Shown: positions 1-64,000 of the stretch, piece after piece
Layout: the number at the start of each line of letters is the position of its first letter
How positions within the stretch are numbered: position 1 is the stretch's first letter
Assembly: GCF_013122565.1 (NCBI RefSeq)
Contig: NZ_CP053258.1
Source: Escherichia coli
GTDB taxonomy: Bacteria; Pseudomonadota; Gammaproteobacteria; Enterobacterales; Enterobacteriaceae
Strand: one strand, 5' to 3'
Length of the DNA stretch: 64,000 bases
The notes under the pieces: model-generated
Seen by the model: the letters and a program-made list of their open reading frames with translations, nothing else
The model's database searches: none
What the model was told of the DNA's origin: nothing
Made by a program: the position numbers and the translations under genes

Positions 1-108
1 ATTCACTTCGCAGCGCATGTGGCCTTCAATGCGCGTAATCGGGTCGACCACCAGGCGGCGTCCGGCATTATTGATGGTGTATCCCTGAGTTTCGTACTGA
101 GTGCTCAT
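1..108 (-). CDS. hyaB: Hydrogenase-1 large subunit HyaB, first 36 codons only (gene runs off the window start)
   Basis: Reverse complement of 1..108 translates [36 protein letters not shown]; ATG at 106-108 overlaps hyaA stop (ATGA). Confidence 0.85.
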
Positions 109-1223
109 GCCTGTTTATCCTCATTGCCTGGCTGATGTTCGGTTTCTGTAGGTTGCTGGTTATGACGTCTGCGCTGGTCAACGGCGCTGGCGACTGCGTG
201 CACACCAACAGCCGCTGCCACCACGCCAAGCGCGGTTAAACCGACGGTATCGGCGGTGGAATGAGTACCCATTTGCGGAATATCGACCACGCGGCTGTAG
301 AACGAACCGCGATCCCAGAAACCATTTTCCGCACAGCCCAGGCAGCCGTGACCAGACTGGATTGGGAAAGAAACGCCATCATTCCAGCGTGTGGAGGAAC
401 AGGCGTTATAGGTGGTAGGCCCTTTGCAGCCCATTTTGTACAGGCAGTAACCTTTGCGGGCAGCGTCATCATCCCAACTCTGGACGAACTCTCCGGCGTC
501 GAAGTGGGCGCGGCGATAGCATTTATCGTGGATTCGCTGACCATAGAACATCAATGGACGGCCCATTCTGTCGACATCTGGCAAGCGATCAAAGGTCACC
601 ATGTAAGTAATGATGGCGCTCATCACATCCGGGATCGGCGGGCAGCCAGGTACTTTGATAATGGGTTTGTCGGTGATGACTTTGTCGATAGGCGTTGCCT
701 GTGTCGGATTAGGTCGCGCGGCCTGCACGCAGCCCCAGGACGCGCAGGTTCCCCAGGCGATAATCGCACTGGCTCCGGCAGCGGCACGTTTAAGTTTCTC
801 AATAAACGGTCGTCCGCTGCTGATACAGAACATCCCCTGCTCGCCCAGCGGCGGATTACCTTCTACTGCGAGGATATATTTGCCATTGTATTGCGTGATG
901 ATGTCTTCAAAGACTTCTTCCGCCTGGGTTCCGGCGGCAGCCATCAAAGTATCGTCATAATCGAGGGAAATCAGGGAAAGGATGACGTCCTTTGCCAGCG
1001 GGTGAGCGGAGCGGATAAAAGATTCGGTACAGCAGGTGCATTCCAGACCGTGGATCCATACCACCGGAATGCGCGGTTTGTTCTCCAGCGCCCAGGCAAT
1101 CTTTGGTGCCATTCCCGCGCCTAATCCCAGCGACGTGGCAGCCAGACTGCAATATTTGAGAAAGCTGCGTCGGGTAACGCCCTGACGCCGCATGGCCTGG
1201 TAAAATGTTTCCTCGTTATTCAT
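105..1223 (-). CDS. hyaA: Hydrogenase-1 small subunit HyaA with Tat signal (RRSFLK), 372 aa
   Basis: ORF 105..1250 trimmed to the [25 protein letters not shown] start; Cys-rich [NiFe] small-subunit motifs. Confidence 0.93.
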
Positions 1224-1608
1224 ATCGCACGTCTCTTCTCCTTGCGACACCGGCAGGACACCGGGCGCTTATGGTCGGCAAGCGACGTCCCTGTAGCAAG
1301 GCAAACCATCGCTTCACGTGAGATGCTGAAAACGAAAGCTCATCCTTCTGCACTGGCGCACGTCGCCAGAAAGTATTGTTAATAAAGCGTAGTGAAACTT
1401 TTGCACAAAACAATACAAACTGTGTGGATTTATCTTTTAGCGATAAAAATGGACCTATTTTTCTTTTTGCCGGGCGGTGGGGATGTTTAGCCAGTTGCTA
1501 AACAAGTAAAAGAGAAGGAATTCATGGTGATGAAATGATCAATCTGCTGTTATTTCACGCTATTAATGCACTTTTGGCTGTTTTTCAGGCAAACAAACAA
1601 ATTAGGGG

Positions 1609-1637
1609 TTTACACGCCGCATCGGGATGTTTATAGT
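1609..1637 (+). promoter_or_regulatory. Putative sigma70 promoter of serT (TTTACA-17 nt-TATAGT, GC-rich discriminator)
   Basis: TTTACA at 1609-1614, TATAGT at 1632-1637, then GCGCGTC just before the tRNA 5' end. Confidence 0.5.
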
Positions 1638-1649
1638 GCGCGTCATTCC

Positions 1650-1737
1650 GGAAGTGTGGCCGAGCGGTTGAAGGCACCGGTCTTGAAAACCGGCGACCCG
1701 AAAGGGTTCCAGAGTTCGAATCTCTGCGCTTCCGCCA
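1650..1737 (+). tRNA. serT: tRNA-Ser (anticodon UGA), 88 nt with long variable arm
   Basis: GGAAGTGTGGCCGAGCGG...GGTTCCAGAGTTCGAATCTCTGCGCTTCCGCCA; anticodon loop CTTGAAA; T-loop GTTCGAATC. Confidence 0.95.
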
Positions 1738-1747
1738 AATAAGATAA

Positions 1748-1779
1748 GGGGTTAGCTAAATGCTAACCCCTTTTTCTTT
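1748..1779 (+). terminator. Rho-independent terminator after serT
   Basis: Stem GGGGTTAGC / GCTAACCCC, loop TAAAT, followed by TTTTTCTTTT. Confidence 0.75.
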
Positions 1780-1943
1780 TGCCTGTCTAAATTCTCAGGG
1801 CGTTATATTTGCTTAATGACCTGATAATCCGCTGTTAAACCTGTTCCAGATCAAATGCGTAAAGATGGGTAAAACTTCTGGGTGCCCTTACGCATTATCA
1901 TTATGCTGCTTAATTAATTACATCTGTCATAGAGAGTGACTCA

Positions 1944-2603
1944 ATGGATCGTATTGTTAGTTCTTCACATGACCGTACATCACTGCTTAGCACCCATAAG
2001 GTGCTGCGTAATACCTATTTTCTGCTGAGCCTGACGCTGGCCTTTTCGGCGATTACCGCAACTGCCAGTACGGTGCTGATGCTGCCATCTCCGGGTCTGA
2101 TTCTGACGCTGGTGGGTATGTATGGTTTGATGTTCCTGACCTATAAAACGGCGAATAAGCCGACCGGGATTATCTCCGCATTCGCCTTTACCGGTTTTCT
2201 GGGTTATATCCTCGGACCAATTCTGAATACCTATCTGTCTGCCGGAATGGGTGACGTAATCGCTATGGCACTGGGCGGAACGGCGTTAGTGTTCTTCTGC
2301 TGCTCTGCATATGTGCTGACCACCCGCAAAGATATGTCGTTCCTCGGCGGTATGCTGATGGCGGGTATTGTGGTGGTACTGATTGGTATGGTTGCGAATA
2401 TCTTCCTGCAGCTGCCTGCTCTGCATCTGGCGATCAGCGCGGTCTTCATTCTGATCTCCTCTGGCGCTATTTTGTTTGAAACCAGCAACATCATTCATGG
2501 CGGTGAAACGAACTATATTCGTGCCACGGTTAGCCTGTATGTTTCGCTGTACAACATCTTCGTCAGCCTGCTGAGCATTCTGGGCTTCGCCAGCCGCGAT
2601 TAA
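1944..2603 (+). CDS. yccA: Bax-inhibitor-1 family inner membrane protein YccA (FtsH modulator), 219 aa
   Basis: ORF 1944..2603; polytopic hydrophobic sequence matching remembered YccA. Confidence 0.93.
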
Positions 2604-2625
2604 TCTCACCCGCTAACACTGTCAT

Positions 2626-2655
2626 AGCCTCGCTTTATGCGGGGCTTTGTTTTTT
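2626..2655 (+). terminator. Rho-independent terminator after yccA
   Basis: Stem AGCCTCGC / GCGGGGCT with T-rich tail TTGTTTTTT. Confidence 0.6.
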
Positions 2656-2693
2656 GTTACACTGCCGCCAGTCTGATTAAGGTAGTAATAATT

Positions 2694-3023
2694 ATGCTGA
2701 TCTTCGAAGGTAAAGAGATAGAAACGGATACCGAAGGCTATCTCAAAGAAAGCAGCCAGTGGAGTGAGCCGCTGGCAGTGGTGATTGCAGAGAACGAAGG
2801 GATTTCGCTGTCGCCAGAACACTGGGAAGTGGTGCGTTTCGTGCGTGATTTCTATCTGGAATTCAATACTTCTCCGGCGATTCGTATGCTGGTAAAAGCG
2901 ATGGCGAATAAATTTGGCGAAGAAAAAGGTAACAGCCGCTATTTATATCGACTGTTTCCGAAAGGTCCGGCTAAGCAAGCCACCAAAATTGCTGGCCTGC
3001 CAAAACCGGTAAAATGTATTTAA
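2694..3023 (+). CDS. tusE: Sulfur relay protein TusE (DsrC-like), 109 aa
   Basis: ORF 2637..3023 trimmed to ATG at 2694 ([12 protein letters not shown]...); C-terminal PKPVKCI. Confidence 0.9.
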
Positions 3024-3298
3024 CGGATACGAAAATTGGTTAATTCACCCGAGGGATGATGCGGCTCGCTGAGCACCCGTTCTACACGCGCAGAACGCGG
3101 GCCGCCACTCTTTAACCACTGCATTAATTTTTCTACCTGCCCTTCTTCACCGCAAGCAACCACTTCCACGCTGCCATCGTCAAGATTTTTGGCGTACCCG
3201 GTTAAACCCAGTCTTTTCGCTTCGTACTGTGTGGTGTAGCGAAATCCTACGCCCTGAACTCGCCCGTAAACCCAGGCAATTATGCAGACTTTCGACAT
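3020..3298 (-). CDS. yccX: Acylphosphatase YccX, 92 aa
   Basis: ORF 3020..3511 trimmed to [21 protein letters not shown] (acylphosphatase signature); ATG confirmed at 3296-3298. Confidence 0.9.
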
Positions 3299-3392
3299 TG
3301 TTGCTCTCCTTATCCTTAATGGACGCGTTGCAAATCCATGGAAAACTCCGGACAATGACGCCCATTTCTTTGTATCGACAGAAAAGTAAATT

Positions 3393-4583
3393 ATGAGTGT
3401 ACGTTTAGTGTTAGCCAAAGGGCGCGAAAAATCATTACTTCGTCGCCATCCGTGGGTCTTTTCCGGGGCCGTTGCCCGCATGGAAGGTAAAGCCAGCCTC
3501 GGTGAAACCATCGATATTGTTGATCATCAGGGAAAATGGTTAGCACGCGGCGCTTATTCGCCAGCTTCGCAAATCCGGGCGCGCGTCTGGACGTTTGACC
3601 CGTCTGAGTCTATCGACATTGCTTTTTTTTCCCGCCGTTTGCAACAAGCACAAAAATGGCGTGACTGGCTGGCGCAAAAAGATGGCCTCGACAGCTATCG
3701 TTTAATCGCCGGAGAATCTGATGGCCTGCCGGGTATTACTATCGATCGTTTCGGTAATTTTCTGGTGCTGCAACTGCTGAGTGCTGGGGCAGAGTATCAG
3801 CGCGCGGCATTAGTTAGCGCCCTGCAAACGCTTTACCCGGAATGTGCGATTTACGATCGTAGCGATGTTGCGGTACGTAAAAAAGAAGGGATGGAGCTGA
3901 CCCAGGGCCCAGTCACCGGCGAGTTGCCGCCTGCCCTGCTGCCGATTGAAGAACACGGCATGAAGCTGCTGGTGGATATTCAGCACGGACACAAAACGGG
4001 CTACTACCTGGACCAGCGAGACAGCCGCCTGGCTACCCGCCGCTACGTTGAAAATAAACGTGTGCTGAACTGTTTCTCCTATACCGGTGGTTTCGCCGTA
4101 TCGGCACTGATGGGCGGTTGCAGCCAGGTTGTCAGCGTTGATACCTCCCAGGAAGCGCTGGATATTGCACGGCAGAACGTTGAGCTGAACAAACTGGATC
4201 TGAGCAAGGCTGAGTTTGTCCGTGATGATGTCTTTAAATTGCTGCGTACTTATCGCGATCGCGGTGAAAAATTTGACGTTATCGTGATGGACCCGCCGAA
4301 GTTTGTTGAGAATAAAAGCCAGTTGATGGGCGCGTGTCGTGGCTATAAAGATATCAACATGCTGGCGATTCAGTTGCTGAATGAAGGCGGTATTCTCCTG
4401 ACTTTCTCCTGTTCCGGTCTGATGACCAGCGATTTATTTCAGAAAATCATCGCGGATGCCGCAATTGATGCCGGCCGTGATGTACAATTTATAGAGCAGT
4501 TCCGTCAGGCAGCCGATCATCCGGTGATCGCTACCTACCCGGAAGGGCTATATCTGAAAGGGTTTGCCTGTCGCGTCATGTAA
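3393..4583 (+). CDS. rlmI: 23S rRNA m5C1962 methyltransferase RlmI, 396 aa
   Basis: ORF 3393..4583; PUA-like N-terminus plus SAM-dependent methyltransferase fold. Confidence 0.93.
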
Positions 4584-4958
<375 letters not shown>

Positions 4959-4967
4959 TCCCTGAAC

Positions 4968-5007
4968 AAATCCCCGGAAGGTTTTTGCCTTCCGGGGATT
5001 TTTTTAT
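4968..5007. terminator. Bidirectional Rho-independent terminator between convergent hspQ and yccU
   Basis: 10-bp stem CCCCGGAAGG / CCTTCCGGGG flanked by A-run and T-run. Confidence 0.8.
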
Positions 5008-5417
5008 TTGGCCAGGCCCAGGCGAGGGATCTCAATAGCCGGGCAGCGATCCATCACCACATTTAACCCGGCATCCCGTGCCAGTACTGCCGCTTGCTCA
5101 TTAATCACCCCCAGTTGCATCCAGAGGGTTTTCGCGCCAATGGCAATAGCTTCCTGTGCCACGCCCCACGCCGCTTCTGAATTACGGAAAACATCGACCA
5201 TATCGACCTTTTCCGGAACGTCTGCCAGCGTGCCATACCCCTGCTGGCCCAGCAGCGTTTTGCCGGCAACTTTTGGCGAAACCGGAATGACGTGATACCC
5301 CTGGTCGAGTAGATATTTCATCACGCGATAGCTGGGACGATCGGGTTTGTCGCTTGCCCCCACCAGCGCAATGGTGTGAGTGGACGTTAAAATACCTGCA
5401 ATATCGGTTTCTTTCAT
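5004..5417 (-). CDS. yccU: CoA-binding domain protein YccU, 137 aa
   Basis: ORF 5004..5498 trimmed to [30 protein letters not shown]; ATG confirmed 5415-5417. Confidence 0.88.
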
Positions 5418-5589
5418 TATTTCCTCCAGACTGTTTAACAAAGTGTACGACAAAGCCGACATGCCAACCATGCAGCTAATACGAATGAATGAGAGCAAAA
5501 GCGGGAAATATGTCTATATGTTAGTAAGTATGATTAAAGAAAAATTTTGACACATTATTATTTGGGCGGTCTTTTGACAGGAGCTACCT

Positions 5590-6252
5590 ATGAAAACCGG
5601 CATCGTGACCACCTTGATTGCATTATGTTTGCCGGTATCCGTTTTTGCCACCACGCTGCGGCTTTCAACCGATGTCGATCTTCTGGTACTCGACGGCAAG
5701 AAGGTTTCCAGCTCTCTGCTGCGCGGTGCGGACAGCATTGAACTGGATAATGGACCGCATCAGTTAGTGTTTCGCGTTGAGAAGACGATTCATCTTTCCA
5801 ATAGTGAAGAGCGGCTGTATATCTCCCCACCGCTGGTGGTCAGTTTTAATACCCAGCTCATCAACCAGGTCAATTTTCGCCTGCCTCGCCTGGAGAATGA
5901 GCGGGAAGCTAACCATTTTGATGCCGCGCCGTACCTTGAATTGTTGGATGGCGATGCGACGCCAATTCCGGTAAAGCTGGATATTCTCGCCATTACCTCA
6001 ACGGCAAAAACGATTGATTATGAGGTCGAGGTTGAACGCTATAACAAATCTGCGAAACGCGCTTCACTACCGCAATTTGCCACGATGATGGCAGATGACA
6101 GTACGCTGCTTTCGGGTGTTTCCGAGCTGGATGCTATTCCACCGCAGTCTCAGGTGCTCACAGAACAACGGCTGAAGTATTGGTTTAAACTGGCTGATCC
6201 CCAAACGCGAAATACTTTCCTGCAATGGGCGGAAAAACAACCATCTTCCTGA
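5590..6252 (+). CDS. yccT: Secreted DUF2057 family protein YccT, 220 aa with signal peptide
   Basis: ORF 5590..6252; N-terminal signal [20 protein letters not shown]. Confidence 0.9.
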
Positions 6253-6347
6253 GATTTTTGTGCCTGTGCGCAGGCTTTTTCGGTCTTTATCTTGCAGCGA
6301 TAAGTGCTTACAGTAATCTGTAGGAAAGTTAACTACGGATGTACATT

Positions 6348-6806
6348 ATGGAACTGACGACTCGCACTTTACCTGCGCGGAAACATATTGCGCTGGTGGC
6401 ACACGATCACTGCAAACAAATGCTGATGAGCTGGGTGGAACGGCATCAACCGTTACTGGAACAACACGTACTGTATGCAACAGGCACTACCGGTAACTTA
6501 ATTTCCCGCGCGACCGGCATGAACGTCAACGCGATGTTGAGTGGCCCAATGGGGGGTGACCAGCAGGTTGGCGCATTGATCTCAGAAGGAAAAATTGATG
6601 TATTGATTTTCTTCTGGGACCCACTAAATGCCGTGCCGCACGATCCTGACGTGAAAGCCTTGCTGCGTCTGGCGACGGTATGGAACATTCCGGTCGCCAC
6701 CAACGTGGCAACGGCAGACTTCATAATCCAGTCGCCGCGTTTCAACGACGCGGTCGATATTCTGATCCCCGATTATCAGCGTTATCTCGCGGACCGTCTG
6801 AAGTAA
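6348..6806 (+). CDS. mgsA: Methylglyoxal synthase MgsA, 152 aa
   Basis: ORF 6339..6806 trimmed to [23 protein letters not shown]. Confidence 0.92.
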
Positions 6807-6813
6807 TATTGCA

Positions 6814-6833
6814 CAGGTGGCAAACGCCACCTG
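6814..6833. terminator. Hairpin shared by convergent mgsA and helD
   Basis: Stem CAGGTGGC / GCCACCTG, loop AAAC, in the 31-bp gap between the two stop codons. Confidence 0.65.
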
Positions 6834-6837
6834 TTTC

Positions 6838-8892
6838 TTACGGTTTTCTCGCTACCGGCACATCCAGATTTTTCAGTATTTCCACAAAGGGAGAGGGATT
6901 CTCTTTGTTAAACAGTGCCCATACCCGATGGCGTGCCCGGGTCAGCGCCACGTACATTAACCGCCGTTCTTCAGCGTCCGGGAAATCCTCAACCGGTGGC
7001 AGTAGCGCCTCTTCCATAATCGACTCCCGCGCCGCAGCCGGAAAACCATCACTCCCCTCCTGCAAGCCAACGATGATGACGTAATCCGCCTGTTGCCCTT
7101 TGCTGGCATGAATGGTCATAAAGTCGATTTGCAACTTCGGCCAGCGTGTTGCCGCTTTTTCCAGGCTGGCAGGTCTCATGTGATGGTAACGCGCCAGGAT
7201 AAGAATGCGCTCTTCCGGTTTGGCATAACCAGAGAGCTTATCCAGCAAAGCGTCAAGTTGACTCTCATCCAATAACGTGACGGCTTTTTTGTCTCCATTG
7301 GTTAAGCTGTTTAGCGGCTTTTTCAACTGGCCTGGGTTCTGCTGAATAAACCGGTTTGCCACCTCACCGATACGACTGTTAAAACGGTAAGTCGTGTCTA
7401 AATCACAGCGATCGCCTTCACCAAAGTTTTCATGGAAAGCGGTGGTGAGCGACATTTGCGCACCGCTGAATCGGTAAATCGCCTGCCAGTCATCACCAAC
7501 GGCGAACAACGTCGTCTGACTGTTTTGCTTGCGTAATGCCGCTAACAACGCTGCACGCTGCGGCGAGATATCCTGAAATTCATCAACCAGAATATGCTTC
7601 CACGGGCTGATAAAGCGACCTTTCTCCAGAATCACAATCGCCTGGTGAATAAGGCCCGAAAAATCGACAGCGTTTTCTGCCTTCAGCGCACCTTTCCAGG
7701 CTTTTAATAACGGGGCCATCAACTTGATACGTTTACTGAACAGATCGCGAATCTCTTCGGGTGCACTGGCAATCATTTCTGCCTGTGCACCGCCGTGCAT
7801 CCGCATCAGACTTACCCAACGATCGAGGCGTGAGGCAAGACGACGCTGTAATTTTTCATCATCCCAGAAGTTACCTTCTGGCACTGACCACTGCATTTCT
7901 TCCGTCAGCCATTGCCGCCAGCCCTTCGCCTGCGCTTTCTTTTCGCTGCATTGCTTGCGCCACTCAGCAATAAAGAGTTCATGACGGGCAGCGGTATCAT
8001 TTTCCAGTTTGCTGACTATCGGAACTTTTTTGCTGCCCTGCTGAATAATATGCAGCGCCAGCGCATGAAACGTGCGTGCGGTAATGTCTTCAGTATGTAG
8101 CCGTTCGCGAATACGCTCGTCCATCTCTTCAGCGGCTTTGCGACCAAACGCCAGCAATAAAATTTGCTCAGGGGACGCTTCACCACGCGCCAGCAACCAG
8201 CCTGCACGGGCCACCAGCACCGACGTTTTTCCGCTTCCTGCACCTGCCAGCACTAACAGAGAATGCTCGCCATTAACGACTGCCCGGGCCTGCGCCGGAT
8301 TCAGCGGTGAAGACTCGACCTGGCGGAAAAAATCCGCATACTCGGTAAGCATGGCTTCGGTATACGCCTGGTTATGCTGCAACCGAGCGCTTTCAATATC
8401 TTTCAACCAGGCCTGACATTTACGCCACGCCTCACGGCAGTTATCGAATTCTTCCAGTCGGTTAACCGGCAACGGCAACGCCGACATAGCCTGGCGGATT
8501 TGTTGCTGAACGCCAGAGGTTTGCTCACGCGTCAGCCATTTATTTTCTCCAGTGTGCGTGGCAATCAAATCCAGTTGCTGGCGTAAAACACCAGACGCAA
8601 TTTCGCTCATCTCGCCACTCCACCGCCGCCAGTGAGCATCAAGATGATGGTAAAAACGCTGCGTCTCGCCCCATTCGGTGCCGTGCAGACGCACCACTTT
8701 TTCATCCGGCAGTACAAACTCCAGTTCGCCCCATACCAGACCACGCTTACAGTGAATCGCCAGTAATTGATTGAAAGGAATAAGGTATTCGTGGCGATCG
8801 CCGGAGACTTTAATCCCGGCATTGAGGATCACCGCCCGATCATAAGGGTGCTGTGCCAGACGTTTTCCAAGCGTTGTCGCTTTCAGTTCCAT
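6838..8892 (-). CDS. helD: DNA helicase IV (UvrD-family SF1 helicase), 684 aa
   Basis: ORF 6838..8985 trimmed to MELKATTLGKRLAQHPYD; Walker A AGAGSGKTS; ATG confirmed 8890-8892. Confidence 0.92.
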   Translation of the reverse strand: MELKATTLGKRLAQHPYDRAVILNAGIKVSGDRHEYLIPFNQLLAIHCKRGLVWGELEFVLPDEKVVRLHGTEWGETQRFYHHLDAHWRRWSGEMSEIASGVLRQQLDLIATHTGENKWLTREQTSGVQQQIRQAMSALPLPVNRLEEFDNCREAWRKCQAWLKDIESARLQHNQAYTEAMLTEYADFFRQVESSPLNPAQARAVVNGEHSLLVLAGAGSGKTSVLVARAGWLLARGEASPEQILLLAFGRKAAEEMDERIRERLHTEDITARTFHALALHIIQQGSKKVPIVSKLENDTAARHELFIAEWRKQCSEKKAQAKGWRQWLTEEMQWSVPEGNFWDDEKLQRRLASRLDRWVSLMRMHGGAQAEMIASAPEEIRDLFSKRIKLMAPLLKAWKGALKAENAVDFSGLIHQAIVILEKGRFISPWKHILVDEFQDISPQRAALLAALRKQNSQTTLFAVGDDWQAIYRFSGAQMSLTTAFHENFGEGDRCDLDTTYRFNSRIGEVANRFIQQNPGQLKKPLNSLTNGDKKAVTLLDESQLDALLDKLSGYAKPEERILILARYHHMRPASLEKAATRWPKLQIDFMTIHASKGQQADYVIIVGLQEGSDGFPAAARESIMEEALLPPVEDFPDAEERRLMYVALTRARHRVWALFNKENPSPFVEILKNLDVPVARKP

Positions 8893-9014
8893 GACTCTGT
8901 AGATCCACACGAAATTATTTCTTATCAGTGTAACCGTCAGAGAAAACGTGCTCCAGCCCAAAAAAACGTTACAATTGCCGCCCATTACTGAAAACCACAG
9001 TAAAGCGAGGTTTT

Positions 9015-9461
9015 ATGCGTACCGTTTTGAACATTCTGAACTTTGTGCTTGGCGGATTTGCCACCACTCTGGGCTGGCTGTTGGCGACTCTGGTCAGTAT
9101 TATGCTGATTTTTACCTTACCGCTGACACGATCCTGCTGGGAGATCACTAAACTGTCTCTGGTGCCTTATGGCAATGAAGCTATTCATGTCGATGAACTG
9201 AACCCGGCTGGCAAAAATGTGCTGCTGAATACTGGCGGTACGGTATTGAATATTTTCTGGCTGATTTTCTTTGGCTGGTGGTTATGCCTGATGCACATTG
9301 CAACGGGCATCGCACAATGTATTTCCATCATTGGCATTCCTGTCGGCATTGCGAACTTTAAAATTGCCGCTATTGCACTATGGCCGGTCGGTCGTCGCGT
9401 GGTATCGGTAGAAACAGCGCAAGCTGCGCGTGAAGCCAATGCACGTCGTCGTTTTGAATAA
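9015..9461 (+). CDS. yccF: Inner membrane protein YccF (DUF307), 148 aa
   Basis: ORF 9015..9461; hydrophobic. Confidence 0.9.
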   Translation: MRTVLNILNFVLGGFATTLGWLLATLVSIMLIFTLPLTRSCWEITKLSLVPYGNEAIHVDELNPAGKNVLLNTGGTVLNIFWLIFFGWWLCLMHIATGIAQCISIIGIPVGIANFKIAAIALWPVGRRVVSVETAQAAREANARRRFE

Positions 9462-9479
9462 TCCACTAATATGGCCTTT

Positions 9480-11633
9480 ATGCTAAGTCCTTTGCTCAAA
9501 CGCTATACCTGGAACAGCGCCTGGCTGTATTACGCGCGTATTTTTATTGCGCTTTGTGGAACCACAGCGTTTCCGTGGTGGCTGGGTGATGTAAAACTGA
9601 CGATTCCGCTGACGCTGGGGATGGTGGCAGCGGCGCTGACCGATCTCGATGACCGACTGGCGGGACGTTTGCGTAACCTCATCATTACGCTGTTCTGCTT
9701 TTTTATCGCCTCGGCCTCAGTAGAATTGCTGTTTCCCTGGCCCTGGCTATTTGCGATTGGCTTAACGCTCTCTACCAGCGGCTTCATTTTGCTCGGCGGT
9801 CTGGGTCAACGCTATGCAACAATTGCCTTCGGTGCATTGCTGATCGCCATTTACACTATGTTGGGAACATCACTGTATGAGCACTGGTATCAGCAGCCGA
9901 TGTATCTGCTGGCCGGTGCCGTCTGGTACAACGTCCTGACACTTATTGGTCATCTGCTGTTCCCGGTCCGCCCGCTGCAGGACAACCTGGCGCGTTGCTA
10001 TGAACAACTGGCGCGTTATCTTGAGCTCAAGTCGCGCATGTTTGATCCTGATATTGAAGATGAAAGCCAGGCACCGCTGTACGATTTGGCTCTCGCCAAC
10101 GGTCAGCTGATGGCGACATTGAATCAGACGAAACTCTCGCTGCTGACCCGCTTACGTGGCGATCGTGGTCAACGGGGAACGCGTCGCACGCTGCATTATT
10201 ACTTTGTCGCACAGGATATTCACGAGCGTGCCAGCTCTTCTCATATTCAGTATCAAACATTGCGTGAACATTTTCGCCACAGCGACGTGCTGTTCCGTTT
10301 TCAGCGGCTGATGTCGATGCAGGGCCAGGCGTGCCAGCAACTGTCACGCTGTATTTTGCTGCGTCAGCCTTATCAACATGATCCGCATTTTGAGCGCGCT
10401 TTTACGCATATTGATGCTGCCCTGGAGCGGATGCGCGATAACGGCGCGCCTGCCGATTTACTCAAAACACTGGGATTTTTGCTGAACAATTTACGCGCCA
10501 TTGATGCCCAACTGGCAACAATTGAATCAGAACAGGCCCAGGCACTGCCCCATAATAATGACGAAAATGAGCTCGCTGATGACAGCCCGCACGGATTGAG
10601 TGATATCTGGCTGCGTCTTAGCCGTCACTTCACGCCGGAATCCGCCCTCTTCCGTCATGCGGTAAGAATGTCGCTGGTGTTGTGCTTCGGCTACGCCATC
10701 ATTCAAATAACCGGAATGCATCACGGGTATTGGATCTTGCTGACAAGTTTGTTTGTCTGCCAGCCAAACTATAACGCCACGCGCCACCGCCTGAAGTTAA
10801 GGATTATTGGTACGCTGGTAGGTATCGCCATTGGCATTCCTGTGCTGTGGTTTGTACCGTCACTGGAAGGGCAGCTGGTGCTACTGGTTATTACCGGCGT
10901 GCTCTTTTTTGCCTTCCGTAACGTGCAATATGCCCATGCAACGATGTTCATCACACTTTTGGTGCTACTGTGTTTTAACTTGCTGGGTGAAGGTTTTGAA
11001 GTAGCGTTACCTCGCGTAATCGATACGCTGATTGGTTGTGCCATTGCGTGGGCGGCAGTGAGCTACATCTGGCCTGACTGGAAGTTTCGCAATCTGCCGC
11101 GCATGCTCGAACGCGCCACAGAGGCCAACTGTCGCTATCTCGATGCCATACTGGAGCAATACCATCAGGGGCGTGATAACCGTCTGGCGTATCGTATTGC
11201 CCGCCGCGATGCACACAACCGTGATGCTGAACTGGCGTCGGTGGTATCAAATATGTCCAGCGAACCGAACGTTACCCCGCAAATTCGCGAAGCCGCGTTT
11301 CGGTTGCTGTGCCTTAACCATACGTTTACCAGCTATATCTCAGCCCTCGGTGCTCACCGGGAGCAGTTAACTAATCCTGAAATTCTGGCGTTTCTTGATG
11401 ACGCAGTTTGCTATGTTGATGACGCGTTACATCATCAACCTGCTGATGAAGAACGCGTCAATCAGGCATTAGCTGGCCTGAAACAGCGGATGCAGCAACT
11501 TGAACCACGGGCAGACAGCAAAGAACCTCTGGTCGTACAACAAGTTGGGTTATTGATTGCATTACTGCCAGAGATTGGTCGTCTGCAACGCCAGATTACT
11601 CAAGTTCCGCAGGAAACTCCTGTTTCGGCGTAA
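9480..11633 (+). CDS. yccS: Inner membrane protein YccS (FUSC-like), 717 aa
   Basis: ORF 9471..11633; start set at second ATG (MLSPLLKRYTWNSAW) per remembered 717-aa length; 9471 is an alternative. Confidence 0.85.
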   Translation: MLSPLLKRYTWNSAWLYYARIFIALCGTTAFPWWLGDVKLTIPLTLGMVAAALTDLDDRLAGRLRNLIITLFCFFIASASVELLFPWPWLFAIGLTLSTSGFILLGGLGQRYATIAFGALLIAIYTMLGTSLYEHWYQQPMYLLAGAVWYNVLTLIGHLLFPVRPLQDNLARCYEQLARYLELKSRMFDPDIEDESQAPLYDLALANGQLMATLNQTKLSLLTRLRGDRGQRGTRRTLHYYFVAQDIHERASSSHIQYQTLREHFRHSDVLFRFQRLMSMQGQACQQLSRCILLRQPYQHDPHFERAFTHIDAALERMRDNGAPADLLKTLGFLLNNLRAIDAQLATIESEQAQALPHNNDENELADDSPHGLSDIWLRLSRHFTPESALFRHAVRMSLVLCFGYAIIQITGMHHGYWILLTSLFVCQPNYNATRHRLKLRIIGTLVGIAIGIPVLWFVPSLEGQLVLLVITGVLFFAFRNVQYAHATMFITLLVLLCFNLLGEGFEVALPRVIDTLIGCAIAWAAVSYIWPDWKFRNLPRMLERATEANCRYLDAILEQYHQGRDNRLAYRIARRDAHNRDAELASVVSNMSSEPNVTPQIREAAFRLLCLNHTFTSYISALGAHREQLTNPEILAFLDDAVCYVDDALHHQPADEERVNQALAGLKQRMQQLEPRADSKEPLVVQQVGLLIALLPEIGRLQRQITQVPQETPVSA

Positions 11634-12225
11634 GAGAGTCAGCCCATTCTGCAAGCTCCTGGCGGCGTGCCACCGGGAGCGCAGCTTCATGAATACCGAT
11701 AATGGCACCTTCAAGCATAAACAGAATCTTTTCTGTCACCAGACTGTTTTGCTGCCGCAGTCGCAACCAACACATTTTTGCCCCAAGTATACGTAACGCC
11801 CGTACATCCTTAATCCCCACCTCCCCGAGAATCGCTTCCAGATGAAAAGACATATTGGGCAAATCTTTCAGTCTTTCCCGGGTATTGCGCGTGCTTTTCT
11901 CTTTCAGCGCTGCATCGAGAGAATATTTCGACAGACGCACCAGCTTCAGTTGATTTCGCCATAGACTTTCATCAACCCGATAGTAATTGAGGGTAACGGA
12001 TCGGCCACACTTTTTATATGTCAGCCAGACAGGCGGATGTTTTACACAGTACTGTGCACTTTGCTCACAAGCCCGAAGATACAACTCACCATCAGAAACC
12101 ATCGCAAACACCGTGTCGTCAACGGTCAGGCTGTAACTGCCAAACAATGATCGGTATTCAATTGTGCCCAACGTTGCCAGGTATTCTTGTGATTTATAGA
12201 TCCGCTTATAGGAGAGGCTTTTCAT
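11596..12225 (-). CDS. sxy: Competence regulator Sxy/TfoX, 209 aa
   Basis: ORF 11596..12225; MKSLSYKRIYKSQEYLATLGTIEYRSLFGSYSL; 3' end overlaps yccS by 38 nt. Confidence 0.92.
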   Translation of the reverse strand: MKSLSYKRIYKSQEYLATLGTIEYRSLFGSYSLTVDDTVFAMVSDGELYLRACEQSAQYCVKHPPVWLTYKKCGRSVTLNYYRVDESLWRNQLKLVRLSKYSLDAALKEKSTRNTRERLKDLPNMSFHLEAILGEVGIKDVRALRILGAKMCWLRLRQQNSLVTEKILFMLEGAIIGIHEAALPVARRQELAEWADSLTPKQEFPAELE

Positions 12226-12401
12226 AAAATTCCTTTTAAAATCATAACATAAAAGAATGATTCACATTAACGGATCCGTTAACTACGAAAATAGGCAACT
12301 TATTCTTAAGGGGCAAGATTAATTTATGTTTTCCCGTCACCAACGACAAAATTTGCGAGGCTCTTTCCGAAAATAGGGTTGATCTTTGTTGTCACTGGAT
12401 G

Positions 12402-12421
12402 TACTGTACATCCATACAGTA
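12402..12421 (+). promoter_or_regulatory. LexA operator (SOS box) in the sulA promoter
   Basis: TACTGTACATCCATACAGTA, perfect CTGT-N8-ACAG palindrome, 23 nt upstream of the sulA ATG. Confidence 0.9.
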
Positions 12422-12443
12422 ACTCACAGGGGCTGGATTGATT

Positions 12444-12953
12444 ATGTACACTTCAGGCTATGCACATCGTTCTTCGTCGTTCTCATCCGCAGCAAGTAAA
12501 ATTGCGCGTGTCTCTACGGAAAACACTACAGCCGGGCTTATCAGTGAAGTTGTCTATCGCGAAGATCAGCCCATGATGACGCAACTTCTTCTGTTGCCAT
12601 TGTTACAGCAACTCGGTCAGCAATCGCGCTGGCAACTCTGGTTAACACCGCAACAAAAACTGAGTCGGGAATGGGTTCAGGCATCTGGGCTACCCTTAAC
12701 GAAAGTAATGCAGATGAGCCAGCTCTCCCCTTGCCACACCGTGGAATCAATGGTTCGCGCTTTACGCACGGGCAATTACAGTGTGGTGATCGGTTGGTTG
12801 GCAGATGATTTGACTGAAGAAGAGCATGCTGAACTTGTTGATGCGGCAAATGAAGGTAACGCTATGGGGTTTATTATGCGTCCGGTAAGCGCTTCCTCTC
12901 ACGCAACGAGACAACTTTCCGGGCTAAAAATTCACTCTAATTTGTATCATTAA
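12444..12953 (+). CDS. sulA: SOS cell-division inhibitor SulA, 169 aa
   Basis: ORF 12438..12953 trimmed to [15 protein letters not shown]. Confidence 0.93.
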
Positions 12954-13176
12954 GTAAATTTAGGATTAATCCTGGAACTTTTTTTGTCGCCCAGCCAATG
13001 CTTTCAGTCGTGACTAATTTTCCTTGCGGAGGCTTGTCTGAAGCGGTTTCCGCGTTTTTTTTCTGTAAATTGTCGCTGACAAAAAAGATTAAACGTACCT
13101 TATACAAGACTTTTTTTTCATATGCCTGACGGAGTTCACACTTGTAAGTTTTCAACTACGTTGTAGACTTTACATC

Positions 13177-13309
13177 GCCAGGGGTGCTCGGCATAAGCCG
13201 AAGATATCGGTAGAGTTAATATTGAGCAGATCCCCCGGTGAAGGATTTAACCGTGTTATCTCGTTGGAGATATTCATGGCGTATTTTGGATGATAACGAG
13301 GCGCAAAAA
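13177..13309 (+). promoter_or_regulatory. ompA 133-nt 5' untranslated leader (stabilising hairpins, Hfq/MicA target region)
   Basis: Sequence from GCCAGGGGTGCTCGGCATAAGCCGAAG to the ATG matches the remembered ompA leader; TSS placement is from literature. Confidence 0.7.
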
Positions 13310-14362
13310 ATGAAAAAGACAGCTATCGCGATTGCAGTGGCACTGGCTGGTTTCGCTACCGTAGCGCAGGCCGCTCCGAAAGATAACACCTGGTACACTG
13401 GTGCTAAACTGGGCTGGTCCCAGTACCATGACACTGGTTTTATTCCTAACAATGGTCCGACCCACGAAAACCAACTGGGTGCAGGTGCTTTTGGTGGTTA
13501 CCAGGTTAACCCGTATGTTGGTTTTGAAATGGGTTACGACTGGTTAGGTCGTATGCCGTACAAAGGCGACAACATCAACGGTGCATACAAAGCTCAGGGC
13601 GTTCAACTGACCGCTAAACTGGGTTACCCAATCACTGACGATCTGGACGTATACACTCGTCTGGGTGGTATGGTATGGCGTGCAGACACCAAGTCTAACG
13701 TACCTGGTGGCGCATCCACTAAAGACCACGACACCGGCGTTTCTCCGGTCTTCGCTGGCGGTGTTGAGTACGCGATCACTCCTGAAATCGCTACCCGTCT
13801 GGAATACCAGTGGACCAACAACATCGGTGACGCACACACCATCGGCACTCGTCCGGACAACGGCCTGCTGAGCTTGGGTGTTTCCTACCGTTTCGGTCAG
13901 GGCGAAGCAGCTCCAGTAGTTGCTCCGGCTCCAGCTCCGGCACCGGAAGTACAGACCAAGCACTTCACTCTGAAGTCTGACGTTCTGTTTAACTTCAACA
14001 AAGCAACCCTGAAACCGGAAGGTCAGGCTGCTCTGGATCAGCTGTACAGCCAGCTGAGCAACCTGGATCCGAAAGACGGTTCCGTAGTTGTTCTGGGTTA
14101 CACCGACCGCATCGGTTCTGACGCTTACAACCAGGGTCTGTCCGAGCGCCGTGCTCAGTCTGTTGTTGATTACCTGATCTCCAAAGGTATCCCGGCAGAC
14201 AAGATCTCCGCACGTGGTATGGGCGAATCCAACCCGGTTACTGGCAACACCTGTGACAACGTGAAACAGCGTGCTGCACTGATCGACTGCCTGGCTCCGG
14301 ATCGTCGCGTAGAGATCGAAGTTAAAGGTATCAAAGACGTTGTAACTCAGCCGCAGGCTTAA
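13310..14362 (+). CDS. ompA: Outer membrane protein A precursor, 350 aa (variant loop allele versus K-12)
   Basis: ORF 13238..14362 trimmed to [21 protein letters not shown] signal; beta-barrel plus C-terminal OmpA domain; APAPAPAP hinge. Confidence 0.95.
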
Positions 14363-14377
14363 GTTCTCGTCTGGTAG

Positions 14378-14407
14378 AAAAACCCCGCTGCTGCGGGGTT
14401 TTTTTTG
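14378..14407. terminator. Bidirectional Rho-independent terminator between ompA and matP
   Basis: AAAAA-CCCCGC-TGCT-GCGGGG-TTTTTTTT. Confidence 0.85.
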
Positions 14408-14437
14408 CCTTTAGTAAATTGAACTGACTTTCGTCAG

Positions 14438-14890
14438 TTATTCCTTACCCAGCAATGCCTGCAGATCCTGCTTCAGAGAAGACATTTTATTCGCGTATTT
14501 CTCTTTGTTTTCCGCATCTTCAATCAGCTGAACAATCGTTTCAGAAAGCGTTTTACCGCGACGCTGCGCAAGACCAGCCAGACGTTGCCAGACAATAAAT
14601 TCCAGATCGATCGATTTTTTGCGCGTATGCTGGTGTTCCGCATTAAAATGGCGCTTCCGTCTGGCCCGAATGGTTTGCTTCATGCGATTGACCAGTTCCG
14701 GATTCATATGCTTGTCAATCCAGCCATTTACCAGCACGGGTTCATTTTCCAGCGAGAGCAACACATCGACGGCTTCCTGGGCGGCACTGGCTTCTATGTA
14801 ACGGGTGATTAACTCCCCTTCGCGGTGCTTCTTCACCAGATACTTCCATTTCCAACCGCTTTCAAGATTTTCAAGTTGTTGATATTTCAT
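14438..14890 (-). CDS. matP: Ter macrodomain organiser MatP, 150 aa
   Basis: ORF 14438..14890; [26 protein letters not shown]. Confidence 0.93.
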
Positions 14891-15075
14891 AGCGATCTCA
14901 ATGTTACCGTGTAACTCTTTACAGAATATCAGCTTTTTAGGCCAGTGAAGAAAAGAATCTCCATCCTGTGAGCTTTAACGCTCATGCGAGGAGTATTGTC
15001 GGTGCTTTCTACGTGTGCTGTAGTGCCGGTTACGGTATAATCGCGGCTTTGACAACAGACTAAAAAACATCAACT

Positions 15076-16836
15076 TTGACCATTACGAAACTTGCATGGC
15101 GTGACCTGGTTCCTGATACCGATAGCTATCAGGAAATATTTGCTCAGCCACATTTGATTGACGAAAACGATCCTTTATTCAGTGATACTCAACCGCGACT
15201 GCAATTTGCGCTGGAGCAGTTGCTGCATACGCGAGCATCCTCCTCTTTTATGCTGGCGAAGGCCCCGGAAGAGTCTGAGTATCTGAATCTTATTGCCGAT
15301 GCCGCGCGTACGCTACAAAGCGATGCAGGCCAACTGGTGGGCGGTCACTATGAGGTTTCCGGCCACTCCATCCGCTTACGTCACGCAGTGAGTGCAGATG
15401 ATAATTTTGCGACTTTAACGCAAGTTGTCGCTGCCGACTGGGTAGAAGCGGAGCAACTCTTTGGCTGCCTGCGCCAGTTTAATGGCGACATTACCCTGCA
15501 GCCTGGTCTGGTGCATCAGGCAAATGGCGGTATTCTCATCATCTCTTTGCGTACACTGCTGGCGCAACCTCTTCTGTGGATGCGGCTGAAAAATATCGTT
15601 AACCGCGAGCGTTTTGACTGGGTTGCGTTTGATGAGTCGCGCCCTCTCCCCGTCTCTGTGCCTTCGATGCCATTGAAGCTGAAAGTCATTCTGGTAGGCG
15701 AACGCGAATCATTGGCTGATTTCCAGGAGATGGAGCCAGAGCTTTCAGAGCAGGCTATTTATAGCGAATTTGAAGATACTCTGCAGATTGTCGATGCGGA
15801 GTCAGTAACCCAGTGGTGTCGCTGGGTGACATTTACCGCCAGACATAATCACTTACCTGCACCGGGAGCGGATGCCTGGCCGGTACTTATCCGCGAAGCA
15901 GCACGCTACACCGGTGAACAAGAAACGCTGCCGCTTAGCCCGCAGTGGATCCTCCGCCAGTGTAAAGAGGTCGCCTCCCTGTGTGATGGCGACACCTTCT
16001 CCGGCGAGCAGCTAAACTTAATGCTACAGCAGCGTGAATGGCGCGAAGGTTTCCTCGCTGAACGCATGCAGGATGAGATCCTTCAGGAGCAAATCCTGAT
16101 TGAAACCGAAGGCGAACGCATCGGGCAAATTAACGCCCTTTCGGTCATTGAATTTCCGGGTCATCCACGCGCTTTTGGCGAACCTTCTCGCATTAGCTGC
16201 GTTGTGCATATTGGCGATGGTGAATTCACCGACATCGAGCGCAAAGCGGAGCTTGGCGGCAATATCCATGCGAAAGGGATGATGATCATGCAGGCGTTCC
16301 TGATGTCGGAACTACAGCTTGAGCAACAGATCCCCTTCTCAGCATCGCTGACATTTGAGCAGTCATACAGTGAAGTTGATGGAGATAGTGCCTCGATGGC
16401 TGAACTCTGCGCCCTGATAAGCGCCCTCGCCGATGTGCCGGTGAATCAGAGTATCGCTATCACAGGTTCAGTCGATCAGTTCGGTCGCGCCCAGCCGGTC
16501 GGTGGTTTAAATGAGAAAATCGAAGGCTTCTTTGCTATTTGCCAGCAACGTGAGTTAACCGGGAAACAAGGTGTCATTATCCCCACAGCTAACGTTCGCC
16601 ATTTAAGTCTTCACAGTGAACTGGTGAAAGCAGTAGAAGAAGGCAAATTCACCATCTGGGCAGTAGACGATGTGACTGACGCACTGCCGTTATTATTAAA
16701 TCTGGTGTGGGATGGCGAAGGCCAAACGACGCTGATGCAAACCATCCAGGAACGTATCGCGCAAGCATCGCAACAGGAAGGACGTCACCGTTTTCCATGG
16801 CCATTACGTTGGCTGAACTGGTTTATTCCGAACTGA
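15076..16836 (+). CDS. ycbZ: Lon-related protease-domain protein YcbZ, 586 aa, apparent TTG start
   Basis: ORF 15076..16836; C-terminal Lon S16-like region ([16 protein letters not shown]...GGLNEKIEG); no Walker A GxxxxGK[ST] seen; first codon TTG. Confidence 0.88.
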
Positions 16837-16866
16837 TCGGACTTGTTCAGCGTACACGTGTTAGCT
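16831..16866 (+). promoter_or_regulatory. fabA promoter operators: FadR box (AACTGATCGGACTTGTT) and FabR palindrome (AGCGTACACGTGTTAGCT)
   Basis: Both motifs read directly, about 40-75 nt upstream of the fabA ATG; the FadR box overlaps the ycbZ stop codon. Confidence 0.75.
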
Positions 16867-16904
16867 ATCCTGCGTGCTTCAATAAAATAAGGCTTACAGA
16901 GAAC

Positions 16905-17423
16905 ATGGTAGATAAACGCGAATCCTATACAAAAGAAGACCTTCTTGCCTCTGGTCGCGGTGAACTGTTTGGCGCTAAAGGCCCGCAATTGCCAGCACCG
17001 AACATGCTGATGATGGACCGTGTGGTCAAAATGACCGAAACGGGTGGTAACTTCGACAAAGGGTATGTTGAAGCAGAACTGGATATCAATCCGGATCTGT
17101 GGTTCTTCGGATGCCACTTTATTGGCGATCCGGTTATGCCGGGATGCCTGGGCCTGGACGCGATGTGGCAGCTGGTAGGGTTCTACCTCGGCTGGCTGGG
17201 CGGCGAAGGTAAAGGCCGCGCGCTGGGCGTTGGCGAAGTGAAATTCACTGGTCAGGTACTGCCGACAGCGAAAAAAGTGACCTACCGTATTCACTTTAAA
17301 CGCATTGTTAATCGTCGTCTGATTATGGGTCTGGCAGATGGCGAAGTGCTGGTTGATGGTCGTCTGATCTATACCGCCAGCGACCTGAAAGTCGGTCTGT
17401 TCCAGGATACGTCTGCCTTCTGA
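16905..17423 (+). CDS. fabA: 3-hydroxydecanoyl-ACP dehydratase/isomerase FabA, 172 aa
   Basis: ORF 16707..17423 trimmed to [23 protein letters not shown]; ATG confirmed at 16905. Confidence 0.95.
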
Positions 17424-17444
17424 TTATAATCAGACAGAGTATCA

Positions 17445-17480
17445 AAAGGCGAAACCTCCGCAATGCGGAGGTTTCTTTTT
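17445..17480. terminator. Bidirectional terminator between fabA and rmf
   Basis: Stem CCTCCGC / GCGGAGG, loop AAT, T-run on plus strand and A-run (T-run for rmf) on the other side. Confidence 0.75.
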
Positions 17481-17492
17481 AAAGAGACAGAA

Positions 17493-17660
17493 TCAGGCCA
17501 TTACTACCCTGTCCGCCATGGCTTCTCGCCAGCCTCCCAGCCATTGTGACCTTTGATTCAGCGTCTGATAGGGACACATTTCTTTTGAGCGTCCGGCGAT
17601 GCCGGCCTGATAACCACGTTGATGTGCCCGTTCCAGGCGATCTCGTTTTTGTCTCTTCAT
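17493..17660 (-). CDS. rmf: Ribosome modulation factor Rmf, 55 aa
   Basis: Absent from the ORF track (under 60 aa). Hand translation of the reverse complement gives MKRQKRDRLERAHQRGYQAGIAGRSKEMCPYQTLNQRSQWLGGWREAMADRVVMA. Confidence 0.92.
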   Translation of the reverse strand: MKRQKRDRLERAHQRGYQAGIAGRSKEMCPYQTLNQRSQWLGGWREAMADRVVMA

Positions 17661-17915
17661 GCCTCGTTTCCCTCATACTGGTTTCTGGTGGAAAAGAAAA
17701 CAGTGATTACTAAATGTGCAATCACAGTTAAGCAATACCGCGAATCATAACTGCCGTCAATGCGCAAAATTCACGCCACTGTCATATTTGTGAGCTACAC
17801 GGGCATGTCAGTTGTACAAAAAATGTGAAGAGGAACAACTTTTTCTGCACGTTAGAAACAAAAAAACCGCCTCAGGCAACATACCGGAGACGGTTATATT
17901 TACAAATCTTTATAA

Positions 17916-18479
17916 TTAAGGTAGACGCTTTATCTCTTGTGCAATAGAAGCGGCTTCCTGACTCCAGACACTGGCCAGCACTTTGACCATGTCATCGTAA
18001 CCATCCTGCGTTTGCACCCCTTCCAGACGGAACGGACGTTTGATCAGTTGTCCCTGGTGGTTCAACAGCCACTCCCCACTGACAATGACCTTGCCATCAT
18101 AGCGACCGTTAAACTCCGTTACGGTAACATTGAGCGTGTCCTGGGCGCTTCCCAGAGGCTGGGAGGCAACCACCCAGCCGGGCAGTTGCGTGCTCAGGTT
18201 GGCTACCAGGGTGTTGCGCAACTGTTGATCCAACGGGCTGGCCCACAAGTTGTTGTTGGCAATCACATACTTCACATCACTGGTTTGATAAACCACACCA
18301 TTCCCCGCCAGATAGTCAGGTACAGCGACCTGCTCTACCCATAACAGGCGATTACCCTGGCTGGCGGTACTTTGTGTACCGCTCTGCACCACAGGTAACT
18401 GGTAATAGTTTTTATTAATTTCGCCGGAGCTGCATCCGGCCAGCCACAGTGCTGCAATCGTCACTAGCCACTTTTTCAT
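17916..18479 (-). CDS. pqiC: Lipoprotein PqiC (YmbA), 187 aa
   Basis: ORF 17916..18479; lipobox LAGC in MKKWLVTIAALWLAGCSS. Confidence 0.9.
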   Translation of the reverse strand: MKKWLVTIAALWLAGCSSGEINKNYYQLPVVQSGTQSTASQGNRLLWVEQVAVPDYLAGNGVVYQTSDVKYVIANNNLWASPLDQQLRNTLVANLSTQLPGWVVASQPLGSAQDTLNVTVTEFNGRYDGKVIVSGEWLLNHQGQLIKRPFRLEGVQTQDGYDDMVKVLASVWSQEAASIAQEIKRLP

Positions 18480-20116
18480 TGTTTCGCCCTCTTCGGCTCT
18501 GGATCTTTTTTGTCCTTCGCTTCAAATACCAGCGCGTTACTCTTCTCGTTGAGCGTTTTCAGCACCGGTTGCAGTTCTCGCAACACCTGATCAAGGCGCT
18601 GCATATCCGCCACCATCTTGTTGTAGGCTGCGGAGCCAGGCTGGAAGCCCTGCATGCTGCGATTCAATTCACGCAACGTTGACTGCATATCCGTCGGCAA
18701 TTGCTGCATCGACTGGCTGGCGAGGATCTTGTTCATGCTATCCAGCGTCGTTTGCAGGTTTTTCATTGTGCGCTGACTTTCAGAAAGCGTACTGGTTGCC
18801 TGTTCAATCATCGGATTCAGTGGCAGTTTGTTGATCTTATCCAACGCTTCCATCAGTCGTTGCTGGATTTGCGCCAGGCCGCCGCTAACGGTCGGGATAA
18901 TCTGATAACCATTAAATTCACGAATACCGGTTATTGCAGGCGTATTTGGATAGAAATCGAGATCAACATACAGTGCGCCAGTGACCAGGTTTCCGGTTTT
19001 CAGCGATCCGCGTAAACCACGTTTCAACAATTCGCCAAGGTGCTCAACAACATCCGCATTTTCGCCAAGCTGCATTTTCAGCCGCTCTGGCTCGATACGA
19101 ATCAGCACCGGAATACGGTAATCATCGTTAAATGTCTGACGCATATTCGGCGCAAAGAATGGCACTTTGCTTACGGTACCCAGGCGAATACCCCGGAATT
19201 CTACCGGAGCTCCCGGTTGCAGACCGCGTACCGAATCTTTAAAGAACATCAGATAATCAATGTGATCGGTGTACAACGAATCCTGAATGCTCTTCTGATC
19301 ATCATACAAAACGAAAGCTGTTTTCGGTGCCACTGGCTGCCCTAAATCCAGACCTTCCGGCACATCAAAGCTGACACCGCCACTCAGCAGCGTTGTCAAT
19401 GAGCCCATCTCCACACGCATTCCCGCTGACGTCAGATCAACCGCAATGCCACTATCTTTCCAGAAGCGAACATTGCTGGTCACCAGTCGGTCATAAGGTG
19501 CATTGATGAACAGTTGATAGCTGATATTGCGTTTTTGTGTATCGAAGGTGCTGGTTTCAACCGAACCTACCCGATAGCCACGGAACAGCACCGGATCTCC
19601 TGGCGAGAGCTGCCCGGCTTTTTTGCTATCGAGAATCACACGGATACCTTTCGCATCAGGCGGGGCCAACGGTGGCGAGTCCAGCAAATCGTATTTATCC
19701 ATTTTGCTGCCTTTCGCGCCTGGCTGCAGTTCGATATAAACCCCAGACAGCAGCGTTCCCAGACCGCTAATCCCTTCTCGACCAATCTGCGGTTTCACCA
19801 CCCAAAAGACGGTATCTTTATGCAGCAATTTTTCCATACCGGAATTCAGCCGCGCTTTGATTTCAACGTGTGTCAAATCATCAGCCAGTGTGGCGCTTTC
19901 AACCACGCCGACGTCAACGCTACGGCTTTTAATGGTGGTTTTGCCACCTTCAATTCCTTCCGCATTCGCGGTGATCAGGGTCACTTCCGGTCCCTGATGG
20001 CTGTAATGATAAAAAAGAACCCAGGCCCCAATGAGCGCCGTGACGATAGGAAATATCCACACGGGAGACCAGTTCTTCACTTTCTGGATTTTGGCTTCCC
20101 CATTATTAGATTCCAT
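18476..20116 (-). CDS. pqiB: MCE-domain intermembrane transport protein PqiB, 546 aa
   Basis: ORF 18476..20176 trimmed to MESNNGEAKIQKVKNWSPVWIF; ATG confirmed 20114-20116. Confidence 0.92.
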   Translation of the reverse strand: MESNNGEAKIQKVKNWSPVWIFPIVTALIGAWVLFYHYSHQGPEVTLITANAEGIEGGKTTIKSRSVDVGVVESATLADDLTHVEIKARLNSGMEKLLHKDTVFWVVKPQIGREGISGLGTLLSGVYIELQPGAKGSKMDKYDLLDSPPLAPPDAKGIRVILDSKKAGQLSPGDPVLFRGYRVGSVETSTFDTQKRNISYQLFINAPYDRLVTSNVRFWKDSGIAVDLTSAGMRVEMGSLTTLLSGGVSFDVPEGLDLGQPVAPKTAFVLYDDQKSIQDSLYTDHIDYLMFFKDSVRGLQPGAPVEFRGIRLGTVSKVPFFAPNMRQTFNDDYRIPVLIRIEPERLKMQLGENADVVEHLGELLKRGLRGSLKTGNLVTGALYVDLDFYPNTPAITGIREFNGYQIIPTVSGGLAQIQQRLMEALDKINKLPLNPMIEQATSTLSESQRTMKNLQTTLDSMNKILASQSMQQLPTDMQSTLRELNRSMQGFQPGSAAYNKMVADMQRLDQVLRELQPVLKTLNEKSNALVFEAKDKKDPEPKRAKQ

Positions 20117-20120
20117 ACTG

Positions 20121-21374
20121 TCAGGACTCCTCATGCTCTGATTCAGGTTGACGATCCCACGACAAACGCGGGTCAAACGTCATAGCAGAAAACATTGTCA
20201 TTATGACGACTAAAGCAAACATTAATGCACCCATTGCCGGATAAATACTCATTAAACCTCCCATACGCACCAGCGCCGAGAGCACCGCGATAACGAAAAC
20301 GTCAATCATCGACCAGCGGCCTACAAACTCAACAACTTCATAAATCAAATGCATTCTTTCACTGTCGCGCTTGCCATGCCCTTTGGCATCCCAACACAGC
20401 CACGCGATGGCGATCATCTTTAACGTTGGCACCATAATACTGGCCAGAAAGATCACCGCAGCGACGGGATAAGAGCCTTCGCTCCATAACAGGATGACCC
20501 CAGCGAGAATCGTCGATGGCATCTTCGAGCCTAATAAATCCGTCACCATGATGGGCAAAATATTAGCCGGAAGATACAGCATGATGGACGTAACAAGCAG
20601 CGCGAGTGTCCATTGCAGGCTGTTTCTACGCCGAACGTACCCTTTGGTACTACAACGCGGGCACACGGGTTCATCAGCAGGAAGGATTGCCGTACAACAG
20701 GAGCACGAACGAAGCCCCTGACGTATCCCCGTGACGCCTGGTTTTAGCGGCTGGCGCAGTTCTGGCATCGGGGCGATATCGTCCCATAACCAGCGACGAT
20801 CAACGCACTGAAAAGCGCGCAGTTGCAGGACACAAAATAAACACCAGGGGAGAAAGCTGCTGCCTACGCCAATGCTGCCGTAAGCCATCAGTTTAACGAA
20901 ACTGACCAGCACACCAGCGAGGAAAATCTCCGCCATTCCCCAGGTTTTGAGTTGAAAAAGCACCCGTGCCAGTTGCTCTTTTAAACGGACCGGTAATTCC
21001 GCGCGATTCACCAGTAACAGAATGGTTATCAGACAAAACGCGGGAACCAGTTGCACAAACAACAGGAAAAAGGTGCCGAGGCTGGCGTAGTCCTCAGAAA
21101 AAAGCACGCCGGGAATTTCCAGTAATGTAATTTCACTGGTAACTCCTGCAACGTTCATATTCACAAAAGGAAACAAGTTGGACAGCAACAGCATGAACAG
21201 TGCAGCCAACGCATAGGCGGTAGGACGCTGCCGAGGGGCATCCCACGCCACGGTTAACGTTGTGCCACACCGGGGACATGCCGCTTTCTGACCATGCTCA
21301 AGGCGCGGTAACGCCACCAGCATGTCACACTGCGAGCACAGGATGTGCTTCGCGGCATGATGATGTTCGCACAT
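20121..21374 (-). CDS. pqiA: Paraquat-inducible inner membrane protein PqiA, 417 aa
   Basis: ORF 20121..21374; Cys-pair motifs and multiple TM segments. Confidence 0.92.
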   Translation of the reverse strand: MCEHHHAAKHILCSQCDMLVALPRLEHGQKAACPRCGTTLTVAWDAPRQRPTAYALAALFMLLLSNLFPFVNMNVAGVTSEITLLEIPGVLFSEDYASLGTFFLLFVQLVPAFCLITILLLVNRAELPVRLKEQLARVLFQLKTWGMAEIFLAGVLVSFVKLMAYGSIGVGSSFLPWCLFCVLQLRAFQCVDRRWLWDDIAPMPELRQPLKPGVTGIRQGLRSCSCCTAILPADEPVCPRCSTKGYVRRRNSLQWTLALLVTSIMLYLPANILPIMVTDLLGSKMPSTILAGVILLWSEGSYPVAAVIFLASIMVPTLKMIAIAWLCWDAKGHGKRDSERMHLIYEVVEFVGRWSMIDVFVIAVLSALVRMGGLMSIYPAMGALMFALVVIMTMFSAMTFDPRLSWDRQPESEHEES

Positions 21375-21504
21375 TGGTACTCCTTAATGATGCGCTATTT
21401 TACAGATGACTAACAAAGTGTTGGTTTTTCATGCCTGATAAACCCAGTTCATCAGGCAATTTTACCGTTGTCAGCTGTCTCTGTTTAAATCGACTATTTT
21501 GCGA

Positions 21505-23412
21505 TCAGCCACCATTTTTTAACGCTTCAAGATACTCCCAGCGTTCAAAGGCTTGCTCCAGTTCCTGTTCTGCGGCAGCCATATCAGCGAGCACTTTTTG
21601 CGTCTGCTCATGCGGCTGACTGAAGAAGGAAGCATCCGCCACCTGCGTCTGTAGGGCTTCCAGCTTCGCCTCCAGATCTTCGAGCAATTGCGGTAGCTGT
21701 TCCAGTTCGCGCTGCAATTTATAGCTTAGTTTGCTACTGCTGCGTTTTACAGTTTCTGCTTTTGGCGCGGCGGTTTCTTCGGTTTTTTTCACCGCAGGCT
21801 GTTTGAGCGCCACATACTGTTCTTGCTGACCACGGGCATCATGATAACCGCCGACATAACGACCAATTTTACCGCCGCCTTCGAAGATCCAGCATTCTGT
21901 AACGGTGTTATCGACAAACTGACGATCGTGGCTAACCAGCAATACCGTGCCCTGATAGCTGTCGATCAGTTCTTCCAGCAGTTCCAGCGTTTCGACATCA
22001 AGATCGTTGGTCGGTTCGTCAAGAATCAATAAGTTGCTTGGTTTGAGGAACAAACGCGCCAGCAGCAAGCGGTTCCGCTCACCGCCAGAAAGCGCACGTA
22101 CCGGCGTCATCGCCCGTTTCGGATGGAACAGGAAGTCCTGCAAATAGCCCAATACGTGGCGTGGCTTGCCGTTAACCATTACCTCTTGCTTACCTTCGGC
22201 AAGGTTATCCATCACCGTTTTATCGGGATCAAGTTCCGCGCGGTGCTGATCGAAATAAGCCACTTCCAGTTTGGTGCCAACGTGAATACGCCCGCTGTCC
22301 GCTTGAAGCTGACCGAGCATCAGTTTCAGCAGCGTGGTTTTGCCGCACCCATTCGGACCAATCAGGGCAATTTTGTCGCCACGTAGAACCTGGGCCGAAA
22401 AATCTTTCACCAGTTGCTTACCGTCAACCTGGTAGCAAACGTCTTCCATTTCGAAAACGATCTTACCGGAGCGGCTGGCCTCTTCCACCTGCATCTTTGC
22501 GGTACCCATCACTTCGCGACGTTCACCACGCTCGCGACGCATCGCTTTCAGGGCGCGTACGCGGCCTTCATTACGGGTACGGCGTGCTTTGATCCCCTGG
22601 CGGATCCACACCTCTTCCTGCGCCAGTTTGCGATCGAACTCGGCATTTTGTAGTTCTTCCACGCGCAGGGCTTCTTCTTTTTCCAGCAGGTACTGGTCGT
22701 AATTGCCGGGATAAGTCACTAACTTGCCGCGATCGAGATCAACAATACGCGTTGCCATATTGCGGATAAACGAACGGTCGTGGGAGATGAAAATAATCGT
22801 CCCGTTGAAAGTTTTCAAAAACCCTTCCAGCCAGTCGATGGTTTCAATATCCAGGTGGTTTGTCGGTTCATCAAGCAACAGCACGCGCGGATTACTCACC
22901 AGCGCGCGTCCTAATGCCGCTTTACGCAACCAGCCGCCGGAAAGCGACGACAGCGCAACGTTAGGATCTAACCCCAGTTGCGCCAGCACTTCGTTGATGC
23001 GGTTTTCCAGTTGCCACAGATTATGATGATCCAGCTGTTCCTGTACTTTCGCCAGTTCGTTGAGATTTTTCTCGCTCGGGTCGTTCATCACCAGGCGCGA
23101 AATATCGTGATAGCGTTTCAGGTACTCGGCCTGCTCTTCGATACCTTCGGCAACGAAATCATAAACGCTGCCCTCAACGTTACGCGGCGGATCCTGTTGC
23201 AGACGAGCCACAATCAAATCTTGCTCGTAAATAATGCGCCCGTCATCCAGCCCCTGTTCACGGTTGAGGATCTTCATTAACGTCGATTTGCCCGCGCCGT
23301 TACGGCCTACCAGACAAACACGTTCGTTATCTTCGATATGCAGTTCTGCGTTATCGAGAAGCGGCGCGTCGCTGAACGACAGCCATGCGCCATGCATACT
23401 GATTAATGACAT
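21505..23412 (-). CDS. uup: ABC-F family ATPase Uup, 635 aa
   Basis: ORF 21505..23412; two ABC cassettes (GRNGAGKST and GPNGCGKTT) plus C-terminal coiled coil. Confidence 0.93.
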   Translation of the reverse strand: MSLISMHGAWLSFSDAPLLDNAELHIEDNERVCLVGRNGAGKSTLMKILNREQGLDDGRIIYEQDLIVARLQQDPPRNVEGSVYDFVAEGIEEQAEYLKRYHDISRLVMNDPSEKNLNELAKVQEQLDHHNLWQLENRINEVLAQLGLDPNVALSSLSGGWLRKAALGRALVSNPRVLLLDEPTNHLDIETIDWLEGFLKTFNGTIIFISHDRSFIRNMATRIVDLDRGKLVTYPGNYDQYLLEKEEALRVEELQNAEFDRKLAQEEVWIRQGIKARRTRNEGRVRALKAMRRERGERREVMGTAKMQVEEASRSGKIVFEMEDVCYQVDGKQLVKDFSAQVLRGDKIALIGPNGCGKTTLLKLMLGQLQADSGRIHVGTKLEVAYFDQHRAELDPDKTVMDNLAEGKQEVMVNGKPRHVLGYLQDFLFHPKRAMTPVRALSGGERNRLLLARLFLKPSNLLILDEPTNDLDVETLELLEELIDSYQGTVLLVSHDRQFVDNTVTECWIFEGGGKIGRYVGGYHDARGQQEQYVALKQPAVKKTEETAAPKAETVKRSSSKLSYKLQRELEQLPQLLEDLEAKLEALQTQVADASFFSQPHEQTQKVLADMAAAEQELEQAFERWEYLEALKNGG

Positions 23413-23423
23413 TACTATTCCTT

Positions 23424-25532
23424 TCAGGCTGCGGTAATCAGCCAGCAGTTGTGGATCTGGCGGTTACGGGCGAAATCCTGAGAGAGCGTTTTTTGCGTAA
23501 TTTCTTGTGCTTTCAGTCCCAGTTTTGCCAGGCCGTCGAGATCCATACGGAAGCCACGTTTGTTGTTCGAGAACATGATCGTCCCACCTGCACGCAGCAG
23601 ACGTTTCAAATCTTTCATCAGCGCCAGATGATCGCGCTGAACATCAAACGCATCTTCCATTCGTTTTGAGTTAGAGAAGGTTGGCGGATCGATAAAGATC
23701 AGATCGAACTGTTCATTTGCCTCACGCAGCCACGCCAGGCAGTCGGCCTGAATCAGGCGATGCGCACGCCCGGTCAGGCCATTCAGACGCAGGTTGCGTT
23801 CTGCCCACTCCAGATAAGTACGCGACATATCCACGGTGGTGGTGCTGCGTGCACCGCCTAATCCCGCATGCACGGTGGCGCTGCCGGTATAAGAGAACAG
23901 GTTGAGAAAATCTTTGCCTTTGCTCATCTGACCGAGCATACGACGGGCGATACGGTGATCGAGGAACAGACCGGTATCGAGGTAATCCGTCAGGTTCACC
24001 CACAAGTGAGCGTTATATTCGGTAACTTCAAGAAACTCGCCCTTCTCGCCCAGTTTCTGGTACTGGTTTTTGCCCTTCTGGCGTTCACGGGTTTTCAGCA
24101 CCAGTTTGTTTGGCGCAATCCCCAGTACCGAAATGGTTGCAGCGATAATATCGAACAGACGCTGACGCGCTTTGTGCGCATCAATAGTTTTTGGCGGCGC
24201 ATACTCCTGCACCACCACCCAGTCGGCATAACGGTCAACGGCAACGTTATATTCTGGCAGATCGGCGTCATACAGGCGGTAACATTCAATCCCTTCCTGG
24301 CGAGCCCACTTCTCGAATTTTTTGAGGTTCTTACGCAGGCGGTTGGCGTAGTCTTCCGCTACCATCGCCGGTTTGCTGTCTGGAGTGCTTTCGGCAACGT
24401 GGTAATTTTTCTGTACACAGTCCAGCGGGCCGTTTTTCGCCTTGTACTGTTTGTCTGCACGCAGCTGCAAGCAGCTTAGCAGATCCGGCGAGGCACTAAA
24501 CAAAGAGAGATTCCAGCCACCAAACTGGTTTTTCATGATCCGACCCAGCAGGCTATGCAGCGCAATCAGCGCCGGTTCGCTGTCCAGACGTTCACCGTAT
24601 GGCGGGTTGCTCAACACTGTACCGTACGGCCCTTTCGGCAGCGGATTGGTCAGTTGCGCGACATCTTTCACCTCAAAGGTGATCAGTTCACCAATCCCCG
24701 CAAGACGGGCGTTAGTGCGCGCACGTTGAATCACCCGTGCGTCGCTGTCCGAACCGTAAAAATGAGAGCTATACTCAGCCAGGCCTTTACGGGCGCGAGT
24801 TTGCGCTTCCGCTTTCACTTCCTGCCAGATAGCTTCATCATGCTGCGCCCAGCCGCTAAAGCCCCAACGCCCACGGTGCAAGCCTGGTGCGCGATCGGTC
24901 GCCAGCATCGCCGCTTCAATCAGCAACGTACCGGAACCACACATCGGATCAAGCAGCGGTGTTCCTGGCTGCCAGCCAGATCGCATCACAATAGCGGCTG
25001 CCAGGGTTTCTTTGATCGGCGCAATACCAGCACGATCGCGATAGCCACGCAGATGTAAACCATCACCACTCAGATCAAGGGCGATACTGGCGGTTTCTTT
25101 ATGCAGCCAGACGTTAACGCGGATATCCGGCGCATCGCGATCAACATTTGGACGCGGCAGATTTTTCCGCGTGAAAGCATCGACGATCGCGTCTTTCACT
25201 TTCATCGCGCCGTACTGACTGTTGCGGATGGTGTCATTCAAACCACTGAAGTGGACAGCGAAGGTCGCGCCAGGATTAAACATCTCTGTCCAGTTGATCG
25301 CCTGAACACCGAGATAGAGGTCTAAATCGCTGTAAACCTTACACTCGCCCAGCGGCAACATAATACGCGAGGCCAGGCGGCTCCACATCAGGCTCTGGTA
25401 AACAAGCCGTGTGTCGCCCTTGAAATGGACCCCACCCTGAACCACCTGGCATTCAACGGCCCCCAGGTTTTCCAGTTCAGTTTTTAACAGCTCTTCCAGC
25501 CCACGGGCCGTACTGGCAAACAGAGAATTCAT
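23424..25532 (-). CDS. rlmL: Bifunctional 23S rRNA m2G2445/m7G2069 methyltransferase RlmKL, 702 aa
   Basis: ORF 23424..25532; [20 protein letters not shown]. Confidence 0.93.
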
Positions 25533-25775
25533 ATCGTCACTTTTACTCTAAGAGCCCACCGCAGTAGGCGTAATTGTTGCAGTCAGTCTGAACATGGACA
25601 GCGCGGAGAAACCGGAGCGTACACAAGTACGTGAGGATTTCGAGCACAACCCAGGGCCAAACTGACAAATAAAATAGCCTAATGGGACAGGCGCTAAGAA
25701 AATTGTTGCGCATTATAGCTAATAAGCGCGTCATGTCATAAAGTTGAGGGCTTATTTTCATTTGAGGACCGCACC

Positions 25776-26885
25776 GTGGCGACATTAACCCGGCTTTTTA
25801 TTCATCCTGTTAAATCGATGCGCGGCATTGGTCTTACACATGCTCTGGCAGATGTCAGTGGTCTGGCCTTTGATCGCATCTTTATGATTACGGAACCTGA
25901 TGGTACGTTTATTACCGCTCGCCAGTTTCCCCAGATGGTACGGTTTACTCCTTCACCTGTGCATGATGGCTTGCATCTCACCGCACCAGATGGCAGTAGC
26001 GCATATGTCCGTTTTGCTGATTTCGCCACACAAGACGCACCAACCGAAGTTTGGGGCACACATTTTACCGCGCGAATTGCGCCAGACGCGATCAACAAAT
26101 GGCTAAGTGGATTTCTCTCCCGCGAAGTGCAGTTGCGCTGGGTGGGGCCACAAATGACCCGGCGCGTGAAACGCCACAATACTGTACCCCTGTCATTTGC
26201 TGATGGCTATCCTTACCTTCTTGCTAACGAAGCCTCGTTACGTGATCTCCAACAACGTTGTCCGGCCAGTGTAAAAATGGAGCAATTCCGCCCCAATCTG
26301 GTGGTTTCCGGCGCGTCAGCCTGGGAAGAAGATCGCTGGAAAGTGATTCGCATTGGTGATGTGGTGTTTGATGTGGTTAAACCTTGTAGCCGCTGTATTT
26401 TCACCACCGTCAGCCCAGAAAAAGGGCAAAAACATCCGGCAGGCGAACCATTAAAAACATTGCAATCTTTCCGCACTGCCCAGGATAACGGCGATGTCGA
26501 TTTTGGTCAGAATTTAATTGCCCGTAATAGCGGCGTGATTCGCGTTGGCGATGAGGTGGAAATTCTGGCAACGGCTCCGGCAAAAATTTACGGCGCAGCT
26601 GCCGCTGATGATACCGCCAACATCACGCAACAACCGGACGCAAATGTAGATATTGACTGGCAGGGACAGGCATTTCGTGGAAATAACCAACAAGTGTTGC
26701 TGGAGCAATTAGAAAATCAGGGAATTCGTATCCCTTATTCTTGCCGCGCGGGCATTTGTGGAAGTTGCCGTGTTCAGCTTTTAGAAGGCGAAGTCACGCC
26801 GCTGAAAAAATCAGCAATGGGCGATGATGGCACCATTCTTTGCTGTAGCTGTGTACCGAAGACTGCACTTAAGTTGGCGCGTTAG
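25776..26885 (+). CDS. ycbX: MOSC-domain 2Fe-2S protein YcbX, 369 aa, GTG start
   Basis: ORF 25776..26885; C-terminal ferredoxin-like [11 protein letters not shown]; first codon GTG. Confidence 0.9.
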
Positions 26886-27424
26886 ACTGCCTGTTCGAGG
26901 CTGAAGCTGTCCGCATTAACCTGCGGTTTCAGCCTGTCGTTCATGATTTTAATGGCGTCGCCCAACTGCATCGCTCGACCCGCAATAACAACGCAGGGTT
27001 GTGCCAGCAGGCATAGTGCGGCATTTTCGCCTGATTCAACGACCAGCAAATTGACCTGCTCGTGAGTATCGCTCAACCAAACGCAGGCCGCATCGCCCGG
27101 CATGGGCACCCACATTTCGCCATGGGAAACAAAATGCCAGCTTTTCGGCATTTGCGGTTTGAGATAACGAATTGCTACCAGTGCATTCAGCACCAGTTCG
27201 GCTTTTTGGTCTTTAGATAAATTAAAATCGCGGCACTTTTCTTCAAAAGAGAAATAGAGCGCGGCATCATCAACGCAAAAGCCTGCGGGAGAAAAGGCAT
27301 CTGGAGTCAACATTTTGCGCGCAAAACGTGAGCGAAATAGCATACCATTGGCTAAATCGAGCATCATTCGATCGTGCTCTTCATCGTAATACCAACGCCA
27401 GTTATCGTCTGGTTTAATTCGCAT
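26882..27424 (-). CDS. zapC: Z-ring associated protein ZapC, 180 aa
   Basis: ORF 26882..27460 trimmed to [24 protein letters not shown]; ATG confirmed 27422-27424. Confidence 0.9.
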
Positions 27425-27597
27425 CTGCCTCTCCCCTACCCTATAAAACCGCAGCAACACAATCCATTGTCGCTTCGCTTAATAACCTCAACAATAAAAG
27501 TACAAAATGTCTAAATAAGCAACAGCGATGAATATAAAACAACCAGGGCTGAAAATAAAGCCCTGATTATCTTATAAAGAGGAATTCGAAGAAATAA

Positions 27598-28608
27598 TTA
27601 GATATGGGTAACGATTTCTTTAATCAGCGGCGGACCTTTAAAAATAAAACCAGAATAAATTTGCACCAGTGAGGCACCCGCAGCAATCTTTTCACGCGCA
27701 GCGATAACCGAGTCGATGCCGCCAACACCGATGATCGGTAAGCGACCGTTTAATTCCAGTGACAAGCGGCGAATAATTTCGGTGCTTTTTAACTGAAGCG
27801 GACGACCACTTAAGCCACCGGTTTGATCGCAATTTTTCATTCCCTGAACGAGGGAACGATCGAGTGTGGTATTGGTTGCAATAACGCCATCAATATTATG
27901 GCGAACTAAACTATCGGCAACCTGGATCAATTCTTCTTCAGAAAGATCCGGCGCGATCTTCACTGCGATCGGCACATATTTATGGTGCATCGCTTGCAAA
28001 TCATTTTGCTTATTTTTAATCGCGGTTAAGAGATCATCCAGCGCTTCACCATATTGCAGAGTGCGTAATCCTGGGGTATTCGGCGATGAAATATTGATGG
28101 CGATATATCCCGCATAGGCATAGATTTTTTCCATACAAATCAGATAGTCATCTTTGCCCTGCTCCACTGGCGTATCTTTATTTTTGCCGATATTAATACC
28201 CAGGACGCCGTCATAATGGGCCTTTTTTACGTTCTCTACGAGGTTATCAACGCCAAGATTATTAAAGCCCATACGGTTGATCAAACCTTCGGCATCTACC
28301 AGACGAAAGAGACGGGGCTTGTCATTACCTGGCTGTGGACGTGGCGTGACGGTACCGATCTCGATCGATCCAAATCCCATCGCGCCTAACGCGTCAATGC
28401 ACTCCCCGTCTTTATCAAGACCGGCTGCCAGACCAAGCGGATTTTTAAACGTCAGGCCCATGCAGTTAACAGGTTTCGCAGGCACTTTCTGCCGCACCAG
28501 TGCTTCAAACGGCGTTCCGGTAATGCGGCGTAATTGCTGAAAAGTAAACTCATGAGCGCGCTCTGGATCGAGCTGGAAAAGGGCTTTACGAACGAAGGGG
28601 TAGTACAT
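27598..28608 (-). CDS. pyrD: Dihydroorotate dehydrogenase (quinone) PyrD, 336 aa
   Basis: ORF 27598..28635 trimmed to [21 protein letters not shown]; ATG confirmed 28606-28608. Confidence 0.95.
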
Positions 28609-28694
28609 GAACTCTCCTGGATTCCCGGTGTGCAAACCGGGGGCGTATTATGTGCGAGTTCGGACCAAAAGGGAATTGACCTGCGGCAAAAAAA

Positions 28695-28708
28695 ACGCAA
28701 ACGTTTTC
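28695..28708. promoter_or_regulatory. PurR-box-like operator upstream of pyrD
   Basis: ACGCAAACGTTTTC matches the purine repressor operator core (ACGCAAACGTTT...); about 90 nt upstream of the pyrD ATG. Confidence 0.6.
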
Positions 28709-28718
28709 CGAACCTGTT

Positions 28719-29429
28719 TCAGGGCAGATTTTGCTCCTTCTTTGCACTCAACCCGCCGTAATCATTTATCGCCCGCCAGGCGACATGACACGGTGCGATT
28801 GCCTGACACCAGCTTGTCTGACGCTGGCTTTTAGGCGGCACAACTCCCGCATTACTAAACGCTTTACCATTTACGCTCACCTGAATCAGGTTAATGTAGT
28901 AAGGCGTTGGGTTAGTGAGTTGTACACCCTGCGAATTCCGTGTCCAGCGTAATTGTTGATAAGCTTCCAGCGGGTCGCCCGGCAAACCTTCGGGTCGCCA
29001 GAACAGTTTAAATACCGAGCGCATCGCCACTTTTACGCTCTGATTTTCAACTTTGCCGGATGGCACGCTGGCAATGCTTAACTCAAATAGCGTTTCGCGA
29101 TCCACAGGCAAGATGTCGCTTTCCGTTCTCAGCAAGCGCAACGTGCCTGTAGTACCGGGCTTCAGGAGAATAAGTGGCGGAGCGGCCAGTAATGGTGCTG
29201 GCACTGTCGACGCTTCACCCCCGGCCCAACGCGTTGGTCGATTGATTTTACTGTTAATAAGCCAGGATTCCTGACTGGTATTAGTCAGTAAAATAGATAT
29301 TGATTCTCTGTCTGCCGGAAAGATAAATCGCGTTCCGCCGACCACCACTCCTGCCTGCAATTCACCCGCCACCAGCAGCGATAAAACGGCGAAAATCAAG
29401 AGCGCCAATCTGTTCCACGTATTAGTCAT
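28719..29429 (-). CDS. ycbF: Periplasmic pilus chaperone (PapD-like) YcbF, about 236 aa
   Basis: ORF 28719..29456; start set at MTNTWNRLALLIFAVLSLL (ATG 29427-29429); chaperone-like sequence. Confidence 0.8.
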   Translation of the reverse strand: MTNTWNRLALLIFAVLSLLVAGELQAGVVVGGTRFIFPADRESISILLTNTSQESWLINSKINRPTRWAGGEASTVPAPLLAAPPLILLKPGTTGTLRLLRTESDILPVDRETLFELSIASVPSGKVENQSVKVAMRSVFKLFWRPEGLPGDPLEAYQQLRWTRNSQGVQLTNPTPYYINLIQVSVNGKAFSNAGVVPPKSQRQTSWCQAIAPCHVAWRAINDYGGLSAKKEQNLP

Positions 29430-29937
29430 AATGAAGTACAAATGTCGCGCTGGCATTCACTTTACCCGACTGCACATCGCTATTGACAGGTCGCAATTGC
29501 GCATAAAAAGTTAATGGCACCTTACCGCTATGTAGGCTGTAGTCTTTACTCGCCTGGTTAAGCGGAATCAATATCTTCGCATCATCCAGAATCGCAATTG
29601 CCAGCCCGCTGGCTGCATCCGTACCACTTTCAATGGACAGCATTTCGCTCTGCACTCCATCGGGGGCTCCTGAAAAGGTGACGTCAACCGTGCTGACATC
29701 TGTTCCGCAATCCTGCAAATTAATGATGAAAGATTTCTCCGGGCCATAATTCCCATGAGAAAAACGTGTCAGCGAGACATCGCCTAACTGCACATTGATT
29801 TGCTTGCTATCCTGTGCCAGCACGCATGTATTACGGCGAAACGATCCGCTAATGTTGACCGTGCCATCATGGGCAAATAGCTCACAGCCCCACGTTAATC
29901 CCAGTAAGAACAGAATCCAGATTATCCGTTTCAACAT
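29422..29937 (-). CDS. ycbV: Fimbrial subunit-like protein YcbV, about 171 aa
   Basis: ORF 29422..29985; start set at MLKRIIWILFLLGL signal (ATG 29935-29937); C-terminal ATFVLHYD pilin-like strand. Confidence 0.8.
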   Translation of the reverse strand: MLKRIIWILFLLGLTWGCELFAHDGTVNISGSFRRNTCVLAQDSKQINVQLGDVSLTRFSHGNYGPEKSFIINLQDCGTDVSTVDVTFSGAPDGVQSEMLSIESGTDAASGLAIAILDDAKILIPLNQASKDYSLHSGKVPLTFYAQLRPVNSDVQSGKVNASATFVLHYD

Positions 29938-29944
29938 CACTCCT

Positions 29945-30487
29945 TCACTGGTAAACCAGATCAAAATAGAGAACCGCCGTCGCATTACCGCCCGTTGCTC
30001 CCGCCTTTGTGGACTTATAACGAAGTTGATATTTGAGTGTGTTATCCCCGGCTTTTAAGGGCGTAAGAGGCTGGACCTGATTGAGCGGGATTTCTTGCTG
30101 ACTTTGCGCATCAAGAATTTGCACGGCAATCCCCGTTGCCATACCACCGCTTCCGCCTGTGTCAGTTAGTTTGAGCAGTGTTGGCGCAAGGGTGTCAGCC
30201 TCGCCGCTAAAAAGAACGTCCGCGCCAGTAATACCAGCGGCACAACCGGTGATATCGATATTCAAATCGGCAGCAGTGCTTACGGTATTCGCGACCTGAA
30301 AATCACTGATATTAAAATCGCCAATATGAATATTTTGTAATGCACTTTTGGTGGCGACATCACAGCCCTGATCGACCACATTCCCATAAATATGCATACT
30401 AACTTGTTCAGGCCCAGCCATCCCGACATGGATGTTAAGAAGGCTAAAGAACAAGATAACGCACTGAAATATCGTTTTTTTCTTCAT
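29945..30487 (-). CDS. ycbU: Fimbrial subunit-like protein YcbU, 180 aa
   Basis: ORF 29945..30487; signal peptide; C-terminal AVLYFDLVYQ. Confidence 0.85.
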   Translation of the reverse strand: MKKKTIFQCVILFFSLLNIHVGMAGPEQVSMHIYGNVVDQGCDVATKSALQNIHIGDFNISDFQVANTVSTAADLNIDITGCAAGITGADVLFSGEADTLAPTLLKLTDTGGSGGMATGIAVQILDAQSQQEIPLNQVQPLTPLKAGDNTLKYQLRYKSTKAGATGGNATAVLYFDLVYQ

Positions 30488-30498
30488 ACGTTCACGCG

Positions 30499-34160
<3,662 letters not shown>

Positions 34161-34184
34161 CTCGCTCTCTTAACTGAAGACGTC

Positions 34185-34886
34185 TTACGATTTACAGTTG
34201 AGTTGCGGCGTTTCCGCCCCGTAGTCATTGATAGTTCGGTACGTTACGCTGCTGCTTTGTGCTCCCTTTGGCAGAGAGAATTGGTATTTATCAAAGGGAG
34301 AAATCATTTGATTTTTAACTACTTTTCCACCAATTTTCAGGTCTGTCAGGGTAATGAAATAAGGTGTTGGGTTACTGACCGTAACCATGTCAGCTGACGA
34401 AGTGCAACGCAGTTTCGCCGGAGCCTCGGCTAAGGGATACGCTAAACCTTTTGGTCGCCAGAAAAGTTTGATGACGCTTTGTGTGGCAATCTTCAGGGTA
34501 TTTCCCTCTTCCCGCTTCGTTGTTGAAGGGACTGCCCGTACGCTAGTGAAGAAAAGGGTTTCTCTGTCTTTCGGCAACGGCGCGCCAATGTACATAATGC
34601 GTAACAGATTCTCATTTGCCGGATTCAGCACAAATAGCGGTGGTGTAATAATAAAGTCTGCTGATTTTTTATTATCTGGGGTCATCACCCATGACTGAAT
34701 AAGATAAGGAACATCCGGACTGGTGTTACGTACACCCAGTGAAATTTGCTCTTCACCTTCTGAATAAACAAGACGTGTTGCTGCAAGTCCAATCCCGCCT
34801 TTACCTGCCGCCCATGCGGATGAGCAGCTGAGCAATATTGCCGTTAAACTTACGGTCACAATTCCCTTTGTTATGCAAGTTTTCAT
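34185..34886 (-). CDS. elfD: Periplasmic fimbrial chaperone ElfD (YcbR), 233 aa
   Basis: ORF 34185..34886; PapD-like chaperone sequence. Confidence 0.9.
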   Translation of the reverse strand: MKTCITKGIVTVSLTAILLSCSSAWAAGKGGIGLAATRLVYSEGEEQISLGVRNTSPDVPYLIQSWVMTPDNKKSADFIITPPLFVLNPANENLLRIMYIGAPLPKDRETLFFTSVRAVPSTTKREEGNTLKIATQSVIKLFWRPKGLAYPLAEAPAKLRCTSSADMVTVSNPTPYFITLTDLKIGGKVVKNQMISPFDKYQFSLPKGAQSSSVTYRTINDYGAETPQLNCKS

Positions 34887-34968
34887 AAATAGTCACTCTT
34901 AAAAAATATGAATATCCCCTCCAGAACACTGGAGGGGTACTAATTAATAAAACAATTAATGAGTTCTA

Positions 34969-35508
34969 TTAATAATAGTTAATATGGAAATTTGTTACCG
35001 CATTCACATTACCAGAAGTCGCTTTCCCCGTAGCGATATAATCAACTTTAAAAGTCAACGTCTGATCTCCATCTTGCAACAAAATGTTCCCGGTTTCTGT
35101 GTCTGGCGTGATGGCCGTTCTACCATCATTCATATACATTTGCAGGGCCACGTTTGTAGCAGCATCAGATGAGGCCTGGTTAGCAAACGCTGTAATCTGA
35201 GTAGTATCCGCAGTGCCATTAAAGGTGAACGTTGCATTTTTTGTTACGGTAGTATCACAATCTTTTAATTCAATTGGCACATCAGTTTGCACGCCAGAAA
35301 CCTGACCATTGGTTTGCAACTTCGTGGCACTAACATCTGGCAAAGTCACCACGGAATCTTTCGTCGCAGCGACCAGAGTACAAGCTGGAGCAATAACTTT
35401 ACCATTAAATGTTACTGAGCCATCCGTGATAGCATTATCATCAGCAGCCATAACGCTGGACGTTGCACATACCACAGTTATAAACGCCGTCAATACACTT
35501 TTTTTCAT
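34969..35508 (-). CDS. elfA: Major fimbrial subunit ElfA (YcbQ), 179 aa
   Basis: ORF 34969..35517 trimmed to MKKSVLTAFITVVCATSSVMA; ATG confirmed 35506-35508; C-terminal VTNFHINYY. Confidence 0.88.
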   Translation of the reverse strand: MKKSVLTAFITVVCATSSVMAADDNAITDGSVTFNGKVIAPACTLVAATKDSVVTLPDVSATKLQTNGQVSGVQTDVPIELKDCDTTVTKNATFTFNGTADTTQITAFANQASSDAATNVALQMYMNDGRTAITPDTETGNILLQDGDQTLTFKVDYIATGKATSGNVNAVTNFHINYY

Positions 35509-35863
35509 CGTTATCATCCTGATCTCTTCGTAAATATGATAATGCCTTTAAATGACATTAGACTTAATAATAACAATAATTGTCCGCCATTTAAATCAAG
35601 CATACTAAATCCAATAAGTGACAAATCTTTAATTTATAGATTTCATGAATATTTAAATATTAACTGAACGAGTAATTCATTGATTCAACATCTAATGACT
35701 ATCCAATAAATCAATATGCGTGATATATAAAGCCCTTTCTTTAGTTTATTTTCAGAAAAAGATACACAAAATTTATATTTGGCATTTTCTTGTCTCTCCG
35801 ACAGACTGACCGAATTGTTATCAATGTTAACAAAAAAAGAACAATTGGTTATAAGGAGAGAGT
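35509..35863. promoter_or_regulatory. AT-rich divergent control region between elfA and ssuE
   Basis: 355 bp visibly AT-rich with A/T tracts; holds promoters for both divergent operons. Confidence 0.6.
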
Positions 35864-36439
35864 ATGCGTGTCATCACCCTGGCGGGTAGTCCTCGCTTTC
35901 CTTCTCGCTCCAGCTCCTTGCTGGAATATGCGCGGGAAAAACTAAATGGCCTGGATGTAGAGGTTTATCACTGGAATCTGCAAAACTTCGCCCCGGAAGA
36001 TCTACTTTATGCTCGTTTCGATAGTCCGGCACTCAAGACCTTCACCGAACAGCTGCAACAGGCCGATGGGCTGATTGTCGCCACGCCTGTGTATAAAACC
36101 GCCTATTCCGGTGCGCTGAAAACCCTGCTCGACCTGCTGCCAGAACGCGCTTTGCAAGGCAAAGTGGTGCTACCGCTGGCGACGGGCGGTACGGTGGCTC
36201 ATCTGCTGGCGGTCGATTATGCCCTTAAGCCAGTTTTAAGTACGATGAAAGCCCAGGAGATCCTGCACGGCGTGTTTGCCGATGACTCACAAGTTATTGA
36301 TTACCATCACAAACCCCAGTTCACGCCAAATCTGCAAACCCGTCTTGATACCGCGCTAGAAACTTTCTGGCAGGCATTGCACCGCCGCGATGTTCAGGTT
36401 CCTGACCTTCTGTCTCTGCGAGGTAATGTCCATGCGTAA
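35864..36439 (+). CDS. ssuE: NADPH-dependent FMN reductase SsuE, 191 aa
   Basis: ORF 35864..36439; preceded by AAGGAGAG. Confidence 0.93.
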   Translation: MRVITLAGSPRFPSRSSSLLEYAREKLNGLDVEVYHWNLQNFAPEDLLYARFDSPALKTFTEQLQQADGLIVATPVYKTAYSGALKTLLDLLPERALQGKVVLPLATGGTVAHLLAVDYALKPVLSTMKAQEILHGVFADDSQVIDYHHKPQFTPNLQTRLDTALETFWQALHRRDVQVPDLLSLRGNVHA

Positions 36440-37391
36440 CATCATTAAACTGGCGCTGGCGGGATTGCTTAGCGTCTCTACGATTGTGGTTGCTGCAGAA
36501 TCCTCGCCTGAAGCGTTAAGGATTGGCTATCAGAAAAGCAATATCAGTTCTGTGCTGGCGAAAAATTACCAAATGCTGGAAAAACGCTATCCGCAAACAA
36601 AAATCTCGTGGGTGGAGTTTCCCGCGGGACCGCAAATGTTGGAAGCGTTAAACGTTGGCAGTATTGATCTCGGCAGTACCGGGGATATTCCGCCAATCTT
36701 TGCCCAGGCTGCCGGGGCTGATTTGGTATATGTGGGCGTCGAGCCACCGAAGCCCAAAGCCGAAGTGATTCTGGTGGCAGAAAACAGCCCGATCAAAACC
36801 GTAGCCGATCTTAAAGGTCACAAAGTTGCCTTTCAGAAAGGTTCCAGTTCACACAACCTTTTACTGCGTGCACTGCGTCAGGCCGGACTTAAGTTTACCG
36901 ATATACAACCCACTTACCTGACACCCGCTGATGCCCGCGCCGCGTTCCAGCAAGGTAACGTTGACGCCTGGGCTATCTGGGATCCCTACTACTCTGCTGC
37001 ATTATTACAGGGCGGCGTGCGGGTGTTGAAAGACGGCACCGATCTCAATCAAACCGGATCGTTTTATCTGGCAGCTCGCCCCTATGCAGAAAAAAACGGC
37101 GCTTTTATTCAGGGCGTACTGGCAACTTTCAGCAAGGCTGATGCGTTAACTCGCAGCCAGCGTGAGCAAAGCATCGCTTTACTGGCCAAAACAATGGGTT
37201 TACCGGCACCGGTGATTGCCTCGTATCTGGATCATCGTCCTCCCACCACCATCAAACCGGTGAGCGCTGAAGTTGCCGCCTTACAGCAGCAAACGGCAGA
37301 TCTGTTTTATGAAAACCGTCTGGTGCCGAAAAAAGTCGATATTCGCCAGCGCATCTGGCAGCCCACTCAACTGGAAGGAAAACAATTATGA
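36432..37391 (+). CDS. ssuA: Aliphatic sulfonate ABC transporter substrate-binding protein SsuA, 319 aa
   Basis: ORF 36390..37391 trimmed to [21 protein letters not shown]; ATG 36432 overlaps the ssuE stop. Confidence 0.92.
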
Positions 37392-38533
37392 GTCTGAATA
37401 TGTTCTGGTTTTTACCGACCCACGGTGACGGGCACTATCTGGGAACGGAAGAAGGTTCACGCCCGGTTGATCACGGTTATCTGCAACAAATTGCGCAAGC
37501 GGCGGATCGTCTGGGTTATACCGGTGTGCTGATCCCAACGGGGCGCTCCTGCGAAGATGCGTGGCTGGTGGCGGCGTCGATGATCCCGGTGACGCAGCGG
37601 CTGAAGTTTCTTGTCGCCCTGCGCCCCAGCGTAACCTCACCTACCGTTGCCGCTCGCCAGGCCGCCACGCTTGACCGTCTCTCAAATGGTCGTGCGTTGT
37701 TTAATCTGGTCACAGGCAGCGATCCACAAGAGCTGGCAGGCGACGGCGTGTTCCTTGATCATAGCGAGCGCTACGAAGCCTCGGCGGAATTTACCCAGGT
37801 CTGGCGGCGCTTATTGCTGGGGGAAACCGTCGATTTCAACGGTAAACATATTCATGTGCGGGGAGCCAAACTGCTCTTCCCGCCGATTCAACAGCCGTAT
37901 CCTCCGCTTTACTTTGGCGGATCGTCAGACGTCGCCCAGGAGCTGGCGGCAGAACAAGTTGATCTCTACCTCACCTGGGGCGAACCGCCAGAACTGGTTA
38001 AAGAGAAAATCGAACAAGTGCGGGCGAAAGCTGCCGCGCATGGACGCAAAATTCGTTTCGGTATTCGTCTGCATGTGATTGTTCGTGAAACCAACGACGA
38101 AGCGTGGCAGGCCGCCGAGCGGTTAATCTCGCATCTTGATGATGAAACTATCGCCAAAGCACAGGCCGCATTCGCCCGGACGGATTCCGTAGGACAACAG
38201 CGAATGGCGGCGTTACATAATGGCAAGCGCGACAATCTGGAGATCAGCCCCAATTTATGGGCGGGCGTTGGCTTAGTGCGCGGCGGTGCCGGGACGGCGC
38301 TGGTGGGCGATGGTCCTACGGTCGCTGCGCGAATCAACGAATACGCTGCACTTGGCATCGACAGCTTTGTGCTTTCGGGCTACCCGCATCTGGAAGAAGC
38401 GTATCGGGTCGGCGAGTTACTGTTCCCGCATCTGGATGTCGCCATTCCGGAAATTCCCCAGCCGCAGCCGCTGAATCCGCAAGGCGAAGCGGTGGCAAAT
38501 GATTTTATCCCCCGTAAAGTCGCGCAAAGCTAA
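37388..38533 (+). CDS. ssuD: FMNH2-dependent alkanesulfonate monooxygenase SsuD, 381 aa
   Basis: ORF 37388..38533. Confidence 0.94.
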
Positions 38534-38543
38534 GGAAGAAATA

Positions 38544-39335
38544 ATGGCAACGCCAGTGAAGAAGTGGTTATTGCGCGTTGCCCCCTGGTTTTTACCGGTG
38601 GGCATCGTGGCGGTGTGGCAACTGGCCTCCTCAGTTGGCTGGCTGTCGACGCGTATTTTGCCCTCACCGGAAGGGGTGGTGATGGCGTTCTGGACGCTCT
38701 CCGCCAGCGGCGAACTGTGGCAGCATCTGGCGATCAGCACCTGGCGGGCGCTGATTGGCTTTTCAATTGGCGGATCGCTGGGCTTGATTCTGGGACTGAT
38801 TAGCGGGCTGTCACGCTGGGGAGAACGGCTGCTGGATACCTCCATTCAGATGTTGCGCAACGTGCCGCATCTGGCGCTGATCCCGCTGGTGATTTTGTGG
38901 TTTGGCATTGATGAATCCGCAAAAATCTTTCTGGTGGCGCTCGGTACGCTATTCCCCATTTATATCAACACCTGGCACGGCATCCGTAATATCGATCGCG
39001 GGTTGGTGGAAATGGCGCGTAGCTATGGATTATCCGGCATACCGCTGTTTATCCATGTGATCCTGCCTGGTGCCCTGCCCTCAATTATGGTCGGCGTGCG
39101 TTTTGCGTTGGGCCTGATGTGGCTGACGCTGATTGTTGCCGAAACCATTTCTGCCAATTCAGGCATTGGTTATCTGGCGATGAATGCGCGGGAGTTTTTG
39201 CAAACGGACGTGGTGGTAGTCGCTATTATTCTTTACGCCTTGCTCGGCAAACTTGCTGACGTCAGCGCGCAGCTGTTAGAGCGCCTCTGGTTGCGCTGGA
39301 ATCCGGCTTATCATTTGAAGGAGGCCACGGTATGA
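38544..39335 (+). CDS. ssuC: Aliphatic sulfonate ABC transporter permease SsuC, 263 aa
   Basis: ORF 38499..39335 trimmed to [19 protein letters not shown]. Confidence 0.92.
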
Positions 39336-40099
39336 ATACTGCTCGTCTGAACCAGGGCACGCCATTGTTGCTCAATGCAGTAAGCAAACATTACGCGGAA
39401 AATATCGTCCTGAACCAACTGGATTTACATATTCCGGCAGGTCAGTTTGTGGCGGTGGTGGGCCGCAGCGGTGGTGGCAAAAGTACCCTGCTGCGCCTGC
39501 TGGCAGGGCTGGAAACGCCAACCGCTGGCGATGTGTTAGCGGGCACCACACCGCTGGCTGAAATTCAGGAAGACACGCGAATGATGTTTCAGGATGCGCG
39601 TCTGCTGCCGTGGAAATCGGTGATTGATAACGTTGGGTTAGGCCTTAAAGGCCAGTGGCGCGATGCCGCGCGTCGGGCGTTGGCTGCGGTAGGACTGGAG
39701 AATCGCGCCGGGGAATGGCCTGCCGCACTTTCAGGCGGGCAGAAACAGCGAGTGGCGCTGGCAAGAGCATTGATTCATCGACCGGGTTTATTGTTGCTTG
39801 ATGAACCGCTCGGGGCACTGGACGCCTTAACGCGACTCGAGATGCAGGATTTGATTGTGTCACTTTGGCAGGAGCACGGCTTTACCGTACTGTTGGTGAC
39901 GCATGATGTGAGCGAAGCGGTAGCAATGGCTGACCGGGTGTTATTAATTGAAGAGGGAAAAATTGGTCTGGATTTGACAGTGGATATCCCCCGTCCGCGC
40001 CGGTTAGGGTCAGTGCGATTAGCGGAGCTGGAAGCGGAAGTGTTGCAAAGGGTGATGCAGCGTGGTGAATCTGAAACTCGCCTGAGAAAACAGGGATAA
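39332..40099 (+). CDS. ssuB: Aliphatic sulfonate ABC transporter ATPase SsuB, 255 aa
   Basis: ORF 39332..40099; Walker [10 protein letters not shown], signature LSGGQKQR. Confidence 0.94.
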
Positions 40100-40104
40100 A
40101 TTCC

Positions 40105-40134
40105 CCGAATGGCGGCGCTATTGCCGCCATTCGG
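40105..40134. terminator. Bidirectional terminator hairpin between ssuB and pepN
   Basis: 12-bp stem CCGAATGGCGGC / GCCGCCATTCGG with T-rich flank. Confidence 0.75.
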
Positions 40135-40141
40135 TTATTTA

Positions 40142-42754
40142 TTAAGCCAGTGCTTTGGTGATCTTCTCGTACAGATCGCCAGAGAGATTTTCCAGCCCTT
40201 TCAACTGTTCCAGCGCCGCGCGCATTTTCTCCTGACGTTTGGCATCATAACGTTTCAGGCGAATCAGCGGTTCAATCAGACGTGAAGCTACCTGCGGGTT
40301 ACGGCTGTTGAGGTCGGTAAGCATTTCCACCAGGAACTGGTAACCGCTGCCATCTTCGGCATGGAACGCTGCCGGGTTGCTGCCCGCAAACGCACCAATC
40401 AACGAACGAATACGGTTCGGGTTGCTCATGGTAAATGAGCGATGCTGCAACAGACCACGCACCGTCTCCAGCACATTCGCCGCCGGGCTGGTGGCTTGCA
40501 GGATAAACCATTTATCCATCACCAGACCATCCTGATGCCACTTGTCGTCGTACTCCTGCATCAGCGCGTCACGGCAAGGCAGCTGTGCAGCAACCGCCGC
40601 AGAAAGCGCTGCCAGCGCATCGGTCATATTGTTTGCTTCATGGTATTGCTTGCTCACCAGCACGTCAGCCAGATGCGTTTCACCAAAAGCAAGGAAGCGC
40701 AGGCAGGCATTACGCAGAGTGCGTTTTGCAATATCTTCATGCTCAACACGGTACTCGCTCTGGTAATTCGCGTTGTAAATAGCCAGGAGCTCATCCGCCA
40801 GTTCAGTCGCCAGAGTACGAGTGAGTGCTTCGCGTACTTCGGCAATAGCAATCGGGTCGATGATATCGAACAGTTCAGCCATTTCATTGACAGAAGGCAG
40901 CGTCAGGATTTCTGCCGCCAGCGCCGGATCAATCTTCTCATCGAGCAGCACCGCGCGGAAAGCGTCAGCCACATGTACCGGCAGAGACAGCGGCTGCCCT
41001 TGCTGATGACGGGCGACGTTCAGCTTGATGTAGGTTGCCAGCAAACTTTGCGCCGCATCCCAACGGGAGAAATCATTACGCGCATGACGCATCAGGAAGG
41101 TCAGTTGCTGATCGCTCCACTTATATTCCAGTTTCACTGGCGCAGAGAATTCGCACAGCAGCGCAGGCACCGGCTGGAAGTAGACATTATCAAAAACAAA
41201 GGTCTGTTCCGCCTGAGTGACGTTCAGCACGGAATTCACCGGATGACCGCCTTTCTGCAACGGGATCACTTTGCCTTCGTTATCATACAGTTCGATGGCA
41301 AACGGAATATGCAGCGGCTGTTTTTCTGCCTGATCCGGCGTGGCTGGCGTGCGCTGGCTGATGGTCAGGGTGTACTGCTCGGTTTCCGGATTGTAGTCGT
41401 CTTTGACGGTCACAACCGGCGTACCGGACTGGCTGTACCAACGGCGGAAATGGGAGAGATCGACATTCGACGCATCTTCCATCGCCTGCACAAAGTCGTC
41501 GCAGGTTGCCGCGCTACCATCATGGCGCTCGAAATAGAGTTGCATCCCTTTCTGGAAGTTTTCCTCGCCAAGCAGGGTGTGGATCATGCGAATCACTTCC
41601 GCGCCCTTCTCGTAAACGGTCAGGGTGTAGAAGTTGTTCATCTCAATGACCATATCCGGGCGGATTGGGTGCGCCATCGGGCTGGCGTCTTCCGCAAACT
41701 GCAATCCGCGCATGGTGCGCACATTATTGATGCGGTTAACTGCACGGGAACCAAGGTCAGAGCTGAATTCCTGATCGCGGAAGACGGTTAAACCTTCTTT
41801 CAGGCTGAGCTGGAACCAGTCGCGGCAGGTCACTCGGTTACCGGTCCAGTTATGGAAATATTCATGGCCGATAACGCGTTCAATATCGAGGTAATCTTTG
41901 TCGGTGGCAGTATCGGTGCGGGCCAGCACATATTTGGAGTTAAAGATATTCAGCCCCTTATTCTCCATTGCGCCCATATTGAAGAAATCCACCGCGACGA
42001 TCATATAGATGTCGAGGTCATACTCCAGGCCAAAGCGTTCTTCATCCCATTTCATGGAGTTTTTCAGCGAGGTCATCGCCCACGGCGCGCGATCAAGGTT
42101 GCCGCGATCGACGTACAGCTCCAGTGCTACTTCGCGACCAGAACGCGTGGTAAAGGTATCGCGCAGTACATCAAAGTCGCCTGCCACCAGCGCAAACAGG
42201 TAGCACGGTTTCGGGAACGGGTCCTGCCACTGTACCCAATGACGTCCGTTTTCCAGTTCGCCTTGTGCAACGCGGTTACCGTTGGAAAGCAGGAAGGGAT
42301 ATTTGGTTTTATCGGCAATAATTTTGGTGGTAAAACGAGCCAGTACGTCCGGGCGGTCGAGATAATACGTAATGTGGCGGAAACCTTCGGCTTCACACTG
42401 GGTGCAAAGCGCATCGCCTGACTGATAAAGCCCTTCCAGCGCCGTATTCGCCGCCGGGCTTATTTCATTAATGATCTTAAGCGTAAAACGCTCCGGCAAA
42501 TTACTGATGACCAGTGCGCCCTCTTCTTCTTTCCAGGCGGTCCACGGCTCATCATTAATATGAACAGAAACCAGTTTGAGGTCTTCGCCGTTGAGACGAA
42601 GCGGAGCATCTGATGCACCATGACGGACAGCCTGGCTGACCGCGGTAACGACCGTCTTTTGCGCGTCGAGGTCAAAGGTCAAGTCAATATCAGTAATCTG
42701 GTAATCCGGCGCACGATAATCGTGACGGTATTTGGCTTGTGGCTGTTGAGTCAT
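40142..42754 (-). CDS. pepN: Aminopeptidase N (M1 family), 870 aa
   Basis: ORF 40142..42754; zinc motif HEYFHNWTGNRVT...E. Confidence 0.95.
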   Translation of the reverse strand: MTQQPQAKYRHDYRAPDYQITDIDLTFDLDAQKTVVTAVSQAVRHGASDAPLRLNGEDLKLVSVHINDEPWTAWKEEEGALVISNLPERFTLKIINEISPAANTALEGLYQSGDALCTQCEAEGFRHITYYLDRPDVLARFTTKIIADKTKYPFLLSNGNRVAQGELENGRHWVQWQDPFPKPCYLFALVAGDFDVLRDTFTTRSGREVALELYVDRGNLDRAPWAMTSLKNSMKWDEERFGLEYDLDIYMIVAVDFFNMGAMENKGLNIFNSKYVLARTDTATDKDYLDIERVIGHEYFHNWTGNRVTCRDWFQLSLKEGLTVFRDQEFSSDLGSRAVNRINNVRTMRGLQFAEDASPMAHPIRPDMVIEMNNFYTLTVYEKGAEVIRMIHTLLGEENFQKGMQLYFERHDGSAATCDDFVQAMEDASNVDLSHFRRWYSQSGTPVVTVKDDYNPETEQYTLTISQRTPATPDQAEKQPLHIPFAIELYDNEGKVIPLQKGGHPVNSVLNVTQAEQTFVFDNVYFQPVPALLCEFSAPVKLEYKWSDQQLTFLMRHARNDFSRWDAAQSLLATYIKLNVARHQQGQPLSLPVHVADAFRAVLLDEKIDPALAAEILTLPSVNEMAELFDIIDPIAIAEVREALTRTLATELADELLAIYNANYQSEYRVEHEDIAKRTLRNACLRFLAFGETHLADVLVSKQYHEANNMTDALAALSAAVAAQLPCRDALMQEYDDKWHQDGLVMDKWFILQATSPAANVLETVRGLLQHRSFTMSNPNRIRSLIGAFAGSNPAAFHAEDGSGYQFLVEMLTDLNSRNPQVASRLIEPLIRLKRYDAKRQEKMRAALEQLKGLENLSGDLYEKITKALA

Positions 42755-43019
42755 AAATAACCTTTAGCATCTTTTATAGAGTCTGGTGTTCAGTCTATTC
42801 CTGTTGCGTAAATCGCGCTATGCAGAATCTTCATCTTTTCAGGTACAAACGCCTTTATTGCTACATTTTTATAACATACACCGCGTAATGCCATCGACCA
42901 GAAAGGTGGCATATGGTGTGATCGGGGTTCAATAAATTGCGAAACAAGGTATACTCCAGCAGTTCCTGAAGATGTTTATTGTACTAAACGCTCCTGTACG
43001 AGGACGCTACTGCGCACCT

Positions 43020-44222
43020 ATGACACAATTCGCTTCTCCTGTTCTGCACTCGTTGCTGGATACAGATGCTTATAAGTTGCATATGCAGCAAGCCGTGTTT
43101 CATCACTATTACGATGTGCATGTCGCGGCGGAGTTTCGTTGCCGAGGTGACGATCTGCTGGGTATTTATGCCGATGCTATTCGTGAACAGGTTCAGGCGA
43201 TGCAGCACCTGCGCCTGCAGGATGATGAATATCAGTGGCTTTCTGCCCTGCCTTTCTTTAAGGCCGACTATCTTAACTGGTTACGCGAGTTCCGCTTTAA
43301 CCCGGAACAAGTCACCGTGTCCAACGATAATGGCAAGCTGGATATTCGTTTAAGCGGCCCGTGGCGTGAAGTCATCCTCTGGGAAGTTCCTTTGCTGGCG
43401 GTTATCAGTGAAATGGTACATCGCTATCGCTCACCGCAGGCCGACGTTGCGCAAGCCCTCGACACGCTGGAAAGCAAATTAGTCGACTTCTCGGCGTTAA
43501 CCGCCGGTCTTGATATGTCGCGCTTCCATCTGATGGATTTTGGCACCCGTCGCCGTTTTTCTCGCGAAGTACAAGAAACCATCGTTAAGCGTCTGCAACA
43601 GGAATCCTGGTTCGTGGGCACCAGCAACTACGATCTGGCGCGTCGGCTTTCCCTCACGCCGATGGGAACACAGGCACACGAATGGTTCCAGGCACATCAG
43701 CAAATCAGCCCGGATCTAGCCAACAGCCAGCGAGCTGCACTTGCTGCCTGGCTGGAAGAATATCCCGACCAACTAGGCATTGCATTAACCGACTGCATCA
43801 CTATGGATGCTTTCCTGCGTGATTTCGGTGTCGAGTTCGCCAGTCGGTATCAGGGCCTGCGTCATGACTCTGGCGACCCGGTTGAATGGGGCGAAAAAGC
43901 CATTGCACATTATGAAAAGCTGGGAATTGATCCACAGAGTAAAACGCTGGTTTTCTCTGACAATCTGGATTTACGCAAAGCGGTCGAGCTATACCGCCAC
44001 TTCTCTTCCCGCGTGCAATTAAGTTTTGGTATTGGGACTCGCCTGACCTGCGATATCCCCCAGGTAAAACCCCTGAATATTGTCATTAAGTTGGTAGAGT
44101 GTAACGGTAAACCGGTGGCGAAACTTTCTGACAGCCCTGGCAAAACTATCTGCCACGATAAAGCGTTTGTGCGGGCGCTGCGCAAAGCGTTCGACCTTCC
44201 GCATATTAAAAAAGCCAGTTAA
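43020..44222 (+). CDS. pncB: Nicotinate phosphoribosyltransferase PncB, 400 aa
   Basis: ORF 42972..44222 trimmed to [24 protein letters not shown]. Confidence 0.93.
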
Positions 44223-44230
44223 TATCATCA

Positions 44231-44255
44231 GGGAGCTAATCGGCTCCCTTTTTTT
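44231..44255 (+). terminator. Rho-independent terminator after pncB
   Basis: Stem GGGAGC / GCTCCC followed by TTTTTTT. Confidence 0.65.
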
Positions 44256-44391
44256 ACCTTTAATTCCGAAATCTTTCGCTGCATTTGCGAATTCTGCTTG
44301 TCTGATTGCAGATGCCAGGTAACATAGGTATCCCCCCCATTTACGGGTGGACAAGTGTTTATTTTTTCCGACTATTAACAGAGAGAATATT

Positions 44392-45792
44392 ATGAGCGTT
44401 GTGCCTGTAGCCGACGTACTCCAGGGCCGCGTAGCCGTTGACAGCGAAGTCACCGTACGCGGATGGGTACGTACCCGCCGAGATTCAAAAGCTGGCATCT
44501 CCTTCCTCGCCGTTTATGACGGTTCCTGCTTTGATCCTGTACAGGCTGTCATCAATAATTCTCTGCCCAATTACAATGAAGACGTCCTGCGTCTGACCAC
44601 CGGTTGCTCGGTCATTGTGACGGGTAAAGTCGTGGCGTCGCCGGGCCAGGGGCAACAATTTGAAATTCAGGCCAGCAAGGTTGAAGTTGCTGGTTGGGTT
44701 GAAGATCCAGACACTTACCCGATGGCGGCAAAACGCCACAGCATTGAGTATCTGCGTGAAGTCGCTCACCTGCGTCCGCGCACAAACCTGATTGGTGCCG
44801 TCGCGCGCGTTCGTCATACGCTGGCGCAGGCGCTGCATCGCTTCTTTAACGAGCAGGGATTCTTCTGGGTTTCAACGCCACTGATTACTGCGTCTGATAC
44901 CGAAGGTGCTGGCGAAATGTTCCGCGTTTCTACGCTGGATCTGGAAAACCTGCCGCGTAACGATCAGGGCAAAGTGGATTTCGACAAAGACTTCTTTGGT
45001 AAAGAGTCTTTCCTGACCGTATCTGGCCAGTTGAACGGCGAAACCTACGCTTGCGCATTGTCCAAAATTTATACCTTCGGCCCGACTTTCCGTGCTGAAA
45101 ACTCCAACACCAGCCGTCACCTGGCGGAATTCTGGATGCTGGAGCCGGAAGTGGCGTTTGCTAACCTGAACGATATCGCGGGTCTGGCTGAAGCCATGCT
45201 GAAATATGTCTTCAAAGCGGTTCTCGAAGAACGCGCAGACGACATGAAATTCTTCGCTGAACGCGTAGATAAAGATGCCGTTTCACGTCTGGAACGCTTC
45301 ATTGAGGCCGATTTCGCGCAGGTGGATTACACCGACGCAGTGACCATTCTCGAAAACTGCGGCAGGAAGTTTGAAAACCCGGTTTACTGGGGCGTCGATC
45401 TCTCTTCTGAGCATGAGCGTTATCTGGCGGAAGAACACTTTAAAGCACCGGTAGTGGTTAAAAACTATCCGAAAGATATTAAAGCGTTCTATATGCGCCT
45501 CAACGAAGACGGTAAAACCGTTGCGGCTATGGACGTTCTGGCTCCGGGCATCGGTGAGATCATTGGTGGCTCCCAGCGTGAAGAACGTCTGGACGTGCTG
45601 GACGAGCGTATGCTGGAAATGGGCCTGAATAAAGAAGATTACTGGTGGTATCGCGATCTGCGTCGCTACGGTACTGTTCCGCATTCAGGTTTCGGTCTTG
45701 GTTTTGAACGCCTGATTGCTTACGTAACTGGTGTGCAAAACGTGCGTGATGTGATTCCGTTCCCACGTACTCCGCGTAACGCCAGCTTCTAA
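44392..45792 (+). CDS. asnS: Asparaginyl-tRNA synthetase AsnS, 466 aa
   Basis: ORF 44347..45792 trimmed to [33 protein letters not shown]. Confidence 0.95.
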
Positions 45793-45804
45793 TTTAGCGT
45801 CTAC

Positions 45805-45832
45805 AAGAGCCAGCACCCGCTGGCTCTTTTTT
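45805..45832 (+). terminator. Rho-independent terminator after asnS
   Basis: Stem GAGCCAGC / GCTGGCTC, loop ACCC, followed by TTTTTT. Confidence 0.8.
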
Positions 45833-45903
45833 ATCCTTTCTGTCAAGTTATCTGTTTGTTAAGTCAAGCAATCTATTTGCAACCCCGCCATAACGATCAT
45901 CCT

Positions 45904-45933
45904 GTTACGGAATATTACATTGCAACATTTACG
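45904..45933 (+). promoter_or_regulatory. Distal OmpR-binding site (F4-like) upstream of ompF
   Basis: GTTACGGAATATTACATTGCAACATTTACG with repeated TTACG/ACATT units about 380 nt upstream of the expected ompF TSS. Confidence 0.55.
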
Positions 45934-46183
45934 CACAAAAAATAACCCGCATTCTTATTGCGGATTAGTTTTTTCTTAGCTGATAGCACAATTTTCATAC
46001 TATTTTTTGGCATTCTGGATGTCTGAAAGAAGATTTTGTGCCAGGTCGATAAAGTTTCCATCAGAAACAAAATTTCCGTTTAGTTAATTTAAATATAAGG
46101 AAATCATATAAATAGATAAAAATTGCTGTAAATATCATCACGCTTCTATGGAAATATGACGGTGTTCACAAAGTTCCTTAATT

Positions 46184-46248
46184 TTTACTTTTGGTTACAT
46201 ATTTTTTCTTTTTGAAACCAAATCTTTATATTTGTAGCACTTTCACGG
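46184..46248 (+). promoter_or_regulatory. Proximal OmpR-binding sites F1-F2-F3 and ompF promoter
   Basis: TTTACTTTTGGTTACATATTTTTTCTTTTTGAAACCAAATCTTTATATTTGTAGCACTTTCACGG, tandem GNNNC/ACATNT-like OmpR half-sites. Confidence 0.75.
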
Positions 46249-46392
46249 TAGCGAAACGTTAGTTTGAATGGAAAGATGCCTGCAGACACATAAAGACACC
46301 AAACTCTCATCAATAGTTCCGTAAATTTTTATTGACAGAACTTATTGACGGCAGTGGCAGGTGTCATAAAAAAACCATGAGGGTAATAAATA

Positions 46393-47481
46393 ATGATGAA
46401 GCGCAATATTCTGGCAGTGATCGTCCCTGCTCTGTTAGTAGCAGGTACTGCAAACGCTGCAGAAATCTATAACAAAGATGGCAACAAAGTAGATCTGTAC
46501 GGTAAAGCTGTCGGTCTGCATTATTTCTCCAAGGGTAACGGTGAAAACAGTTACGGTGGCAATGGCGACATGACCTATGCCCGTCTTGGTTTTAAAGGGG
46601 AAACTCAAATCAATTCCGATCTGACCGGTTATGGTCAGTGGGAATATAACTTCCAGGGTAACAACTCTGAAGGCGCTGACGCTCAAACTGGTAACAAAAC
46701 GCGTCTGGCATTCGCGGGTCTTAAATACGCTGACGTTGGTTCTTTCGATTACGGTCGTAACTACGGTGTGGTTTATGATGCACTGGGTTACACCGATATG
46801 CTGCCTGAGTTTGGCGGTGACACGGCATACAGCGATGACTTCTTCGTTGGTCGTGTTGGCGGCGTTGCTACCTATCGTAACTCCAACTTCTTTGGTCTGG
46901 TTGATGGCCTGAACTTCGCTGTTCAGTACCTGGGTAAAAACGAGCGTGACACTGCACGCCGCTCTAACGGCGACGGTGTTGGCGGTTCTATCAGCTACGA
47001 ATACGAAGGCTTTGGTATCGTTGGTGCTTATGGTGCAGCTGACCGTACCAACCTGCAAGAAGCTCAACCTCTTGGCAACGGTAAAAAAGCTGAACAGTGG
47101 GCTACTGGTCTGAAGTACGACGCGAACAACATCTACCTGGCAGCGAACTACGGTGAAACCCGTAACGCTACGCCGATCACTAATAAATTTACAAACACCA
47201 GCGGCTTCGCCAACAAAACGCAAGACGTTCTGTTAGTTGCGCAATACCAGTTCGATTTCGGTCTGCGTCCGTCCATCGCTTACACCAAATCTAAAGCGAA
47301 AGACGTAGAAGGTATCGGTGATGTTGATCTGGTGAACTACTTTGAAGTGGGCGCAACCTACTACTTCAACAAAAACATGTCCACCTATGTTGACTACATC
47401 ATCAACCAGATCGATTCTGACAACAAACTGGGCGTAGGTTCAGACGACACCGTTGCTGTGGGTATCGTTTACCAGTTCTAA
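46393..47481 (+). CDS. ompF: Outer membrane porin OmpF precursor, 362 aa
   Basis: ORF 46393..47481; signal [22 protein letters not shown]; C-terminal VYQF. Confidence 0.96.
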
Positions 47482-47506
47482 TAGCACACCTCTTTGTTAA
47501 ATGCCG

Positions 47507-47536
47507 AAAAAACAGGACTTTGGTCCTGTTTTTTTT
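47507..47536 (+). terminator. Rho-independent terminator after ompF
   Basis: AAAAAA-CAGGAC-TTTG-GTCCTG-TTTTTTTT. Confidence 0.85.
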
Positions 47537-47665
47537 ATGCCTTCCAGAGCAATCTCACGTCTTGCAAAAACAGCCTGCGTTTTCATCAGTAATAGTTGGA
47601 ATTTTGTAAATCTCCCGTTACCCTGATAGCGGACTTCCCTTCTGTAACCATAATGGAACCTCGTC

Positions 47666-48856
47666 ATGTTTGAGAACATTACCGCCGCTCCTGCCGACCC
47701 GATTCTGGGCCTGGCCGATCTGTTTCGTGCCGATGAACGTCCCGGCAAAATTAACCTCGGGATTGGTGTCTATAAAGATGAGACGGGCAAAACCCCGGTA
47801 CTGACCAGCGTGAAAAAGGCTGAACAGTATCTGCTCGAAAATGAAACCACCAAAAATTACCTCGGCATTGACGGCATCCCTGAATTTGGTCGCTGCACTC
47901 AGGAACTGCTGTTTGGTAAAGGTAGCGCCCTGATCAATGACAAACGTGCTCGCACGGCACAGACTCCGGGTGGCACTGGCGCACTACGCGTGGCTGCCGA
48001 TTTCCTGGCAAAAAATACCAGCGTTAAGCGTGTGTGGGTGAGCAACCCAAGCTGGCCGAACCATAAGAGCGTCTTTAACTCTGCAGGTCTGGAAGTTCGT
48101 GAATACGCTTATTATGATGCGGAAAACCACACCCTTGACTTCGATGCACTGATTAACAGCCTGAACGAAGCTCAGGCTGGCGACGTAGTGCTGTTCCATG
48201 GCTGCTGCCATAACCCAACCGGTATCGACCCTACGCTGGAACAATGGCAGACACTGGCACAACTCTCCGTTGAGAAAGGCTGGTTACCGCTGTTTGACTT
48301 CGCTTACCAGGGGTTTGCCCGTGGTCTGGAAGAAGATGCTGAAGGACTGCGCGCTTTCGCGGCTATGCATAAAGAGCTGATTGTTGCCAGTTCCTACTCT
48401 AAAAACTTTGGCCTGTACAACGAGCGTGTTGGCGCTTGTACTCTGGTTGCTGCCGACAGTGAAACCGTTGATCGCGCATTCAGCCAAATGAAAGCGGCGA
48501 TTCGCGCTAACTACTCTAACCCACCAGCACACGGCGCTTCTGTTGTTGCCACCATCCTGAGCAACGATGCGTTACGTGCGATTTGGGAACAAGAGCTGAC
48601 TGATATGCGCCAGCGTATTCAGCGTATGCGTCAGTTGTTCGTCAATACGCTGCAGGAAAAAGGCGCAAACCGCGACTTCAGCTTTATCATCAAACAGAAC
48701 GGCATGTTCTCCTTCAGTGGCCTGACAAAAGAACAAGTGCTGCGTCTGCGCGAAGAGTTTGGCGTGTATGCTGTTGCTTCTGGTCGCGTAAACGTGGCCG
48801 GGATGACACCAGATAATATGGCTCCGCTGTGCGAAGCGATTGTGGCAGTGCTGTAA
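47666..48856 (+). CDS. aspC: Aspartate aminotransferase AspC, 396 aa
   Basis: ORF 47666..48856; PLP-lysine motif [14 protein letters not shown]. Confidence 0.96.
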
Positions 48857-48871
48857 ACGTTAAAAACAATG

Positions 48872-48897
48872 AAGCCCGCTGAAAAGCGGGCTTTTTT
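48872..48897. terminator. Bidirectional terminator between aspC and ycbL
   Basis: Stem AAGCCCGCT / AGCGGGCTT, loop GAAA, then TTTTTT. Confidence 0.85.
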
Positions 48898-48905
48898 ATG
48901 CGCCT

Positions 48906-49553
48906 TTACCAGACGGGCATTTCGTCTTGCAGGAAGGGATTATGCAGGCGTTCATAACCAAGTGTGGATAATGGTCCGTGACCCGGAATAAATGTCACGT
49001 CATCCCCCAGTGGCAGCAATTTATCTTTGATTGAAGAAATCAGTTGATTATGATCGCCACGCGGGAAGTCACTGCGCCCTACTCCGCCTTTGAAAATAAC
49101 ATCGCCAGAAATCAGCAGCTTTGCCCGATCATCAAAAAACACGACATGACCCGGCGTATGCCCAGGGCAATGTAACACCTGTAAAGTCACATTCCCTATG
49201 CTGATAGTATCGCCTTCGTTCAGCCAACGATCTGGTGTCAGCGGCTGGCACTCTTCCAGACCAAACATACGACTTTGCGCAGGCAAGCCTTGCAGCCAGA
49301 ACTCATCTTCTTTTTCCGGGCCAAAAACCGGCACGCCGTAATGTTGCGCCAGTTCCGCCGCTGCGCCAACGTGGTCCAGATGACCATGCGTCAGCAGGAT
49401 CTGCATCAGTGTCAGGCCGCTGTCATCAACTTCCTGTTTGATTTTTTCCGCATCGCCGCCAGGATCGACCAGTGCGGCCAGGCGGGTTTGTTCACACCAG
49501 ATCAATGAACAGTTCTGGGAGAATGCGGTGACCGGAATAATACGATAGTTCAT
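48906..49553 (-). CDS. ycbL: Metallo-beta-lactamase fold hydrolase YcbL, 215 aa
   Basis: ORF 48906..49553; THGHLDHVG metal-binding motif. Confidence 0.9.
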
Positions 49554-49579
49554 ACTGCCCCTGTTTCGTTAAGCGATTA

Positions 49580-50128
49580 CTACCAGTGCCGTGCTGGCCC
49601 GGTATCAATATGCACAAAGTTACTACGTGGGTAATATCCTACACCACCTGCGCGCATAGATAACGCGGCTTTGCGAATATTGCTTAACGCGATACCTTCA
49701 ATATGGAAATCCATCGCCTGGCCTTTAGTGTGATAGCTTTTCTTCGCTACTCCACGGCTGCGGGCGCGTAGTTCATTGTTGGTATCAATAGAACGATAAC
49801 CGGAAATGAGTTGCACCGGTTTGCGAGTGCCTAACAACCCTTGCAGGCGATACAACTGGTCGAATAATCCTGGGTCGATGGACTTTATTTTGTTCGCGCG
49901 GTAATCGCGGAAAAAATGGTTAAGTTTTGCCAATTCTTCCTGAATATAGCCTCTGCCATCGAAAAACTCCGCTTTGATTGACTCTCCGGTATGAAGATTA
50001 TTGAGTGTCAAAATGCGCGGGCGTGGGGTAGAGAGTGTTGCAAACGCAGGGGTCGGCAGGATGGCGGCACCGAGTGCAACGCCACCAAGCGCCAGCAATT
50101 TGCGGCGATTAGCGTCGAATTTGTCCAT
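49580..50128 (-). CDS. mepK: Peptidoglycan L,D-endopeptidase MepK (YcbK), Tat signal, 182 aa
   Basis: ORF 49580..50137 trimmed to MDKFDANRRKLLALGGVALGAAIL; ATG confirmed 50126-50128. Confidence 0.88.
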   Translation of the reverse strand: MDKFDANRRKLLALGGVALGAAILPTPAFATLSTPRPRILTLNNLHTGESIKAEFFDGRGYIQEELAKLNHFFRDYRANKIKSIDPGLFDQLYRLQGLLGTRKPVQLISGYRSIDTNNELRARSRGVAKKSYHTKGQAMDFHIEGIALSNIRKAALSMRAGGVGYYPRSNFVHIDTGPARHW

Positions 50129-50308
50129 GATAATCAAGTCTACAGGTCAATGTTATCGTTTATATGCACTTCTGGCGCACAAGAGGCACCTTAACCGCCC
50201 GTAAAGCAGACGTCAAGATGACTCAACCCCAGCAGTGACGGGGGCTGCAGAGAATTGCCCCCAATCATGCTAATTATTACGACAACTGATTTCCCCGAAC
50301 TACTTCAT

Positions 50309-52156
50309 TTACCTGATTAATTGTTCCGCTTTCGATACGATTTGCGAGCTGGATCGCGCAGGCAGATCATAATTGTAAATATCTGTACGATACTGGGTAC
50401 GACCATCTGCACCAACAAAGGCCGTCAGGTAGTAGAGATTCACCGGAATCGACTGCCGAATATTGACGTAACGTGTATCACCCTGCTTCAGCGCATCAGA
50501 AATACGTTTGTCATTCCAGCCTGCATCCTGCAACAGCATATTCGCCAGATCGGAAGCTTTATTCACTCGTACACAGCCTGAGCTCAATGCGCGTGTATCA
50601 CGCTTGAACAGATTGTGGTTCGGCGTGTCATGCAAATAAATGGCCTCTGAACTCGGCATATTGAATTTATAGCGCCCCAGCGAGTTTCGTGGGCCTGGAG
50701 CCTGCTGGAAGCGGAACGGTAAATTCGAGGCCGTGATTGTAGACCAGTCAACCTGCCATGGGTCAATCGCTTCTCTGCTGTTCCAGCCGCGCATCACCGT
50801 ATAGCCATGGCTTTCGAGATATCCCGGATCGTTGCGCACTTTCGGCAGAATATCTTTGCGTGCCAGAGTTGGTGGTACGTTCCACGGCGGGTTTACCACT
50901 ACGTTGTTAAGGGCACTGCTCATCATCGGCGTTTTGCGATCGGGGCGACCGACAATGACTCGCGAATCCAGCACCTGATTGCCGTTCTGATAATAAACCA
51001 GCGAATAGGCCGGAATGTTAACCATGATCCCGGTAGAAAGCTCTGTTGGCAGCAAGCGCAATCGCTGGATGTTGAGAGCCAACACGCCAGCACGCTGGGC
51101 GGGCGTTACGTTTAACCAGTCCCGCGTTGCCGGGCCAATAGCACCATCTGCCCCCAATCCTTGCCATGCCTGAAAACGTTTAACGGCTTCCACCAGTTCA
51201 TTATCGTAGGCGGCACGAACGGCAGGCGCAGGTTTACTACGAGACGTCGTTTGTTTGTCCATCGGTTTAGTTTCTGCTGTTTCAACAGTAACAGCGGATG
51301 GGCTGACTACCGCGTCACTTGGCGTGTCATCGCCAGGTAGAGTAATTTTCGGCCCCCCGTCCAACATGCCTGTGCGTTGCAATATTTCGCGCAACGCCGG
51401 TACGTCGTTACTCCACTGCCCTGGGCGCAACGTTGCTTTACCGGTCAGTTGAGGCCACGGTTTGGTGTCACTGAGTAAGGCCAGTAACGATTCATGCATC
51501 GCCGCATATTGCGGATGCTGCGGTGCCAGTCCTGCAACAAACGTAGGCAATTGACCTTTATCCAGCGCCAGCTGCCATTGGTTAATCACCGAAAGCGGCG
51601 GCGTTGAAAGCGCATAAGGTTTACTGCTATATAGCCAGCGAGTGCCTTTGACCGGAATATTTGCAATGAAATGGAGATAGCCCATCATCGCATCGGAGAG
51701 CACCACGTCGCGTGCCATCCCGTTAACACCAGGATCGGTCAGTAACTCTACCCATTTATTAAACTGCGGCTGGAAACCGGCAATCGCCACCTCTGCCAGC
51801 TGTTGCTGGAAGGCTTTAACAGCATCACGGTTTTCCCACATGGGTTGCATATCGCGTGCGGCATACAACAGTTGAAGCTGGTTAAGATAAACCGGCTTGT
51901 AACCTGCGGGTAATTGAGATTCGATTTGCGTGCGGGCTTTTTCAGCCGCACCTTCAGGCAATGGCTGGATCCCCGCCATTATTGCCGTGGCTTGCGCCTG
52001 CGGCAGTGCCTCGCCCTGTTCACTGACAGCCACCGGGCTGTCGCCAGGGATTACTTCAGGCTCATCGGCCTGCGCATTGAACAGTGGAGCGAATGTTACG
52101 GCCAGGCACAAACTGATTGCCGACAGCCGACGACCACACATCATATTAAGCAACAT
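50309..52156 (-). CDS. ldtD: L,D-transpeptidase LdtD (YcbB), 615 aa
   Basis: ORF 50309..52156; signal peptide; YkuD-type catalytic region with HDTPNHNLF...SSGCVRV. Confidence 0.92.
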
Positions 52157-52390
52157 CCCTTGCCCCCTGTTTTTATCATACTCTGAATAGCCAGGCTGTT
52201 ATTTTACGACTTGCCTGTACAACGCCAATACTCACGAAAGTATGACGAGCAAGCCTGTTACTCATCAGGCTTATCTTCAGTATATAAACGCCGATACGTT
52301 TTTACATAACCTAATGTAAAGAAGTTTAAAGAAAAGCGCGCCGTTATGTGCCATTTTTTTAGTGCAGAAACGGAGTTTTCGGAAAAAGAA

Positions 52391-52412
52391 AAGGCGGCAT
52401 TGCTGCCGCCTT
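52391..52412 (-). terminator. Rho-independent terminator after mukB
   Basis: Stem AAGGCGGCA / TGCCGCCTT immediately 3' of the mukB stop, with T-rich tail on the minus strand. Confidence 0.7.
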
Positions 52413-52416
52413 AATT

Positions 52417-55400
52417 TTAACTCGCCTGAGAAGGCGCTTCGTCACTTCCTGGAAGCGTTTCAGGGAGTTGCGGCGCAAATCCTCGCAGGCCGACGACATG
52501 AACGTGTTCGGTATTCTGGAAGACTTTACGTACCAGTTTATAGGTGGTGCCTTTTTCCGGACTGATATTTTCCGGCGCTGCGATGATGAGCTGCATTTGC
52601 AAACGTTCACACAATTCAAACAGCGTGGCGATAGAACGAGCATCCAGTCGCGCTGCTTCATCGAGGAACAGCAGGCGGCAAGGAGAGATATCTTTACCGC
52701 GCAGACGGCGAGATTCATCTTCCCAGCTTTGTACCACCATCACCAGAATCGACATACCGGTACCAATCGCCTCACCGGTCGACAATGCACCAGACTCTGC
52801 GCGCAACCAGCCATCGGAACCACGGTTAACCTCAACTTCCATTTCCAGATAGTTGCGGTAATCCAGCAGTTCTTCGCCAATGGTCTGCGGCGTGCGCTGC
52901 CCCATATCAATCTGCGGATTAAGACGCTGATACAATTTCGCCAGCGCTTCCGAGAAGGTCAGACGGTTGCTGTTAAACAGATCCTGATGCTGCTCGTGCT
53001 GTTCAGAGAGCACATCCAGCAGCATGGCGTGCGTTTCACGCACGTTCACGTTCAGGCGGACGCTGTTCACCTGACCGAACGATACGTTCTGCAAGCCCTG
53101 GTTGAGCATACGGATACGGTTCTGTTCGCGCTGAATAGTTTTGCGGATGATGTTCGCCACACTGCGGGAACTGATTGCCAGTTTCTGTTCACGGGAGGTT
53201 AACTCTTCGGTCAGACGGCTAAGTTCGATCTCCATCTGCTCGATAGCTTCCACTGGATCATCGGTACGAATAATATCCTGACGAATACGTTCACGCAGAT
53301 GCTGATAAACCGCCACGAAGAACTGGATTTTGCGCTCAGGTCGTTTCGGATCTTCCGACATACGCAGCACATCGCGCAGATGTTCGTTATCCGCCACCGC
53401 CAGACGCAGCGCACCCAACGCCTTATCCGACATGGAGCGCAAATCATCAGCGGAGAGATAAGCCAGCTCACGACGGTGTAAGCGGCGCTCAACGCCGTTA
53501 TCTTTCACCATGCGCATCACCGCACACCAGCCCGCTTTGGCGGTCACTACCTGCTCGCGCATCTCAAAGTAATCCCGCTCCAGCTTGCGCAGTTTGCGGG
53601 TCAGGTTGTCCATCTCCGCTTCGCAGAAGGTAAGCGCTTTTTCCAGTTGATTGCGGCGTGAACGGTTATTGCTCAGTTGCGCATGCAGCTCGTCACGGCG
53701 AATACGCGCCCGCTCTTCTGCCCCGCTATCAGCACGCACGCCGATATCCTGCAATTCACGTTGCAGATCGTTGAGTAGCTCTTTTTTGGTGTCGTAAGAA
53801 CTTTTCAGCGAAGCCAGCACCTGGTTGTACTGACTCAACTGCGCTGCGTGACCGCGCAACGCTTCGCGAGCGCGGGTACGCTCCGCTTCCGCCTGTTCCA
53901 GACGTTCACGCAGTTTTTCGTTGAGATCGCTGTTACCGCTAAGCATTTCTGCCGAGTCAGAGTAGCTAAAGTGCGCACGACGCTGCACCACTTCCGTCAG
54001 GGCAAACGCCTGCTGACGGGCATCACGCTGCATCTGCTGAGAGTACGCGTAATCTTCTTTTAACTGTTCGAACTGTTCCGGGTCGCTCTGCAACACTGAA
54101 ACAATCGGTTCCAGTTTCGCCAGTTGATTGCCAAACTGCTGAACAAAACGCGCGGCTTCCTGGGCTTCATCCAGACGTTCGCGGATTTCATCGACGCGAT
54201 CCGCCAGGCTGTCATCAGCCAACAGGTTGAGACGCGGCAGAATGCGGTTCAGCGCCGTAACGCCCTCTTTCGCCTGCTCAAATTGAATACGCTGCTGCTG
54301 GTTATCATTTTCATGATTACTCAGCGCCCGCTCCAGTTCGACGCGACGGCTGTTCAGTTGACGGATTTCTGCTTCCGGGTCAGACTCAAACGCCACCGCC
54401 AGATGACTGCCGATAAAGCGGCTGAACGCCTGATGCAGACGCTGGGTTTTCTGTACATCAAAGGAGAGCGTGGCGAAGCGTTCGGAAAGCACTTCACGCT
54501 CGGCATGGAGGCTTTCAATACGGCTTTCACGCGCAGCACGACCAAACAGCGGCACTTCCGGGAAACGTGAATAACGCCACTGACGATCGGCGATTTTCAC
54601 CACTACCGCTTTTTCCAGCTCATCAACGCTGAACACGCTGTCATCGAATGACTGCGGATCCCCTTCGATCAAATAGAGATCTTCCGGGCAATCGGTCAAG
54701 CCTTCCAGGTGTTCGGTTACCTGTGACAGATCTGGCACCACGATGGCGTGGCGTGACGGGCCATACAATGCCGAGAAGTACGGCGCATCTTCCAGGCTAA
54801 CGTCGTCATAAATTTCTGACAGCAGCACACCACCAAAACGCTCCGCCAGCGCGTTCAGACGCTGATCTTCCGAGCCGCCAGGCTGGCTTAAACGTTCGAT
54901 CTCTTCATCGACAGCGTTTTTGCGCGCGCCCACTTCATCGCGTTCAACAATCGCCTCTCGCTCACGCTCCAGCAACTGTTGCAGATATTCGGTAACGTCC
55001 TGGCTGGAGGTGAACTCTTCGCCGCACTGTTCGCTCAACTGGTTGAGACTGTTTTGCGCTGCCAGCCAAACCGGCGCACGCTGCATCAAACTCTGAATGC
55101 GAGACTGCAGCTGTTCCTGCTCCTGGCGCAGTGCCATACGCTCTTCGCGGGCGTTAGACACGCTATCGGAAAGAGAGGCAATACGCGCTTCCAGCTCCTG
55201 ATGCAGGGCTTCCAGTTCGTCGATATCAAAATTCTTGCCCTGACGTTTGCAGAAATCTGCCAGCAGGCGTTCGGCTTCTTGCTGCTCGCGCAGACGCTGT
55301 TCCAGTTCGCTTAAGCGCATCCGCAACGGCTGAACCTGCTCTGCCAGGTGACGCTGATCGACCCCTTCGCGCAATAGTTCGCGAGCGACATCCCACGCCT

Positions 55401-56877
55401 CGTTACGCGCCAGCGGGCCGTTGATTGCCACCACCAGCTGATAAGCCTGCTCAAACTGGCTGTGCGCGGTTTGCGCCATGCTCATTTTCTGCTCAAGAGA
55501 GAGCATTTTTTCAGTCGCTTCCAGCTCTTTCGCCTGGAAGGTTTCCAGCCATTCGGCGGCGCTGTCGGCGGTTAAGTCCGGCAGATGGCACAGTTCTTTG
55601 GCACGATTAAGCGCAGCAATCGCCTGGTTATACTGGATCGCGCGCGTTTGCTGGACGTCCAGCGCCTGCTGATAGTCAGCAAGCTGGCTTTTCAGCTCGT
55701 CCACTTCCAGTTCGGCAGCTTCCGCACGAGCCTCGTTCTCTTCCTGGCGTTCGATGGCTTCTGCCACCACTTCGTTTTGCTCTTCCAGACGGATCTGCAG
55801 CTCATCAAGATCCGCTTCGTAACGTTCGATCTTCTCCTGCTGACGTAGTGCGGTTTGCACCAGGTTCAGGTGATCGCTGGCCGCCTGATAATCTGCTTCC
55901 AGATCGCCTTCGGCACCGTTGTGCTCTGCCAGCTCACGCGCCATATCGACGTGTTTGTACTGCTCAGCCGCCAGTTGCTGACGCGAAGTATGTAGCTCGC
56001 GACGAAACTCCAGGGCTTTGTCGAGATGGACACGGCGCTCGTTGGCGTGACGCATGTAGTCCGCCGCCACGTAGTTGGTGGCTTCGCTGATCAGATGCTT
56101 AAACAGGTCACGGTCCGACTGGGTGACACGAATCGCTTCCAGCGTCATGCGATTTTCACGCAGTGCCGCTTCCATGTCCTGGAACGCTTTACGCACCCCG
56201 CTGTTTTCCGGCAACAGGTAGTCGCGCAGAGAACGGGTAATGGCACTGGAGATCCCGCCATACAGCGAAGCTTCGATCAGACGATAGAATTTGCTACGGT
56301 CAGATGCGGAGCGCAGACGACGCGCGATGATGCCCAGATCGAACATCAGCGAGTGGTAATCGGTAATGGAGTTGAACTGTTTAAACTGCACGCCTTCCAT
56401 CGCCTCGAGCTTGTCTTTCAGCTCGTTAAGCGGCAGCACGCGCGCCTGGCGTTCGTTCAGGGTTTCGGTCACCAACTGCGTCGGCTGCACCGACATCGGT
56501 AAACCCTGAATGGCAAACGGTTTGATATCGACTTTACGATCGCGTCCGGCAACCTGTTGCAGACGCACACCGACCACCACGCGCTGGTGGCGCGAGTTAA
56601 TGGTGTCGAGCATCGAATAACAGACACCCGCTTTCAGCTTACCGTGCAGACCTTTATCGCGCGAACCGCTGGTGGCCCCGGCTTCCGTAGTGTTACGGAA
56701 ATGCAGCAGGGTCAGGTCGGGGATCAGCGCCGTAACGAACGCCGCCATGGTGGTGGATTTACCCGCCCCGTTACCGCCAGAAAGCGTCGTGACCAGCTCG
56801 TCAAGGTCAAAAGTTCGGGCAAAAAAGCCGTTCCAGTTAATCAGCGTCAGTGAGCGAAATTTACCGCGTTCAATCAT
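52417..56877 (-). CDS. mukB: Chromosome partition protein MukB (SMC-like condensin), 1486 aa
   Basis: ORF 52417..56877; Walker [10 protein letters not shown] at the N-terminus; long coiled coils. Confidence 0.96.
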
Positions 56878-57581
56878 TATTCTTCCTCTCCGCTATCTGG
56901 CTGATTCTCTTCGGTTTCATCGTTGAGTTGCAGATGATTTTCAATCGGCATTGCTTCGCCATCACGAATCAGGCGACGCTGTGCTTCACGGGGATCGTCG
57001 CCAGCACGCACATCGGCTCCGAAGCGGAACACCGATTCGGTAATGCGGAACTTGCTGCTGTCGTGGCCCATAAACCACACCATGCCTAAACGACGCAGAC
57101 GGTTGAGCGAAGAACGTACTTTTTCCTGCAACTTCTGACGGTCAACGTCTGAACCGGTTGAACGGTTGTTCACCAGTTTCAGCAGTTTCGCTTCATCGGC
57201 CAGGGTGAGCAGTTCGTCGTACAGTTCCTGTTGAGTAAAAATCCCCTCATTCGCCAGCCGTTCCGGGCTGAGATAGAGATAACAGAGGATTTTCCCGACC
57301 ATCATATCCAGTTCCGACAAGACGGAACGAGGGATCAGCGTGGTGGAACGTGGACGTAAATAGAAGAACCCTTCCGGTGCACGAATAAGCTCAACGTTAT
57401 AACGCGCGTAAAACTCTTCCAGATATTCCTGAAAATCCATCAGGAATGCATGATTATCCAGTTCGTCGAGGCCAATATGGCGGCCTGAACGTAAGGCGCT
57501 GTCCAGCGCCGGAAATAACGGATTCGCCAGCGCCTGCGCCAGCTTAACCGGCATCACTTGTTCAATATTTGTCGATGACAT
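56877..57581 (-). CDS. mukE: Chromosome partition protein MukE, 234 aa
   Basis: ORF 56877..57608 trimmed to [16 protein letters not shown] (ATG 57579-57581); stop shares one nt with the mukB ATG. Confidence 0.88.
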
Positions 57582-58884
57582 GCGCCTGTACCTTGGCTCC
57601 GTAATCATTAATCGGCTGCCATTTCGCTGGCAGTCCGGTGAAATCTGCTTGCGCTACGCCAAGACGTACCGCCTGATCAATAACAATGCGCGCAACGTCA
57701 AAGTGACGTGCACGCGGATACTGTGACAGATATTCGCGTACCACCAGACCAAGATCCAGCGGCACTTGTCTGGTTTTGTACACAGCAAGTTGTTCTTCGA
57801 TGATCGCCGCCAGCTGTTCGCGGATCTCGTTAAATTCTTCGTATTCCAAATCTGGCGGAAGTTCCCCAGTCACTTCTTCATCGCGCAGTGCCATCTCTTC
57901 GTCACGCATATCCAGCAGACGATCGGCATTGGCATAAGTTAGCGCCCACGGCTCATCAAAATAGGTTTGTACCGACTGACGTAACCGCTGAGCAAAGACG
58001 CGGTTTTTATCCATATCGATCGCGGTACGAATAAATTTATGTACGTGGCGGTCGTAGCCAATCCACAAATCGATGGATTGCTGGCCCCAACTGATAATAC
58101 GGTCGAGTTTGCTCTGCAGATCGAACACCAGACGATCGACAAAATGCAGATCGTCATGAGTCATCGTCGCATCCTGAATGCGCAACAGATTAGCCTGCAA
58201 TTTGTCGCCTGCCGCTTCCAGCGTATCCTGCAATTCACGCAGCGTTCCGGAAGTTTCCGAAAGCAACAATTCACAGCTGGAAATCGCCGCCCGCCAGTCT
58301 TTGTTCAGCAACTGGGCAATATCGTCCTTCACCTGCTGCTGCTGTTCGTCCATCAGACGTTGCGTCAGGTCGATACTGTCGAAAATTTCTGCTACCGAAT
58401 ATTTCAGTGGCGCATAGACATTACGGTGCCAGTGAAATTCATCACCGCCCTCTTCGGCGGCATCTGCTGCGCGTTTTAGCTCACCCGCCACAATCGACAA
58501 CTGCATAGAAAGACGCAGCGTAGAAAACTCGCGCTGACGGATGTAATAGTCAGTAATGCCGATGCCGAGCGGCGTCAGACGGTAAATTGCGTTCCCTTCC
58601 GCCTGCTCGCTGGTAAAGCGGTTCAGCAGACGTTGACGCACCATGTCGTTGATCGCGTTGTTGGCGCGCACGCCGATGGTTTCGCTGGTTTGCTCAAACG
58701 CATCACTCACATGGCGGAATGCATCCACCAGCTCGCCTTCACTCATCTCACCATCCAGACGCTCGCTGTTCAGCGTGGCAACCGCCAGCAGAAAAGAGAG
58801 TCGGTCTACCGGCAGCGAGATGGAGAAGTCATTTTTTCTGGCCCAGGCAACCAGTTCGGGGACTGTCTGGGAAAATTCACTCAT
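57562..58884 (-). CDS. mukF: Chromosome partition kleisin MukF, 440 aa
   Basis: ORF 57562..58884; [25 protein letters not shown]. Confidence 0.94.
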
Positions 58885-59666
58885 ACTTTATCCTTGCTCT
58901 GCGGTTTGCGCGCGGTGACATGAATATAACGCCCCAGGGTAATATACGGTTCCTGACGGCAATAACGCGTTTCTAATTCAAGTAATGCTTCATAGCAGTC
59001 GCGCTGCTGGTGCTTCTCGCGCAGATAATCATGAAACACACGAACGCCTGTCTTACCCATAATTTGCCAACCAGCTTCTTCCAGCCACAGATAAACCTGC
59101 GCAGGGTCGCGTGGATAATCTGGCGAAAGCGTCCGTTTTTTCTTTTTCGGCATTCCCGCCTGCACGTAATCAAAATTCCCGGCGACCATGTTATGCATCA
59201 ACAAACCATGCGCATTGTAGAACATTAACGACAACACGCCGCCTGGACGCAACACTGACCACAGGGTCTGCAATACGCTGCGGGGATCAGCCACCCACTC
59301 GAGCACCGCATGGAACAATATCAGATCAACGGGCGTTTCCAAATGCGAAGCAACATCCTGAGCGGCGCAATGTATAAATTGCATGTTGTCGCTCACACCT
59401 TTTGCTTCTGCCGCCTGTTTTGCGCGGACGATCATCTGCGCAGAAAGATCGCATAAAATAACCTGATGCCCACGCTCGGCCATTTTGATTGCAGTCTGCC
59501 CTTCTCCACCGCCCGCATCCAGCACACGCAGTTTTTGCGGGCCCATTTCCGCCAGCACGCGATCGAGATCCTGCCACAGAATAGCCTGTCGAAGCTGTCC
59601 TTTGGTGGTGCCGTAAATGTTACGGGAAAACTTTTCCGCAATATCATCAAAATTGCGATCCTGCAT
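58881..59666 (-). CDS. cmoM: tRNA mcmo5U methyltransferase CmoM (SmtA), 261 aa
   Basis: ORF 58881..59678 trimmed to [19 protein letters not shown]; SAM motif VLDAGGGEG; stop overlaps the mukF ATG. Confidence 0.9.
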
Positions 59667-59801
59667 TGCTTTCTCCACCGGTTGGCTAAGACGTTTTCTG
59701 ATAAAGACGCTATTTTGTCACAGCCACGGCGAGAATGAACCCGTCTGGTGTAATATCGCTGGCGATCCCTTGCTATATGGTCAAAAAAGGAACCAGAAAG
59801 G

Positions 59802-60581
59802 ATGCTTTTTACACTGAAAAAAGTGATCGGCGGTATGCTGCTGCCACTTCCGCTGATGTTGTTAATTATTGGCGCTGGCCTGGCGCTGCTGTGGTTTAGC
59901 CGTTTTCAAAAAACCGGGAAGATTTTTATTAGCATTGGGTGGCTGGCACTCTTGTTATTGAGTTTGCAACCGGTAGCCGACCGGCTGCTGCGTCCCATCG
60001 AAAGCACCTATCCGACATGGAATAATTCGCAAAAAGTGGACTATATCGTGGTGCTCGGAGGTGGTTATACCTGGAACCCACAGTGGGCACCGAGCTCTAA
60101 TTTAATCAATAACAGTCTGCCACGCCTGAATGAAGGTATTCGCTTATGGCGCGCAAATCCGGGATCAAAGCTGATCTTCACGGGAGGCGTAGCAAAAACC
60201 AATACGGTGAGTACAGCGGAAGTAGGTGCCAGAGTTGCGCAATCGCTGGGCGTGCCGCGCGAGCAAATTATCACCCTGGATTTGCCAAAAGATACCGAAG
60301 AAGAAGCTGCGGCAGTGAAACAGGCGATTGGTGTCGCCCCTTTCCTGCTGGTGACCTCCGCATCACATCTGCCGCGGGCGATGATCTTTTTTCAGCAGGA
60401 AGGGTTAAATCCGCTACCAGCCCCGGCGAATCAGCTGGCCATCGACTCGCCGCTTAACCCGTGGGAACGGGCAATCCCTTCTCCGGTCTGGTTAATGCAT
60501 AGCGACCGCGTTGGCTATGAAACGCTTGGTCGCATCTGGCAGTGGCTGAAAGGTTCGTCAGGCGAGCCACGGCAAGAGTGA
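59802..60581 (+). CDS. elyC: Envelope biogenesis factor ElyC (YcbC, DUF218), 259 aa
   Basis: ORF 59802..60581. Confidence 0.9.
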   Translation: MLFTLKKVIGGMLLPLPLMLLIIGAGLALLWFSRFQKTGKIFISIGWLALLLLSLQPVADRLLRPIESTYPTWNNSQKVDYIVVLGGGYTWNPQWAPSSNLINNSLPRLNEGIRLWRANPGSKLIFTGGVAKTNTVSTAEVGARVAQSLGVPREQIITLDLPKDTEEEAAAVKQAIGVAPFLLVTSASHLPRAMIFFQQEGLNPLPAPANQLAIDSPLNPWERAIPSPVWLMHSDRVGYETLGRIWQWLKGSSGEPRQE

Positions 60582-61451
60582 TTTTGATGCCAGATCGAAG
60601 TTGCGCCGACTAAATCGTCCGGTATTAACCAGTTGCGCAACTTCATCCCATAACACATACAACCAACGCCGCCAGATGAACGACTCCGCCACTGGCGCGC
60701 GTTGCAGGTAACTCCAGAGCAAATCTTCCGCCAGAGAATTATCCATTAGTCGGAACAGTTCGTATTCCCGCGGTGCCCAAAGCATTAGTCCCGGCCCGAC
60801 CATCGCCAGTAACTGATCGCTGCGCGAATCTTTCAGCATGCTGCGTAAACAGAAGTTACCGTGAATCAGCACACAATTGTCGTTAAAGCCTTCAAATAAT
60901 GCCGGGAGACATTCGCGAGTGCGGAACAGGATCCGCTTATCCTGCATCGTCAGACCGGTGTTATTGAACTGATTGAGCGTGGTCCATAGCACTTCAACAT
61001 GTTGCCGGTACCATGAGGGCCAGAAATTTTCCTGAGTATTGTCGACCGCGCCGACGCAACCGCGACTGTCCTGACGGTGCCAGGCCAGTAAGGCTTCAAC
61101 GATTTGGTCTTTGAGCTGTTCCCAGCGTTCTGGTGTTCGGGCTGGTGCTTCCACCGAAACACCACGCATCCGCTCCAGTAGCAGGACATCGGGGCCGGAG
61201 TGTTCTTCATGCGTCATCACACCATAAATAGTCGGCATACGGACAGTCCCACTTCTTGCCAGCATGGTGGTTTTCCATGCCAGCTGTCGGGCTTTTCCGG
61301 GCGTACTAAAGCTTCTTGCCATTAACGGCATTGGGTTTCCCTGGCTGTCATACAAAGCCCACAACGCCGTATCCGCTTTTTCATTGACGCACTCAATACG
61401 ACTGAGTTTTTCGCCCAGTAAATGGCTTAATTCGGCACGCAGCTGTTCCAT
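60558..61451 (-). CDS. ycbJ: Kinase-like (aminoglycoside phosphotransferase fold) protein YcbJ, 297 aa
   Basis: ORF 60558..61451; 3' end overlaps elyC by 24 nt. Confidence 0.88.
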   Translation of the reverse strand: MEQLRAELSHLLGEKLSRIECVNEKADTALWALYDSQGNPMPLMARSFSTPGKARQLAWKTTMLARSGTVRMPTIYGVMTHEEHSGPDVLLLERMRGVSVEAPARTPERWEQLKDQIVEALLAWHRQDSRGCVGAVDNTQENFWPSWYRQHVEVLWTTLNQFNNTGLTMQDKRILFRTRECLPALFEGFNDNCVLIHGNFCLRSMLKDSRSDQLLAMVGPGLMLWAPREYELFRLMDNSLAEDLLWSYLQRAPVAESFIWRRWLYVLWDEVAQLVNTGRFSRRNFDLASKSLLPWLA

Positions 61452-61604
61452 TCAGATTACCCTCATAAAAGCTACTGCTTTCATAATGAGCGCCAATATA
61501 AAAGATGTCACCTGAATGAGATCAATTGTTGAAAAGAAAAATTGAGGAAAATCGTAACGGTACGACACTCCTCCCAAAATTGTCTGGAGTGTCGTGAAGT
61601 GAAA

Positions 61605-62530
<926 letters not shown>

Positions 62531-62581
62531 AGTTCCTCCAGATGGATCGGGTTATGAATGCATAAATCTTATCATAATCAT

Positions 62582-63814
62582 TTATGCGACGGGGTCTATT
62601 TCCCAGCCAGTGCGGCAATCAGTAAAGAGACCTTGCGGGCAGCGTCCTAATGTCACCCGCGTTGCCTGCTGCCAGCTCGCGAAATCAGTAATCGCCTGAC
62701 GTAACCCTTTTTGCAGCGTTGTCGTTGGTTTAATACCTTCCTGTAACCACAGAGAGATAACTTCAAGGATGCCTATCTGGCGATGCATTTTGGCATCCAT
62801 TCGCCCAACTAATTGCCCACGATGTAATAACGGCAGAACAAAATAGCCATACTGACGTTTCGGCGCTGGGGTATAGCACTCCAGCCGGTAGCTAAAATCA
62901 AAAAGCTGCTCTGCGCGTTTGCGATCCCAGACAACAGGATCAAAAGGCGAAAGTACCGCGCTGTGCGTTGCAGTGAGCTTTCCGGCCAGCGCACGCTCGA
63001 GTAGCGGCAGCAAATCAGCATGCAGCCAAAGATTGCCCAATTTTTCAACATGCACAGCAATGATTTGCTGCTGTTCAGCCCTCGCTTCACGCCACGCCGC
63101 CAGTGCCGGACGTTTCAGCCGATAGTAATCTGCCAGCCACTGTTCGCGGAATATTCCCAGGCTACGCGCACTGTTATCCAGCATGCTGATTTCTGCTTCT
63201 GTTTGCGAAACGAGATCGCGCTCATCATCCCAGTCAGGCATGACACGGTGGGTTAAATCATAAACGCGCTGGAAGTTACGCCGTTCAATCACCATCACCT
63301 TTCCGGCAGTAAATAAACCTTCCAGATGCCGTTTATGCGGCTTCCATTCCCACCAGCCGCTTGCACCTTTACGAGGATGCTCAAAATCGGCTGAACGTAC
63401 CGGCCCCTTATCATGAATATGCTGAATTAACTGTGCAATTTCCGCCTCATGTTCCTGCATCCAGGCGTCTTTGTATTTCCAGCCCATTTTTTCAGGTGCC
63501 AGCATGCGGTGGCGAATAAGACGAAAGTCGCTACGCGGCATAAAGCAGGCTTCATGCGCCCAGTATTCCATTAATTCGCCACGCGCCAGAGACTCATCCA
63601 GCCACTGGGCAGGATAATTTCCCAGACGACTGAAAAGCACCAGATATGGACTACGGGCAACAATATTGATGGTATCGATTTGCAGCAAGGACATGCGGGA
63701 GATAGTTGCCGGAATATCCTCCAACGACGCTCGACGGCGGGGTTTGTTTAACAGGCCTTGTGCGGCAAGGTGAAGATTACGCGCATCAGCAAGGGAGAGG
63801 TGCGGCAGCGACAT
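62582..63814 (-). CDS. ycaQ: Winged-helix DNA glycosylase family protein YcaQ, 410 aa
   Basis: ORF 62582..63814; ATG confirmed 63812-63814. Confidence 0.9.
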   Translation of the reverse strand: MSLPHLSLADARNLHLAAQGLLNKPRRRASLEDIPATISRMSLLQIDTINIVARSPYLVLFSRLGNYPAQWLDESLARGELMEYWAHEACFMPRSDFRLIRHRMLAPEKMGWKYKDAWMQEHEAEIAQLIQHIHDKGPVRSADFEHPRKGASGWWEWKPHKRHLEGLFTAGKVMVIERRNFQRVYDLTHRVMPDWDDERDLVSQTEAEISMLDNSARSLGIFREQWLADYYRLKRPALAAWREARAEQQQIIAVHVEKLGNLWLHADLLPLLERALAGKLTATHSAVLSPFDPVVWDRKRAEQLFDFSYRLECYTPAPKRQYGYFVLPLLHRGQLVGRMDAKMHRQIGILEVISLWLQEGIKPTTTLQKGLRQAITDFASWQQATRVTLGRCPQGLFTDCRTGWEIDPVA

Positions 63815-63850
63815 TCATGACTCCATCAATCGAACGCTGCCGCGGCGTAA

Positions 63851-64000
63851 CTAGTTGCCAGAAGCCAGCGAGGTTAGTTGCGTAAGCAGTTTCGCTGGTT
63901 CTTCACCTGAAAGCTGTGCGTCAACGGGCAAATACCACCAATTTTCTTCTGCAAAGGCCCGGCATTTCACCGCATCTTTTTCAGTCATTACCAGCGTTTG
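63851..64000 (-). CDS. lpxK: Tetraacyldisaccharide 4'-kinase LpxK, C-terminal ~49 codons (gene runs off the window end)
   Basis: Reverse complement translates ...[46 protein letters not shown] then TAG at 63851-63853. Confidence 0.8.

Follow-up and report, generated by a model that had tools for sequence, protein, structure and literature searches.

Introduction

In Escherichia coli that enters stationary phase or starves, rmf, the gene encoding ribosome modulation factor (Rmf), is transcribed under the control of ppGpp and cAMP-CRP; its regulation is independent of RpoS (PMC8778775; PMC6134199). [quoted passage not shown] This unusually stable message is translated from a structured leader with two Shine-Dalgarno elements. 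The two candidates, SD1 and SD2, lie approximately 11 nt and 2 nt before the rmf AUG, and a stem over positions −41 to −1 with a bulged SD1 was described as the basis of the polyamine stimulation of Rmf synthesis (PMC7177335). A transcription start at −58 has been published (PMC6134199). On the 30S subunit, the protein binds helix 28 of the 16S rRNA and the anti-Shine-Dalgarno region, and it blocks initiation; R3 and K5 contact helix 28, while R45 contacts C1536 of the anti-Shine-Dalgarno sequence (PMC8126665). Rmf shifts the conformation of the 30S subunit, allowing two 70S ribosomes to form a dimer that is then stabilised, and matured to the inactive 100S 'hibernating' ribosome, by HPF (PMC8778775; PMC8126665).

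Here we describe the rmf locus in a 64-kb stretch of E. coli DNA (64 000 nt, hereafter the window). A first-pass annotation had reported that the gene was invisible in a list of open reading frames (ORFs) with a 60-aa cut-off, and that a longer minus-strand ORF of 65 aa was listed in its place. We assessed the identity of both ORFs, their conservation in homologous loci and the structure of the rmf leader.

Materials and methods

Homologues were collected by searching metagenome contigs with a degenerate rmf DNA pattern, which gave 120 loci. From these, 105 distinct complete rmf coding sequences, including that of the window, were extracted. They comprised 24 distinct homologues of the enterobacterial type (55–56 aa), which together with the window make up the set of 25 enterobacterial sequences, and 80 more distant ones. 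Chance occurrence of open frames across rmf was estimated by a recoding simulation of 100 000 trials, in which Rmf was back-translated with synonymous codons sampled according to the codon usage of the window.

Results

Identification of rmf

With ORFs listed down to 20 aa, a 55-aa ORF starting with ATG and ending in a TGA stop was identified on the minus strand (Table 1), encoding the polypeptide MKRQKRDRLERAHQRGYQAGIAGRSKEMCPYQTLNQRSQWLGGWREAMADRVVMA. A phmmer search showed 55/55 identity (E = 2.7e-34) to the PDB chains 6h4n_v and 4v8g_AV, both named 'Ribosome modulation factor', and the product was also 100% identical to the Rmf chains of the hibernating-ribosome structures 6H58 and 9IOT. 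The hand translation in the first-pass annotation, according to which a minus frame other than the listed one encodes an exact Rmf with its own TGA, was therefore correct. The protein search that it had proposed as a check also matched the Pfam family RMF (PF04957) at 79.6 bits (cut-off 27.9; E = 1.7e-22) over model positions 1–52 of 53, and the NCBIfam equivalog NF011162 at 92.1 bits (cut-off 40) over model positions 1–47 of 47. In a large protein collection the exact 55-aa sequence carries the name RMF_ECOLI and is found on at least 1000 contigs. Residues R3, K5, R11, G16, G23, C29, P30, W40, G43, W44 and R45, needed for ribosome binding or dimerisation according to mutagenesis (PMC8126665), are all present in the window's Rmf. 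Re-reading of the rmf frame (17493..17660) revealed no frameshift and no premature stop. A pseudogene reading of rmf was rejected on the grounds given in the Discussion.

Genomic context

The gene order pqiC-rmf-fabA and the orientation of the three genes are common to the window, K-12 MG1655 and strain 14EC033 (RefSeq), and RefSeq rmf is at the homologous position in both 14EC033 and MG1655 (b0953). A 601-bp query around rmf found a match in 5425 of 5426 complete E. coli genomes, and the matched stretch carries annotated rmf and fabA. The window as a whole is collinear with approximately 969–1033 kb of MG1655, reverse-complemented, at 98–98.7% identity. Between the convergent rmf and fabA genes lies a G+C-rich hairpin with T-runs on both strands, a bidirectional intrinsic-terminator-like site common to the two genes.

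Table 1. Coordinates of features at the rmf locus (positions in the 64-kb window)
Feature	Coordinates	Strand	Description and basis
fabA	16905..17423	+	Convergent downstream neighbour; ORF translation includes the 172-aa FabA; RefSeq annotation transferred from 14EC033
Terminator-like hairpin	17451..17475	both	11 pairs, G+C-rich, T-runs on both strands; between convergent rmf and fabA
65-aa ATG ORF	17479..17676	−	+2 frame relative to rmf; chance open frame, not a gene
rmf CDS	17493..17660	−	55 codons and TGA; ribosome modulation factor; ORF listing, profile and structure matches
55-aa GTG ORF	17546..17713	+	Antisense to rmf; second chance open frame, under the 60-aa cut-off
SD2 (proximal Shine-Dalgarno), GAGG	17663..17666	−	Sequence and PMC7177335
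SD1 (distal Shine-Dalgarno), GAGGG	17670..17674	−	Begins with the G of the −16 AUG; sequence and PMC7177335
Pyrimidine tract, CUGUUUUCUUUUCCACC	17686..17702	−	Little or no variation in most columns across 25 enterobacterial leaders
Leader hairpin, GUGAUUGC-ACAUUUA-GUAAUCAC	17703..17725	−	8 predicted pairs, −65 to −43 from the AUG; fold prediction and covariation
pqiC	17916..18479	−	Upstream same-strand neighbour; coordinates transferred from 14EC033; indel-free alignment established for 17300..17900

Two further features of the surrounding DNA were recorded. A short hairpin, GTTGCCTGAGGCGGT, followed by a run of seven T (TTTTTTG), is present on the minus strand at 17866..17880, about 35 nt past the pqiC stop; it is likely to be the terminator of pqiABC, parting that operon from the rmf promoter. 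At a distance from rmf, in the gap between gloC and aspC (approximately 48882..48892), the window is without a segment of about 160 bp, made of REP-like palindromic units, that is present in K-12 (MG1655; 16321..16484 of the extract L003). In K-12 this segment contains GCCGGATGCGGC... and GTAGGCCTGATAAGCG..., and is bounded by repeated AAAAAGCCCGCTTT; its presence or absence is an ordinary strain polymorphism.

Conservation of the rmf reading frame

In all 105 homologous coding sequences an ATG was found exactly 45 nt ahead of the GYQAG motif, and K5, R6, R11 and R45, none of them imposed by the search pattern, were invariant. Pairwise differences per site at codon positions 1, 2 and 3 were 0.174, 0.076 and 0.383 among the 25 enterobacterial sequences, and 0.378, 0.300 and 0.584 among all 105. 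The homologue L057, for instance, differs from the window at 2, 1 and 14 sites in the respective rmf codon positions. These substitution patterns show that the rmf reading frame is under purifying selection.

A further copy was noted in Enterobacter sp. EA-1 (L004, CP025776.1; approximately 261..493 on the minus strand), where rmf is seemingly frameshifted. The N-terminal MKRQKRDRL runs on in an alternative frame, and another ORF holds the C-terminus of Rmf (NQRSEWLGGWRQAMEDRAVIA); the cause is probably an indel error of the assembly and not pseudogene formation.

The overlapping 65-aa ORF

At the default cut-off of 60 aa, the 65-aa ORF was the sole ORF listed between fabA and pqiC (17440..17900). 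It starts 16 nt upstream of the rmf AUG and hence is in another frame. No match to Pfam or NCBIfam was found for its product at E ≤ 1, and no Shine-Dalgarno-like or purine-rich element was identified in the sequence upstream of its AUG (CCACCAGAAACCAGU). This AUG falls within the conserved AUGAGGG, overlapping SD1 of rmf.

The −16 AUG was kept in 22 of the 24 enterobacterial homologues and missing in two. The frame starting from it was cut to 39 aa or less in 11 homologues and was open for at least 55 aa in another 11, in which its length ranged from 55 to 216 aa, indicating that the stop of the 65-aa frame is not conserved either. Identity of the alternative-frame product to that of the window was 30–87% across the 24 homologues, whereas that of Rmf was 75–95%; in L063, for example, nucleotide identity was 87%, with Rmf at 91% and the alternative frame at 67%. 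Among the 80 more distant homologues, 79 had between one and nine stops in the frame of the 65-aa ORF. The third position of rmf codons, which is the most variable, coincides with the first codon position of the 65-aa ORF, and the second, which is the least variable, with its third. As substitutions are mostly at rmf third positions, the 65-aa frame has a substitution pattern opposite to that of coding sequence.

In the recoding simulation, the frame was open for at least 60 codons from the −16 AUG in 10.6% of synonymous rmf recodings, and in 70% one or more of the five other frames had no stop across rmf. A second ORF of this kind, 55 aa long with a GTG start, is antisense to rmf (Table 1). 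It had no Pfam or NCBIfam match, and its frame was stop-free across rmf in 29.7% of the recodings. The 65-aa ORF thus showed neither occurrence beyond chance, nor conservation of its product, nor similarity to a known family, and is no gene but a by-product of the rmf sequence without selection of its own. It is open since the codons of rmf happen to make no stop in the +2 frame, with the conserved SD1 motif AUGAGGG supplying the AUG.

These results uphold what the first-pass annotation had stated about this ORF, namely its presence on the track, its being the one frame shown there while rmf was hidden by the cut-off, and its spurious, out-of-frame nature.

The rmf leader

The leader reads ...GUGAUUGCACAUUUAGUAAUCAC-UGUUUUCUUUUCCACCAGAAACCAGU-AUGAGGGAAACGAGGC-AUG, and the AUGAGGG motif was present in 23 of the 25 enterobacterial leaders. 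In the predicted fold, UUCC of the pyrimidine tract pairs with GGGAA of SD1. This predicted pairing is consistent with the published stem and its bulged SD1 (PMC7177335).

A hairpin further upstream (Table 1) was assessed by covariation in the 25 sequences, where 87.4% of cells were paired and 15 cells were changed on both sides. Neither value was reached in any of 500 shuffles (shuffled mean of both-sides changes 5.7), and all slid controls were exceeded. In one leader (L103) the stem is made from a wholly different sequence. The published transcription start falls inside the 5' arm of this hairpin, so that either the start or the reading of the RNA structure needs revisiting.

A sigma-70 consensus scan of 17300..18100 detected no promoter. 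By eye, TTGACG (17755..17760) and TATTGC (17732..17737), separated by a 17-nt spacer, form a candidate promoter that fails the criterion of the scan. With TATTGC as the −10 element, transcription would start at approximately −65, making the hairpin 5'-terminal. A stem at the 5' end would fit the known stability of rmf mRNA, reportedly the subject of a study by Aiso et al. in 2005, and the hairpin may be a 5' stabiliser of this long-lived message.

Rfam searches at E ≤ 1 gave no match to any family bar three sub-threshold hits to leader families, all of which were on the hairpin between rmf and fabA. These three were rejected as chance matches, with scores far under the gathering scores.

The 65-aa ORF in public annotation

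The exact 65-aa sequence has been deposited as ACT70914.1, labelled 'ribosome modulation factor', from E. coli O157:H7 TW14359 (CP001368.1). The same sequence is found as EFJ93212.1 and EFU50567.1, where the name given is 'hypothetical protein' and the source an HMP strain, E. coli MS 153-1. In CP001368.1 and GG773194.1, the gene calls list nothing between pqiC and fabA other than the 65-aa product (1501..1698 of the extracts L126 and L125); these calls have no Pfam match, and no separate 55-aa rmf call is listed. The first-pass annotation had generalised that small real genes of the window can be hidden behind artefactual frames. For rmf this holds, and it extends to these two GenBank records. 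Within the window it is limited to rmf, as this is the sole RefSeq CDS of less than 60 aa in the collinear region of K-12.

Discussion

Taken together, the data leave us highly confident that the minus-strand CDS at 17493..17660 is the chromosomal rmf of E. coli and that the 65-aa ORF overlapping it is an open frame not under selection. As a textbook stationary-phase gene that is the same as the K-12 copy, this rmf is known already and involves no new biology.

Two other explanations were considered. The 55-aa ORF could be a mobile (phage- or ICE-borne) paralogue of the Rmf/CrpP fold, or an inactive copy, instead of the housekeeping gene, and the protein does score weakly with three related models, Rmf_CrpP_fam (51.1 bits), Rmf_like_phage (24.1 bits) and CrpP_fam (19.8 bits). 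The top score, however, is that of the equivalog model for true Rmf, far over its cut-off, while the phage and CrpP models stay under theirs. In addition, the pqiC-rmf-fabA context is conserved and chromosomal, almost every E. coli genome has just one copy of rmf, and the DNA of the leader, coding sequence and terminator is the same as in K-12, which makes a mobile or inactive copy vanishingly improbable. Conversely, the 65-aa ORF could itself be a gene that overlaps rmf and is translated, or else a regulatory uORF whose −16 AUG competes with rmf initiation. It starts with ATG, is longer than rmf and has its exact product deposited as a protein in GenBank; moreover, the retention of its AUG in nearly all enterobacterial homologues, and of an open frame in almost half of them, is above naive expectation. 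Yet these entries were called automatically and have no evidence behind them, and one of them simply bears the rmf name. The AUG, which is not preceded by a Shine-Dalgarno-like sequence, belongs to the nearly invariant AUGAGGGAAACGAGG block with rmf's own SD1 and SD2, so that a coding role need not be invoked for its conservation, and the persistence above naive expectation can be attributed to the conserved SD1 motif together with shared ancestry. Against translation there are also the breakage of the frame in 13 of 24 close and 79 of 80 distant homologues, the inverted variability of its codon positions, the lack of a family match and an open frame being expected by chance in about a tenth of recodings. 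We consider an overlapping gene or competing uORF to be highly unlikely, and no report of translation in this frame at rmf was found in the literature searched.

A narrower version concerns Escherichia, where the conserved −16 AUG could occasionally be used, with weak translation of the 65-codon frame, or of just its opening codons, as an overlapping uORF and with the ribosomes that initiate there covering SD1 and SD2. To this we give only a slim chance; if true, use of the −16 AUG would add a layer to the polyamine- and structure-dependent control of Rmf synthesis.

With the CDS read as rmf and the 65-aa ORF as a chance frame, the locus illustrates how a fixed 60-aa cut-off combined with the habit of taking the longest ORF swaps a real 55-aa gene, whose product has solved structures, for a meaningless 65-aa frame. 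Genome scans need homology or profile checks on ORFs below the threshold, and listed ORFs in themselves are not evidence of genes.

Because of the sequence identity with K-12 rmf, the regulation and the ribosome-binding mechanism known from the literature would be expected to apply to the window's rmf as well; hpf is located outside the 64-kb window. In K-12 (b0953) the coding sequence, about 150 nt of upstream leader and promoter, and the terminator, including the hairpin at 17451..17475, are base-for-base the same as in the window. The closest differences in MG1655 are single-base changes at least 150 nt upstream of the AUG and within fabA, with none in the gene.

Comparison with related systems places the locus further. 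Rfam family RF01755, the 'rmf RNA motif', a 5'-leader motif of Pseudomonas, is likewise a structured element upstream of rmf, but the enterobacterial hairpin, with no match in Rfam, is a different sequence. With the Rmf/CrpP-fold family (NF041886) the window's Rmf has the signature of a small two-helix fold in common and scores above the cut-off of 28, whereas it is below the cut-offs of both the phage Rmf-like model NF041887 (40) and the CrpP model NF033696 (55); the window's rmf is chromosomal, not on a mobile element. Longer Rmf variants from other gammaproteobacteria (66–77 aa; metagenomic loci such as L006, L010, L017, L038, L092 and L105) end in a conserved C-terminal extension, GWREGR.D.WDG..GVSG.HK..., which the enterobacterial 55-aa form lacks. 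Their N-terminal 50 residues, however, have the same invariant residues, with K5, R6, R11, G16, G23, C29, P30, W40, G43, W44 and R45 common to these variants and the Rmf of the window.

Follow-up and report, generated by a model that had tools for sequence, protein, structure and literature searches.

The interval 28609-28718, which is the entire ycbF-pyrD intergenic spacer and lies between two minus-strand genes, is with high confidence the native Escherichia coli pyrD promoter-leader region, in which three controls are stacked: PurR, FNR, and a leader hairpin whose formation depends on the transcription start site. According to this reading, PurR with its purine corepressor would bind the PUR box upstream of the core promoter and repress modestly, while FNR would bind TTGCCGCAGGTCAA, overlapping the -35 region, and activate transcription anaerobically. 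With CTP high relative to GTP, RNA polymerase would start at C28641 or C28640, and the resulting transcript, carrying the complete CCCGGU arm, would form a G+C-rich hairpin of 5-6 bp that impedes ribosome binding; with CTP low, the start would be at G28638, the outer C-G pairs would be missing, the hairpin would be unstable and pyrD would be translated. A first-pass annotation had proposed combined control of pyrD by PurR and by leader structure, which coincides with the published regulation (PMC3159470, PMC6245113, PMC6524683, PMC7818426), the sequence being identical to that of K-12. That interpretation is therefore upheld, but the overlap of the 5' arm with the start sites, which is the essential feature, was merely hinted at in it. 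The K-12 identity, the motifs, the graded stability, the fixed geometry, the conservation and covariation, and the Rfam membership come from the present analysis; for the occupancy of the sites by PurR and FNR, the shift of the start and the effect on translation, we rely on the literature. The region has already been described and curated, and nothing in it is new for E. coli.

In a 601-nt alignment (28400-29000) with K-12 MG1655 (NC_000913.3), every base of the spacer (28718..28609) was the same. The six substitutions found, at 28519, 28525, 28849, 28857, 28875 and 28899, all fall in pyrD or ycbF coding sequence. The identity of the spacer places the window (the whole stretch of 64,000 nt that was analysed) on the E. 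coli chromosome, in reverse orientation to the K-12 map. Of 5,426 complete E. coli genomes, 5,425 contain the spacer DNA, the genes annotated at the locus being ycbF and pyrD. Identity to the best complete E. coli genomes is 99.5% over 28400-29000, which points to a strain other than K-12 itself. The sole other Rfam/ARAGORN match in the 64 kb is a tRNA-Ser (anticodon UGA) at 1650-1737 (+), which we take to be serT of the K-12 map and which would fit a K-12-like chromosome in reversed orientation. The features of the spacer and its flanks are compiled in Table 1. No intrinsic terminator was detected on the minus strand between the ycbF stop codon and the pyrD promoter (28609-28719); read-through transcripts from the ycb/elf fimbrial operon would include the whole hairpin and should be translated poorly.

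Table 1. Features of the ycbF-pyrD region, with coordinates in the window.
Feature	Position	Strand	Remarks
ycbF (fimbrial chaperone gene)	stop codon at 28719	minus	upstream of pyrD
PurR operator (PUR box) CGGAAAACGTTTGCGT	28710..28695	minus	full 16 bp; centre 61.5 nt upstream of C28641
FNR-type site TTGCCGCAGGTCAA	28689..28676	minus	between PurR box and -10; centred 41.5 nt upstream of C28641
-35 hexamer TTCCCT (weak, inferred)	28670..28675	minus	17 bp from -10; in a block invariant among 81 Enterobacteriaceae sequences
-10 hexamer CATAAT	28647..28652	minus	NATAAT in all close relatives
Alternative start region CCCGG	28637..28641	minus	positions 6-10 after the -10 hexamer
Leader hairpin	28641..28624	minus	5' arm CCCGGU 28641-28636, loop UUGCAC 28635-28630, 3' arm ACCGGG 28629-28624
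Shine-Dalgarno AGGAG	28614..28618	minus	5 nt after the stem, 5 nt before ATG; invariant in relatives
Rfam RF02373 PyrD_leader match	28603..28676	minus	full-length; ends in the pyrD start codon region
pyrD CDS (quinone-dependent dihydroorotate dehydrogenase)	27598..28608, ATG 28608	minus	ORF and RefSeq annotation of matching E. coli loci

The PurR-operator-like 14-mer reported earlier, ACGCAAACGTTTTC, is indeed found on the plus strand at 28695-28708, the complete 16-mer extending over 28695-28710. This PUR box, CGGAAAACGTTTGCGT, matches the 16-bp consensus ACGNAAACGTTTGCNT of the PurR regulon operators and is identical to the pyrD PurR motif in the ChIP-chip Table 1 of Cho et al. 2011 (PMC3159470), who found pyrD to be directly repressed by PurR, with a ChIP-chip peak carrying this exact motif. 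For scoring, a PurR matrix was built from the 27 ChIP-chip sites of that study, leave-one-out (pyrD omitted). The 27 known sites span 12.0-24.7 bits. The pyrD box, at 20.8 bits, falls inside this range and was the top site in the 64 kb, the runners-up being the same box on the other strand (11.4 bits) and then a score of 10.9 bits; 20.8 bits was attained in 2 of 200 simulated windows. About 145 of the 151 distinct relatives retain the box, its orientation unchanged and its flanks diverging. Measured to the start of the -10 hexamer, it falls into two spacing classes, of 48-51 and 57-61 nt; the two positions differ by 10 bp, or one helical turn, with constant orientation. The proximal position was seen in E. 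coli, Citrobacter and Salmonella, and the distal one in Enterobacter, Klebsiella and Kosakonia. The same 16-bp palindromic motif is common to the operators of the pur regulon (e.g. purF, purT and purHD); 44% of those lie between -35 and -10 (PMC3159470), whereas the pyrD box is upstream of the core promoter and adjoins the FNR site. Repression of pyrC and pyrD by PurR has been credited to Choi & Zalkin 1990 and Wilson & Turnbough 1990 (PMC6245113), the effect at pyrD being far weaker than at the pur genes and comparable to the 3-4-fold effect at carAB P1 (PMC6245113).

Could the PurR-like sequence be a functionless chance match? A search with the strict palindromic consensus, allowing up to 3 mismatches, would on its own leave room for this, as it returned 1 match against 0.64 expected per window, which is not significant, and the PurR enrichment reported at pyrD is modest (1.01 with adenine only; PMC3159470). 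Against it stand the score, the highest in the window, the conservation of the box amid diverging flanks, and the published reports of PurR binding and repression at pyrD (PMC3159470, PMC6245113), which together exclude a chance match for practical purposes.

An FNR-type dyad, part of a strongly conserved block that separates the PUR box from the -10 hexamer, was overlooked in the first-pass annotation of 28609-28718, which had correctly picked out the PurR box and the hairpin in the same interval. Compared with the FNR consensus TTGAT-N4-ATCAA, the half-sites of TTGCCGCAGGTCAA match at 3/5 and 4/5 positions. Its ends, TTG and GTCAA, are invariant across relatives and its centre is variable; the TTG-N7-TCAA dyad was present in 142 of 151 distinct relatives and centred at 41.5 in all of these (142/142), the distance being counted from the sixth base after the -10 hexamer (C28641). 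Judged from the sequence, this geometry is that of a class II activator position, near -41.5, as in the class II FNR promoters of pykA, dmsA and focA, which likewise carry a TTG-N7-TCAA dyad about 41.5 nt upstream of the start. The pykA site, TTGAAGCGGGTCAA, is very similar to that of pyrD (PMC1802558); the left half-site of pyrD is poor, TTGCC versus TTGAT. Published data list pyrD among the directly FNR-activated operons, a single site at -38.5 and a ChIP-seq peak being recorded for it (Myers 2013, PMC3688515), and also as an FNR ChIP-chip target (Grainger 2007, PMC1802558); its net anaerobic expression is given as unchanged ('o' in Table 1 of Myers 2013, PMC3688515). The value of -38.5 implies a reference start at 28644, unlike the C28641 used here. 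Taken together with the position of the dyad, these reports suggest that TTGCCGCAGGTCAA is the 14-mer actually bound by FNR. Among divergent metagenome leaders, L100, L189, L194, L202, L132 and L166 are devoid of the TTG-N7-TCAA dyad; the -10 hexamer, the stem at position 6 and the Shine-Dalgarno geometry are preserved in them. A good PurR box is absent from L132 and L166, and is retained at 12.8-17.5 bits in L100, L189, L194 and L202.

A sigma-70 consensus scan of 28400-29000 called no promoter. We attribute this not to absence of a promoter but to its -35 hexamer, TTCCCT, which is poor, consistent with a promoter that is assisted by an activator. Following the -10 hexamer, the pyrD strand reads ACGCC CCCGGU UUGCAC ACCGGG AAUCC AGGAG AGUUC AUG, and relatives conserve, at the offset of the start sites, CCC or UCC and then a purine. 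Within the C run, only C6-C8 are conserved, so that the upstream part of the 'CCCCC' pointed out in the earlier annotation is not required; CTP-dependent reiterative transcription on the run of five C residues was dropped on the same ground. Resemblance to a RutR half-site (GGTCAA) was considered and likewise dropped. The alternative start sites of pyrD are as reviewed in PMC6524683; the direct pyrD experiments were made in Salmonella, and the start sites used here are thus derived from reviews (PMC6524683, PMC7818426). A Salmonella enterica representative has an identical leader, from the -10 hexamer through ATG.

The hairpin-forming sequence described earlier, CCCCCGGTTTGCACACCGGG, lies on the minus (pyrD-coding) strand at 28643..28624, its pairing part being CCCGGT/ACCGGG, and the stem ends 15 nt ahead of the ATG, in agreement with the claim that it shortly precedes the start codon. 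The predicted folding energy is -10.3 to -10.7 kcal/mol, with a 6-nt loop. The 5' end of the stem is exactly six nt after the -10 hexamer CATAAT, and the 5' arm thus coincides with the alternative starts (C at 6-8, G at 9), so that the choice of start sets the stability of the stem. Folding of the leader from each alternative start, the check proposed with the original claim, gave -10.3 kcal/mol for C28641, -7.2 for C28640, -3.9 for C28639, -1.9 for G28638 and 0 for G28637. This gradation is exactly what the published CTP/GTP start-switch model requires. In that model, drawn up for pyrC and pyrD, a high CTP/GTP ratio leads to a C start 6-7 nt after the Pribnow box, and the transcript, with two additional C residues, can form a stable 5' hairpin that blocks ribosomes, while at a low ratio the start is at G and the mRNA is translated (PMC6524683, PMC7818426); these reviews cite Frick 1990, Sorensen 1993, Wilson 1992 and Turnbough & Switzer 2008 for the model, and Sorensen et al. 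1993 for the shift of the start with the CTP/GTP ratio in vivo.

Against shuffled sequences, the fold of the leader was not significant (z -1.3 to -1.7), and we therefore relied on comparative evidence. A search with the Rfam models identified RF02373 (PyrD_leader) directly upstream of pyrD and on the same strand, with E = 1.2e-17 and a score of 97.9 bits, where the gathering threshold is 47; the alignment covers all 74 model positions (1-74), and the consensus structure of the family falls exactly on the twelve stem bases. Matches to RmaA and SNORA57 were weak and far under their thresholds. In addition, a scan with PyrD of one genome per species yielded 80 Enterobacteriaceae loci. Among them, hardly any variation is seen over the 36 nt that run from stem to ATG, and substitutions and indels in the hairpin are confined to the loop; the promoter spacer (15 nt) varies freely, as do the five bases preceding the stem. 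As these loci are too similar, and invariant pairs are uninformative on structure, divergent leaders were added from a DNA-pattern scan of metagenomes on the N-terminal codons of pyrD, the two sets together giving 35 distinct leaders. One metagenome sequence, L110, was left out as unrelated: this pyrD homologue has a wholly different, A+T-rich leader with neither the hairpin nor AGGAG, and the mechanism is accordingly not universal among pyrD genes with this N-terminus.

Standard pairs make up 95.1% of cells in the MAFFT alignment of these leaders, and shifting the 3' partners by a single column lowers this to 51-53%. Changes on both sides were recorded for 2 of the 6 pairs (G-C to A-U and G-C to C-G), and none of 500 shuffles attained the observed covariation score; the covariation rests on a handful of divergent metagenome sequences without taxonomic assignment, and partly on gap placement. 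MAFFT placed gaps within the 3' arm for L085, L108, L112, L118 and L194 and misaligned L157, so that the pair counts are conservative and the U-G wobbles reported are alignment artefacts. The compensatory stems, each checked by folding the leader alone, are CCCAGU/ACUGGG (L199), CCCGAU/AUCGGG (L132 and L166), CCCCC/GGGGG (L129) and UCCGGU/ACCGGA (L085 and L118). L199 has A in place of G as the purine of start position 9. The geometry is fixed: in 25 of the 35 minimum-energy folds the stem starts at position 6 after the -10 hexamer, the remaining 10 showing mostly the same core stem plus extra outer pairs, and in 30 of the 35 leaders it ends 5-6 nt ahead of GGAG, while loops range from 3 to 9 nt with pairing kept. 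From these alignments, the stem is maintained by selection through compensatory change. Conservation, compensatory changes and the 97.9-bit Rfam match show that the hairpin is not due to chance.

With respect to translation, the earlier annotation held that the hairpin can occlude the ribosome binding region. The stem indeed lies close to the Shine-Dalgarno sequence, with its end 5 nt upstream, but the two do not base-pair: stem-Shine-Dalgarno pairing was absent from every predicted pyrD leader fold. The predicted accessibility of the Shine-Dalgarno sequence was 0.25-0.30 whichever start was used, with or without the stem, and a translational block is therefore not derivable from thermodynamic folding. 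Given the lack of pairing, any block at pyrD must be steric, exerted by a stable stem 5 nt from the Shine-Dalgarno sequence and inside the region contacted by the 30S subunit. That occlusion occurs, and is hence steric, is a conclusion which we draw from published experiments and not from the fold; the hairpin is stated to block ribosome binding in two reviews (PMC6524683, PMC7818426).

Three other readings of the hairpin have to be weighed. The arms make up a perfect palindrome of 6 bp, placed shortly after the -10 hexamer, a frequent repressor position, and might represent a DNA operator for a dimeric protein instead of an RNA hairpin; the symmetric changes recorded among relatives could equally preserve a DNA palindrome. 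A fixed dimer, however, would not tolerate arm spacings of 3 to 9 nt, and the offset of the 5' arm from the -10 hexamer is fixed (position 6). The element is moreover matched by a curated Rfam family of RNAs, and published genetics assigns the effect to mRNA structure (PMC6524683, PMC7818426), so that we regard a DNA operator as very improbable. Still less credence can be given to a transcription attenuator or terminator in the leader. A G+C-rich stem-loop would suit such a function, and a simple scan flags the repeat as terminator-like on the plus strand, but GGGAAUCCAGGAG (GGGAAUCCAGG), the sequence after the stem on the pyrD strand, has no U tract, which excludes a terminator, and the minus-strand scan gave none. 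The plus-strand call (28622-28643) is the mirror image of the pyrD hairpin, antisense to the leader, and no independent feature.

It could also be argued that the hairpin serves mainly as a 5'-terminal stabiliser of the mRNA against 5'-end-dependent decay, with no block of translation, as the stem lies at the extreme 5' end of C-started transcripts and is not paired with the Shine-Dalgarno sequence. Stem-loops at the 5' end do stabilise E. coli mRNAs. A stabiliser, however, predicts higher expression at high CTP, which is the opposite of the reported regulation (PMC6524683, PMC7818426), and this possibility is accordingly given very little weight. The start-site-dependent hairpin that impedes ribosome binding is thus the preferred reading.

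With regard to known leaders, the element does not differ from the E. coli-Salmonella pyrD leader of Frick et al. 1990 and Sorensen et al. 1993 (Rfam RF02373), with which it shares the same 6-bp stem. The E. coli pyrC promoter-leader (Wilson et al. 1992) shares with it the PUR box, CCGG starts placed 5 nt after the -10 hexamer, and a G+C-rich hairpin in the leader, with a 5' arm made up of the start-site nucleotides. The two differ in two respects: (i) the pyrC PUR box, AGGAAAACGTTTCCGC, abuts the -10 hexamer, whereas that of pyrD is about 61.5 nt upstream of the start, and (ii) the 3' arm of pyrC, GCCGGAG, contains the Shine-Dalgarno sequence, whereas the pyrD stem stops 5 nt before it. The pyrD region has an FNR site in addition.

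The arrangement of the two upstream sites raises a further point. The PUR box is 5 bp upstream of the FNR dyad and centred at -61.5, and the C-terminal domain of the RNA polymerase alpha subunit normally docks near -61.5. Such a position would be compatible with PurR disturbing upstream polymerase or FNR contacts, and its displacement by one helical turn farther upstream in other Enterobacteriaceae suggests a helix-face constraint. PurR could then be an anti-activator at a class II FNR-dependent pyrD promoter and not a blocker of the core promoter, a proposal that we consider rather unlikely and put forward tentatively. No description of a PurR-FNR interplay at pyrD was found in the literature surveyed, the primary pyrD papers lying outside it. 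If anti-activation were true, the purine signal would matter mainly in anaerobic, FNR-active conditions.

Overall, pyrD represents a classic case of 'repression without a repressor', in which nucleotide pools pick the start site and hence determine the translatability of the mRNA, and this nucleotide-pool control is layered on control by PurR and FNR. To this picture, the comparative data bring a modest confirmation, with a stem under selection, a fixed offset from the -10 hexamer, and two helically phased positions of the PurR box.

Follow-up and report, generated by a model that had tools for sequence, protein, structure and literature searches.

The elfADCG-ycbUVF operon of Escherichia coli: a chaperone-usher fimbrial locus with two chaperone genes

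Gene content and layout of the locus

The stretch of Escherichia coli DNA analysed here (the window, 64,000 nt) carries seven intact open reading frames that run head-to-tail on its minus strand (Table 1), between ssuE (plus strand, from 35864) and pyrD (minus strand, 27598-28608). With the K-12 start codons, none of the seven frames contains an internal stop. A sequence-only reading of the window had placed a fimbrial cluster at 28719-35508, and these limits are exact, the first being the end of the ycbF stop codon and the second the elfA start codon. The shared orientation that it had assigned, strand unnamed, is also right, as is the close packing of the gene ends. The overlaps it had put at 8-10 nt are 10 nt between elfC and elfG (ATGCAGATAA, 31560-31569) and 8 nt between ycbV and ycbF (ATGACTAA, 29422-29429). 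The remaining gaps are 7-82 nt, that between elfG and ycbU being 11 nt. In the RefSeq (PGAP) annotation ycbF begins instead at an upstream ATG (29456), which lengthens the product to 245 aa and the overlap with ycbV to 35 nt. An AAGGAG Shine-Dalgarno sequence precedes the ycbV ATG at 29937.

Table 1. Features of the elfADCG-ycbUVF locus, in window coordinates
Feature	Coordinates	Strand	Description
weak terminator-like hairpin	28688..28709	-	GGAAAACG-UUUG-CGUUUUUU then more U
presence/absence segment	28709..35795		7,087 nt, from blastn of the DA61218 empty site against the window
ycbF	28719..29429	-	second PapD-like chaperone, 236 aa from the K-12 start
ycbV	29422..29937	-	minor pilin, FimF-like adaptor candidate, 171 aa
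ycbU	29945..30487	-	minor pilin, 180 aa
elfG (ycbT)	30499..31569	-	putative two-domain tip adhesin, 356 aa; start codon inside the end of elfC
elfC (ycbS)	31560..34160	-	outer-membrane usher, 866 aa
elfD (ycbR)	34185..34886	-	first PapD-like periplasmic chaperone, 233 aa
elfA (ycbQ)	34969..35508	-	major fimbrial subunit, 179 aa
divergent elfA/ssuE control region	35509..35863		355 nt, AT-rich, GC 0.34

The cluster is, with a probability of about 95%, the chromosomal elfADCG-ycbUVF operon of E. coli, which specifies the ELF (E. coli laminin-binding) fimbriae, also known as Ycb. Gene names and position agree between the RefSeq and K-12 annotations. K-12 b0938-b0944 match the cluster gene for gene and in order, with identical length in all seven cases, and also lie between ssuE and pyrD. 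Nucleotide identity to K-12 is 97.1-99.2% per gene, with 1-12 amino acid changes per protein, so that the difference is allelic only. For elfA it is 98.9% against b0938, with two amino acid changes, and for the elfA-ssuE control region 99.4%. Across the whole cluster, identity to any complete E. coli genome is at most 98.7%. The operon is not new: it is named and annotated in RefSeq and in EcoCyc-style resources, and its adhesion, regulation and distribution have been studied. Its sequence places it among the classical chaperone-usher systems (FGS type), in the type-1-like group.

The control region is divided in comparisons between genomes: 35509-35795 belongs to the presence/absence segment, and 35796-35863 occurs in genomes without the cluster as well. 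In K-12, SlyA binds the same 355-bp spacer fragment, and the elf/ycb genes, which are listed in the H-NS regulon, are treated as a single cryptic operon activated by SlyA (PMC5797941). At the other end, 110 nt separate the ycbF stop from the pyrD start, an interval taken up by the pyrD promoter and leader alone. Ten nt past the ycbF stop, just 5' of that promoter and leader, lies a hairpin with a folding energy of -13.5 kcal/mol. Its z of -0.94 is not significant on its own, so the hairpin is only suggestive of a terminator, and the consensus terminator scan missed it. Consensus scans for promoters and terminators gave 8 hits against 12.8 in shuffled sequence and 9 against 8.0, respectively. 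Since they did no better than shuffled sequence, they were left out of the evidence. A permissive Rfam scan of 27000-37000 had the PyrD leader as its sole hit, with none in the cluster itself. An Hfq aptamer has been published antisense to the ycbU/ycbV junction; folding of 29852-30019 gave z of +1.17 and +1.38 on the two strands, with no notable structure.

Subunits, usher and chaperones

Searches against Pfam, NCBIfam and the sequences in the PDB support every fold proposed in the sequence-only reading, including the pilin folds of ycbU and ycbV and the chaperone fold of ycbF, on which that reading had been staked. The names and roles given to elfA, elfD, elfC and elfG agree with their Pfam domains and with the RefSeq and K-12 annotations. 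All seven products have a signal-peptide-like N-terminal leader. In ElfA, YcbU, YcbV and ElfG, each pilin domain has a pair of cysteines 39-41 residues apart and a C-terminal strand of alternating hydrophobic residues. Dedicated NCBIfam equivalogs are matched by ElfC and YcbF, and by none of the other five products.

In ElfA, the signal peptide (MKKSVLTAFITVVCATSSVMA) is followed by an N-terminal donor strand, the Cys43-Cys84 pair and a C-terminal strand ending in NFHINYY. The Pfam Fimbrial domain (PF00419) is found with E=3.3e-17, and the top NCBIfam match is BcfA (119 bits, cut-off 247). In YcbU, which had been called pilin-like together with YcbV on the basis of C-terminal strand motifs, PF00419 is found with E=5e-14, the cysteine pair is Cys42-Cys82 and the C-terminus reads YFDLVYQ; these C-termini in YcbU and YcbV are indeed the conserved ones of pilin domains. 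The top NCBIfam matches of YcbU are BcfE (125 bits, cut-off 240) and FimF (75 bits). Among solved chains it matches a FimA-type subunit (6erj, 1.4e-15) and FimF (1.5e-10), so that its best solved homologue is of the major-subunit type and not an adaptor. YcbV has the Fimbrial domain with E=1.4e-19, matches BcfF (115 bits, cut-off 238) and FimF (113 bits) in NCBIfam, and aligns with the FimF chain 6e14_F (3.7e-20) and with FimI (1.1e-18).

ElfG differs from the other subunits in its anatomy. The Fimbrial domain is restricted to residues 211-356 (E=1.5e-28), and a receptor-binding domain with six cysteines is predicted at about residues 32-200. The solved structure of LpfD (5afo_A) is matched over both of its domains by residues 33-356 (E=5.7e-27). 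In NCBIfam, LpfD and BcfD are matched with about equal scores, both below cut-off (BcfD, 123 of 517 bits). ElfG has no donor-strand extension, and its features are those predicted for a two-domain tip adhesin. The usher ElfC contains PapC_N (6.6e-49), Usher (2.5e-223) and PapC_C (1.3e-17), and passes the equivalog PRK15193 (1750 bits, cut-off 995). FimD (954 bits) and LpfC (849 bits) come next, and these as best heterologous ushers are consistent with placement of ElfC in the gamma-1 clade, as far as the sequence goes. The exact ElfC protein was found in one public contig only (Logan SRR11451224).

Both chaperones have the two PapD domains, with PapD_N and PapD_C E values of 9.2e-37 and 5.9e-15 in ElfD and of 1.3e-26 and 1.1e-13 in YcbF, which had been proposed as the second PapD-like chaperone of the cluster. 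ElfD best matches BcfB (210 bits, cut-off 365) and FimC (198 bits), the FimC model being aligned end-to-end. YcbF passes its own equivalog, PRK11385 (549 bits, cut-off 357), and aligns with the FimC chain 6e14_C (5.5e-32). By analogy with FimC, the ElfD motifs AATRLVY and VIKLFWRP would carry the anchor residues Arg8 and Lys112. In the FimC alignment YcbF keeps the equivalents of both (GGTRFIF and FKLFWRP) and has no long insertion in F1-G1.

Related systems, distribution and variation

The bcfABCDEFG genes of Salmonella enterica follow the same order: major subunit, chaperone, usher, adhesin, two minor subunits and second chaperone. For the A, B, D, E and F products the positional Bcf counterpart is the top heterologous NCBIfam family, all five falling short of the Bcf cut-offs by the scores given above, and the Bcf usher shares the PRK15193 equivalog passed by ElfC. 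On these sequence grounds Elf/Ycb is related to Bcf, yet is not Bcf. The chromosomal position of Bcf in Salmonella is also different. Bcf has an eighth gene, bcfH, for a thioredoxin-fold thiol oxidoreductase, and there is no such gene at elf/ycb, because pyrD directly follows ycbF. With Fim and Lpf, the assembly machinery and the fold families are in common: YcbV resembles FimF, both chaperones FimC, the usher FimD and LpfC, and ElfG, across both of its domains, LpfD. However, Fim (fimAICDFGH in K-12) has one chaperone, its adhesin gene is last, and elf is not adjoined by a recombinase-controlled switch, its divergent neighbour being ssuE.

A closer parallel is the Auf-like cluster of strain 181.1, an elf/ycb-negative strain in which it lies between glgP and glpD; its designation as Auf follows Wurpel et al. 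2013. It likewise numbers seven genes, of which two encode chaperones, and has the minor-minor-chaperone module complete with its overlap. Its usher is 49% identical to ElfC, and its chaperones pair one-to-one with those of Elf/Ycb. Ycb and Auf have been described as closely related (PMC3559732). The window cluster is nevertheless not Auf, an identity rejected on gene order (the Auf-like adhesin gene is last, whereas elfG comes straight after the usher gene), on locus and on protein identities of 25-49%.

These comparisons bear on whether the locus is one unit or two. It could be that elfADCG is complete and that ycbUVF is an usher-less remnant of, or add-on from, a second system, with no role in ELF assembly. 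A second chaperone is unusual, and in the original ELF work only ycbQRST were reportedly cloned. Of the Keio mutants, those in ycbQ, R, S, T, U and V show lower invasion of HCT-8 cells, and the ycbF mutant is unimpaired (PMC4914927), which suggests that YcbF may be dispensable or redundant and could be taken to set it apart. However, the defects of the ycbU and ycbV mutants speak against a division at elfG, as do the 11-nt gap at that point, the minor-minor-chaperone module after the usher gene in the Auf-like cluster, and the match of all seven positions, in order, to Bcf families. In addition, the literature describes one transcription unit (PMC5797941), and genomes have or lack the 7.1-kb block as a whole. 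A division into two units is accordingly unlikely, although it fares better than the other alternatives to a single elfADCG-ycbUVF operon.

Distribution has been examined in complete E. coli genomes. The cluster is covered to at least 80% in 3,997 of 5,425 matching genomes (about 74% carriers), while the four remaining stretches of the window are each covered to that extent in 5,395-5,422. The claim that no other part of the window is as accessory-like as the cluster is thus borne out. It had also been called a known conserved E. coli cluster; known it is, but universally conserved it is not, since about 26% of 5,426 complete genomes have a clean empty site, with pyrD and ssuE 236 nt apart. 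This share agrees with published work: in Wurpel et al. 2013, Ycb occurs in phylogroups A, B1, D and E but is missing from B2, where the related Auf cluster is present instead, the two being mutually exclusive (PMC3559732). In DA61218, the sole empty-site genome examined, the segment 28709-35795 is replaced by an unrelated 69 nt. No direct repeats flanking the segment were found, nor any meaningful similarity between the 69-nt filler and the ends of the island.

A comparison of subunit alleles across strains, suggested in the sequence-only reading, revealed two main classes of elfA. An allele about 82% identical is found in 38% of the carriers. Its changes are limited to the central part of the protein, and the segments used in assembly, at the donor strand and the C-terminus, do not vary between the divergent alleles.

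Could the operon be a decaying, non-functional relic, cryptic on its way to pseudogenes? Poor laboratory expression and the H-NS regulon listing (PMC5797941) would fit, as would the genomes without the cluster. Some strains have insertions of IS1, IS2, IS30 or ISEsa2, or annotated frameshifts, in elfC, ycbV or ycbF, which indicates that the locus decays in some lineages, and the annotation of S. flexneri 2457T lists ycbQ as a pseudogene (PMC6854044). In the window, however, all seven reading frames are full-length. The dN/dS values against K-12 are 0.06-0.15 for every gene, indicating that the seven genes are under purifying selection. The invariance of the assembly segments across divergent elfA alleles and the published mutant phenotypes (PMC4914927) also argue for function, and a relic is very improbable.

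Least probable of all is a recently acquired mobile genomic island, a reading rejected in spite of the presence/absence polymorphism, the sharp boundaries and a GC slightly below that of the flanks (0.41-0.52 in the cluster, 0.52-0.60 in much of the flanks): integrase, transposase and tRNA are all absent inside and beside the cluster, as are flanking repeats, in keeping with the earlier observation that it has no mobility genes, divergence is like that of the flanks (best match 98.7% for the cluster, 98.2-99.1% for flanks), cluster GC (0.47-0.50) is close to that of the genome, the position between ssuE and pyrD holds in seven of seven carriers inspected, and nearly all matches in complete genomes are chromosomal and single-copy.

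Fimbrial assembly and the second chaperone

The mechanism that we propose for the elfADCG-ycbUVF operon follows the FimC and PapD paradigm. The operon would normally be silent, its AT-rich 355-nt spacer lying in the H-NS regulon and being bound by the activator SlyA (PMC5797941). When expressed, the two start/stop overlaps and the short gaps suggest translational coupling on one transcript. The seven products, given their leaders, are presumably exported by Sec. In the periplasm, ElfD or YcbF would insert its G1 strand into the incomplete Ig fold of the pilins, as FimC and PapD do, and the pilin C-terminus would anchor on the conserved Arg/Lys pair of the chaperone. ElfC would take up the subunits in complex with their chaperones, polymerising them through donor-strand exchange. 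Without a donor strand of its own, ElfG must be at the tip, a placement that its domain anatomy and homology also suggest. On similar grounds, YcbU and the FimF-like YcbV would serve as adaptors or minor subunits, and the shaft would be made of ElfA.

The place of YcbF in this scheme deserves separate comment. YcbF and ElfD are 34% identical. The first Auf chaperone shares 42% identity with ElfD and 29% with YcbF, whereas for the second the values are 32% and 37%. By these identities, and by the retention of the minor-minor-chaperone module and its overlap in the Auf-like cluster, the two are ancient paralogues, older than the split between Elf and Auf. YcbF is most likely specialised for the adjacent minor subunits, or else partly redundant with ElfD. 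A literature search on bcfG and bcfH found no functional study of the second chaperone.

What is worth recording about the operon is that it is accessory, that the boundaries of the indel are exact, and that its major subunit falls into two main allele classes. Why the family keeps two chaperones is a modest, specialist question. One answer, possible but still somewhat doubtful, is that YcbF may be an anciently specialised partner of YcbU and YcbV, and perhaps of ElfG, its gene having stayed next to theirs and translationally coupled to ycbV since before Elf, Auf and Bcf diverged; the central allele split of ElfA would then represent diversification of the shaft driven by immunity or phage, with the assembly interfaces fixed. 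If YcbF is specialised in this way, the operon would be a natural case of one usher served by two chaperones.

Gene content and identity of the cluster

Seven consecutive co-oriented ORFs, elfADCG-ycbUVF, were found at window positions 28719-35508, as the sequence-only reading had described; they lie on the minus strand. All seven have exactly the lengths of K-12 b0938-b0944 and none is interrupted. The cluster is flanked by ssuE and pyrD, an arrangement also seen in K-12 and other RefSeq genomes. Synteny, locus and near-identity identify it as the E. coli ELF/Ycb fimbrial operon. The overlaps of 8-10 nt reported earlier are present, 10 nt between the elfC stop and the elfG start (ATGCAGATAA) and 8 nt between the ycbV stop and the ycbF start (ATGACTAA). 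The RefSeq pipeline starts ycbF at an upstream ATG (29456), which gives a 35-nt overlap instead; both candidate starts yield a plausible signal peptide. Integrase, transposase and tRNA genes are all absent within and beside the cluster, in keeping with the earlier remark that it lacks mobility genes.

Coordinates of the Elf/Ycb genes and adjoining features in the window
Feature	Position	Strand	Remark
elfA	34969-35508	minus	K-12 start codon
elfD	34185-34886	minus	K-12 start codon
elfC	31560-34160	minus	K-12 start codon
elfG	30499-31569	minus	K-12 start codon
ycbU	29945-30487	minus	K-12 start codon
ycbV	29422-29937	minus	K-12 start codon
ycbF	28719-29429	minus	K-12 start codon
ssuE	35864	plus	flanking gene
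pyrD	27598-28608	minus	flanking gene
PyrD leader	28603-28676	minus	RF02373, 97.9 bits, E=2.3e-16
Hairpin and T-run	28688-28709	minus	candidate terminator
Indel	28709-35795		7,087 nt, against the empty site of strain DA61218
Hfq aptamer site	~29852-30019	plus	converted here from the published location

Domain searches and alignments show the domain content and conserved residues of the products. Pfam finds a Fimbrial domain in ElfA, YcbU, YcbV and ElfG (residues 211-356), PapD_N and PapD_C in both ElfD and YcbF, and PapC_N, Usher and PapC_C in ElfC. Every pilin domain has a Cys pair at a spacing of 39-41 residues and ends in a C-terminal strand with alternating hydrophobic residues. ElfA, YcbU and YcbV carry a short N-terminal extension behind the signal peptide, in place of which ElfG has an extra six-cysteine domain of ~170 residues. 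Aligned by sequence to solved structures, ElfG residues 33-356 match the adhesin LpfD over its two domains (5afo_A, E=5.7e-27), YcbV is nearest to FimF and FimI, and YcbU to FimA-type subunits, with FimF next. YcbF aligns with FimC (E=5.5e-32), retains both cleft residues that anchor the subunit C-terminus (GGTRFIF, FKLFWRP) and lacks a long insertion at F1-G1. Matches in Pfam, NCBIfam and solved structures therefore support pilin folds for ycbU and ycbV and a second PapD-like chaperone for ycbF, the three genes for which failure of such support had been named as the refutation, and they agree with the earlier gene-by-gene interpretation as a chaperone-usher cluster.

In NCBIfam, ElfC passes the equivalog cut-off of PRK15193 (1750 bits against 995) and YcbF the cut-off of PRK11385 (549 against 357). 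The top family for the remaining five products is the Salmonella Bcf protein at the matching position (BcfA, BcfB, BcfD, BcfE and BcfF), with BcfD and LpfD about equal for ElfG, and none of the five reaches the cut-off of its Bcf family. Identity with Bcf was rejected because these equivalog cut-offs are missed and bcfH is absent. Identity with Auf was rejected because gene order and locus differ and identity is only 25-49%.

Distribution and alleles

Of 5,426 complete E. coli genomes, the cluster reaches a coverage of 80% or more in 3,997, against more than 99% of genomes for every other part of the window; the cluster is therefore the most accessory-like part of the window, as had been proposed. 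In its description as a known, conserved E. coli cluster, "conserved" needs qualifying, since it is missing from ~26%. The distribution matches that of Wurpel et al. (2013; PMC3559732), where phylogroups A, B1, D and E have Ycb and B2 has Auf, a related type mutually exclusive with Ycb. Most non-carriers align with the query only at its short pyrD and ssuE ends, spanning 382 nt of the record in the ten such rows listed. In the one empty site inspected in detail, that of strain DA61218, pyrD and ssuE are 236 nt apart, an unrelated T-rich 69-nt filler (L002 3209-3277) stands in for the 7,087-nt block, and no flanking repeats are seen at the indel ends. Best-hit identity to other E. coli is 98.7% for the cluster and 98.2-99.1% for the flanks; divergence no greater than that of the flanks argues that this lineage inherited the cluster vertically.

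Across the window, identity to complete E. coli genomes in RefSeq nowhere rises above 99.1%, and the exact ElfC protein occurs on only one public contig (Logan SRR11451224); the complete genomes do not represent this E. coli-like lineage. In strain 7409, an O157:H7 genome, the annotation marks elfC and ycbF as frameshifted, and in LS45 it does so for ycbV. IS1, IS2, IS30 or ISEsa2 insertions break the cluster in other strains (search matches H11-H13, H24 and H81).

Comparison of subunit alleles across strains, as had been suggested, revealed a divergent allele each for elfA and elfG. elfA was found in 4,013 genomes and elfG in 4,044. elfA has two main allele classes: identity to the window's allele is at least 95% in 2,169 of the 4,013 carriers, 90-95% in 294 and 80-90% in 1,537. 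The alternative allele, that of the 1,537 genomes, is not named elfA in RefSeq and is ~82% identical in nucleotides and 84-85% in protein. Changes are confined to residues ~31-174, nearly all within 57-150; the signal peptide and the C-terminal strand hardly vary. The divergent elfG allele (~85% in nucleotides; 84.6% and 319/356 amino acids in LS45) occurs in about 175 genomes, and a further 164 are at 90-95%. The other genes are 94-99% identical in the strains compared. Exposed fimbrial antigens typically vary in this way.

Locus, regulation and function

An Rfam scan around the cluster gave no match other than the PyrD leader, which directly follows ycbF. Only ~32 nt separate this leader from the left end of the presence/absence segment (28708/28709) upstream of it, and the elf block thus borders on the pyrD promoter. 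Downstream of ycbF, cluster-bearing genomes have a weak hairpin followed by an unbroken T-run (GCGTTTTTTTTGCC), where the empty-site genome has TATTTATT. This element might be a terminator shielding pyrD against elf read-through; its fold is statistically not distinctive. On the other flank, this lineage has unusually divergent ssu genes. Identity to six diverse E. coli strains is 91.8-94.6% for ssuA (ssuE-ssuA, 35864-37391), 93.9-97.7% for ssuE and 97.9-99.3% for pyrD.

The seven genes are regarded as a single cryptic operon of the H-NS regulon; SlyA binds the 355-bp ssuE-elfA spacer, and its over-production raises the operon transcript 2.7-fold (PMC5797941). In the window this spacer has 34% GC and is 99.4% identical to K-12. 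An aptamer antisense to the ycbU/ycbV junction (29938-29944) was among the most enriched Hfq binders in genomic SELEX (PMC2887942); its site, centred on that junction, has no unusual predicted fold (z = +1.17). Across all seven genes dN/dS against K-12 is 0.06-0.15. Keio mutants of ycbQ (elfA), ycbR (elfD), ycbS (elfC), ycbT (elfG), ycbU and ycbV are reduced in invasion of HCT-8 cells, that of ycbF is not, and the purified usher binds heparin (PMC4914927).

Two chaperones and fibre assembly

The cluster-negative strain 181.1 has an Auf-like cluster of seven genes (L004 3142-10297), two of them likewise for chaperones, in the order subunit, chaperone, usher, minor, minor, chaperone, adhesin. 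It lies between glgP and glpD with the adhesin gene last, whereas Elf/Ycb lies between ssuE and pyrD. About 549 genomes have no better match to the query than 60-80%, which in the rows listed is a 200-nt stretch of an usher gene. ElfD is 42% identical to the first Auf chaperone and 32% to the second, YcbF 29% and 37%, respectively; between ElfD and YcbF identity is 34%. By this pairing of identities, the chaperone duplication predates the Elf/Auf split. While the adhesin gene moved, the minor-minor-chaperone module was kept intact, which favours some division of labour between ElfD and YcbF. The two may instead be redundant, given the ycbF mutant without phenotype.

The best-supported mechanism of assembly is the standard chaperone-usher pathway. 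Subunits would presumably be exported by Sec, each pilin would be capped by ElfD and YcbF through donor-strand complementation, and ElfC would polymerise them through donor-strand exchange. ElfG would form the tip, YcbV and YcbU the adaptor or minor subunits, and ElfA the shaft; we infer this order of incorporation, as well as the pairing of chaperones with clients. The Elf/Ycb cluster is already known, and it shares its mode of working with Fim, Lpf and Bcf.

Follow-up and report, generated by a model that had tools for sequence, protein, structure and literature searches.

The divergent spacer between the elf fimbrial operon and ssuEADCB raises the question of how a single short, AT-rich stretch came to carry the control signals of a cryptic adhesin operon on one strand and those of a sulfur-scavenging operon on the other. 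We addressed this question within a window of 64 kb (the whole stretch of E. coli DNA analysed here), which runs from hyaA to lpxK and is collinear, in reverse orientation, with approximately 969-1033 kb of MG1655. The answer that we consider likely is that the spacer is a chimera serving as a promoter region in both directions, in which H-NS-coated elf DNA brought in with an island abuts an ancestral block belonging to ssuE. Below, we describe the locus and its composition, the boundaries of the island, the conserved DNA that is missing beside ssuE, and the regulators and promoters that would act on this region.

An AT-rich spacer separates elfA and ssuE

The first-pass annotation described a strongly AT-rich divergent region of 355 bp between elf and ssuEADCB, and its coordinates proved to be exact, as 35509-35863 is precisely the gap between the start of elfA on the minus strand (35508) and the start of ssuE on the plus strand (35864). 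The spacer thus lies directly 5' of the sulfate-starvation-induced operon ssuEADCB (Table 1). The identities of both flanking genes were confirmed by the RefSeq annotation and by Pfam, with ElfA matching the Fimbrial family (PF00419, E 3e-17) and SsuE matching FMN_red (E 1e-35). The MG1655 counterpart of the spacer, 997513-997867, is also 355 bp long; the window spacer is 99.4% identical to that of the K-12-derived strains NCM3722 and W3110, and a few bases differ from MG1655. A megablast search with positions 35300-36100 found a match in 5413 of 5426 complete E. coli genomes, and the matched stretch bears the annotations elfA and ssuE.

Table 1. Features of the elfA-ssuE region and their positions in the window (strand: +, - or, where none is assigned, a dot).
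Feature	Position	Strand	Description
elfA (ycbQ)	34969..35508	-	Major subunit of the cryptic ELF/Ycb chaperone-usher fimbriae; GC 42%; RefSeq annotation
ssuE	35864..36439	+	NADPH-dependent FMN reductase, first gene of ssuEADCB; RefSeq annotation
elfA/ssuE divergent spacer	35509..35863	.	72.4% A+T; the SlyA EMSA fragment of PMC5797941
elf island	28709..35795	.	ycbF-ycbV-ycbU-elfG-elfC-elfD-elfA plus 287 bp of AT-rich promoter DNA; apparent insertion between pyrD and ssuE
Island-borne part of spacer	35509..35795	.	287 bp, 74.2% A+T; absent from elf-less E. coli and other genera
Ancestral ssuE-proximal block	35796..35863	+	68 bp, 64.7% A+T; Enterobacteriaceae-wide; Shine-Dalgarno and candidate extended -10 core
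Candidate elfA promoter	35567..35595	-	TTTAAA-17-TATTAT with upstream TG; consensus scan; predicted start about 50 nt before the elfA ATG
Sigma-70-like site towards ssuE	35552..35580	+	ATGACA-17-AATAAT; consensus scan; predicted; about 285 bp upstream of ssuE
Candidate ssuE promoter P_a	35751..35779	+	TTCAGA-17-TATATT; island DNA; conserved in Escherichia sp. E1V33
Candidate ssuE promoter P_b	35779..35807	+	TTGGCA-17-CAGACT; spans the junction; predicted from sequence
Candidate ancestral ssuE core promoter P_c	35798..35824	+	CCGACA-15-TGtTATCAA, extended -10; predicted, with a start about 33 nt before the ATG
IHF core consensus, exact	35673..35685	-	AATCAATGAATTA (WATCAANNNNTTR); 1 match against 0.05 expected in shuffles
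Palindrome resembling a LysR-type box	35714..35726	.	ATATGCGTGATAT; chance frequency; a lead only
Proposed SlyA site	35511..35522	-	TCAGGATGATAA; 8 bp upstream of elfA; Curran et al., PMC5797941; 4 mismatches to TTAGCAAGCTAA
H-NS-like match	35631..35640	-	TCTATAAATT; one mismatch from the H-NS high-affinity motif TCGATAAATT; weak
9-bp IS1 target	35732..35740	.	Duplicated by a 768-bp IS1 insertion in E. coli strain 98202

The spacer was also said to be much more AT-rich than the genes that flank it, and the composition of the window bears this out. Placing the 59 genes of the RefSeq annotation on the window leaves 35 intergenic regions of at least 30 bp, among which the spacer ranks first, with 72.4% A+T as compared with 44-70% for the other 34, 59.6% for all intergenic DNA of the window and 48.0% for its coding DNA. 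The next AT-richest intergenic regions are elfD-elfA (69.5%, 82 bp) and asnS-ompF (66.0%). In a sliding-window scan, the spacer is the top 355-bp stretch of the window: only 38 of 63,646 positions reach its A+T content, every one of them overlapping the spacer, while the best 355-bp stretch outside it, at asnS-ompF, reaches 70.4%. With windows of 200 bp, GC content falls to 0.255 at the spacer and stands at 0.44-0.58 in the flanks.

Two expectations about the fine structure of this DNA fared less well. The spacer is not full of A/T tracts, since it contains only 5 homopolymer runs of at least four A or four T (14 per kb) and most other spacers of the window have more; its AT-richness derives from mixed A/T runs (13 of at least 6 bp, the longest being 16) and from TpA steps, which make up 10.7% of the spacer as against 7.0% elsewhere. 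Predicted intrinsic curvature, calculated with a wedge model of approximate parameters and therefore itself approximate, is unremarkable on average (mean rank 12 of 21), with one strong peak near 35760. Phased A-tract curvature was accordingly rejected as the main feature of the spacer, given the low density of A-tracts and the average mean curvature. The strongest predicted bend in the window, approximately 36 degrees at 46121, belongs to the asnS-ompF spacer (45793-46392).

Most of the spacer appears to have arrived with the elf operon

In the elf-less E. coli strain KC-Dl-1, pyrD adjoins ssuE, and homology to the window ends at 28708 and resumes at 35796. This elf-less form is found in 1353 of the 5426 E. 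coli genomes, including one ST131 and one O2:K1:H4 strain, and in these genomes the match to the spacer is confined to its final 68 bp; 3966 genomes have 80% or more of the AT-rich spacer. That about a quarter of E. coli genomes are elf-less agrees with the phylogroup pattern described by Wurpel 2013, in which Ycb fimbriae are linked to phylogroups A, B1, D and E, and Auf fimbriae to B2.

A scan for SsuE with one genome per species yielded 80 Enterobacteriaceae loci. At 75 of these, from Citrobacter, Enterobacter, Klebsiella, Kosakonia, Leclercia, Kluyvera, Raoultella, Buttiauxella and other genera, pyrD is directly adjacent to and divergent from ssuE, and no fimbrial operon is present between them. 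The pyrD-ssuE spacers of these loci are about 240 bp long (median 248 bp) and contain 52-63% A+T. A fimbrial operon next to ssuE was seen only in Escherichia sp. E1V33, whose spacer of 354 bp (72% A+T) has the same right-hand junction as the window, and in two Pseudocitrobacter loci. Taken together, the 75 of 80 loci across genera and the alignment with elf-less E. coli argue that the pyrD-ssuE arrangement is ancestral and that 28709-35795 is an inserted island. The elfA-side 287 bp of the spacer (35509-35795, 74% A+T) would then have arrived together with the elf/ycb operon, in part of the genus Escherichia.

At the left junction of the island, the PurR-box-like sequence GCAAACGTTTTC (28697-28708) stays with pyrD, upstream of which it is conserved in all genera. 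As it ends exactly at this junction, the insertion would have split the old pyrD-ssuE spacer right beside it. Near the right junction, the island side and the corresponding DNA of elf-less strains share a TTTGGC(A)TTTTCTT similarity, which 28 of 300 shuffles reach and which is therefore not significant; the junction could lie approximately 18 bp further upstream, accompanied by a 28-bp deletion.

Some further rearrangements at this locus were observed. In the two Pseudocitrobacter loci (L030 and L040, positions 1223-3000), an elf-like operon abuts ssuE, with 54% identity for ElfA and 66-67% for ElfD, and the spacer there (471 bp, 68% A+T) is unrelated to that of the window. IS1 has entered the spacer in E. 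coli strain 98202 (Table 1), and in strain 23AR1101 an IS1 stands in place of elfA, the entire spacer and the initial 27 bp of ssuE (window positions 34949-35890). The spacer search returned 66 more matching places than records, so that other genomes may also carry a split spacer.

Conserved ssuE upstream DNA is missing from the window

The ancestral pyrD-ssuE spacers align well across genera. Read from the pyrD side, they contain a block ending in the PurR-box-like GCAAACGTTTTC, then TTATGCA...GGCATTT and GATAAATCATTT[AC]G, followed by CTCTGTCAC, AATTGTTATCAATGTTA and AACAATTGGTTATAAGGAG, and lastly the ssuE ATG. An nhmmer profile of this spacer, built from non-Escherichia genera only, matches elf-less E. 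coli from end to end (E 7e-34). Against the window, the same profile is confident only from approximately 35796 to the ssuE ATG (E 3e-16), and in the island-side part of the spacer it returned only a negative-scoring match to ATAAATCA. About 69 bp of ssuE upstream DNA that are conserved across the family are missing from the window. Elf-less E. coli has these 69 bp, and they line up with pyrD-ssuE spacers from Citrobacter, Enterobacter, Klebsiella, Kosakonia and other genera, GATAAATCATTT included.

Part of the missing DNA is the exact 14-mer GATAAATCATTT[AC]G, which occurs in 32 loci at a fixed distance of -96 to -83 from the ssuE ATG (positions 5974-5987 of the KC-Dl-1 locus, L003) and is not found in the window spacer even when 2 mismatches are allowed. 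We regard it as a candidate ancestral Cbl/CysB site. The element is a near-palindrome, TAAAT-C-ATTTA, and is not found in elf-positive E. coli.

These alignments also bear on the direction of the change. If the island had been ancestral to Escherichia and the elf-less form had been derived from it by deletion in B2, then the AT-rich DNA would be old control DNA of ssuE. Such a history has some points of contact with the data: Gonzalez-Alba 2019 describe ycb as lost in a G/B2 sub-lineage, the non-coli Escherichia sp. E1V33 has the island with the same right-hand junction, and an elf-like operon also abuts ssuE in Pseudocitrobacter. However, no deletion could have brought back 69 bp that are alignable with other genera and contain GATAAATCATTT, and at 75 of the 80 loci, which come from many genera, there is no fimbrial operon. 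We therefore consider this history unlikely. Elf may have been lost through allelic replacement from an elf-less donor, and even in that case the AT-rich DNA would be non-ancestral to ssuE.

Reported H-NS association and SlyA binding of the shared spacer

Regulation of this spacer has been studied before. Curran et al. 2017 (PMC5797941) amplified the same 355-bp fragment, with primers at the two ends of the spacer, and found that SlyA binds it in EMSA with a Kd(app) of approximately 50-100 nM; on SlyA overproduction, ssuEADCB rose 3.6-fold and elfADCG-ycbUVF rose 2.7-fold. The same paper lists the two operons as H-NS-associated on the basis of three genome-wide studies (Grainger 2006, Kahramanoglou 2011 and Oshima 2006), and it describes elf as an operon that H-NS represses and that is cryptic in the laboratory (Korea 2010, as cited there). 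These second-hand reports of H-NS association and of a cryptic elf operon support the suggestion, made from the sequence, that the spacer is subject to H-NS-type silencing at a cryptic fimbrial promoter. Other sources are more reserved. The main text of Grainger 2006 names neither ssuEADCB nor the elf genes, the in vitro SELEX table of Shimada 2014 (PMC3946193) has no H-NS flag at this spacer, and a later reporter study picked four promoters as robustly SlyA-responsive, with neither the ssuE nor the elfA fusion among them.

The first-pass annotation further held that two unrelated regulatory programmes share one AT-rich island. The sharing stands, but the programmes are not unrelated, as both operons rise together when SlyA is overproduced; because of their common H-NS association and their common SlyA response, the elf and ssu programmes are not independent of each other.

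Counts of H-NS, SlyA, Lrp and LysR-box motifs in the spacer do not exceed those in shuffled sequence. Matches of the H-NS motif class, for instance, number 7 as against 4.3 +/- 2.0 in shuffles, which is no enrichment, and LysR-type T-N11-A dyads number 2 as against 1.7 by chance. Motif evidence adds little beyond base composition.

These counts are what would be expected if the AT-richness were no more than the ordinary promoter and UP-element composition of a spacer that holds two promoters, with neither nucleoid-protein silencing nor foreign origin, and it is also true that the intergenic DNA of the window is AT-rich in general (59.6%) and that other divergent spacers reach 63-64%. We nevertheless judge this reading to be very unlikely. 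The A+T content of the spacer is well above that of any of the other 34 and is the extreme value of the whole window; its AT-rich part coincides exactly with the segment that comes and goes with the elf operon, whereas the ancestral spacer has only 52-63% A+T; and there are published reports, in part second-hand, of H-NS association, of derepression in an hns mutant and of SlyA binding. The spacer has both elevated A+T and the presence/absence pattern of accessory DNA, two of the features expected of an H-NS-silenced, xenogeneic promoter region.

A phase-variation switch (fimS-like and invertible, or pap-like and dependent on Dam and Lrp) or an unannotated small gene or RNA hidden in the spacer can be dismissed as highly implausible: many fimbrial operons are phase-variable, and the region offers a 10-nt inverted repeat (35432-35441 and 35536-35545) and a 43-codon open reading frame (35536-35667), but the repeat brackets the elfA start codon and not a promoter and is, by our own estimate, at about chance level in so AT-rich a stretch, no recombinase gene lies nearby, GATC occurs just once, Lrp-like matches are fewer than the mean of shuffled sequences, and the reading frame, which has no Pfam match, is interrupted in strain HCM-24C-3 by an indel of 1 nt. 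We also found no Rfam match in 34800-36600 at E up to 1, and no consensus RNA fold of the conserved ssuE leader (RNAalifold, -0.13 kcal/mol).

Candidate promoters on either side of the junction

RpoD holoenzyme alone binds the spacer in vitro (SELEX; Shimada et al. 2014, PMC3946193). The hexamers given in that study, TTTAAA-17-TATTAT for elfA and ATGACA-17-AATAAT for ssuEADCB, are identical to sites returned by our own consensus scan. The start-site map of Kim 2012 contains no transcription start within the spacer in either direction, which fits with both promoters being silent in standard media.

Three candidates for the ssuE promoter, P_a, P_b and P_c, can be read from the sequence (Table 1), and our favourite is P_c, a predicted promoter on the ancestral side of the junction. 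Its extended -10 motif, TGnTAT[CG], is found at 69 of the 75 pyrD-adjacent loci; in 42 of them it precedes the ssuE ATG by 48 nt, as it does in the window, and in most there is a TG[TC]CA element upstream of it. The combined element, TG(T/C)CA-15/16-TGnTAT(C/G)AA, is family-wide (loci L008-L086) and resembles an extended -10 core promoter of ssuE. The -35-like hexamer beside the junction, at 35779-35784, reads TTGGCA in the window, in the other aligned E. coli and in E1V33, and TTGGAA in MG1655.

Activation of ssu by the LysR-type regulator Cbl is stated in the literature. Van der Ploeg et al. 1999 reportedly showed that expression of ssu is Cbl-dependent and sulfate-repressed and requires a Cbl site located 5' to the -35 element, and that the region additionally has three sites for CysB and three for IHF. 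In the literature covered here, we found no usable coordinates for the ssuE start or for the Cbl site. Whichever of P_a, P_b and P_c is taken, a site upstream of the -35 element would come to lie to the left of approximately 35798, on non-ancestral DNA. By this reasoning, the activator sites of K-12 ssu are probably located on island-borne DNA.

A probable chimeric control region

We return to the reading that we consider likely, that of island-borne elf DNA joined to an ancestral ssuE block. Its composition, gene identities, insertion boundaries and conservation come from the present analysis, and its H-NS association, SlyA binding, co-induction and cryptic elf operon from the literature; the positions of the promoters and the placement of the Cbl site are inferred. 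According to this reading, the elfA promoter would lie on island DNA and would most likely be TTTAAA-17-TATTAT (35595-35567). H-NS would coat both the island part of the spacer and the AT-rich 5' portion of the elf operon, thereby keeping the fimbriae silent, and SlyA, acting on the same fragment, would partly relieve this repression. The ancestral 68 bp (35796-35863) would supply ssuE with its ribosome-binding site and with the conserved core described above. In elf-positive strains such as K-12, the Cbl site for activation under sulfate starvation would be carried by the island-borne AT-rich DNA, and the ssu operon would in this way share H-NS/SlyA-sensitive DNA with elf.

As a regulatory object, the AT-rich spacer adds nothing new, as its H-NS association, its SlyA binding, its cryptic fimbrial promoter and its Cbl-dependent ssu promoter are already in the literature. 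The sole new element is one of history: from the alignments, the AT-rich part of the spacer appears to be island-borne and to have replaced conserved DNA upstream of ssuE.

A more far-reaching proposal, which we put forward tentatively and at somewhat less than even confidence, is that the elf insertion removed the approximately 69 bp of conserved DNA that include GATAAATCATTT[AC]G, and that the Cbl/CysB/IHF architecture of K-12 is a lineage-specific rebuild. The ssu operon would then be under H-NS and SlyA only in elf-positive strains, while B2 strains and other genera would keep the original, H-NS-free control region. If H-NS silencing does reach ssuE only in elf-positive strains, the locus would be a clean natural case of a core metabolic operon rewired by a foreign adhesin operon. 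In practical terms, the textbook K-12 ssu promoter would differ from the ancestral one. The ssuE control region beside pyrD is a different one, lower in A+T, in a quarter of the sequenced E. coli genomes (B2-type, including ST131) and in most Enterobacteriaceae, and what is known of ssu regulation in K-12 may not transfer to elf-less strains and other genera.

Comparison with known systems

The window spacer is the same locus as the K-12 ssuE-elfA region of earlier work (Curran et al. 2017; van der Ploeg et al. 1999), and the history of the insertion and the loss of ancestral DNA go unmentioned in the literature examined. Among other targets of SlyA, hlyE and fimB of E. coli and pagC of Salmonella are likewise AT-rich, H-NS-repressed and SlyA-bound, and go up on SlyA overproduction. 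Unlike these, the elfA-ssuE fragment serves two divergent operons, and its SlyA response in reporters was not judged robust. The csgDEFG-csgBAC region and others similar to it also consist of a long, AT-rich divergent spacer that is bound by holoenzyme in vitro and is concerned with adhesin control; both sides of csg, however, belong to one pathway, whereas one side of elfA-ssuE is a core sulfur-scavenging operon whose upstream DNA appears to have been displaced. The tauABCD operon is the other Cbl-activated sulfate-starvation operon, and RNA polymerase binds its yaiS-tauA spacer in vitro as well.

One feature elsewhere in the ssu operon belongs to a different system. The 12-bp palindrome GCTGACGTCAGC at 39255-39266, in the 3' end of ssuC, is tidR, a Ter-macrodomain insulator (Thiel et al. 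2012, PMC3330122). The window contains a single copy, as against 0.02 expected, and it also includes matP, at 14438-14890.

Follow-up and report, generated by a model that had tools for sequence, protein, structure and literature searches.

The 600 bp spacer between asnS and ompF of Escherichia coli is an ordinary, mostly textbook region consisting of two textbook components, the intrinsic terminator of asnS and the upstream control region of ompF. Every part of it belongs to the textbook description except a second hairpin, located at 45937–45974 of the 64,000-nucleotide stretch of E. coli DNA analysed here (contig NZ_CP053258.1; the whole stretch is referred to as the window, and positions given without an accession are positions in it). 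Judged by its sequence, this hairpin is a genuine intrinsic-terminator-type element with the architecture of a bidirectional terminator, at which transcription could stop. Its anatomy could best be explained by the role of a low-traffic, two-way insulating terminator, a reading to which we give a probability of roughly 45%.

The spacer occupies positions 45793–46392 between asnS (44392–45792) and ompF (46393–47481), with pncB upstream and aspC downstream of the pair; the names asnS and ompF were taken from the RefSeq annotation of near-identical E. coli genomes. The locus is ~98% identical to that of K-12, from which the spacer differs by ~14 substitutions and two single-base indels. Among complete E. 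coli genomes, 5424 of 5426 carry a match to the spacer with 95–99% identity, and no feature is annotated under it in the matching genomes, K-12 MG1655 included. The plus strand of the window corresponds to the minus strand of K-12. Coordinates of K-12 were transferred to the window via locus L001, in which base 2972 corresponds to U00096.2 986694.

In the first-pass annotation of this DNA the spacer was described as the longest non-coding stretch of the window. This holds for stretches without any gene; the only larger gap without ORFs of at least 100 aa lies at 1251–1943, and the claim has to be limited in this way because that gap holds a tRNA-Ser gene. All the features listed in the annotation are present in the sequence, at the positions it gave or within a few bases of them. 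The identity of the spacer and its known parts (asnS terminator, F4, F1–F3, promoter and ~110-nt leader) are backed by public K-12 data, and the K-12 ompF regulatory region, which comprises F1–F3, F4, IHF, the promoter and the leader targeted by MicF, is the same locus. In the scanned region four terminator-like sites were detected, compared with 1.2 ± 1.1 in shuffled sequences.

The intrinsic terminator of asnS (45805–45832, plus strand) is formed by a stem at 45805–45828 and a T-run at 45827–45832, and it is identified by the scan, by folding and by SMRT-Cappable-seq. The stem is located 12 nt past the asnS stop codon, has 10 pairs (six of them G-C) and is followed by T6; its minimum free energy (MFE) is −17.8 kcal/mol (z = −6.9). 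According to the K-12 SMRT-Cappable-seq data, the asnS transcript ends at NC_000913.3 987544, the last T of the run (window ~45832), in agreement with the strong terminator proposed for this place from the sequence. In the same data 30 of 57 asnS reads stop at the terminator and 5 of 57 pass it. The read-through extension has a median of 66.5 nt, which brings it near the promoter located in F4 (described below); the second hairpin lies ~140 nt downstream of the terminator.

The proximal OmpR sites F1–F3 (46184–46245, plus strand) are strongly conserved, lie at −100 to −39 relative to the ompF start and include TTACTTTTGGTTAC at 46185–46198. The promoter follows at 46272–46284 on the same strand, with the −10 element AAAGAT at 46272–46277 and the start at A46284, 7 nt past the −10. 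The starts of ompF determined in K-12 by differential RNA-seq (U00096.2 986314–986318) and by SMRT-Cappable-seq (NC_000913.3 987092) both fall at window positions 46281–46285. The 5′ untranslated leader (46284–46392, plus strand; ATG at 46393) is near-invariant across families. The proximal OmpR array, the promoter and the leader of ~110 nt had thus been read correctly from the sequence, the K-12 starts giving a leader of 109 nt.

The distal OmpR-like site proposed at 45904–45933 is also present. It corresponds to F4, lies at −380 to −351 from the ompF start and contains TTACGGAATATTAC; the segment 45900–45933 is identical in the window and K-12, and the CTGTTAC...AACATTT of F4 is conserved across Enterobacteriaceae. 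Both F4 (45905–45918) and F1 (46185) carry TTAC-N6-TTAC on the plus strand, a pattern with six matches in the 64-kb window against 1.0 expected. The two sites fit the pattern of OmpR F-boxes, tandem 10-bp half-sites with (T)TTAC/AAC at 10-bp phasing and in the orientation of F1–F3, and binding of OmpR to them is predicted on this basis. F4, F1–F3, the −10, the start and the 109-nt leader are common to K-12 and the window, at the same distances. Binding of OmpR-P to F4 and F1–F3 in K-12 is taken from the literature (PMC3050692), in which F4 is a weak site ~260 bp upstream of F1–F3 that represses ompF by looping and Yersinia is reported without F4 (PMC3050692).

Further conserved blocks are located between the distal and proximal OmpR sites. 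Block ATAGCACA (45983–45990) is nearly invariant in 14 Enterobacteriaceae spacers, and block GGCAnTCTGGATGnCTAAA (46009–46028) is seen in the alignment of Enterobacteriaceae spacers. Block ATATAAGGAAATCATATAAATAG (46093–46115), which includes the IHF-like AATCATATAAATA and is centred at ~−180 from the ompF start, is conserved from Escherichia to Pantoea, Erwinia, Pectobacterium and Acerihabitans and is weaker in Serratia and Yersinia. A degenerate IHF pattern matches at 46102–46114, yet such a match taken alone is not above chance. The block at 46093–46115 may correspond to the IHF site of published footprints.

The second hairpin is composed of an A-run (45937–45942), two arms (45943–45951 and 45959–45967), a loop (45952–45958) and a T-run (45969–45974). 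The 5′ arm is TAACCCGCA, the 7-nt loop is TTCTTAT and the 3′ arm is TGCGGATTA, which is followed by G and then T6. The terminator scan scores it as terminator-like on both strands, with nine pairs plus TTTTTTGTGC on the minus strand and a 5-pair core on the plus strand. In the window, the minus-strand RNA forms nine pairs (four G-C and one G·U) followed by U6, and the plus-strand RNA contains a C·A mismatch and forms a 5-bp core, also followed by U6. This asymmetry arises because C45946 faces A45964, which gives C·A on the plus strand and G·U on the minus strand. The corresponding MFE values are −9.3 kcal/mol (plus) and −13.7 kcal/mol (minus), with z = −3.7 on either strand.

K-12 differs from the window in the hairpin itself: the window carries C instead of T at 45946, within the stem, and A instead of C at 45942. 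With T at 45946 and C at 45942, the K-12 sequence forms a perfect 10-bp stem of nearly equal energy on both strands (−20.2 kcal/mol on the plus and −19.7 kcal/mol on the minus strand, z of about −6.5 to −6.9). A repeat of 9–10 bp placed between an A-run and a T-run could therefore stop polymerase arriving from either direction. The weak stem-loop with a T-run recorded in the first-pass annotation at ~45947–45975 is consequently real but understated, as the full element is larger and its 9-bp repeat begins at 45943. It had also been viewed on the plus strand, where a hairpin does exist, but the window allele would make a better terminator on the minus strand.

Ju, Li and Liu (2019, as presented in PMC7815308) reported bidirectional terminators across the E. 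coli genome. The hairpin shares their architecture, the K-12 version having its perfect 10-bp stem between A5 and T6. It differs from them in its setting: bidirectional terminators are usually located between convergent genes and have 3′ ends mapped on both strands, whereas here the flanking genes are co-directional, the hairpin is part of a regulatory region and the tables of RNA ends consulted have no 3′ end for it.

The assignment of the hairpin to the structural class of terminators is supported by insertions of IS200C, which are found at its 3′ foot in two genomes, GF60 and 366_BP0076. In GF60 the element is inserted between ...GCGGATTAGTTTTTT and CTTAGCTG (45974|45975) and ompF is intact. 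In 366_BP0076 it is located 3 nt further (~45977|45978) and reaches with its other end to the T-run of the ompF terminator, ompF itself having been deleted; the two insertions at the hairpin T-run are independent. A search for the left end of IS200C gave 9299 places, spread over 2354 E. coli genomes. Eight places taken across the ranking came down to five different loci at which the junction could be read, following plaP, carB, a hypothetical gene, potE and gndA; at five of these five IS200C was located 0–4 nt past the T-run of a strong co-directional gene terminator. The element therefore seems to target the foot of terminators and to treat the hairpin as one of them. These sites bear on the structure at the DNA level and are silent on termination of RNA synthesis.

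A promoter on the minus strand is located inside F4, immediately beside the hairpin. In the Cappable-seq data of Ettwiller et al. (2016), obtained in minimal medium, the K-12 plus strand is covered, which corresponds to the minus strand of the window; a relative read score of 1.5 equals 20 reads. The start at U00096.2 986694 (+) has a score of 74.5 and an enrichment of 4.6, which makes it a strong one. It maps to window position 45905 on the minus strand and is the first A of CCGTAACAGG. The promoter core (45905–45917, minus strand) consists of the −10 element TAATAT (45917–45912), exactly 7 nt upstream of the start at A45905, and is identical in the window and K-12. The −35 region (TTTGTG/TTGTGC, ~45934–45940) is poor and extends into the T-run found past the hairpin on this strand, the hairpin itself lying at −38 to −62 relative to the 45905 start. 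This start was absent from the first-pass annotation.

An RNA antisense to the end of asnS (45733–45905, minus strand; ~173 nt, 174 in K-12) is delimited by this Cappable-seq 5′ end and by the Term-seq 3′ end NC_000913.3 987644 (+), which is labelled 'antisense asnS' and corresponds to window position 45733. The two ends presumably belong to one molecule. Such an RNA covers the final 60 nt of asnS together with its terminator; in K-12 the 3′ end follows a 7-bp stem (GTACGTG/CACGTAC) plus GUUUUG. It corresponds to a cis-antisense RNA with a 5′ end enriched as a triphosphate end, provided that the ends are joined as proposed. Its only ORF (AGGA-N8-ATG GCG ... TAA, 10–13 codons) is intact in all sampled E. 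coli and in E. albertii is devoid of the start codon and carries an in-frame stop; being conserved within E. coli only, this ORF was rejected as a protein gene.

The ~173-nt antisense RNA is probably identical to C0240, which is placed on the same strand of the same spacer; the 45905 start and the 45733 end fit an RNA of this kind. C0240 was reportedly first found by Tjaden et al. in 2002. In Stead et al. (2011), a transcript of the opposite strand between ompF and asnS is given as candidate 62, equated with C0240 and labelled a putative small ORF. The mapped antisense RNA departs from that label in that its sole ORF has 10–13 codons. The RNA was thus detected in 2002 and 2011, and no characterisation of it was found in the literature searched; a text search for an asnS antisense RNA or a named asnS–ompF RNA returned nothing relevant.

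The arrangement resembles, in general terms, that of micF and ompC, in which one OmpR-bound region is common to a porin gene and a divergent small RNA. Here too a porin gene has upstream OmpR sites, and an RNA gene is transcribed away from OmpR-bound DNA. Unlike micF, the divergent RNA has its start in F4, a weak repressing site, 379 bp upstream, and it bears no similarity to MicF (no Rfam match).

RNA ends in K-12 were compared with the hairpin on both strands. The Term-seq tables of Adams et al. (2021; K-12, three conditions, thresholded) contain no 3′ end for the hairpin, on the plus or the minus strand, and the SMRT-Cappable-seq tables, also thresholded, list no transcript end at it, giving only the asnS end and the start and end of ompF in this region. 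Three Term-seq 3′ ends are listed near the spacer: the ompF terminator, 986970 (window 46405), which is 12 nt into the ompF ORF, and 987644 (window 45733). Since thresholds were applied to the tables, and the asnS terminator itself is missing from the Term-seq lists, the negative result at the hairpin carries little weight. Minus-strand starts upstream of the hairpin are the stronger 986314 (score 22.9) and the weak 986345, 986373 and 986625; together with 986711 and 986744, the weak starts of the spacer have scores of 1.6–2.7 (all U00096.2, Cappable-seq).

The first-pass annotation had suggested the hairpin as the end of a short unannotated transcript. The K-12 data did not support this: 3′ ends at the hairpin are absent from the Term-seq and SMRT-Cappable-seq tables, and asnS read-through, with its median of 66.5 nt, mostly stops short of it. 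On the evolutionary side, no compensatory changes are seen and the hairpin is not stable outside Escherichia. Besides the asnS terminator and the ompF start, the spacer does contain a further transcript end, but it is the minus-strand 5′ end at 45905 and not a 3′ end at the hairpin.

In its strong form that suggestion assigns the hairpin, as a dedicated terminator, to a short RNA lacking annotation or to an mRNA for a small protein. Candidates are a minus-strand RNA of ~160 nt from 46132–46103 and a plus-strand RNA that starts after the asnS terminator. A minus-strand promoter-like site (TTTACA-18-TATGAT, 46132–46103), the weak Cappable-seq start at 986625, 7 nt before the hairpin, and the conserved blocks at 45983–45990 and 46009–46028, upstream of the hairpin on that strand, would agree with it. 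However, no Cappable-seq start is present at U00096.2 986400–986599 on that strand and the −35 of the 46132–46103 site is not conserved beyond Escherichia, and this site was rejected as the source of an RNA ending at the hairpin. For the plus strand, the scan gave no promoter-like site, and the Term-seq tables have no 3′ end for the hairpin.

Protein-coding and small-RNA candidates fare no better. The longest minus-strand ORF of the spacer (51 aa, 46070–45915) runs through the hairpin, contains stops in K-12 and TUM12368 and shows mostly non-synonymous changes; it was discarded as a protein gene, in line with the statement of the first-pass annotation that the spacer holds no convincing ORF. 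A permissive Rfam search of 45300–46900 gave nothing near a gathering score, the best hits being terminator-bearing families with 16–22 bits, the highest 22 bits against 55 needed. An Hfq-type small RNA gene ending at the hairpin was rejected as well, since no start maps to the promoter-like site, no Rfam family matches and conservation of the terminator is lacking. Of the rival explanations, termination dedicated to a short RNA or small-protein mRNA fares worst and is highly improbable.

The reading as a low-traffic insulator agrees better with the transcripts that surround the hairpin. Since the strong 986694 start lies just past the hairpin, the minus strand has a terminator-then-promoter layout. 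This layout, and the fact that plus-strand read-through is rare and mostly stops earlier, are the reasons why the insulator is favoured. Stray minus-strand transcripts originating in the A+T-rich control DNA of ompF would end at the hairpin before entering F4 and the promoter of the antisense RNA. Where the stem of an allele is perfect, residual asnS read-through could also be ended before the ompF control region. The window allele would accordingly act mainly on the minus strand and K-12-type alleles on both. The anatomy of the hairpin, its allele spectrum, its restriction to one lineage and the transcript ends around it are observed; that termination takes place there is inferred from the anatomy.

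The allele spectrum was assessed in 5412 E. coli genomes over 60 nt around the hairpin. The window haplotype occurs in 1851 of them and the K-12 haplotype in 1343, the remaining haplotypes differing by a few bases. This segment is at least as polymorphic as the whole spacer, with a mean difference from the window of ~3% compared with ~2.3% spacer-wide. In the sampled alleles the differences are confined to the 5′ arm and are transitions only, each leaving G·U on one strand. G·U on the minus strand only is produced by 45943 T>C (XJ34, E. albertii), 45946 T/C and 45949 G>A (E. albertii), and on the plus strand only by 45948 C>T (Nissle and other B2 strains) and by the change at 45942. At least five stem alleles exist in E. 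coli, most of them weaker in pairing on one strand, and a terminator-grade stem is kept on at least one strand in every E. coli allele seen. In E. albertii the minus-strand fold (−11.0) is favoured over the plus-strand fold (−3.8), and the plus-strand T-run is broken (GTAATTTC). The minus-strand G·U as opposed to the plus-strand C·A in the window, XJ34 and E. albertii is counted for the insulator, and the B2 allele, in which T at 45948 favours the plus strand, against it.

Beyond Escherichia the hairpin is not stable. Citrobacter and Phytobacter have weak hairpins at the homologous place, and in Pseudocitrobacter, Leclercia, Kluyvera, Enterobacter-like genomes, Mangrovibacter and Superficieibacter no stable hairpin is found on either strand; among the genera compared it is stable in Escherichia only. 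What is kept across genera as sequence is ACAAAAAATAA on the F4 side and the loop with the 3′ arm (CA-TCTTATTGCG). The A-run, which is the minus-strand T-run, is also conserved across genera, and the plus-strand T-run is not. In the 11-sequence alignment the minus strand has 87.9% of its cells paired, the plus strand 80.8%; double-sided changes number one on the minus strand and none on the plus strand, and pairing does not exceed that of shuffles on either. By this count of pairing and covariation, the minus-strand lean is real yet small and gives no evolutionary proof of an RNA structure. Conservation of the loop and the 3′ arm where stable pairing is absent, outside Escherichia, suggests selection on sequence rather than on structure.

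These data leave some room for a hairpin with no function of its own, a repeat of the Escherichia lineage formed from sequence conserved for other reasons (F4 with the A-run, TCTTATTGCG) and now drifting. Such an origin is consistent with stability in Escherichia only, the lack of covariation and of a mapped 3′ end, a loop and 3′ arm as conserved as the stem while the 5′ arm varies, the weakening of one strand by most of the stem alleles, and local diversity not below that of the spacer. Against it, a perfect 10-bp repeat with complementary A- and T-runs is improbable by chance, as the K-12 z values indicate, each E. coli allele retains a terminator-grade stem on one strand or both, and all stem changes are transitions of the kind that preserves G·U on one strand. 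A drifting repeat is therefore a possible but less probable explanation than the insulating terminator.

The same conservation without pairing, to which the loop (T22, T24, T25 and T27 in alignment A4) contributes, could reflect a role at the DNA level, as a palindromic site for a dimeric regulator or as an extension of the OmpR/F4 region or of an upstream element. The repeat adjoins F4 and the −35 region of the antisense promoter, with its centre at −50 relative to the 45905 start of the minus strand and at −329 relative to that of ompF. However, no known regulator motif was matched in a comparison by eye, the half-sites are not both conserved outside Escherichia, and the flanking A- and T-runs are needed by a terminator and not by a palindromic operator. 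A DNA-level role is thus unlikely, and the insulating terminator is preferred to it.

The hairpin belongs to a part of the spacer with a restricted distribution. A porin gene follows asnS in all 24 of the 24 Enterobacterales genomes examined. The spacer measures 544–618 bp in Enterobacteriaceae (786 bp in Superficieibacter) and only 245–321 bp in Pantoea, Erwinia, Brenneria, Pectobacterium, Serratia, Yersinia, Photorhabdus, Acerihabitans and Rosenbergiella. Short spacers contain, in order, the asnS stop, a conserved block (ATATAAGAAATTCATATAnATAA), the asnS terminator, TCACAAAGTTCC and F1–F3. In Enterobacteriaceae the asnS stop is followed directly by the terminator, then by ~265 bp with F4, the hairpin and two blocks, and then by the conserved block of the short spacers (here 46093–46115); no hairpin is left at the old terminator position. 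The distal ~300 bp of the spacer are specific to Enterobacteriaceae.

An origin of the distal 263 bp from a paralogue or a repeat family was rejected, as a sensitive search found this segment in single copy in 5424 E. coli genomes. The restriction of the distal part to Enterobacteriaceae agrees with the published absence of F4 in Yersinia (PMC3050692). The distal half being an addition specific to Enterobacteriaceae accounts for the lack of F4 in Yersinia and its relatives and for their different regulation of ompF.

A broader scheme could join these observations. In it, F4 would be both the OmpR looping site and the core promoter of the antisense RNA, with binding of OmpR-P and promoter firing mutually exclusive, the hairpin would be a shield, and the whole ~300-bp piece would have been acquired once. 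We consider this combination speculative and rather improbable. If it were true, repression of ompF would go along with an osmolarity-dependent shut-off of the antisense RNA, or occupancy by polymerase would set the filling of F4; the two-way hairpin would shield the F4 module from transcription on either side; and the terminator, F4 and hairpin would have been gained as one ~300-bp piece in the ancestor of Enterobacteriaceae.

The textbook view of ompF control is altered very little by this analysis, the terminator, four OmpR sites, promoter and leader being where they are expected. What is added is that the ompF control region holds an unannotated element of the bidirectional-terminator type, a very common class, right beside F4, and that a fairly strong promoter, which gives rise to an RNA antisense to asnS, overlaps F4. 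Mutations introduced into F4 for studies of ompF repression therefore also hit this promoter.

The distal ~265–300 bp of the asnS–ompF spacer (window 45833–46095), which comprises the distal OmpR site F4 (45904–45933), the second hairpin and two conserved blocks, is confined to Enterobacteriaceae according to a comparison with the short-spacer loci (L014–L024 and L072, bases 3902 to about 4200). The spacer is ~300 bp long in Pantoea, Erwinia, Pectobacterium, Serratia and Yersinia; in these genera the asnS terminator is located 3' of a conserved IHF-like block, and in E. coli it is located 5' of this block. No hairpin is left at the former terminator position in E. coli (about 46119–46150). The spacer of Superficieibacter electus (L025 3902–4687) reaches 786 bp, with ~190 bp extra directly 3' of asnS, including a second copy of a GCCAGC...GCTGGC terminator-like stem. 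In 14 Enterobacteriaceae spacers, the blocks ATAGCACA (window 45983–45990) and GGCAnTCTGGATGnCTAAA (46009–46028) are almost invariant, while the flanking DNA varies freely.

The T-run of the second hairpin (45969–45974) has been hit by IS200C in two independent insertions. The junction is located at 2547/2548 of the GF60 locus L091 (window 45974|45975) and at 2687/2688 of the 366_BP0076 locus L090 (window about 45977|45978). In 366_BP0076, a urine isolate carrying an ompF deletion, the element connects this point with the ompF terminator's T-run. Since IS200C lies 0–4 nt 3' of a gene-terminator T-run at all five other sampled loci (5/5; L092–L099), a target preference of this element for terminator feet is suggested.

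A search among E. coli assemblies revealed four plasmid records matching the spacer (45793–46392). The asnS–ompF intergenic region serves as a strain- or host-informative marker in microbial source tracking (PMC5007776, PMC11267920). The sole longer ORF-free gap in the window (1251–1943) holds a tRNA-Ser gene (anticodon tga, 1650–1737).

Two further transcript ends of K-12 fall near the ompF start. A minus-strand start opposite ompF (Cappable-seq score 22.9; U00096.2 986314, window 46285) practically coincides in coordinate with the ompF start and is directed away from ompF, through the proximal OmpR sites F1–F3. The sequence shows no clear promoter at this start; the signal could represent genuine divergent initiation or an artefact of the method. 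On the plus strand, Term-seq gives a strong 3' end at K-12 986970 (window ~46405), 12 nt inside the ompF ORF, which implies a ~120-nt RNA consisting of the ompF leader. This RNA is possibly formed by MicF-linked cleavage or by premature termination.

The strongly used minus-strand start at window 45905 (Cappable-seq, K-12; score 74.5) is located within F4, with its −10 element at 45912–45917. Term-seq in K-12 also detects a minus-strand 3' end inside asnS, and we infer that both ends belong to one ~173-nt RNA (45905 to 45733), whose span is antisense to the asnS terminator and the asnS 3' end. It is probably 'C0240', itself uncharacterised. Read-through of asnS past its terminator in K-12 has a median extension of 66.5 nt (only 5 reads; end zone ~45832–45900, plus strand), indicating from these few reads that it stops near the F4-embedded antisense promoter and not at the second hairpin. 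The F4 mutations used in studies of ompF repression would also strike the antisense promoter.

Follow-up and report, generated by a model that had tools for sequence, protein, structure and literature searches.

Conserved start regions and overlapping genes in the known cmoM-mukFEB operon of Escherichia coli: coupling is allowed but not proved

Results

Gene content and operon status

We analysed a 64,000-nt stretch of E. coli DNA (contig NZ_CP053258.1 of assembly GCF_013122565.1), referred to here as the window. Based on the ORF map and the sequence, its minus strand carries cmoM, mukF, mukE and mukB in that order, with elyC on the upstream side and ldtD on the downstream side; order and strand match those of K-12 and of a PGAP-annotated genome. 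All four products scored far over the cut-offs of their NCBIfam equivalog models (CmoM, NF008264, 502 bits; MukF, NF003615, 844 bits; MukE, NF003602, 412 bits; MukB, NF003422, 2647 bits). We delineated the following features:

58881-59666, minus strand: cmoM (formerly smtA), first in the operon, encoding a 261-aa tRNA cmo5U34 methyltransferase (ORF, NF008264, RefSeq)
57562-58884, minus strand: mukF, kleisin subunit, 440 aa (ORF, full-length match to NF003615, RefSeq, initiation peak)
56877-57581, minus strand: mukE, KITE subunit, 234 aa (initiation peak, conservation, RefSeq NP_415443.2)
52417-56877, minus strand: mukB, SMC subunit, 1486 aa (ORF, NF003422, RefSeq, initiation peak)
52391-52412, minus strand: terminator-like hairpin, putative end of the operon transcript (pattern match from a consensus scan)
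58877-58895, minus strand: cmoM/mukF junction, with the mukF SD sequence AAGGA at 58895-58891 inside cmoM
57552-57611, minus strand: mukF/mukE junction, a near-invariant 60-nt block with the mukE start at its centre (65 distinct sequences)
56875-56891, minus strand: mukE/mukB junction, with the mukB SD sequence GGAGAGGAAG at 56891-56882 inside mukE

The operon and its exact overlaps are already known and present in every E. coli annotation, and finding them here is ordinary. An smtA-mukFEB operon has been on record since 1996 (Yamanaka et al. 1996, cited in PMC4255302), and swapping the promoter upstream of smtA for Para is a published route to higher MukBEF occupancy (PMC7163298). RefSeq places cmoM at 973537-974322, mukF at 974319-975641, mukE at 975622-976326 and mukB at 976326-980786 in K-12 MG1655, and the identical three overlaps (974319-974322, 975622-975641 and 976326) appear both there and in the annotation of one PGAP genome. 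All but one of the 5426 complete E. coli genomes (5425) contained the region at an identity of at least 95%, with a best match of 99.4%.

The four genes would be co-transcribed from a promoter upstream of cmoM, with the transcript probably ending at the hairpin behind mukB. This hairpin, located by a consensus scan 5 nt past the mukB stop, has a 9-bp stem with 6 GC pairs and is followed by a T-rich run. Scanning the minus strand for consensus patterns gave no sigma-70-type promoter over threshold upstream of cmoM and no internal promoter in the operon; the latter result is neither support for nor evidence against a separate mukFEB transcript.

For cmoM, the mechanical ORF starts at GTG 59678, a candidate that we rejected for ATG 59666 based on the family model (NF008264 positions 1-261 align to residues 5-265 of the GTG-started ORF), RefSeq and the SD sequence (GGAG at 59676-59673, duplex energy -6.4 kcal/mol). 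As a side observation, INRI-seq gives, in vitro only, a possible GTG start in frame and 12 nt ahead of the cmoM start.

Three junctions, each with its own start signals

The sequence-only reading had described the four genes as chained by overlapping stop and start codons, and the letters bear this out at every junction. cmoM and mukF share an ATGA (cmoM TGA 58883-58881, mukF ATG 58884-58882; 4-nt overlap), the 20-nt overlap of mukF with mukE (57581-57562) runs from the in-frame mukE ATG 57581-57579 to the mukF TGA 57564-57562, and mukE and mukB share a TAATG at 56879-56875 (mukE TAA 56879-56877, mukB ATG 56877-56875; 1-nt overlap).

Each downstream gene also has an SD sequence of its own inside the upstream gene, namely AAGGA for mukF, GGAG/AAGG for mukE and GGAGAGGAAG for mukB, with energies of -5.2, -5.8 and -6.6 kcal/mol, the last in the top 2% of operon-strand NTG sites. 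Each downstream start region is packed inside the 3' end of the preceding gene. At the mukE start, the 60-nt block holds GGAG (57600-57597), AAGG (57594-57591), the mukE ATG, the mukF TGA and an internal ATG at 57554-57552 (Met10), and the mukF ATG lies among stops that close every frame: TAA 58890-58888, the cmoM stop at 58883-58881 and TGA 58879-58877.

Conservation of the junctions

We compared 82 loci, 80 of them from species-representative genomes (nearly all Enterobacteriaceae) and two from E. coli reference records. This genome scan gave close relatives only; distant lineages were reached through cluster representatives, many of which are metagenome contigs. In Rahnella and Erwinia the gene order matches the window's elyC/cmoM-mukFEB/ldtD order. 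Vibrio enters the comparison solely through V. fischeri, for which PMC3948606 cites an operon predicted in DOOR.

The mukF/mukE overlap was -20 in 82 of 82 loci and again in Rahnella, Erwinia and Ca. Symbiodolus, and so fixed in all Enterobacterales loci examined. Outside this order the spacing was +34, +52, +85, -8 or -32, with one 3.4-kb insertion. The mukE/mukB distance was -1 in 80 of 82 loci and -4 in the other two, and it fell within -17 to +5 in every distant lineage seen. Among the 79 loci having a cmoM/mukF junction, the cmoM stop lay at -8 from the mukF ATG in 34, at +3 in 33 and at -4 in 12, and the cmoM C-terminal tail ran in three different reading frames among genera. The AAGGA core was present in 74 of these 79 loci, and in 68 of the 79 all three frames were closed within -9 to +8 of the mukF ATG, compared with 1 of 123 operon-strand ATG triplets. 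Stops clustered in all frames at the mukF ATG, and the mukE/mukB range of -17 to +5, would also fit selection for coupling.

Synonymous diversity singled out the start regions. The block at 57552-57611 was near-invariant over 65 distinct sequences, mukF synonymous sites included, and mukE codons 1-10 (0.000) and mukF codons 427-436 (0.007) gave the two lowest scores of 2234 ten-codon windows in the operon, with diversity back to normal from mukE codon 11. At the mukF start, codons 1-10 scored 0.03 against an operon mean of ~0.39. These values show that nucleotide constraint in the operon is strongest at the starts of mukF and mukE. Together with the conserved spacings, they mark the arrangement as more than chance in evolutionary terms. 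We also observed that the first 15 mukF codons are as invariant as the mukF/mukE block.

Initiation at the individual start sites

Published INRI-seq data (PMC9825163) bear directly on whether each start can act alone. In these experiments, fragments with 30 nt of upstream sequence and 153 nt of ORF were translated in PURExpress with retapamulin, and the accompanying Table S2 includes a Ribo-RET re-analysis. The isolated mukF, mukE and mukB start fragments recruit initiating ribosomes without translation of an upstream ORF, and peaks at all four K-12 starts (973537, 974319, 975622 and 976326) are listed both in vitro and in vivo (PMC9825163). Peak heights in INRI-seq, at 5-11 CPM and 0 for one of the mukE replicates, are low, and starts that work in vitro could still be strongly coupled in vivo.

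Folding the three junctions (111-121 nt) gave local RNA structures no stabler than those of shuffled sequences (z = -0.73, +0.92 and -0.34). Because the junction sequence is invariant, it offers no covariation for structure analysis; initiation on isolated fragments in vitro, for its part, indicates that no local masking affects the start regions.

The MukE start

The 20-nt overlap depends on where MukE begins, and the sequence-only reading had named the downstream methionine of MPVKLAQ as the start that would remove it. With that start, at ATG 57554, MukE would be 225 aa long, a 7-nt gap would separate its gene from mukF, and its translation would come from ribosomes that reinitiate beyond the mukF stop. 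Several facts speak for this: all 82 loci have this ATG without exception, 7 nt beyond the mukF stop, the 225-aa form was used in several solved structures (3RPU, 7V8P), and NP_415443.2 is the second version of its record, which suggests an earlier, different MukE start. The synthetic genome Syn61 retains forbidden codons in mukE owing to changed gene coordinates (PMC13287592). These are probably codons 2-3 (TCA TCG) of the 234-aa form, and Syn61Δ3 lacks the tRNAs that read them. Syn61Δ3 is presumably viable all the same.

We nevertheless consider this start extremely improbable. ATG 57554 has no SD sequence (+0.4 kcal/mol, compared with -5.8 kcal/mol for ATG 57581), and neither INRI-seq nor Ribo-RET lists an initiation site at its position, +27, whereas the annotated ATG (K-12 975622) has a peak in both. 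The conserved block spans -30 to +29 around ATG 57581 and is not centred on 57554. In eight species of Pasteurellaceae and in H. ducreyi, the Met10 position is Ile and the N-terminal extension is kept as 9-10 homologous residues, N-[IL]-[EQ]-x-[VL]-[MI]; the extension is conserved as protein in Pasteurellaceae, in which mukF and mukE do not overlap. Ca. Symbiodolus keeps ATG TCA TCG and the 20-nt overlap without a Met at the aligned position, and the NCBIfam MukE model starts within the extension. Taken together, SD strength, conservation and initiation peaks favour ATG 57581 and a 234-aa MukE, with the 225-aa form not the main start. A longer, 243-aa ORF from ATG 57608, the first ATG after the upstream stop, was rejected as well, being ACG in 16 of 82 loci, without an SD sequence and outside the family model. 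mukE is absent from the TRAINSPOTTER N-terminomics supplements.

Discussion

Overlap geometry and translational coupling

From the overlaps, the sequence-only reading had concluded that a tRNA-modification gene is translationally coupled to the condensin genes. The overlaps allow translational coupling, and to that extent the claim stands; they do not prove it, and the separate SD sequences, the initiation seen in vitro, the -20 overlap and the variable cmoM/mukF junction weigh against the conclusion as drawn. We found no nonsense-polarity or coupling experiment on cmoM-mukFEB in the literature searched, and searches on mukE coupling, on cmoM with mukF and on ribosome profiling of mukE/mukF returned nothing relevant.

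Termination-reinitiation has been predicted from intergenic distances of -8 to +10 (Huber et al., PMC10666635), a range that contains cmoM/mukF (-4) and mukE/mukB (-1) and leaves out mukF/mukE (-20). An SD sequence within the upstream gene is present at all three junctions. Because mukF/mukE lies outside the range, the chain as a whole does not belong to this class of gene pairs. Coupling at the -4 and -1 junctions is plausible on the geometry, and would be non-obligatory.

An obligatory chain from cmoM through mukF and mukE to mukB, in which each gene is translated by reinitiation and CmoM synthesis gates condensin synthesis, is a far stronger proposal. The geometry of -4, -20 and -1 invites it, as do the unvarying proximity of the cmoM stop to the mukF ATG (always -8 to +3, mostly with stops in three frames) and the tight mukE/mukB spacing in all lineages seen. 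Moreover, coupling was observed in four of five native E. coli pairs tested at -4, and an enrichment of short distances has been found for subunits of one complex (PMC6728339; PMC10666635). Each start, however, has its own SD sequence, and the isolated start regions initiate without upstream translation. The Ribo-RET peak of mukF (75) exceeds that of cmoM (20), which would be hard to achieve by reinitiation alone, although such retapamulin peak heights are semi-quantitative and not quantitative measures of expression. A distance of ~20 nt nearly abolished reinitiation in tests that used downstream gaps (PMC10666635), and MukBEF has a stoichiometry of B4:E4:F2 (PMC8602292), an E:F ratio of 2:1 that independent mukE initiation would fit and strict one-to-one coupling would not. 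Finally, mukF of the Actinobacillus locus lacks an upstream cmoM and lies 34 nt from mukE, and in Pasteurella canis hsdM and hsdS are inserted between mukF and mukE. We regard an obligatory chain as improbable. The opposite reading, that the overlaps are neutral by-products of stop and start drift in a compact genome with no role in expression, is somewhat less doubtful but still unlikely. It accommodates a cmoM tail that ends at -8, -4 or +3 in three frames among genera, the status of -4 and -1 overlaps as the default outcome in many genomes, and a mukF-mukE spacing that varies widely beyond Enterobacterales. Against it stand the fixation of -20 in the Enterobacterales examined, the -1 spacing in nearly all of the 82 loci, and start nucleotides in mukF and mukE more constrained than any others in the operon, synonymous sites too. 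This constraint implies selection on the start regions, even if that selection does not extend to the precise length of the overlap.

We conclude that the locus is very probably the known smtA(cmoM)-mukFEB operon with mainly independent initiation and possible, non-obligatory coupling. Translation of mukF, mukE and mukB would be set mainly by their own conserved start regions, with termination-reinitiation probably adding at cmoM-mukF and mukE-mukB, and contributing much less or nothing at the 20-nt mukF/mukE overlap. cmoM would then be tied to the condensin genes by co-transcription and possibly by coupling that is not obligatory, a link that appears, on gene order in distant lineages, to be lineage-specific and not general to MukBEF.

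More speculatively, and with little expectation that it is right, the 60-nt block could act as a dedicated element of translational control behind the 2:1 MukE:MukF ratio, with an SD-led start for a 234-aa MukE and a reinitiated start for a 225-aa MukE, giving two isoforms; the first 15 codons of mukF might be under the same kind of control, for example as a small RNA or protein binding site. If this were true, reinitiation at ATG 57554 would explain how Syn61Δ3 copes with TCA TCG, codons that it is unable to read, at positions 2-3 of MukE.

As a discovery, the arrangement carries little weight, given a known operon and short stop/start overlaps that are the commonest type of junction in E. 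coli. Its practical side lies in the start sites. Both the 234-aa and the 225-aa MukE appear in published structures, and the present evidence supports the 234-aa start; in a synthetic genome, some codons escaped recoding owing to an outdated MukE start. Refactoring or recoding of this essential condensin operon should heed the unusually strong nucleotide constraint at the mukF and mukE starts.

Comparison with known systems

The closest counterpart is smtA(cmoM)-mukF-mukE-mukB of E. coli K-12 (b0921-b0924), in which the genes, their order and all three overlaps equal those of the window. The mukF/mukE boundary sequence is identical; the window represents a slightly different E. coli lineage, and otherwise nothing substantial differs.

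Pasteurellaceae loci (Actinobacillus porcinus-type, L083 and L084; Pasteurella canis, L093) share the order mukF, mukE, mukB with the window, and mukE and mukB remain close together, at -1 with TAATG in Actinobacillus and at +5 in P. canis. Unlike in the window, mukF of the Actinobacillus locus has no cmoM upstream and is separated from mukE by 34 nt, while the genes between mukF and mukE in P. canis encode a type I restriction-modification system (hsdM and hsdS).

[quoted passage not shown] The geometry itself is unremarkable: no intergenic distances are commoner in E. coli than -4 and -1, and the range from -8 to +6 takes in 707 of 2987 same-strand pairs (PMC10666635). The 1-nt mukE/mukB overlap belongs to the second commonest type, and two of the three muk pairs encode subunits of one complex. 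The locus departs from the coupled pairs of Huber et al. 2019 in the 20-nt length of the mukF/mukE overlap and in that cmoM and mukF are not known complex partners. Structure-mediated coupling, as in trpBA, atpHA and rplJL (PMC6728339), likewise places the downstream start inside the upstream coding sequence, as here, but the muk junctions differ from these systems in having no significant local structure and in initiating as isolated fragments in vitro.

Operon layout and junctions

According to the account in PMC4255302, the description of the smtA-mukF-mukE-mukB operon, in which smtA is the present cmoM, dates from Yamanaka et al. 1996. The published approach raises MukBEF levels by swapping in an arabinose promoter upstream of smtA (PMC7163298). 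All four products (CmoM, MukF, MukE and MukB) scored well over the cut-offs of their NCBIfam equivalog models, and the operon region was present at at least 95% identity in 5425 of 5426 complete E. coli genomes. The junction coordinates proposed in the sequence-only reading proved right in all details when read on the minus strand, and identical overlaps are found in the RefSeq annotation of K-12 MG1655 and in one PGAP-annotated strain. The cmoM-mukFEB overlaps are already known, annotated features.

Junctions of the operon.
58883-58881 (-), cmoM TGA, and 58884-58882 (-), mukF ATG: common ATGA
57564-57562 (-), mukF TGA, and 57581-57579 (-), in-frame mukE ATG: 20-nt overlap
56879-56877 (-), mukE TAA, and 56877-56875 (-), mukB ATG: common TAATG

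Downstream, a terminator-like hairpin lies 3' of mukB (52412-52391); it has a terminator-like score on both strands and could also end transcription arriving from the opposite direction. At the other end of the operon, INRI-seq reports an alternative cmoM start, an in-frame GTG 12 nt upstream of the annotated ATG (window 59667-59678, minus strand). This site, detected in vitro but not in vivo, matches the GTG at 59678 with which the mechanical ORF begins.

Choice of the MukE start

The choice of MukE start is the sole weak point of the overlap observation. Three in-frame ATGs, at 57608, 57581 and 57554, give proteins of 243, 234 and 225 aa, the last beginning MPVKLAQ, and published structures differ in the form used, with 234 aa in 3EUH and 9GMB and 225 aa in 3RPU and 7V8P. 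The comparison drew on 80 loci from species-representative genomes, almost all of them Enterobacteriaceae, and two from E. coli reference records, 82 loci in total. The ATG at 57608 was rejected as the start because it is ACG in 16 of these loci; the other two are invariant in all 82.

Several lines of evidence point to 57581. This ATG has a Shine-Dalgarno (SD) sequence (GGAG plus AAGG, -5.8 kcal/mol), and none was found for 57554 (+0.4 kcal/mol). It sits in a near-invariant block that extends 30 nt to its 5' side and 29 nt to its 3' side, mukF synonymous sites included. Among 2234 ten-codon windows across the four genes (mean synonymous diversity ~0.39), the lowest values were those of mukE codons 1-10 (0.000) and mukF codons 427-436 (0.007), with diversity back to normal from mukE codon 11 onward. 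MukE from eight Pasteurellaceae species and from H. ducreyi (PDB 3EUK) has Ile in place of E. coli Met10, and its N-terminus still bears a homologous extension of the form M-x-x-N-[LI]-Q-[DE]-L-[IL]-x-x-K-L-A. Because mukE does not overlap mukF in either Pasteurellaceae locus read at the DNA level, conservation of the extension there is not due to the overlap. In Ca. Symbiodolus, the 20-nt overlap is retained together with ATG TCA TCG, but Met is missing from the aligned position downstream. Finally, INRI-seq Table S2 (PMC9825163) lists an initiating-ribosome peak at K-12 975622, equivalent to window 57581; it was called in vitro, and the retapamulin data from Meydan et al. show it in vivo as well. 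The INRI-seq table of alternative sites has no mukE entry at +27. Taken together, these results argue against a start at MPVKLAQ, which would have removed the overlap, and the 20-nt mukF/mukE overlap stands.

Forbidden codons are reported to remain in mukE of the recoded strain Syn61, owing to changed gene coordinates (PMC13287592, 2026). These are likely codons 2-3 of the 234-aa form, TCA TCG (window 57575-57580, minus strand). This pair of serine codons is the one eliminated in the recoding of Syn61. Syn61Δ3, which is without tRNAs for them, is viable and slow-growing. Its viability would imply either that MukE is made from a downstream start or that Muk function is dispensable in this slow-growing strain. 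We consider a second, reinitiation-driven 225-aa isoform improbable; the INRI-seq alternative-site table contains no initiation peak for it.

Several cluster representatives of 382-574 aa (P0127, P0129, P0130, P0133 and P0136), far longer than MukE itself, also have an N-terminal MukE domain; they could be true fusions or artefacts of gene calling or assembly.

Conservation of the junctions

Stop-to-start distances in nt (negative, overlap; positive, gap).
mukF/mukE, 82-locus set: -20 in 82/82
mukF/mukE, other lineages: -20 in Rahnella, Erwinia and Ca. Symbiodolus; +34 in the Actinobacillus porcinus lineage
mukF/mukE, further distant lineages: +52, +85, -8, -32
mukF/mukE, Pasteurella canis: two type I restriction-modification genes (hsdM, hsdS) in between
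mukE/mukB, 82-locus set: -1 in 80/82, -4 in 2/82
mukE/mukB, other lineages: -17 to +5 throughout
cmoM/mukF, 82-locus set: -8 (34 loci), +3 (33), -4 (12)
cmoM/mukF, other lineages: -4 in Rahnella; -8 in Erwinia and Ca. Symbiodolus

The mukE/mukB junction is the best conserved juxtaposition of the three. The least fixed is cmoM/mukF, as the final CmoM codons are read in different frames across genera, and cmoM is absent upstream of mukF in the Actinobacillus locus. Despite these frame changes, the nucleotides at the boundary (GCAAGGATAA...ATGAGTGA) are largely conserved. Stops occur in all three frames inside 14 nt around the mukF ATG (window 58877-58890, minus strand, TAAAGTATGAGTGA), so that the cmoM stop adjoins this ATG in any frame. 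Equivalent closure was found in 68 of 79 loci and is rare elsewhere (1 of 123 ATG triplets on the operon strand). The mukB start has a similar ATGATTGA.

In Pasteurella canis (CP085873.1; locus L093, 1-4232), the genes splitting the condensin operon are hsdM-like (682 aa) and hsdS-like (383 aa), and mukE, preceded by an AAAGAGA motif of its own, starts 6 nt past the hsdS stop.

Other sites also showed reduced synonymous diversity. In mukF codons 1-16 (window 58837-58884, minus strand) it was 0.03 versus ~0.39, the first ~15 codons being near-invariant across the 79 loci with mukF, a constraint longer than is usual for start regions; the same holds for Erwinia and Rahnella. A second island (~0.07) covers cmoM codons 88-100 (window 59367-59405, minus strand), over AAAGGTGTGAGCGACAACATGCAATTTATACATTGC, and could reflect an internal signal (promoter or start) or codon-level constraint. 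A smaller dip (0.13) was seen at mukF codons 61-70 (window 58675-58704, minus strand).

Possible translational coupling

The sequence-only reading took the overlaps to mean that translation is coupled from cmoM through mukB. We found no polarity or coupling experiments on this operon in the searchable literature. Some coupling is favored by the distances of -4 and -1, by the clustered stops around the start of mukF and by the highly stable mukE/mukB junction. Against an obligatory link speaks the SD sequence that each downstream start has of its own. For each ORF, INRI-seq transcripts contain 153 nt of coding sequence preceded by just 30 nt, which leaves the upstream gene untranslated; initiation was nevertheless called at the starts of mukF, mukE and mukB (PMC9825163). 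The in vivo retapamulin peak is higher at mukF (75) than at cmoM (20), the complex requires two MukE per MukF, the 20-nt overlap falls beyond the -8 to +10 class, and local RNA folding gave no sign of a masking structure. Moreover, Pasteurellaceae manage with neither the cmoM link nor the mukF/mukE overlap.

The sequence-only interpretation is supported in part: the genes are compact and probably co-transcribed, and coupling in cmoM-mukFEB is possible but not obligatory. The start regions themselves would be the selected elements, with termination-reinitiation probably adding to initiation at both short junctions.

Such geometry is ordinary for E. coli. The two most frequent junctions between same-strand genes are the 4-nt and the 1-nt overlap, 707 of 2987 same-strand pairs lie at -8 to +6 nt, and subunits of one complex show a 4.5-fold enrichment of short intergenic distances (PMC10666635); four of five native pairs with a 4-nt overlap were coupled in experiment (PMC6728339).

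Follow-up and report, generated by a model that had tools for sequence, protein, structure and literature searches.

The convergent genes elyC and ycbJ of Escherichia coli share their last 24 coding nucleotides, and this overlap is best read, at a rough probability of 80%, as a frozen by-product of spacer loss and 3' extension, accompanied by low, Rho-limited antisense transcription in both directions. A short spacer between the convergent neighbours would have been lost and the elyC reading frame extended into the last codons of ycbJ. Antisense RNA would then extend from each gene into its partner for 24 nt or more, probably for hundreds of nucleotides, and Rho, acting on the untranslated read-through RNA, would hold it low. 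This action of Rho has been shown on the ycbJ strand, and a C-rich composition hints at it on the elyC strand. The overlap probably persists because each stop codon doubles as a serine codon in the partner gene and the C-terminus of YcbJ appears to be under purifying selection; it need not be useful in itself to persist. As both genes are weakly expressed, collisions and duplex RNA would probably be minor.

The overlap is already annotated and published, evolutionarily old and of a common kind; it is therefore an ordinary one, and opens no new question. It is of use chiefly as a practical warning for single-gene deletions. The comparative results also provide a small, clean example of how a convergent overlap originates and persists: the tail of ElyC hitch-hikes on the constrained tail of YcbJ, and natural REP insertions have separated the two genes.

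Genes and geometry of the overlap

The window, a stretch of 64,000 nt from an E. coli genome (contig NZ_CP053258.1), contains the following features at the junction of the two genes.

59802..60581, + strand: elyC coding sequence, 259 amino acids, envelope biogenesis factor (open reading frame listing, NCBIfam, Pfam, RefSeq annotation at the homologous position)
60558..61451, - strand: ycbJ coding sequence, 297 amino acids, YcbJ-family phosphotransferase with an APH-like fold (open reading frame listing, NCBIfam, Pfam, RefSeq)
60558..60581, both strands: 3' coding stretch shared by elyC and ycbJ, 24 nt, codons in register
60579..60581, + strand: elyC stop codon TGA, the complement of the YcbJ serine codon TCA (residue 291)
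60558..60560, - strand: ycbJ stop codon TGA, the complement of the ElyC serine codon TCA (residue 253)

The + strand of the overlap (tca ggc gag cca cgg caa gag tga) encodes the end of ElyC, S-G-E-P-R-Q-E-stop, and the - strand (tca ctc ttg ccg tgg ctc gcc tga) encodes the end of YcbJ, S-L-L-P-W-L-A-stop, so aligned that codon position 1 of each gene lies opposite position 3 of its partner. An earlier note on this DNA, made from the sequence alone, had assigned these names, these two stop codons and this tail-to-tail arrangement of 24 nt, and open reading frame coordinates, sequence, NCBIfam and RefSeq all agree with it. ElyC matches the NCBIfam equivalog NF007794 (509.3 bits, cut-off 205) over residues 1-259 of 259, and YcbJ matches NF007890 (567.1 bits, cut-off 319) over residues 1-297 of 297. 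Both shared tails lie outside the recognized domains, since the Pfam domain DUF218 ends at ElyC residue 231 (80-231) and the Pfam domain APH (31.5 bits, cut-off 23.2) ends at YcbJ residue 249 (64-249). Thus, elyC and ycbJ are two genuine genes on opposite strands that share 3' nucleotides and are kept in relatives, as in other convergent overlapping gene pairs.

The notion of an annotation artefact, in which one of the genes would in fact end before the shared stretch, is almost certainly wrong: the search for an earlier end, which the note had named as the observation that would overturn its claim, found no upstream in-frame stop in either frame, the family models reach the last residue of both proteins, and the same stops recur in about 70 species. 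Direct support for an artefact was not found, the nearest to it being that the last residues of ElyC are poorly conserved and are dispensable in three Citrobacter species. Because each stop is the first one in its frame, whether the overlap exceeds chance expectation is not the real question.

RefSeq/PGAP annotates the identical 24-nt overlap in all three E. coli genomes inspected, among them K-12 MG1655 (ycbJ 971752-972645, + strand; elyC 972622-973401, - strand). The 1.9-kb elyC/ycbJ region was found in 5425 of 5426 complete E. coli genomes, with a best identity of 98.7%. That identity raised the question of a source outside E. coli, which was rejected: mismatches between the window and K-12 (about 1.6%) are evenly distributed, as in ordinary divergence between phylogroups.

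Conservation in the Enterobacteriaceae

A scan for ElyC with one genome per species (GTDB) gave 225 confirmed loci, the best 80 of which, all from Enterobacteriaceae, were compared. Among these best 80 of 225, ycbJ is convergent downstream of elyC in every locus, and the overlap is 24 nt in 67 species, 21 nt in eight, 36 nt in one and absent in three (all of them Citrobacter), the remaining locus being that of the Escherichia albertii type strain NBRC 107761, in which elyC has a nonsense codon. Genera with the 24-nt form include Escherichia, Salmonella, Citrobacter, Klebsiella, Raoultella, Enterobacter, Kosakonia, Leclercia, Kluyvera and Trabulsiella, and the elyC stop is invariant in 70 sequences that have it. 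In the 21-nt form, elyC stops one codon earlier, at a TAA or TAG that lies opposite a YcbJ leucine codon (TTA or CTA). In E. albertii NBRC 107761, an in-frame TAG replaces the codon for Trp-91 of ElyC (L006 2771-2773) and ycbJ is intact; judged by its reading frame, this elyC looks like a pseudogene.

The three Citrobacter species have evidently uncoupled the two genes by insertion. Each has a REP-like palindromic element of 58-117 nt immediately outside the ycbJ stop, by which the last eight residues of ElyC are replaced with x-E-H and YcbJ is left intact.

L010 3266-3358: REP-like insert, Citrobacter youngae
L017 3266-3323: REP-like insert, C. werkmanii
L023 3266-3382: REP-like insert, Citrobacter sp. 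wls619

A shorter REP motif matched the inserts of L010 and L017 and a K-12 intergenic element, but not the insert of L023, which was called REP-like by eye; a search for the REP motif within the window gave no match.

Gene arrangement in other Enterobacterales families

Other families were reached through homologues of YcbJ, by a search of representatives and a further one that started from a distant member, and the contigs so found were examined. Erwinia amylovora has a 24-nt overlap in the same register, and Serratia odorifera has one of 24 nt that is moved by one codon at both ends. In Dickeya and Sodalis ligni, elyC and ycbJ are convergent with gaps of 24 nt and 13 nt, respectively; Plesiomonas has a gap of 30 nt, with an 11-bp hairpin in the spacer across the ycbJ stop, and one low-GC lineage keeps the convergent order with a gap of 107 nt. 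In the loci with a gap or a REP insertion, ElyC stops soon after a W..LKG motif, which implies that the overlap is old, that it toggles around zero spacing, and that it corresponds to a C-terminal extension of ElyC. Outside the Enterobacteriaceae the overlap is patchy: Erwinia and Serratia have it and Dickeya and Sodalis lack it, a spread that would allow for more than one origin or loss. Against its being a by-product, selection for the overlap itself could also account for a length held strictly at 24 nt in at least 20 genera.

In several Enterobacterales families, ycbJ, which encodes a kinase-fold protein, is located directly downstream of ycaR-kdsB, and of lpxK where this is visible.

window 60558-62530: ycaR-kdsB-ycbJ linkage, found also in L084, L086, L092, L094 and L095

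A high-GC (61%) relative has the order msbA-lpxK-ycaR-kdsB-ycbJ-cmoM-mukFEB, with elyC absent between ycbJ and cmoM (L084 3904-3995). The linkage to ycaR-kdsB hints at an envelope or LPS-related role for ycbJ. One version of selection for the overlap would make it a see-saw, in which transcription of ycaR-kdsB-ycbJ, on the Kdo/LPS side, is coupled to that of elyC, a regulator of undecaprenyl-phosphate-dependent envelope polymers, so that the envelope pathways are balanced. If so, selection would act on the RNA overlap as well as on the C-terminus of YcbJ, and would explain the near-invariant 24 nt in Enterobacteriaceae, Erwinia and Serratia, but such a see-saw is considered very unlikely.

Constraint on the two C-terminal tails

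Comparison of the 67 species with a 24-nt overlap indicates which protein constrains the shared nucleotides. In the flanks, column entropy peaks at the third codon position of each gene's own frame (1.20 bits for elyC, 1.10 bits for ycbJ); within the overlap, mean column entropy is 0.65 bits at position 3 of YcbJ versus 0.40 bits at position 3 of ElyC. Changes that are synonymous in YcbJ and non-synonymous in ElyC account for 79 species-states, and the reverse for 13. Over the six shared residues, pairwise identity is 0.89 in YcbJ, with nine variants, and 0.68 in ElyC, with 27. Conservation of the 30 residues just before them is equal in the two proteins (0.86 and 0.84, respectively). The YcbJ tail LLPWLA is conserved, and the ElyC tail, G-E/K/Q-P-G/R-Q/E/K-E/Q/K/D, drifts with the synonymous changes of YcbJ. 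Since variation in the overlap follows the third codon positions of YcbJ, the last residues of ElyC are a poorly constrained extension, which the comparison predicts to be dispensable beyond the LKG motif, and the L-L-P-W-L-A end of YcbJ is, by these substitution patterns, apparently under purifying selection.

These features place elyC/ycbJ in a familiar class. For convergent overlaps, random 3' extension is an established model (Kingsford et al. 2007, cited in PMC3887535). Convergent prokaryotic pairs, which are explained by such extension as far as the next stop codon (Kingsford et al. 2007; Fukuda et al. 2003; summarized in PMC3887535), resemble elyC/ycbJ in being two genuine genes on opposite strands with short shared 3' ends, in having the length of the overlap set by a partner codon whose complement is a stop (TCA, TTA, CTA), and in showing small gaps in relatives and one weakly constrained tail. 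The elyC/ycbJ overlap differs in the unusual stability of its length (24 nt) over a wide phylogenetic range; otherwise there is no substantive difference.

Transcription termination at the junction

The earlier note had also held that no terminator intervenes between the two genes, and several lines of analysis bear this out. A consensus scan for intrinsic terminators (a G+C-rich hairpin followed by a T-tract, with a preceding A-tract if bidirectional) found none at the elyC/ycbJ junction, an Rfam search of the junction gave no match at E <= 1, local folds at the junction are about as stable as those of shuffled sequence (z -0.7 to -1.2), and the nearby hairpins are not conserved. One of these is a perfect inverted repeat that begins 16 nt past the elyC stop and is not followed by a T-tract.

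60597..60644, + strand: perfect 10-bp inverted repeat, GAAGTTGCGC / GCGCAACTTC (arms 60597-60606 / 60635-60644), with a 28-nt loop, inside ycbJ

Across 48 Enterobacteriaceae sequences, 52.7% of cells in this stem pair, with no covariation of pair or type above that of shuffles; by this alignment, the repeat is lineage-specific and not a conserved terminator. For a hairpin downstream of the ycbJ stop (approximately 60502-60533), 76% of cells pair as counted on the + strand, again with no covariation above shuffles.

An imperfect inverted repeat (60535-60547 / 60565-60577) spans the overlap and is followed by TTTT. It was rejected as a terminator: the 63-nt fold has z -1.2 to +0.9 against shuffles in six species, and the arms are accounted for by protein coding, namely the W-Q-W-L of ElyC and the L-P-W-L of YcbJ.

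A cryptic terminator within the coding sequence, formed by the 60535-60577 repeat or the 60597-60644 hairpin, might nevertheless stop or stabilize the elyC transcript and limit the RNA overlap to a few tens of nucleotides. Inverted repeats do occur at both places, TTTT follows the elyC stop, a 181-nt fold of the + strand has z = -3.7, and the 30-nt spacer of Plesiomonas holds its 11-bp hairpin. These signs are outweighed by the negative scan, the unexceptional folds around the overlap, the stem that pairs in just 53% of cells across species and lacks a T-tract, the W-L codons of both proteins that already explain the arms of the spanning repeat, and the lack of any Term-seq 3' end recorded for elyC or ycbJ in PMC7815308 (Adams et al. 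2021), all of which make a cryptic terminator highly improbable.

Even where an intrinsic terminator is absent, read-through need not be unlimited: a Rho-dependent termination region has been mapped on the sense strand of ycbJ, with a peak at K-12 972120 (PMC7815308, supplementary file 2). Reads upstream and downstream of the region number 135 and 18 in untreated cells versus 192 and 140 with bicyclomycin, with a Rho score of 5.47 (p = 5e-12) (PMC7815308).

61083, - strand: equivalent of the Rho region peak, transferred from K-12 972120; a coarse position, from 800-nt windows
60582..60740, + strand: C-rich, G-poor stretch of about 160 nt past the elyC stop, C/G 1.4-2.1 in 80-nt windows

The peak falls within ycbJ, some 525 nt short of the stop codon and thus upstream of the overlap, a position which suggests poor transcription or translation of the 3' half of the gene. 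For the elyC strand, supplementary file 2 of PMC7815308 has no Rho entry; the C-rich stretch past the elyC stop is rut-like in composition and a candidate loading region for Rho on elyC transcripts, with which it is compatible without being evidence of it. As in the Rho-mediated suppression of antisense and read-through transcription in E. coli (PMC7815308), a bicyclomycin-sensitive region is present, on the ycbJ strand, and untranslated antisense read-through RNA of the kind expected here is the usual substrate of Rho. Unlike a terminator that follows the end of a gene, the Rho peak of ycbJ lies within the gene, and none is recorded on the elyC strand.

Antisense transcription and its possible regulatory role

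With this geometry, antisense overlap of the two transcripts is obligatory whenever both genes are transcribed, as the earlier note had stated, and published RNA-seq agrees (PMC12288877, PMC7373196). In the wild-type data of Huang et al. 2020 (PMC7373196, Table S1c), sense and antisense RPM are 36.4 and 5.4 for ycbJ, 20.5 and 7.1 for elyC, 106 and 1.7 for kdsB, and 91.6 and 2.4 for smtA. By this table, ycbJ and elyC are both weakly expressed, and antisense amounts to 15% of sense for ycbJ and 35% for elyC, compared with about 2% for kdsB, smtA and mukF. The antisense fraction of elyC and ycbJ is thus about ten times that of their neighbours, which matches the prediction of mutual read-through.

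The raised antisense fraction on both genes is also what a functional convergent excludon would produce, with the kdsB-ycbJ side repressing elyC and the reverse, through collision of RNA polymerases and/or cutting of the RNA duplex by RNase III, so as to tune envelope biogenesis. Table 1 of the ExcludonFinder study (PMC12288877, NAR 2025) places ycbJ-elyC in the E. coli 'excludome', among 165 convergent transcript overlaps detected in at least 50% of 58 MG1655 RNA-seq sets, and the pairs as a class have higher synteny and lower single-cell co-expression than controls (PMC12288877); the overlap and the gene order are kept across several Enterobacterales families as well. The listing, however, follows almost automatically from overlapping coding sequences, and Rho already curbs transcription of the ycbJ strand upstream of the overlap. 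Neither sense RNA rises in the two RNase III mutants rnc-14 and rnc-38, although low expression limits sensitivity (ycbJ 36.4 RPM in the wild type versus 32.7 and 15.9; elyC 20.5 versus 11.0 and 16.7), and p19-captured duplex RNA over the pair (8-19 RPM), subject to the same limit, is no higher than over its neighbours (PMC7373196). Furthermore, the three Citrobacter species and several other lineages uncouple the genes and yet keep both. Taken with the natural uncoupling events, the RNase III data, within their limited sensitivity, weigh against a strong regulatory role.

The convergent excludons of Listeria, S. aureus and E. coli (PMC12288877) resemble elyC/ycbJ in that adjacent genes converge and have 3'-overlapping transcripts. 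Their defining outcome, mutually exclusive expression brought about by interference or RNase III, is not where the rnc and p19 data for elyC/ycbJ point, and an excludon function for this pair is considered unlikely. A separate hot spot of duplex RNA adjoins elyC: smtA (cmoM/smtA, 58881-59678) has 140-590 RPM of p19-captured duplex RNA, versus approximately 10-80 RPM for neighbours (Huang et al. 2020, Table S1b).

Consequences for deletion mutants

The overlap has a practical consequence for mutant collections. The Keio deletion design, reportedly that of Baba et al. 2006, is said to leave just 21 nt at the 3' end of a deleted gene. With 24 nt shared and 21 nt retained, a deletion of ycbJ should remove exactly the elyC stop (60579-60581), and by the same design a deletion of elyC should remove exactly the ycbJ stop (60558-60560). 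Because the two genes overlap in opposite orientations, deletion of ycbJ is reported to inactivate elyC (PMC12282094, mSystems 2025); loss of the stop codon fits this report and would explain it. The phenocopy of elyC loss by ycbJ deletion (PMC12282094) might be counted in favour of an excludon, but its simpler explanation is that the deletion design would drop the elyC stop and the cassette drive antisense transcription. Given the expected loss of the partner's stop codon, single-mutant phenotypes of ycbJ or of elyC, the latter including lysis and envelope defects at about 22 C, need complementation.

Other convergent gene pairs in the window

Mapping of the K-12 annotation onto the window identified ten convergent gene pairs, four of which have overlapping coding sequences (24, 38, 4 and 4 nt); the remaining six have gaps of 31-75 nt. 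With four of ten overlapping, the elyC/ycbJ arrangement is a common one. In addition to elyC/ycbJ, the overlaps are as follows.

11596-11633, convergent: sxy/yccS overlap, 38 nt
26882-26885, convergent: zapC/ycbX overlap, 4 nt
3020-3023, convergent: yccX/tusE overlap, 4 nt

The likeness to yccS/sxy that the earlier note had drawn is upheld by the reading frames (+ strand 9480..11633 and - strand 11596..12225, sharing 38 nt), but its description of elyC/ycbJ as the second such site was an undercount, there being four convergent coding overlaps in the window. The pairs sxy-yccS, zapC-ycbX and yccX-tusE are likewise in Table 1 of PMC12288877, so that all of these convergent coding overlaps are on the ExcludonFinder list. 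They differ from elyC/ycbJ in length and codon phase: the 4-nt pairs consist of overlapping stop codons (such as CTAA/TTAG), whereas elyC and ycbJ share sense codons.

The convergent spacer between gloC and aspC is 49 nt in the window (48857-48905) versus 221 nt in K-12 (984298-984518; L091 15299-15519). The K-12 copy holds the REP motif CTTATCAGGCCTAC, and the difference in spacer length is thus a polymorphism of REP presence or absence.
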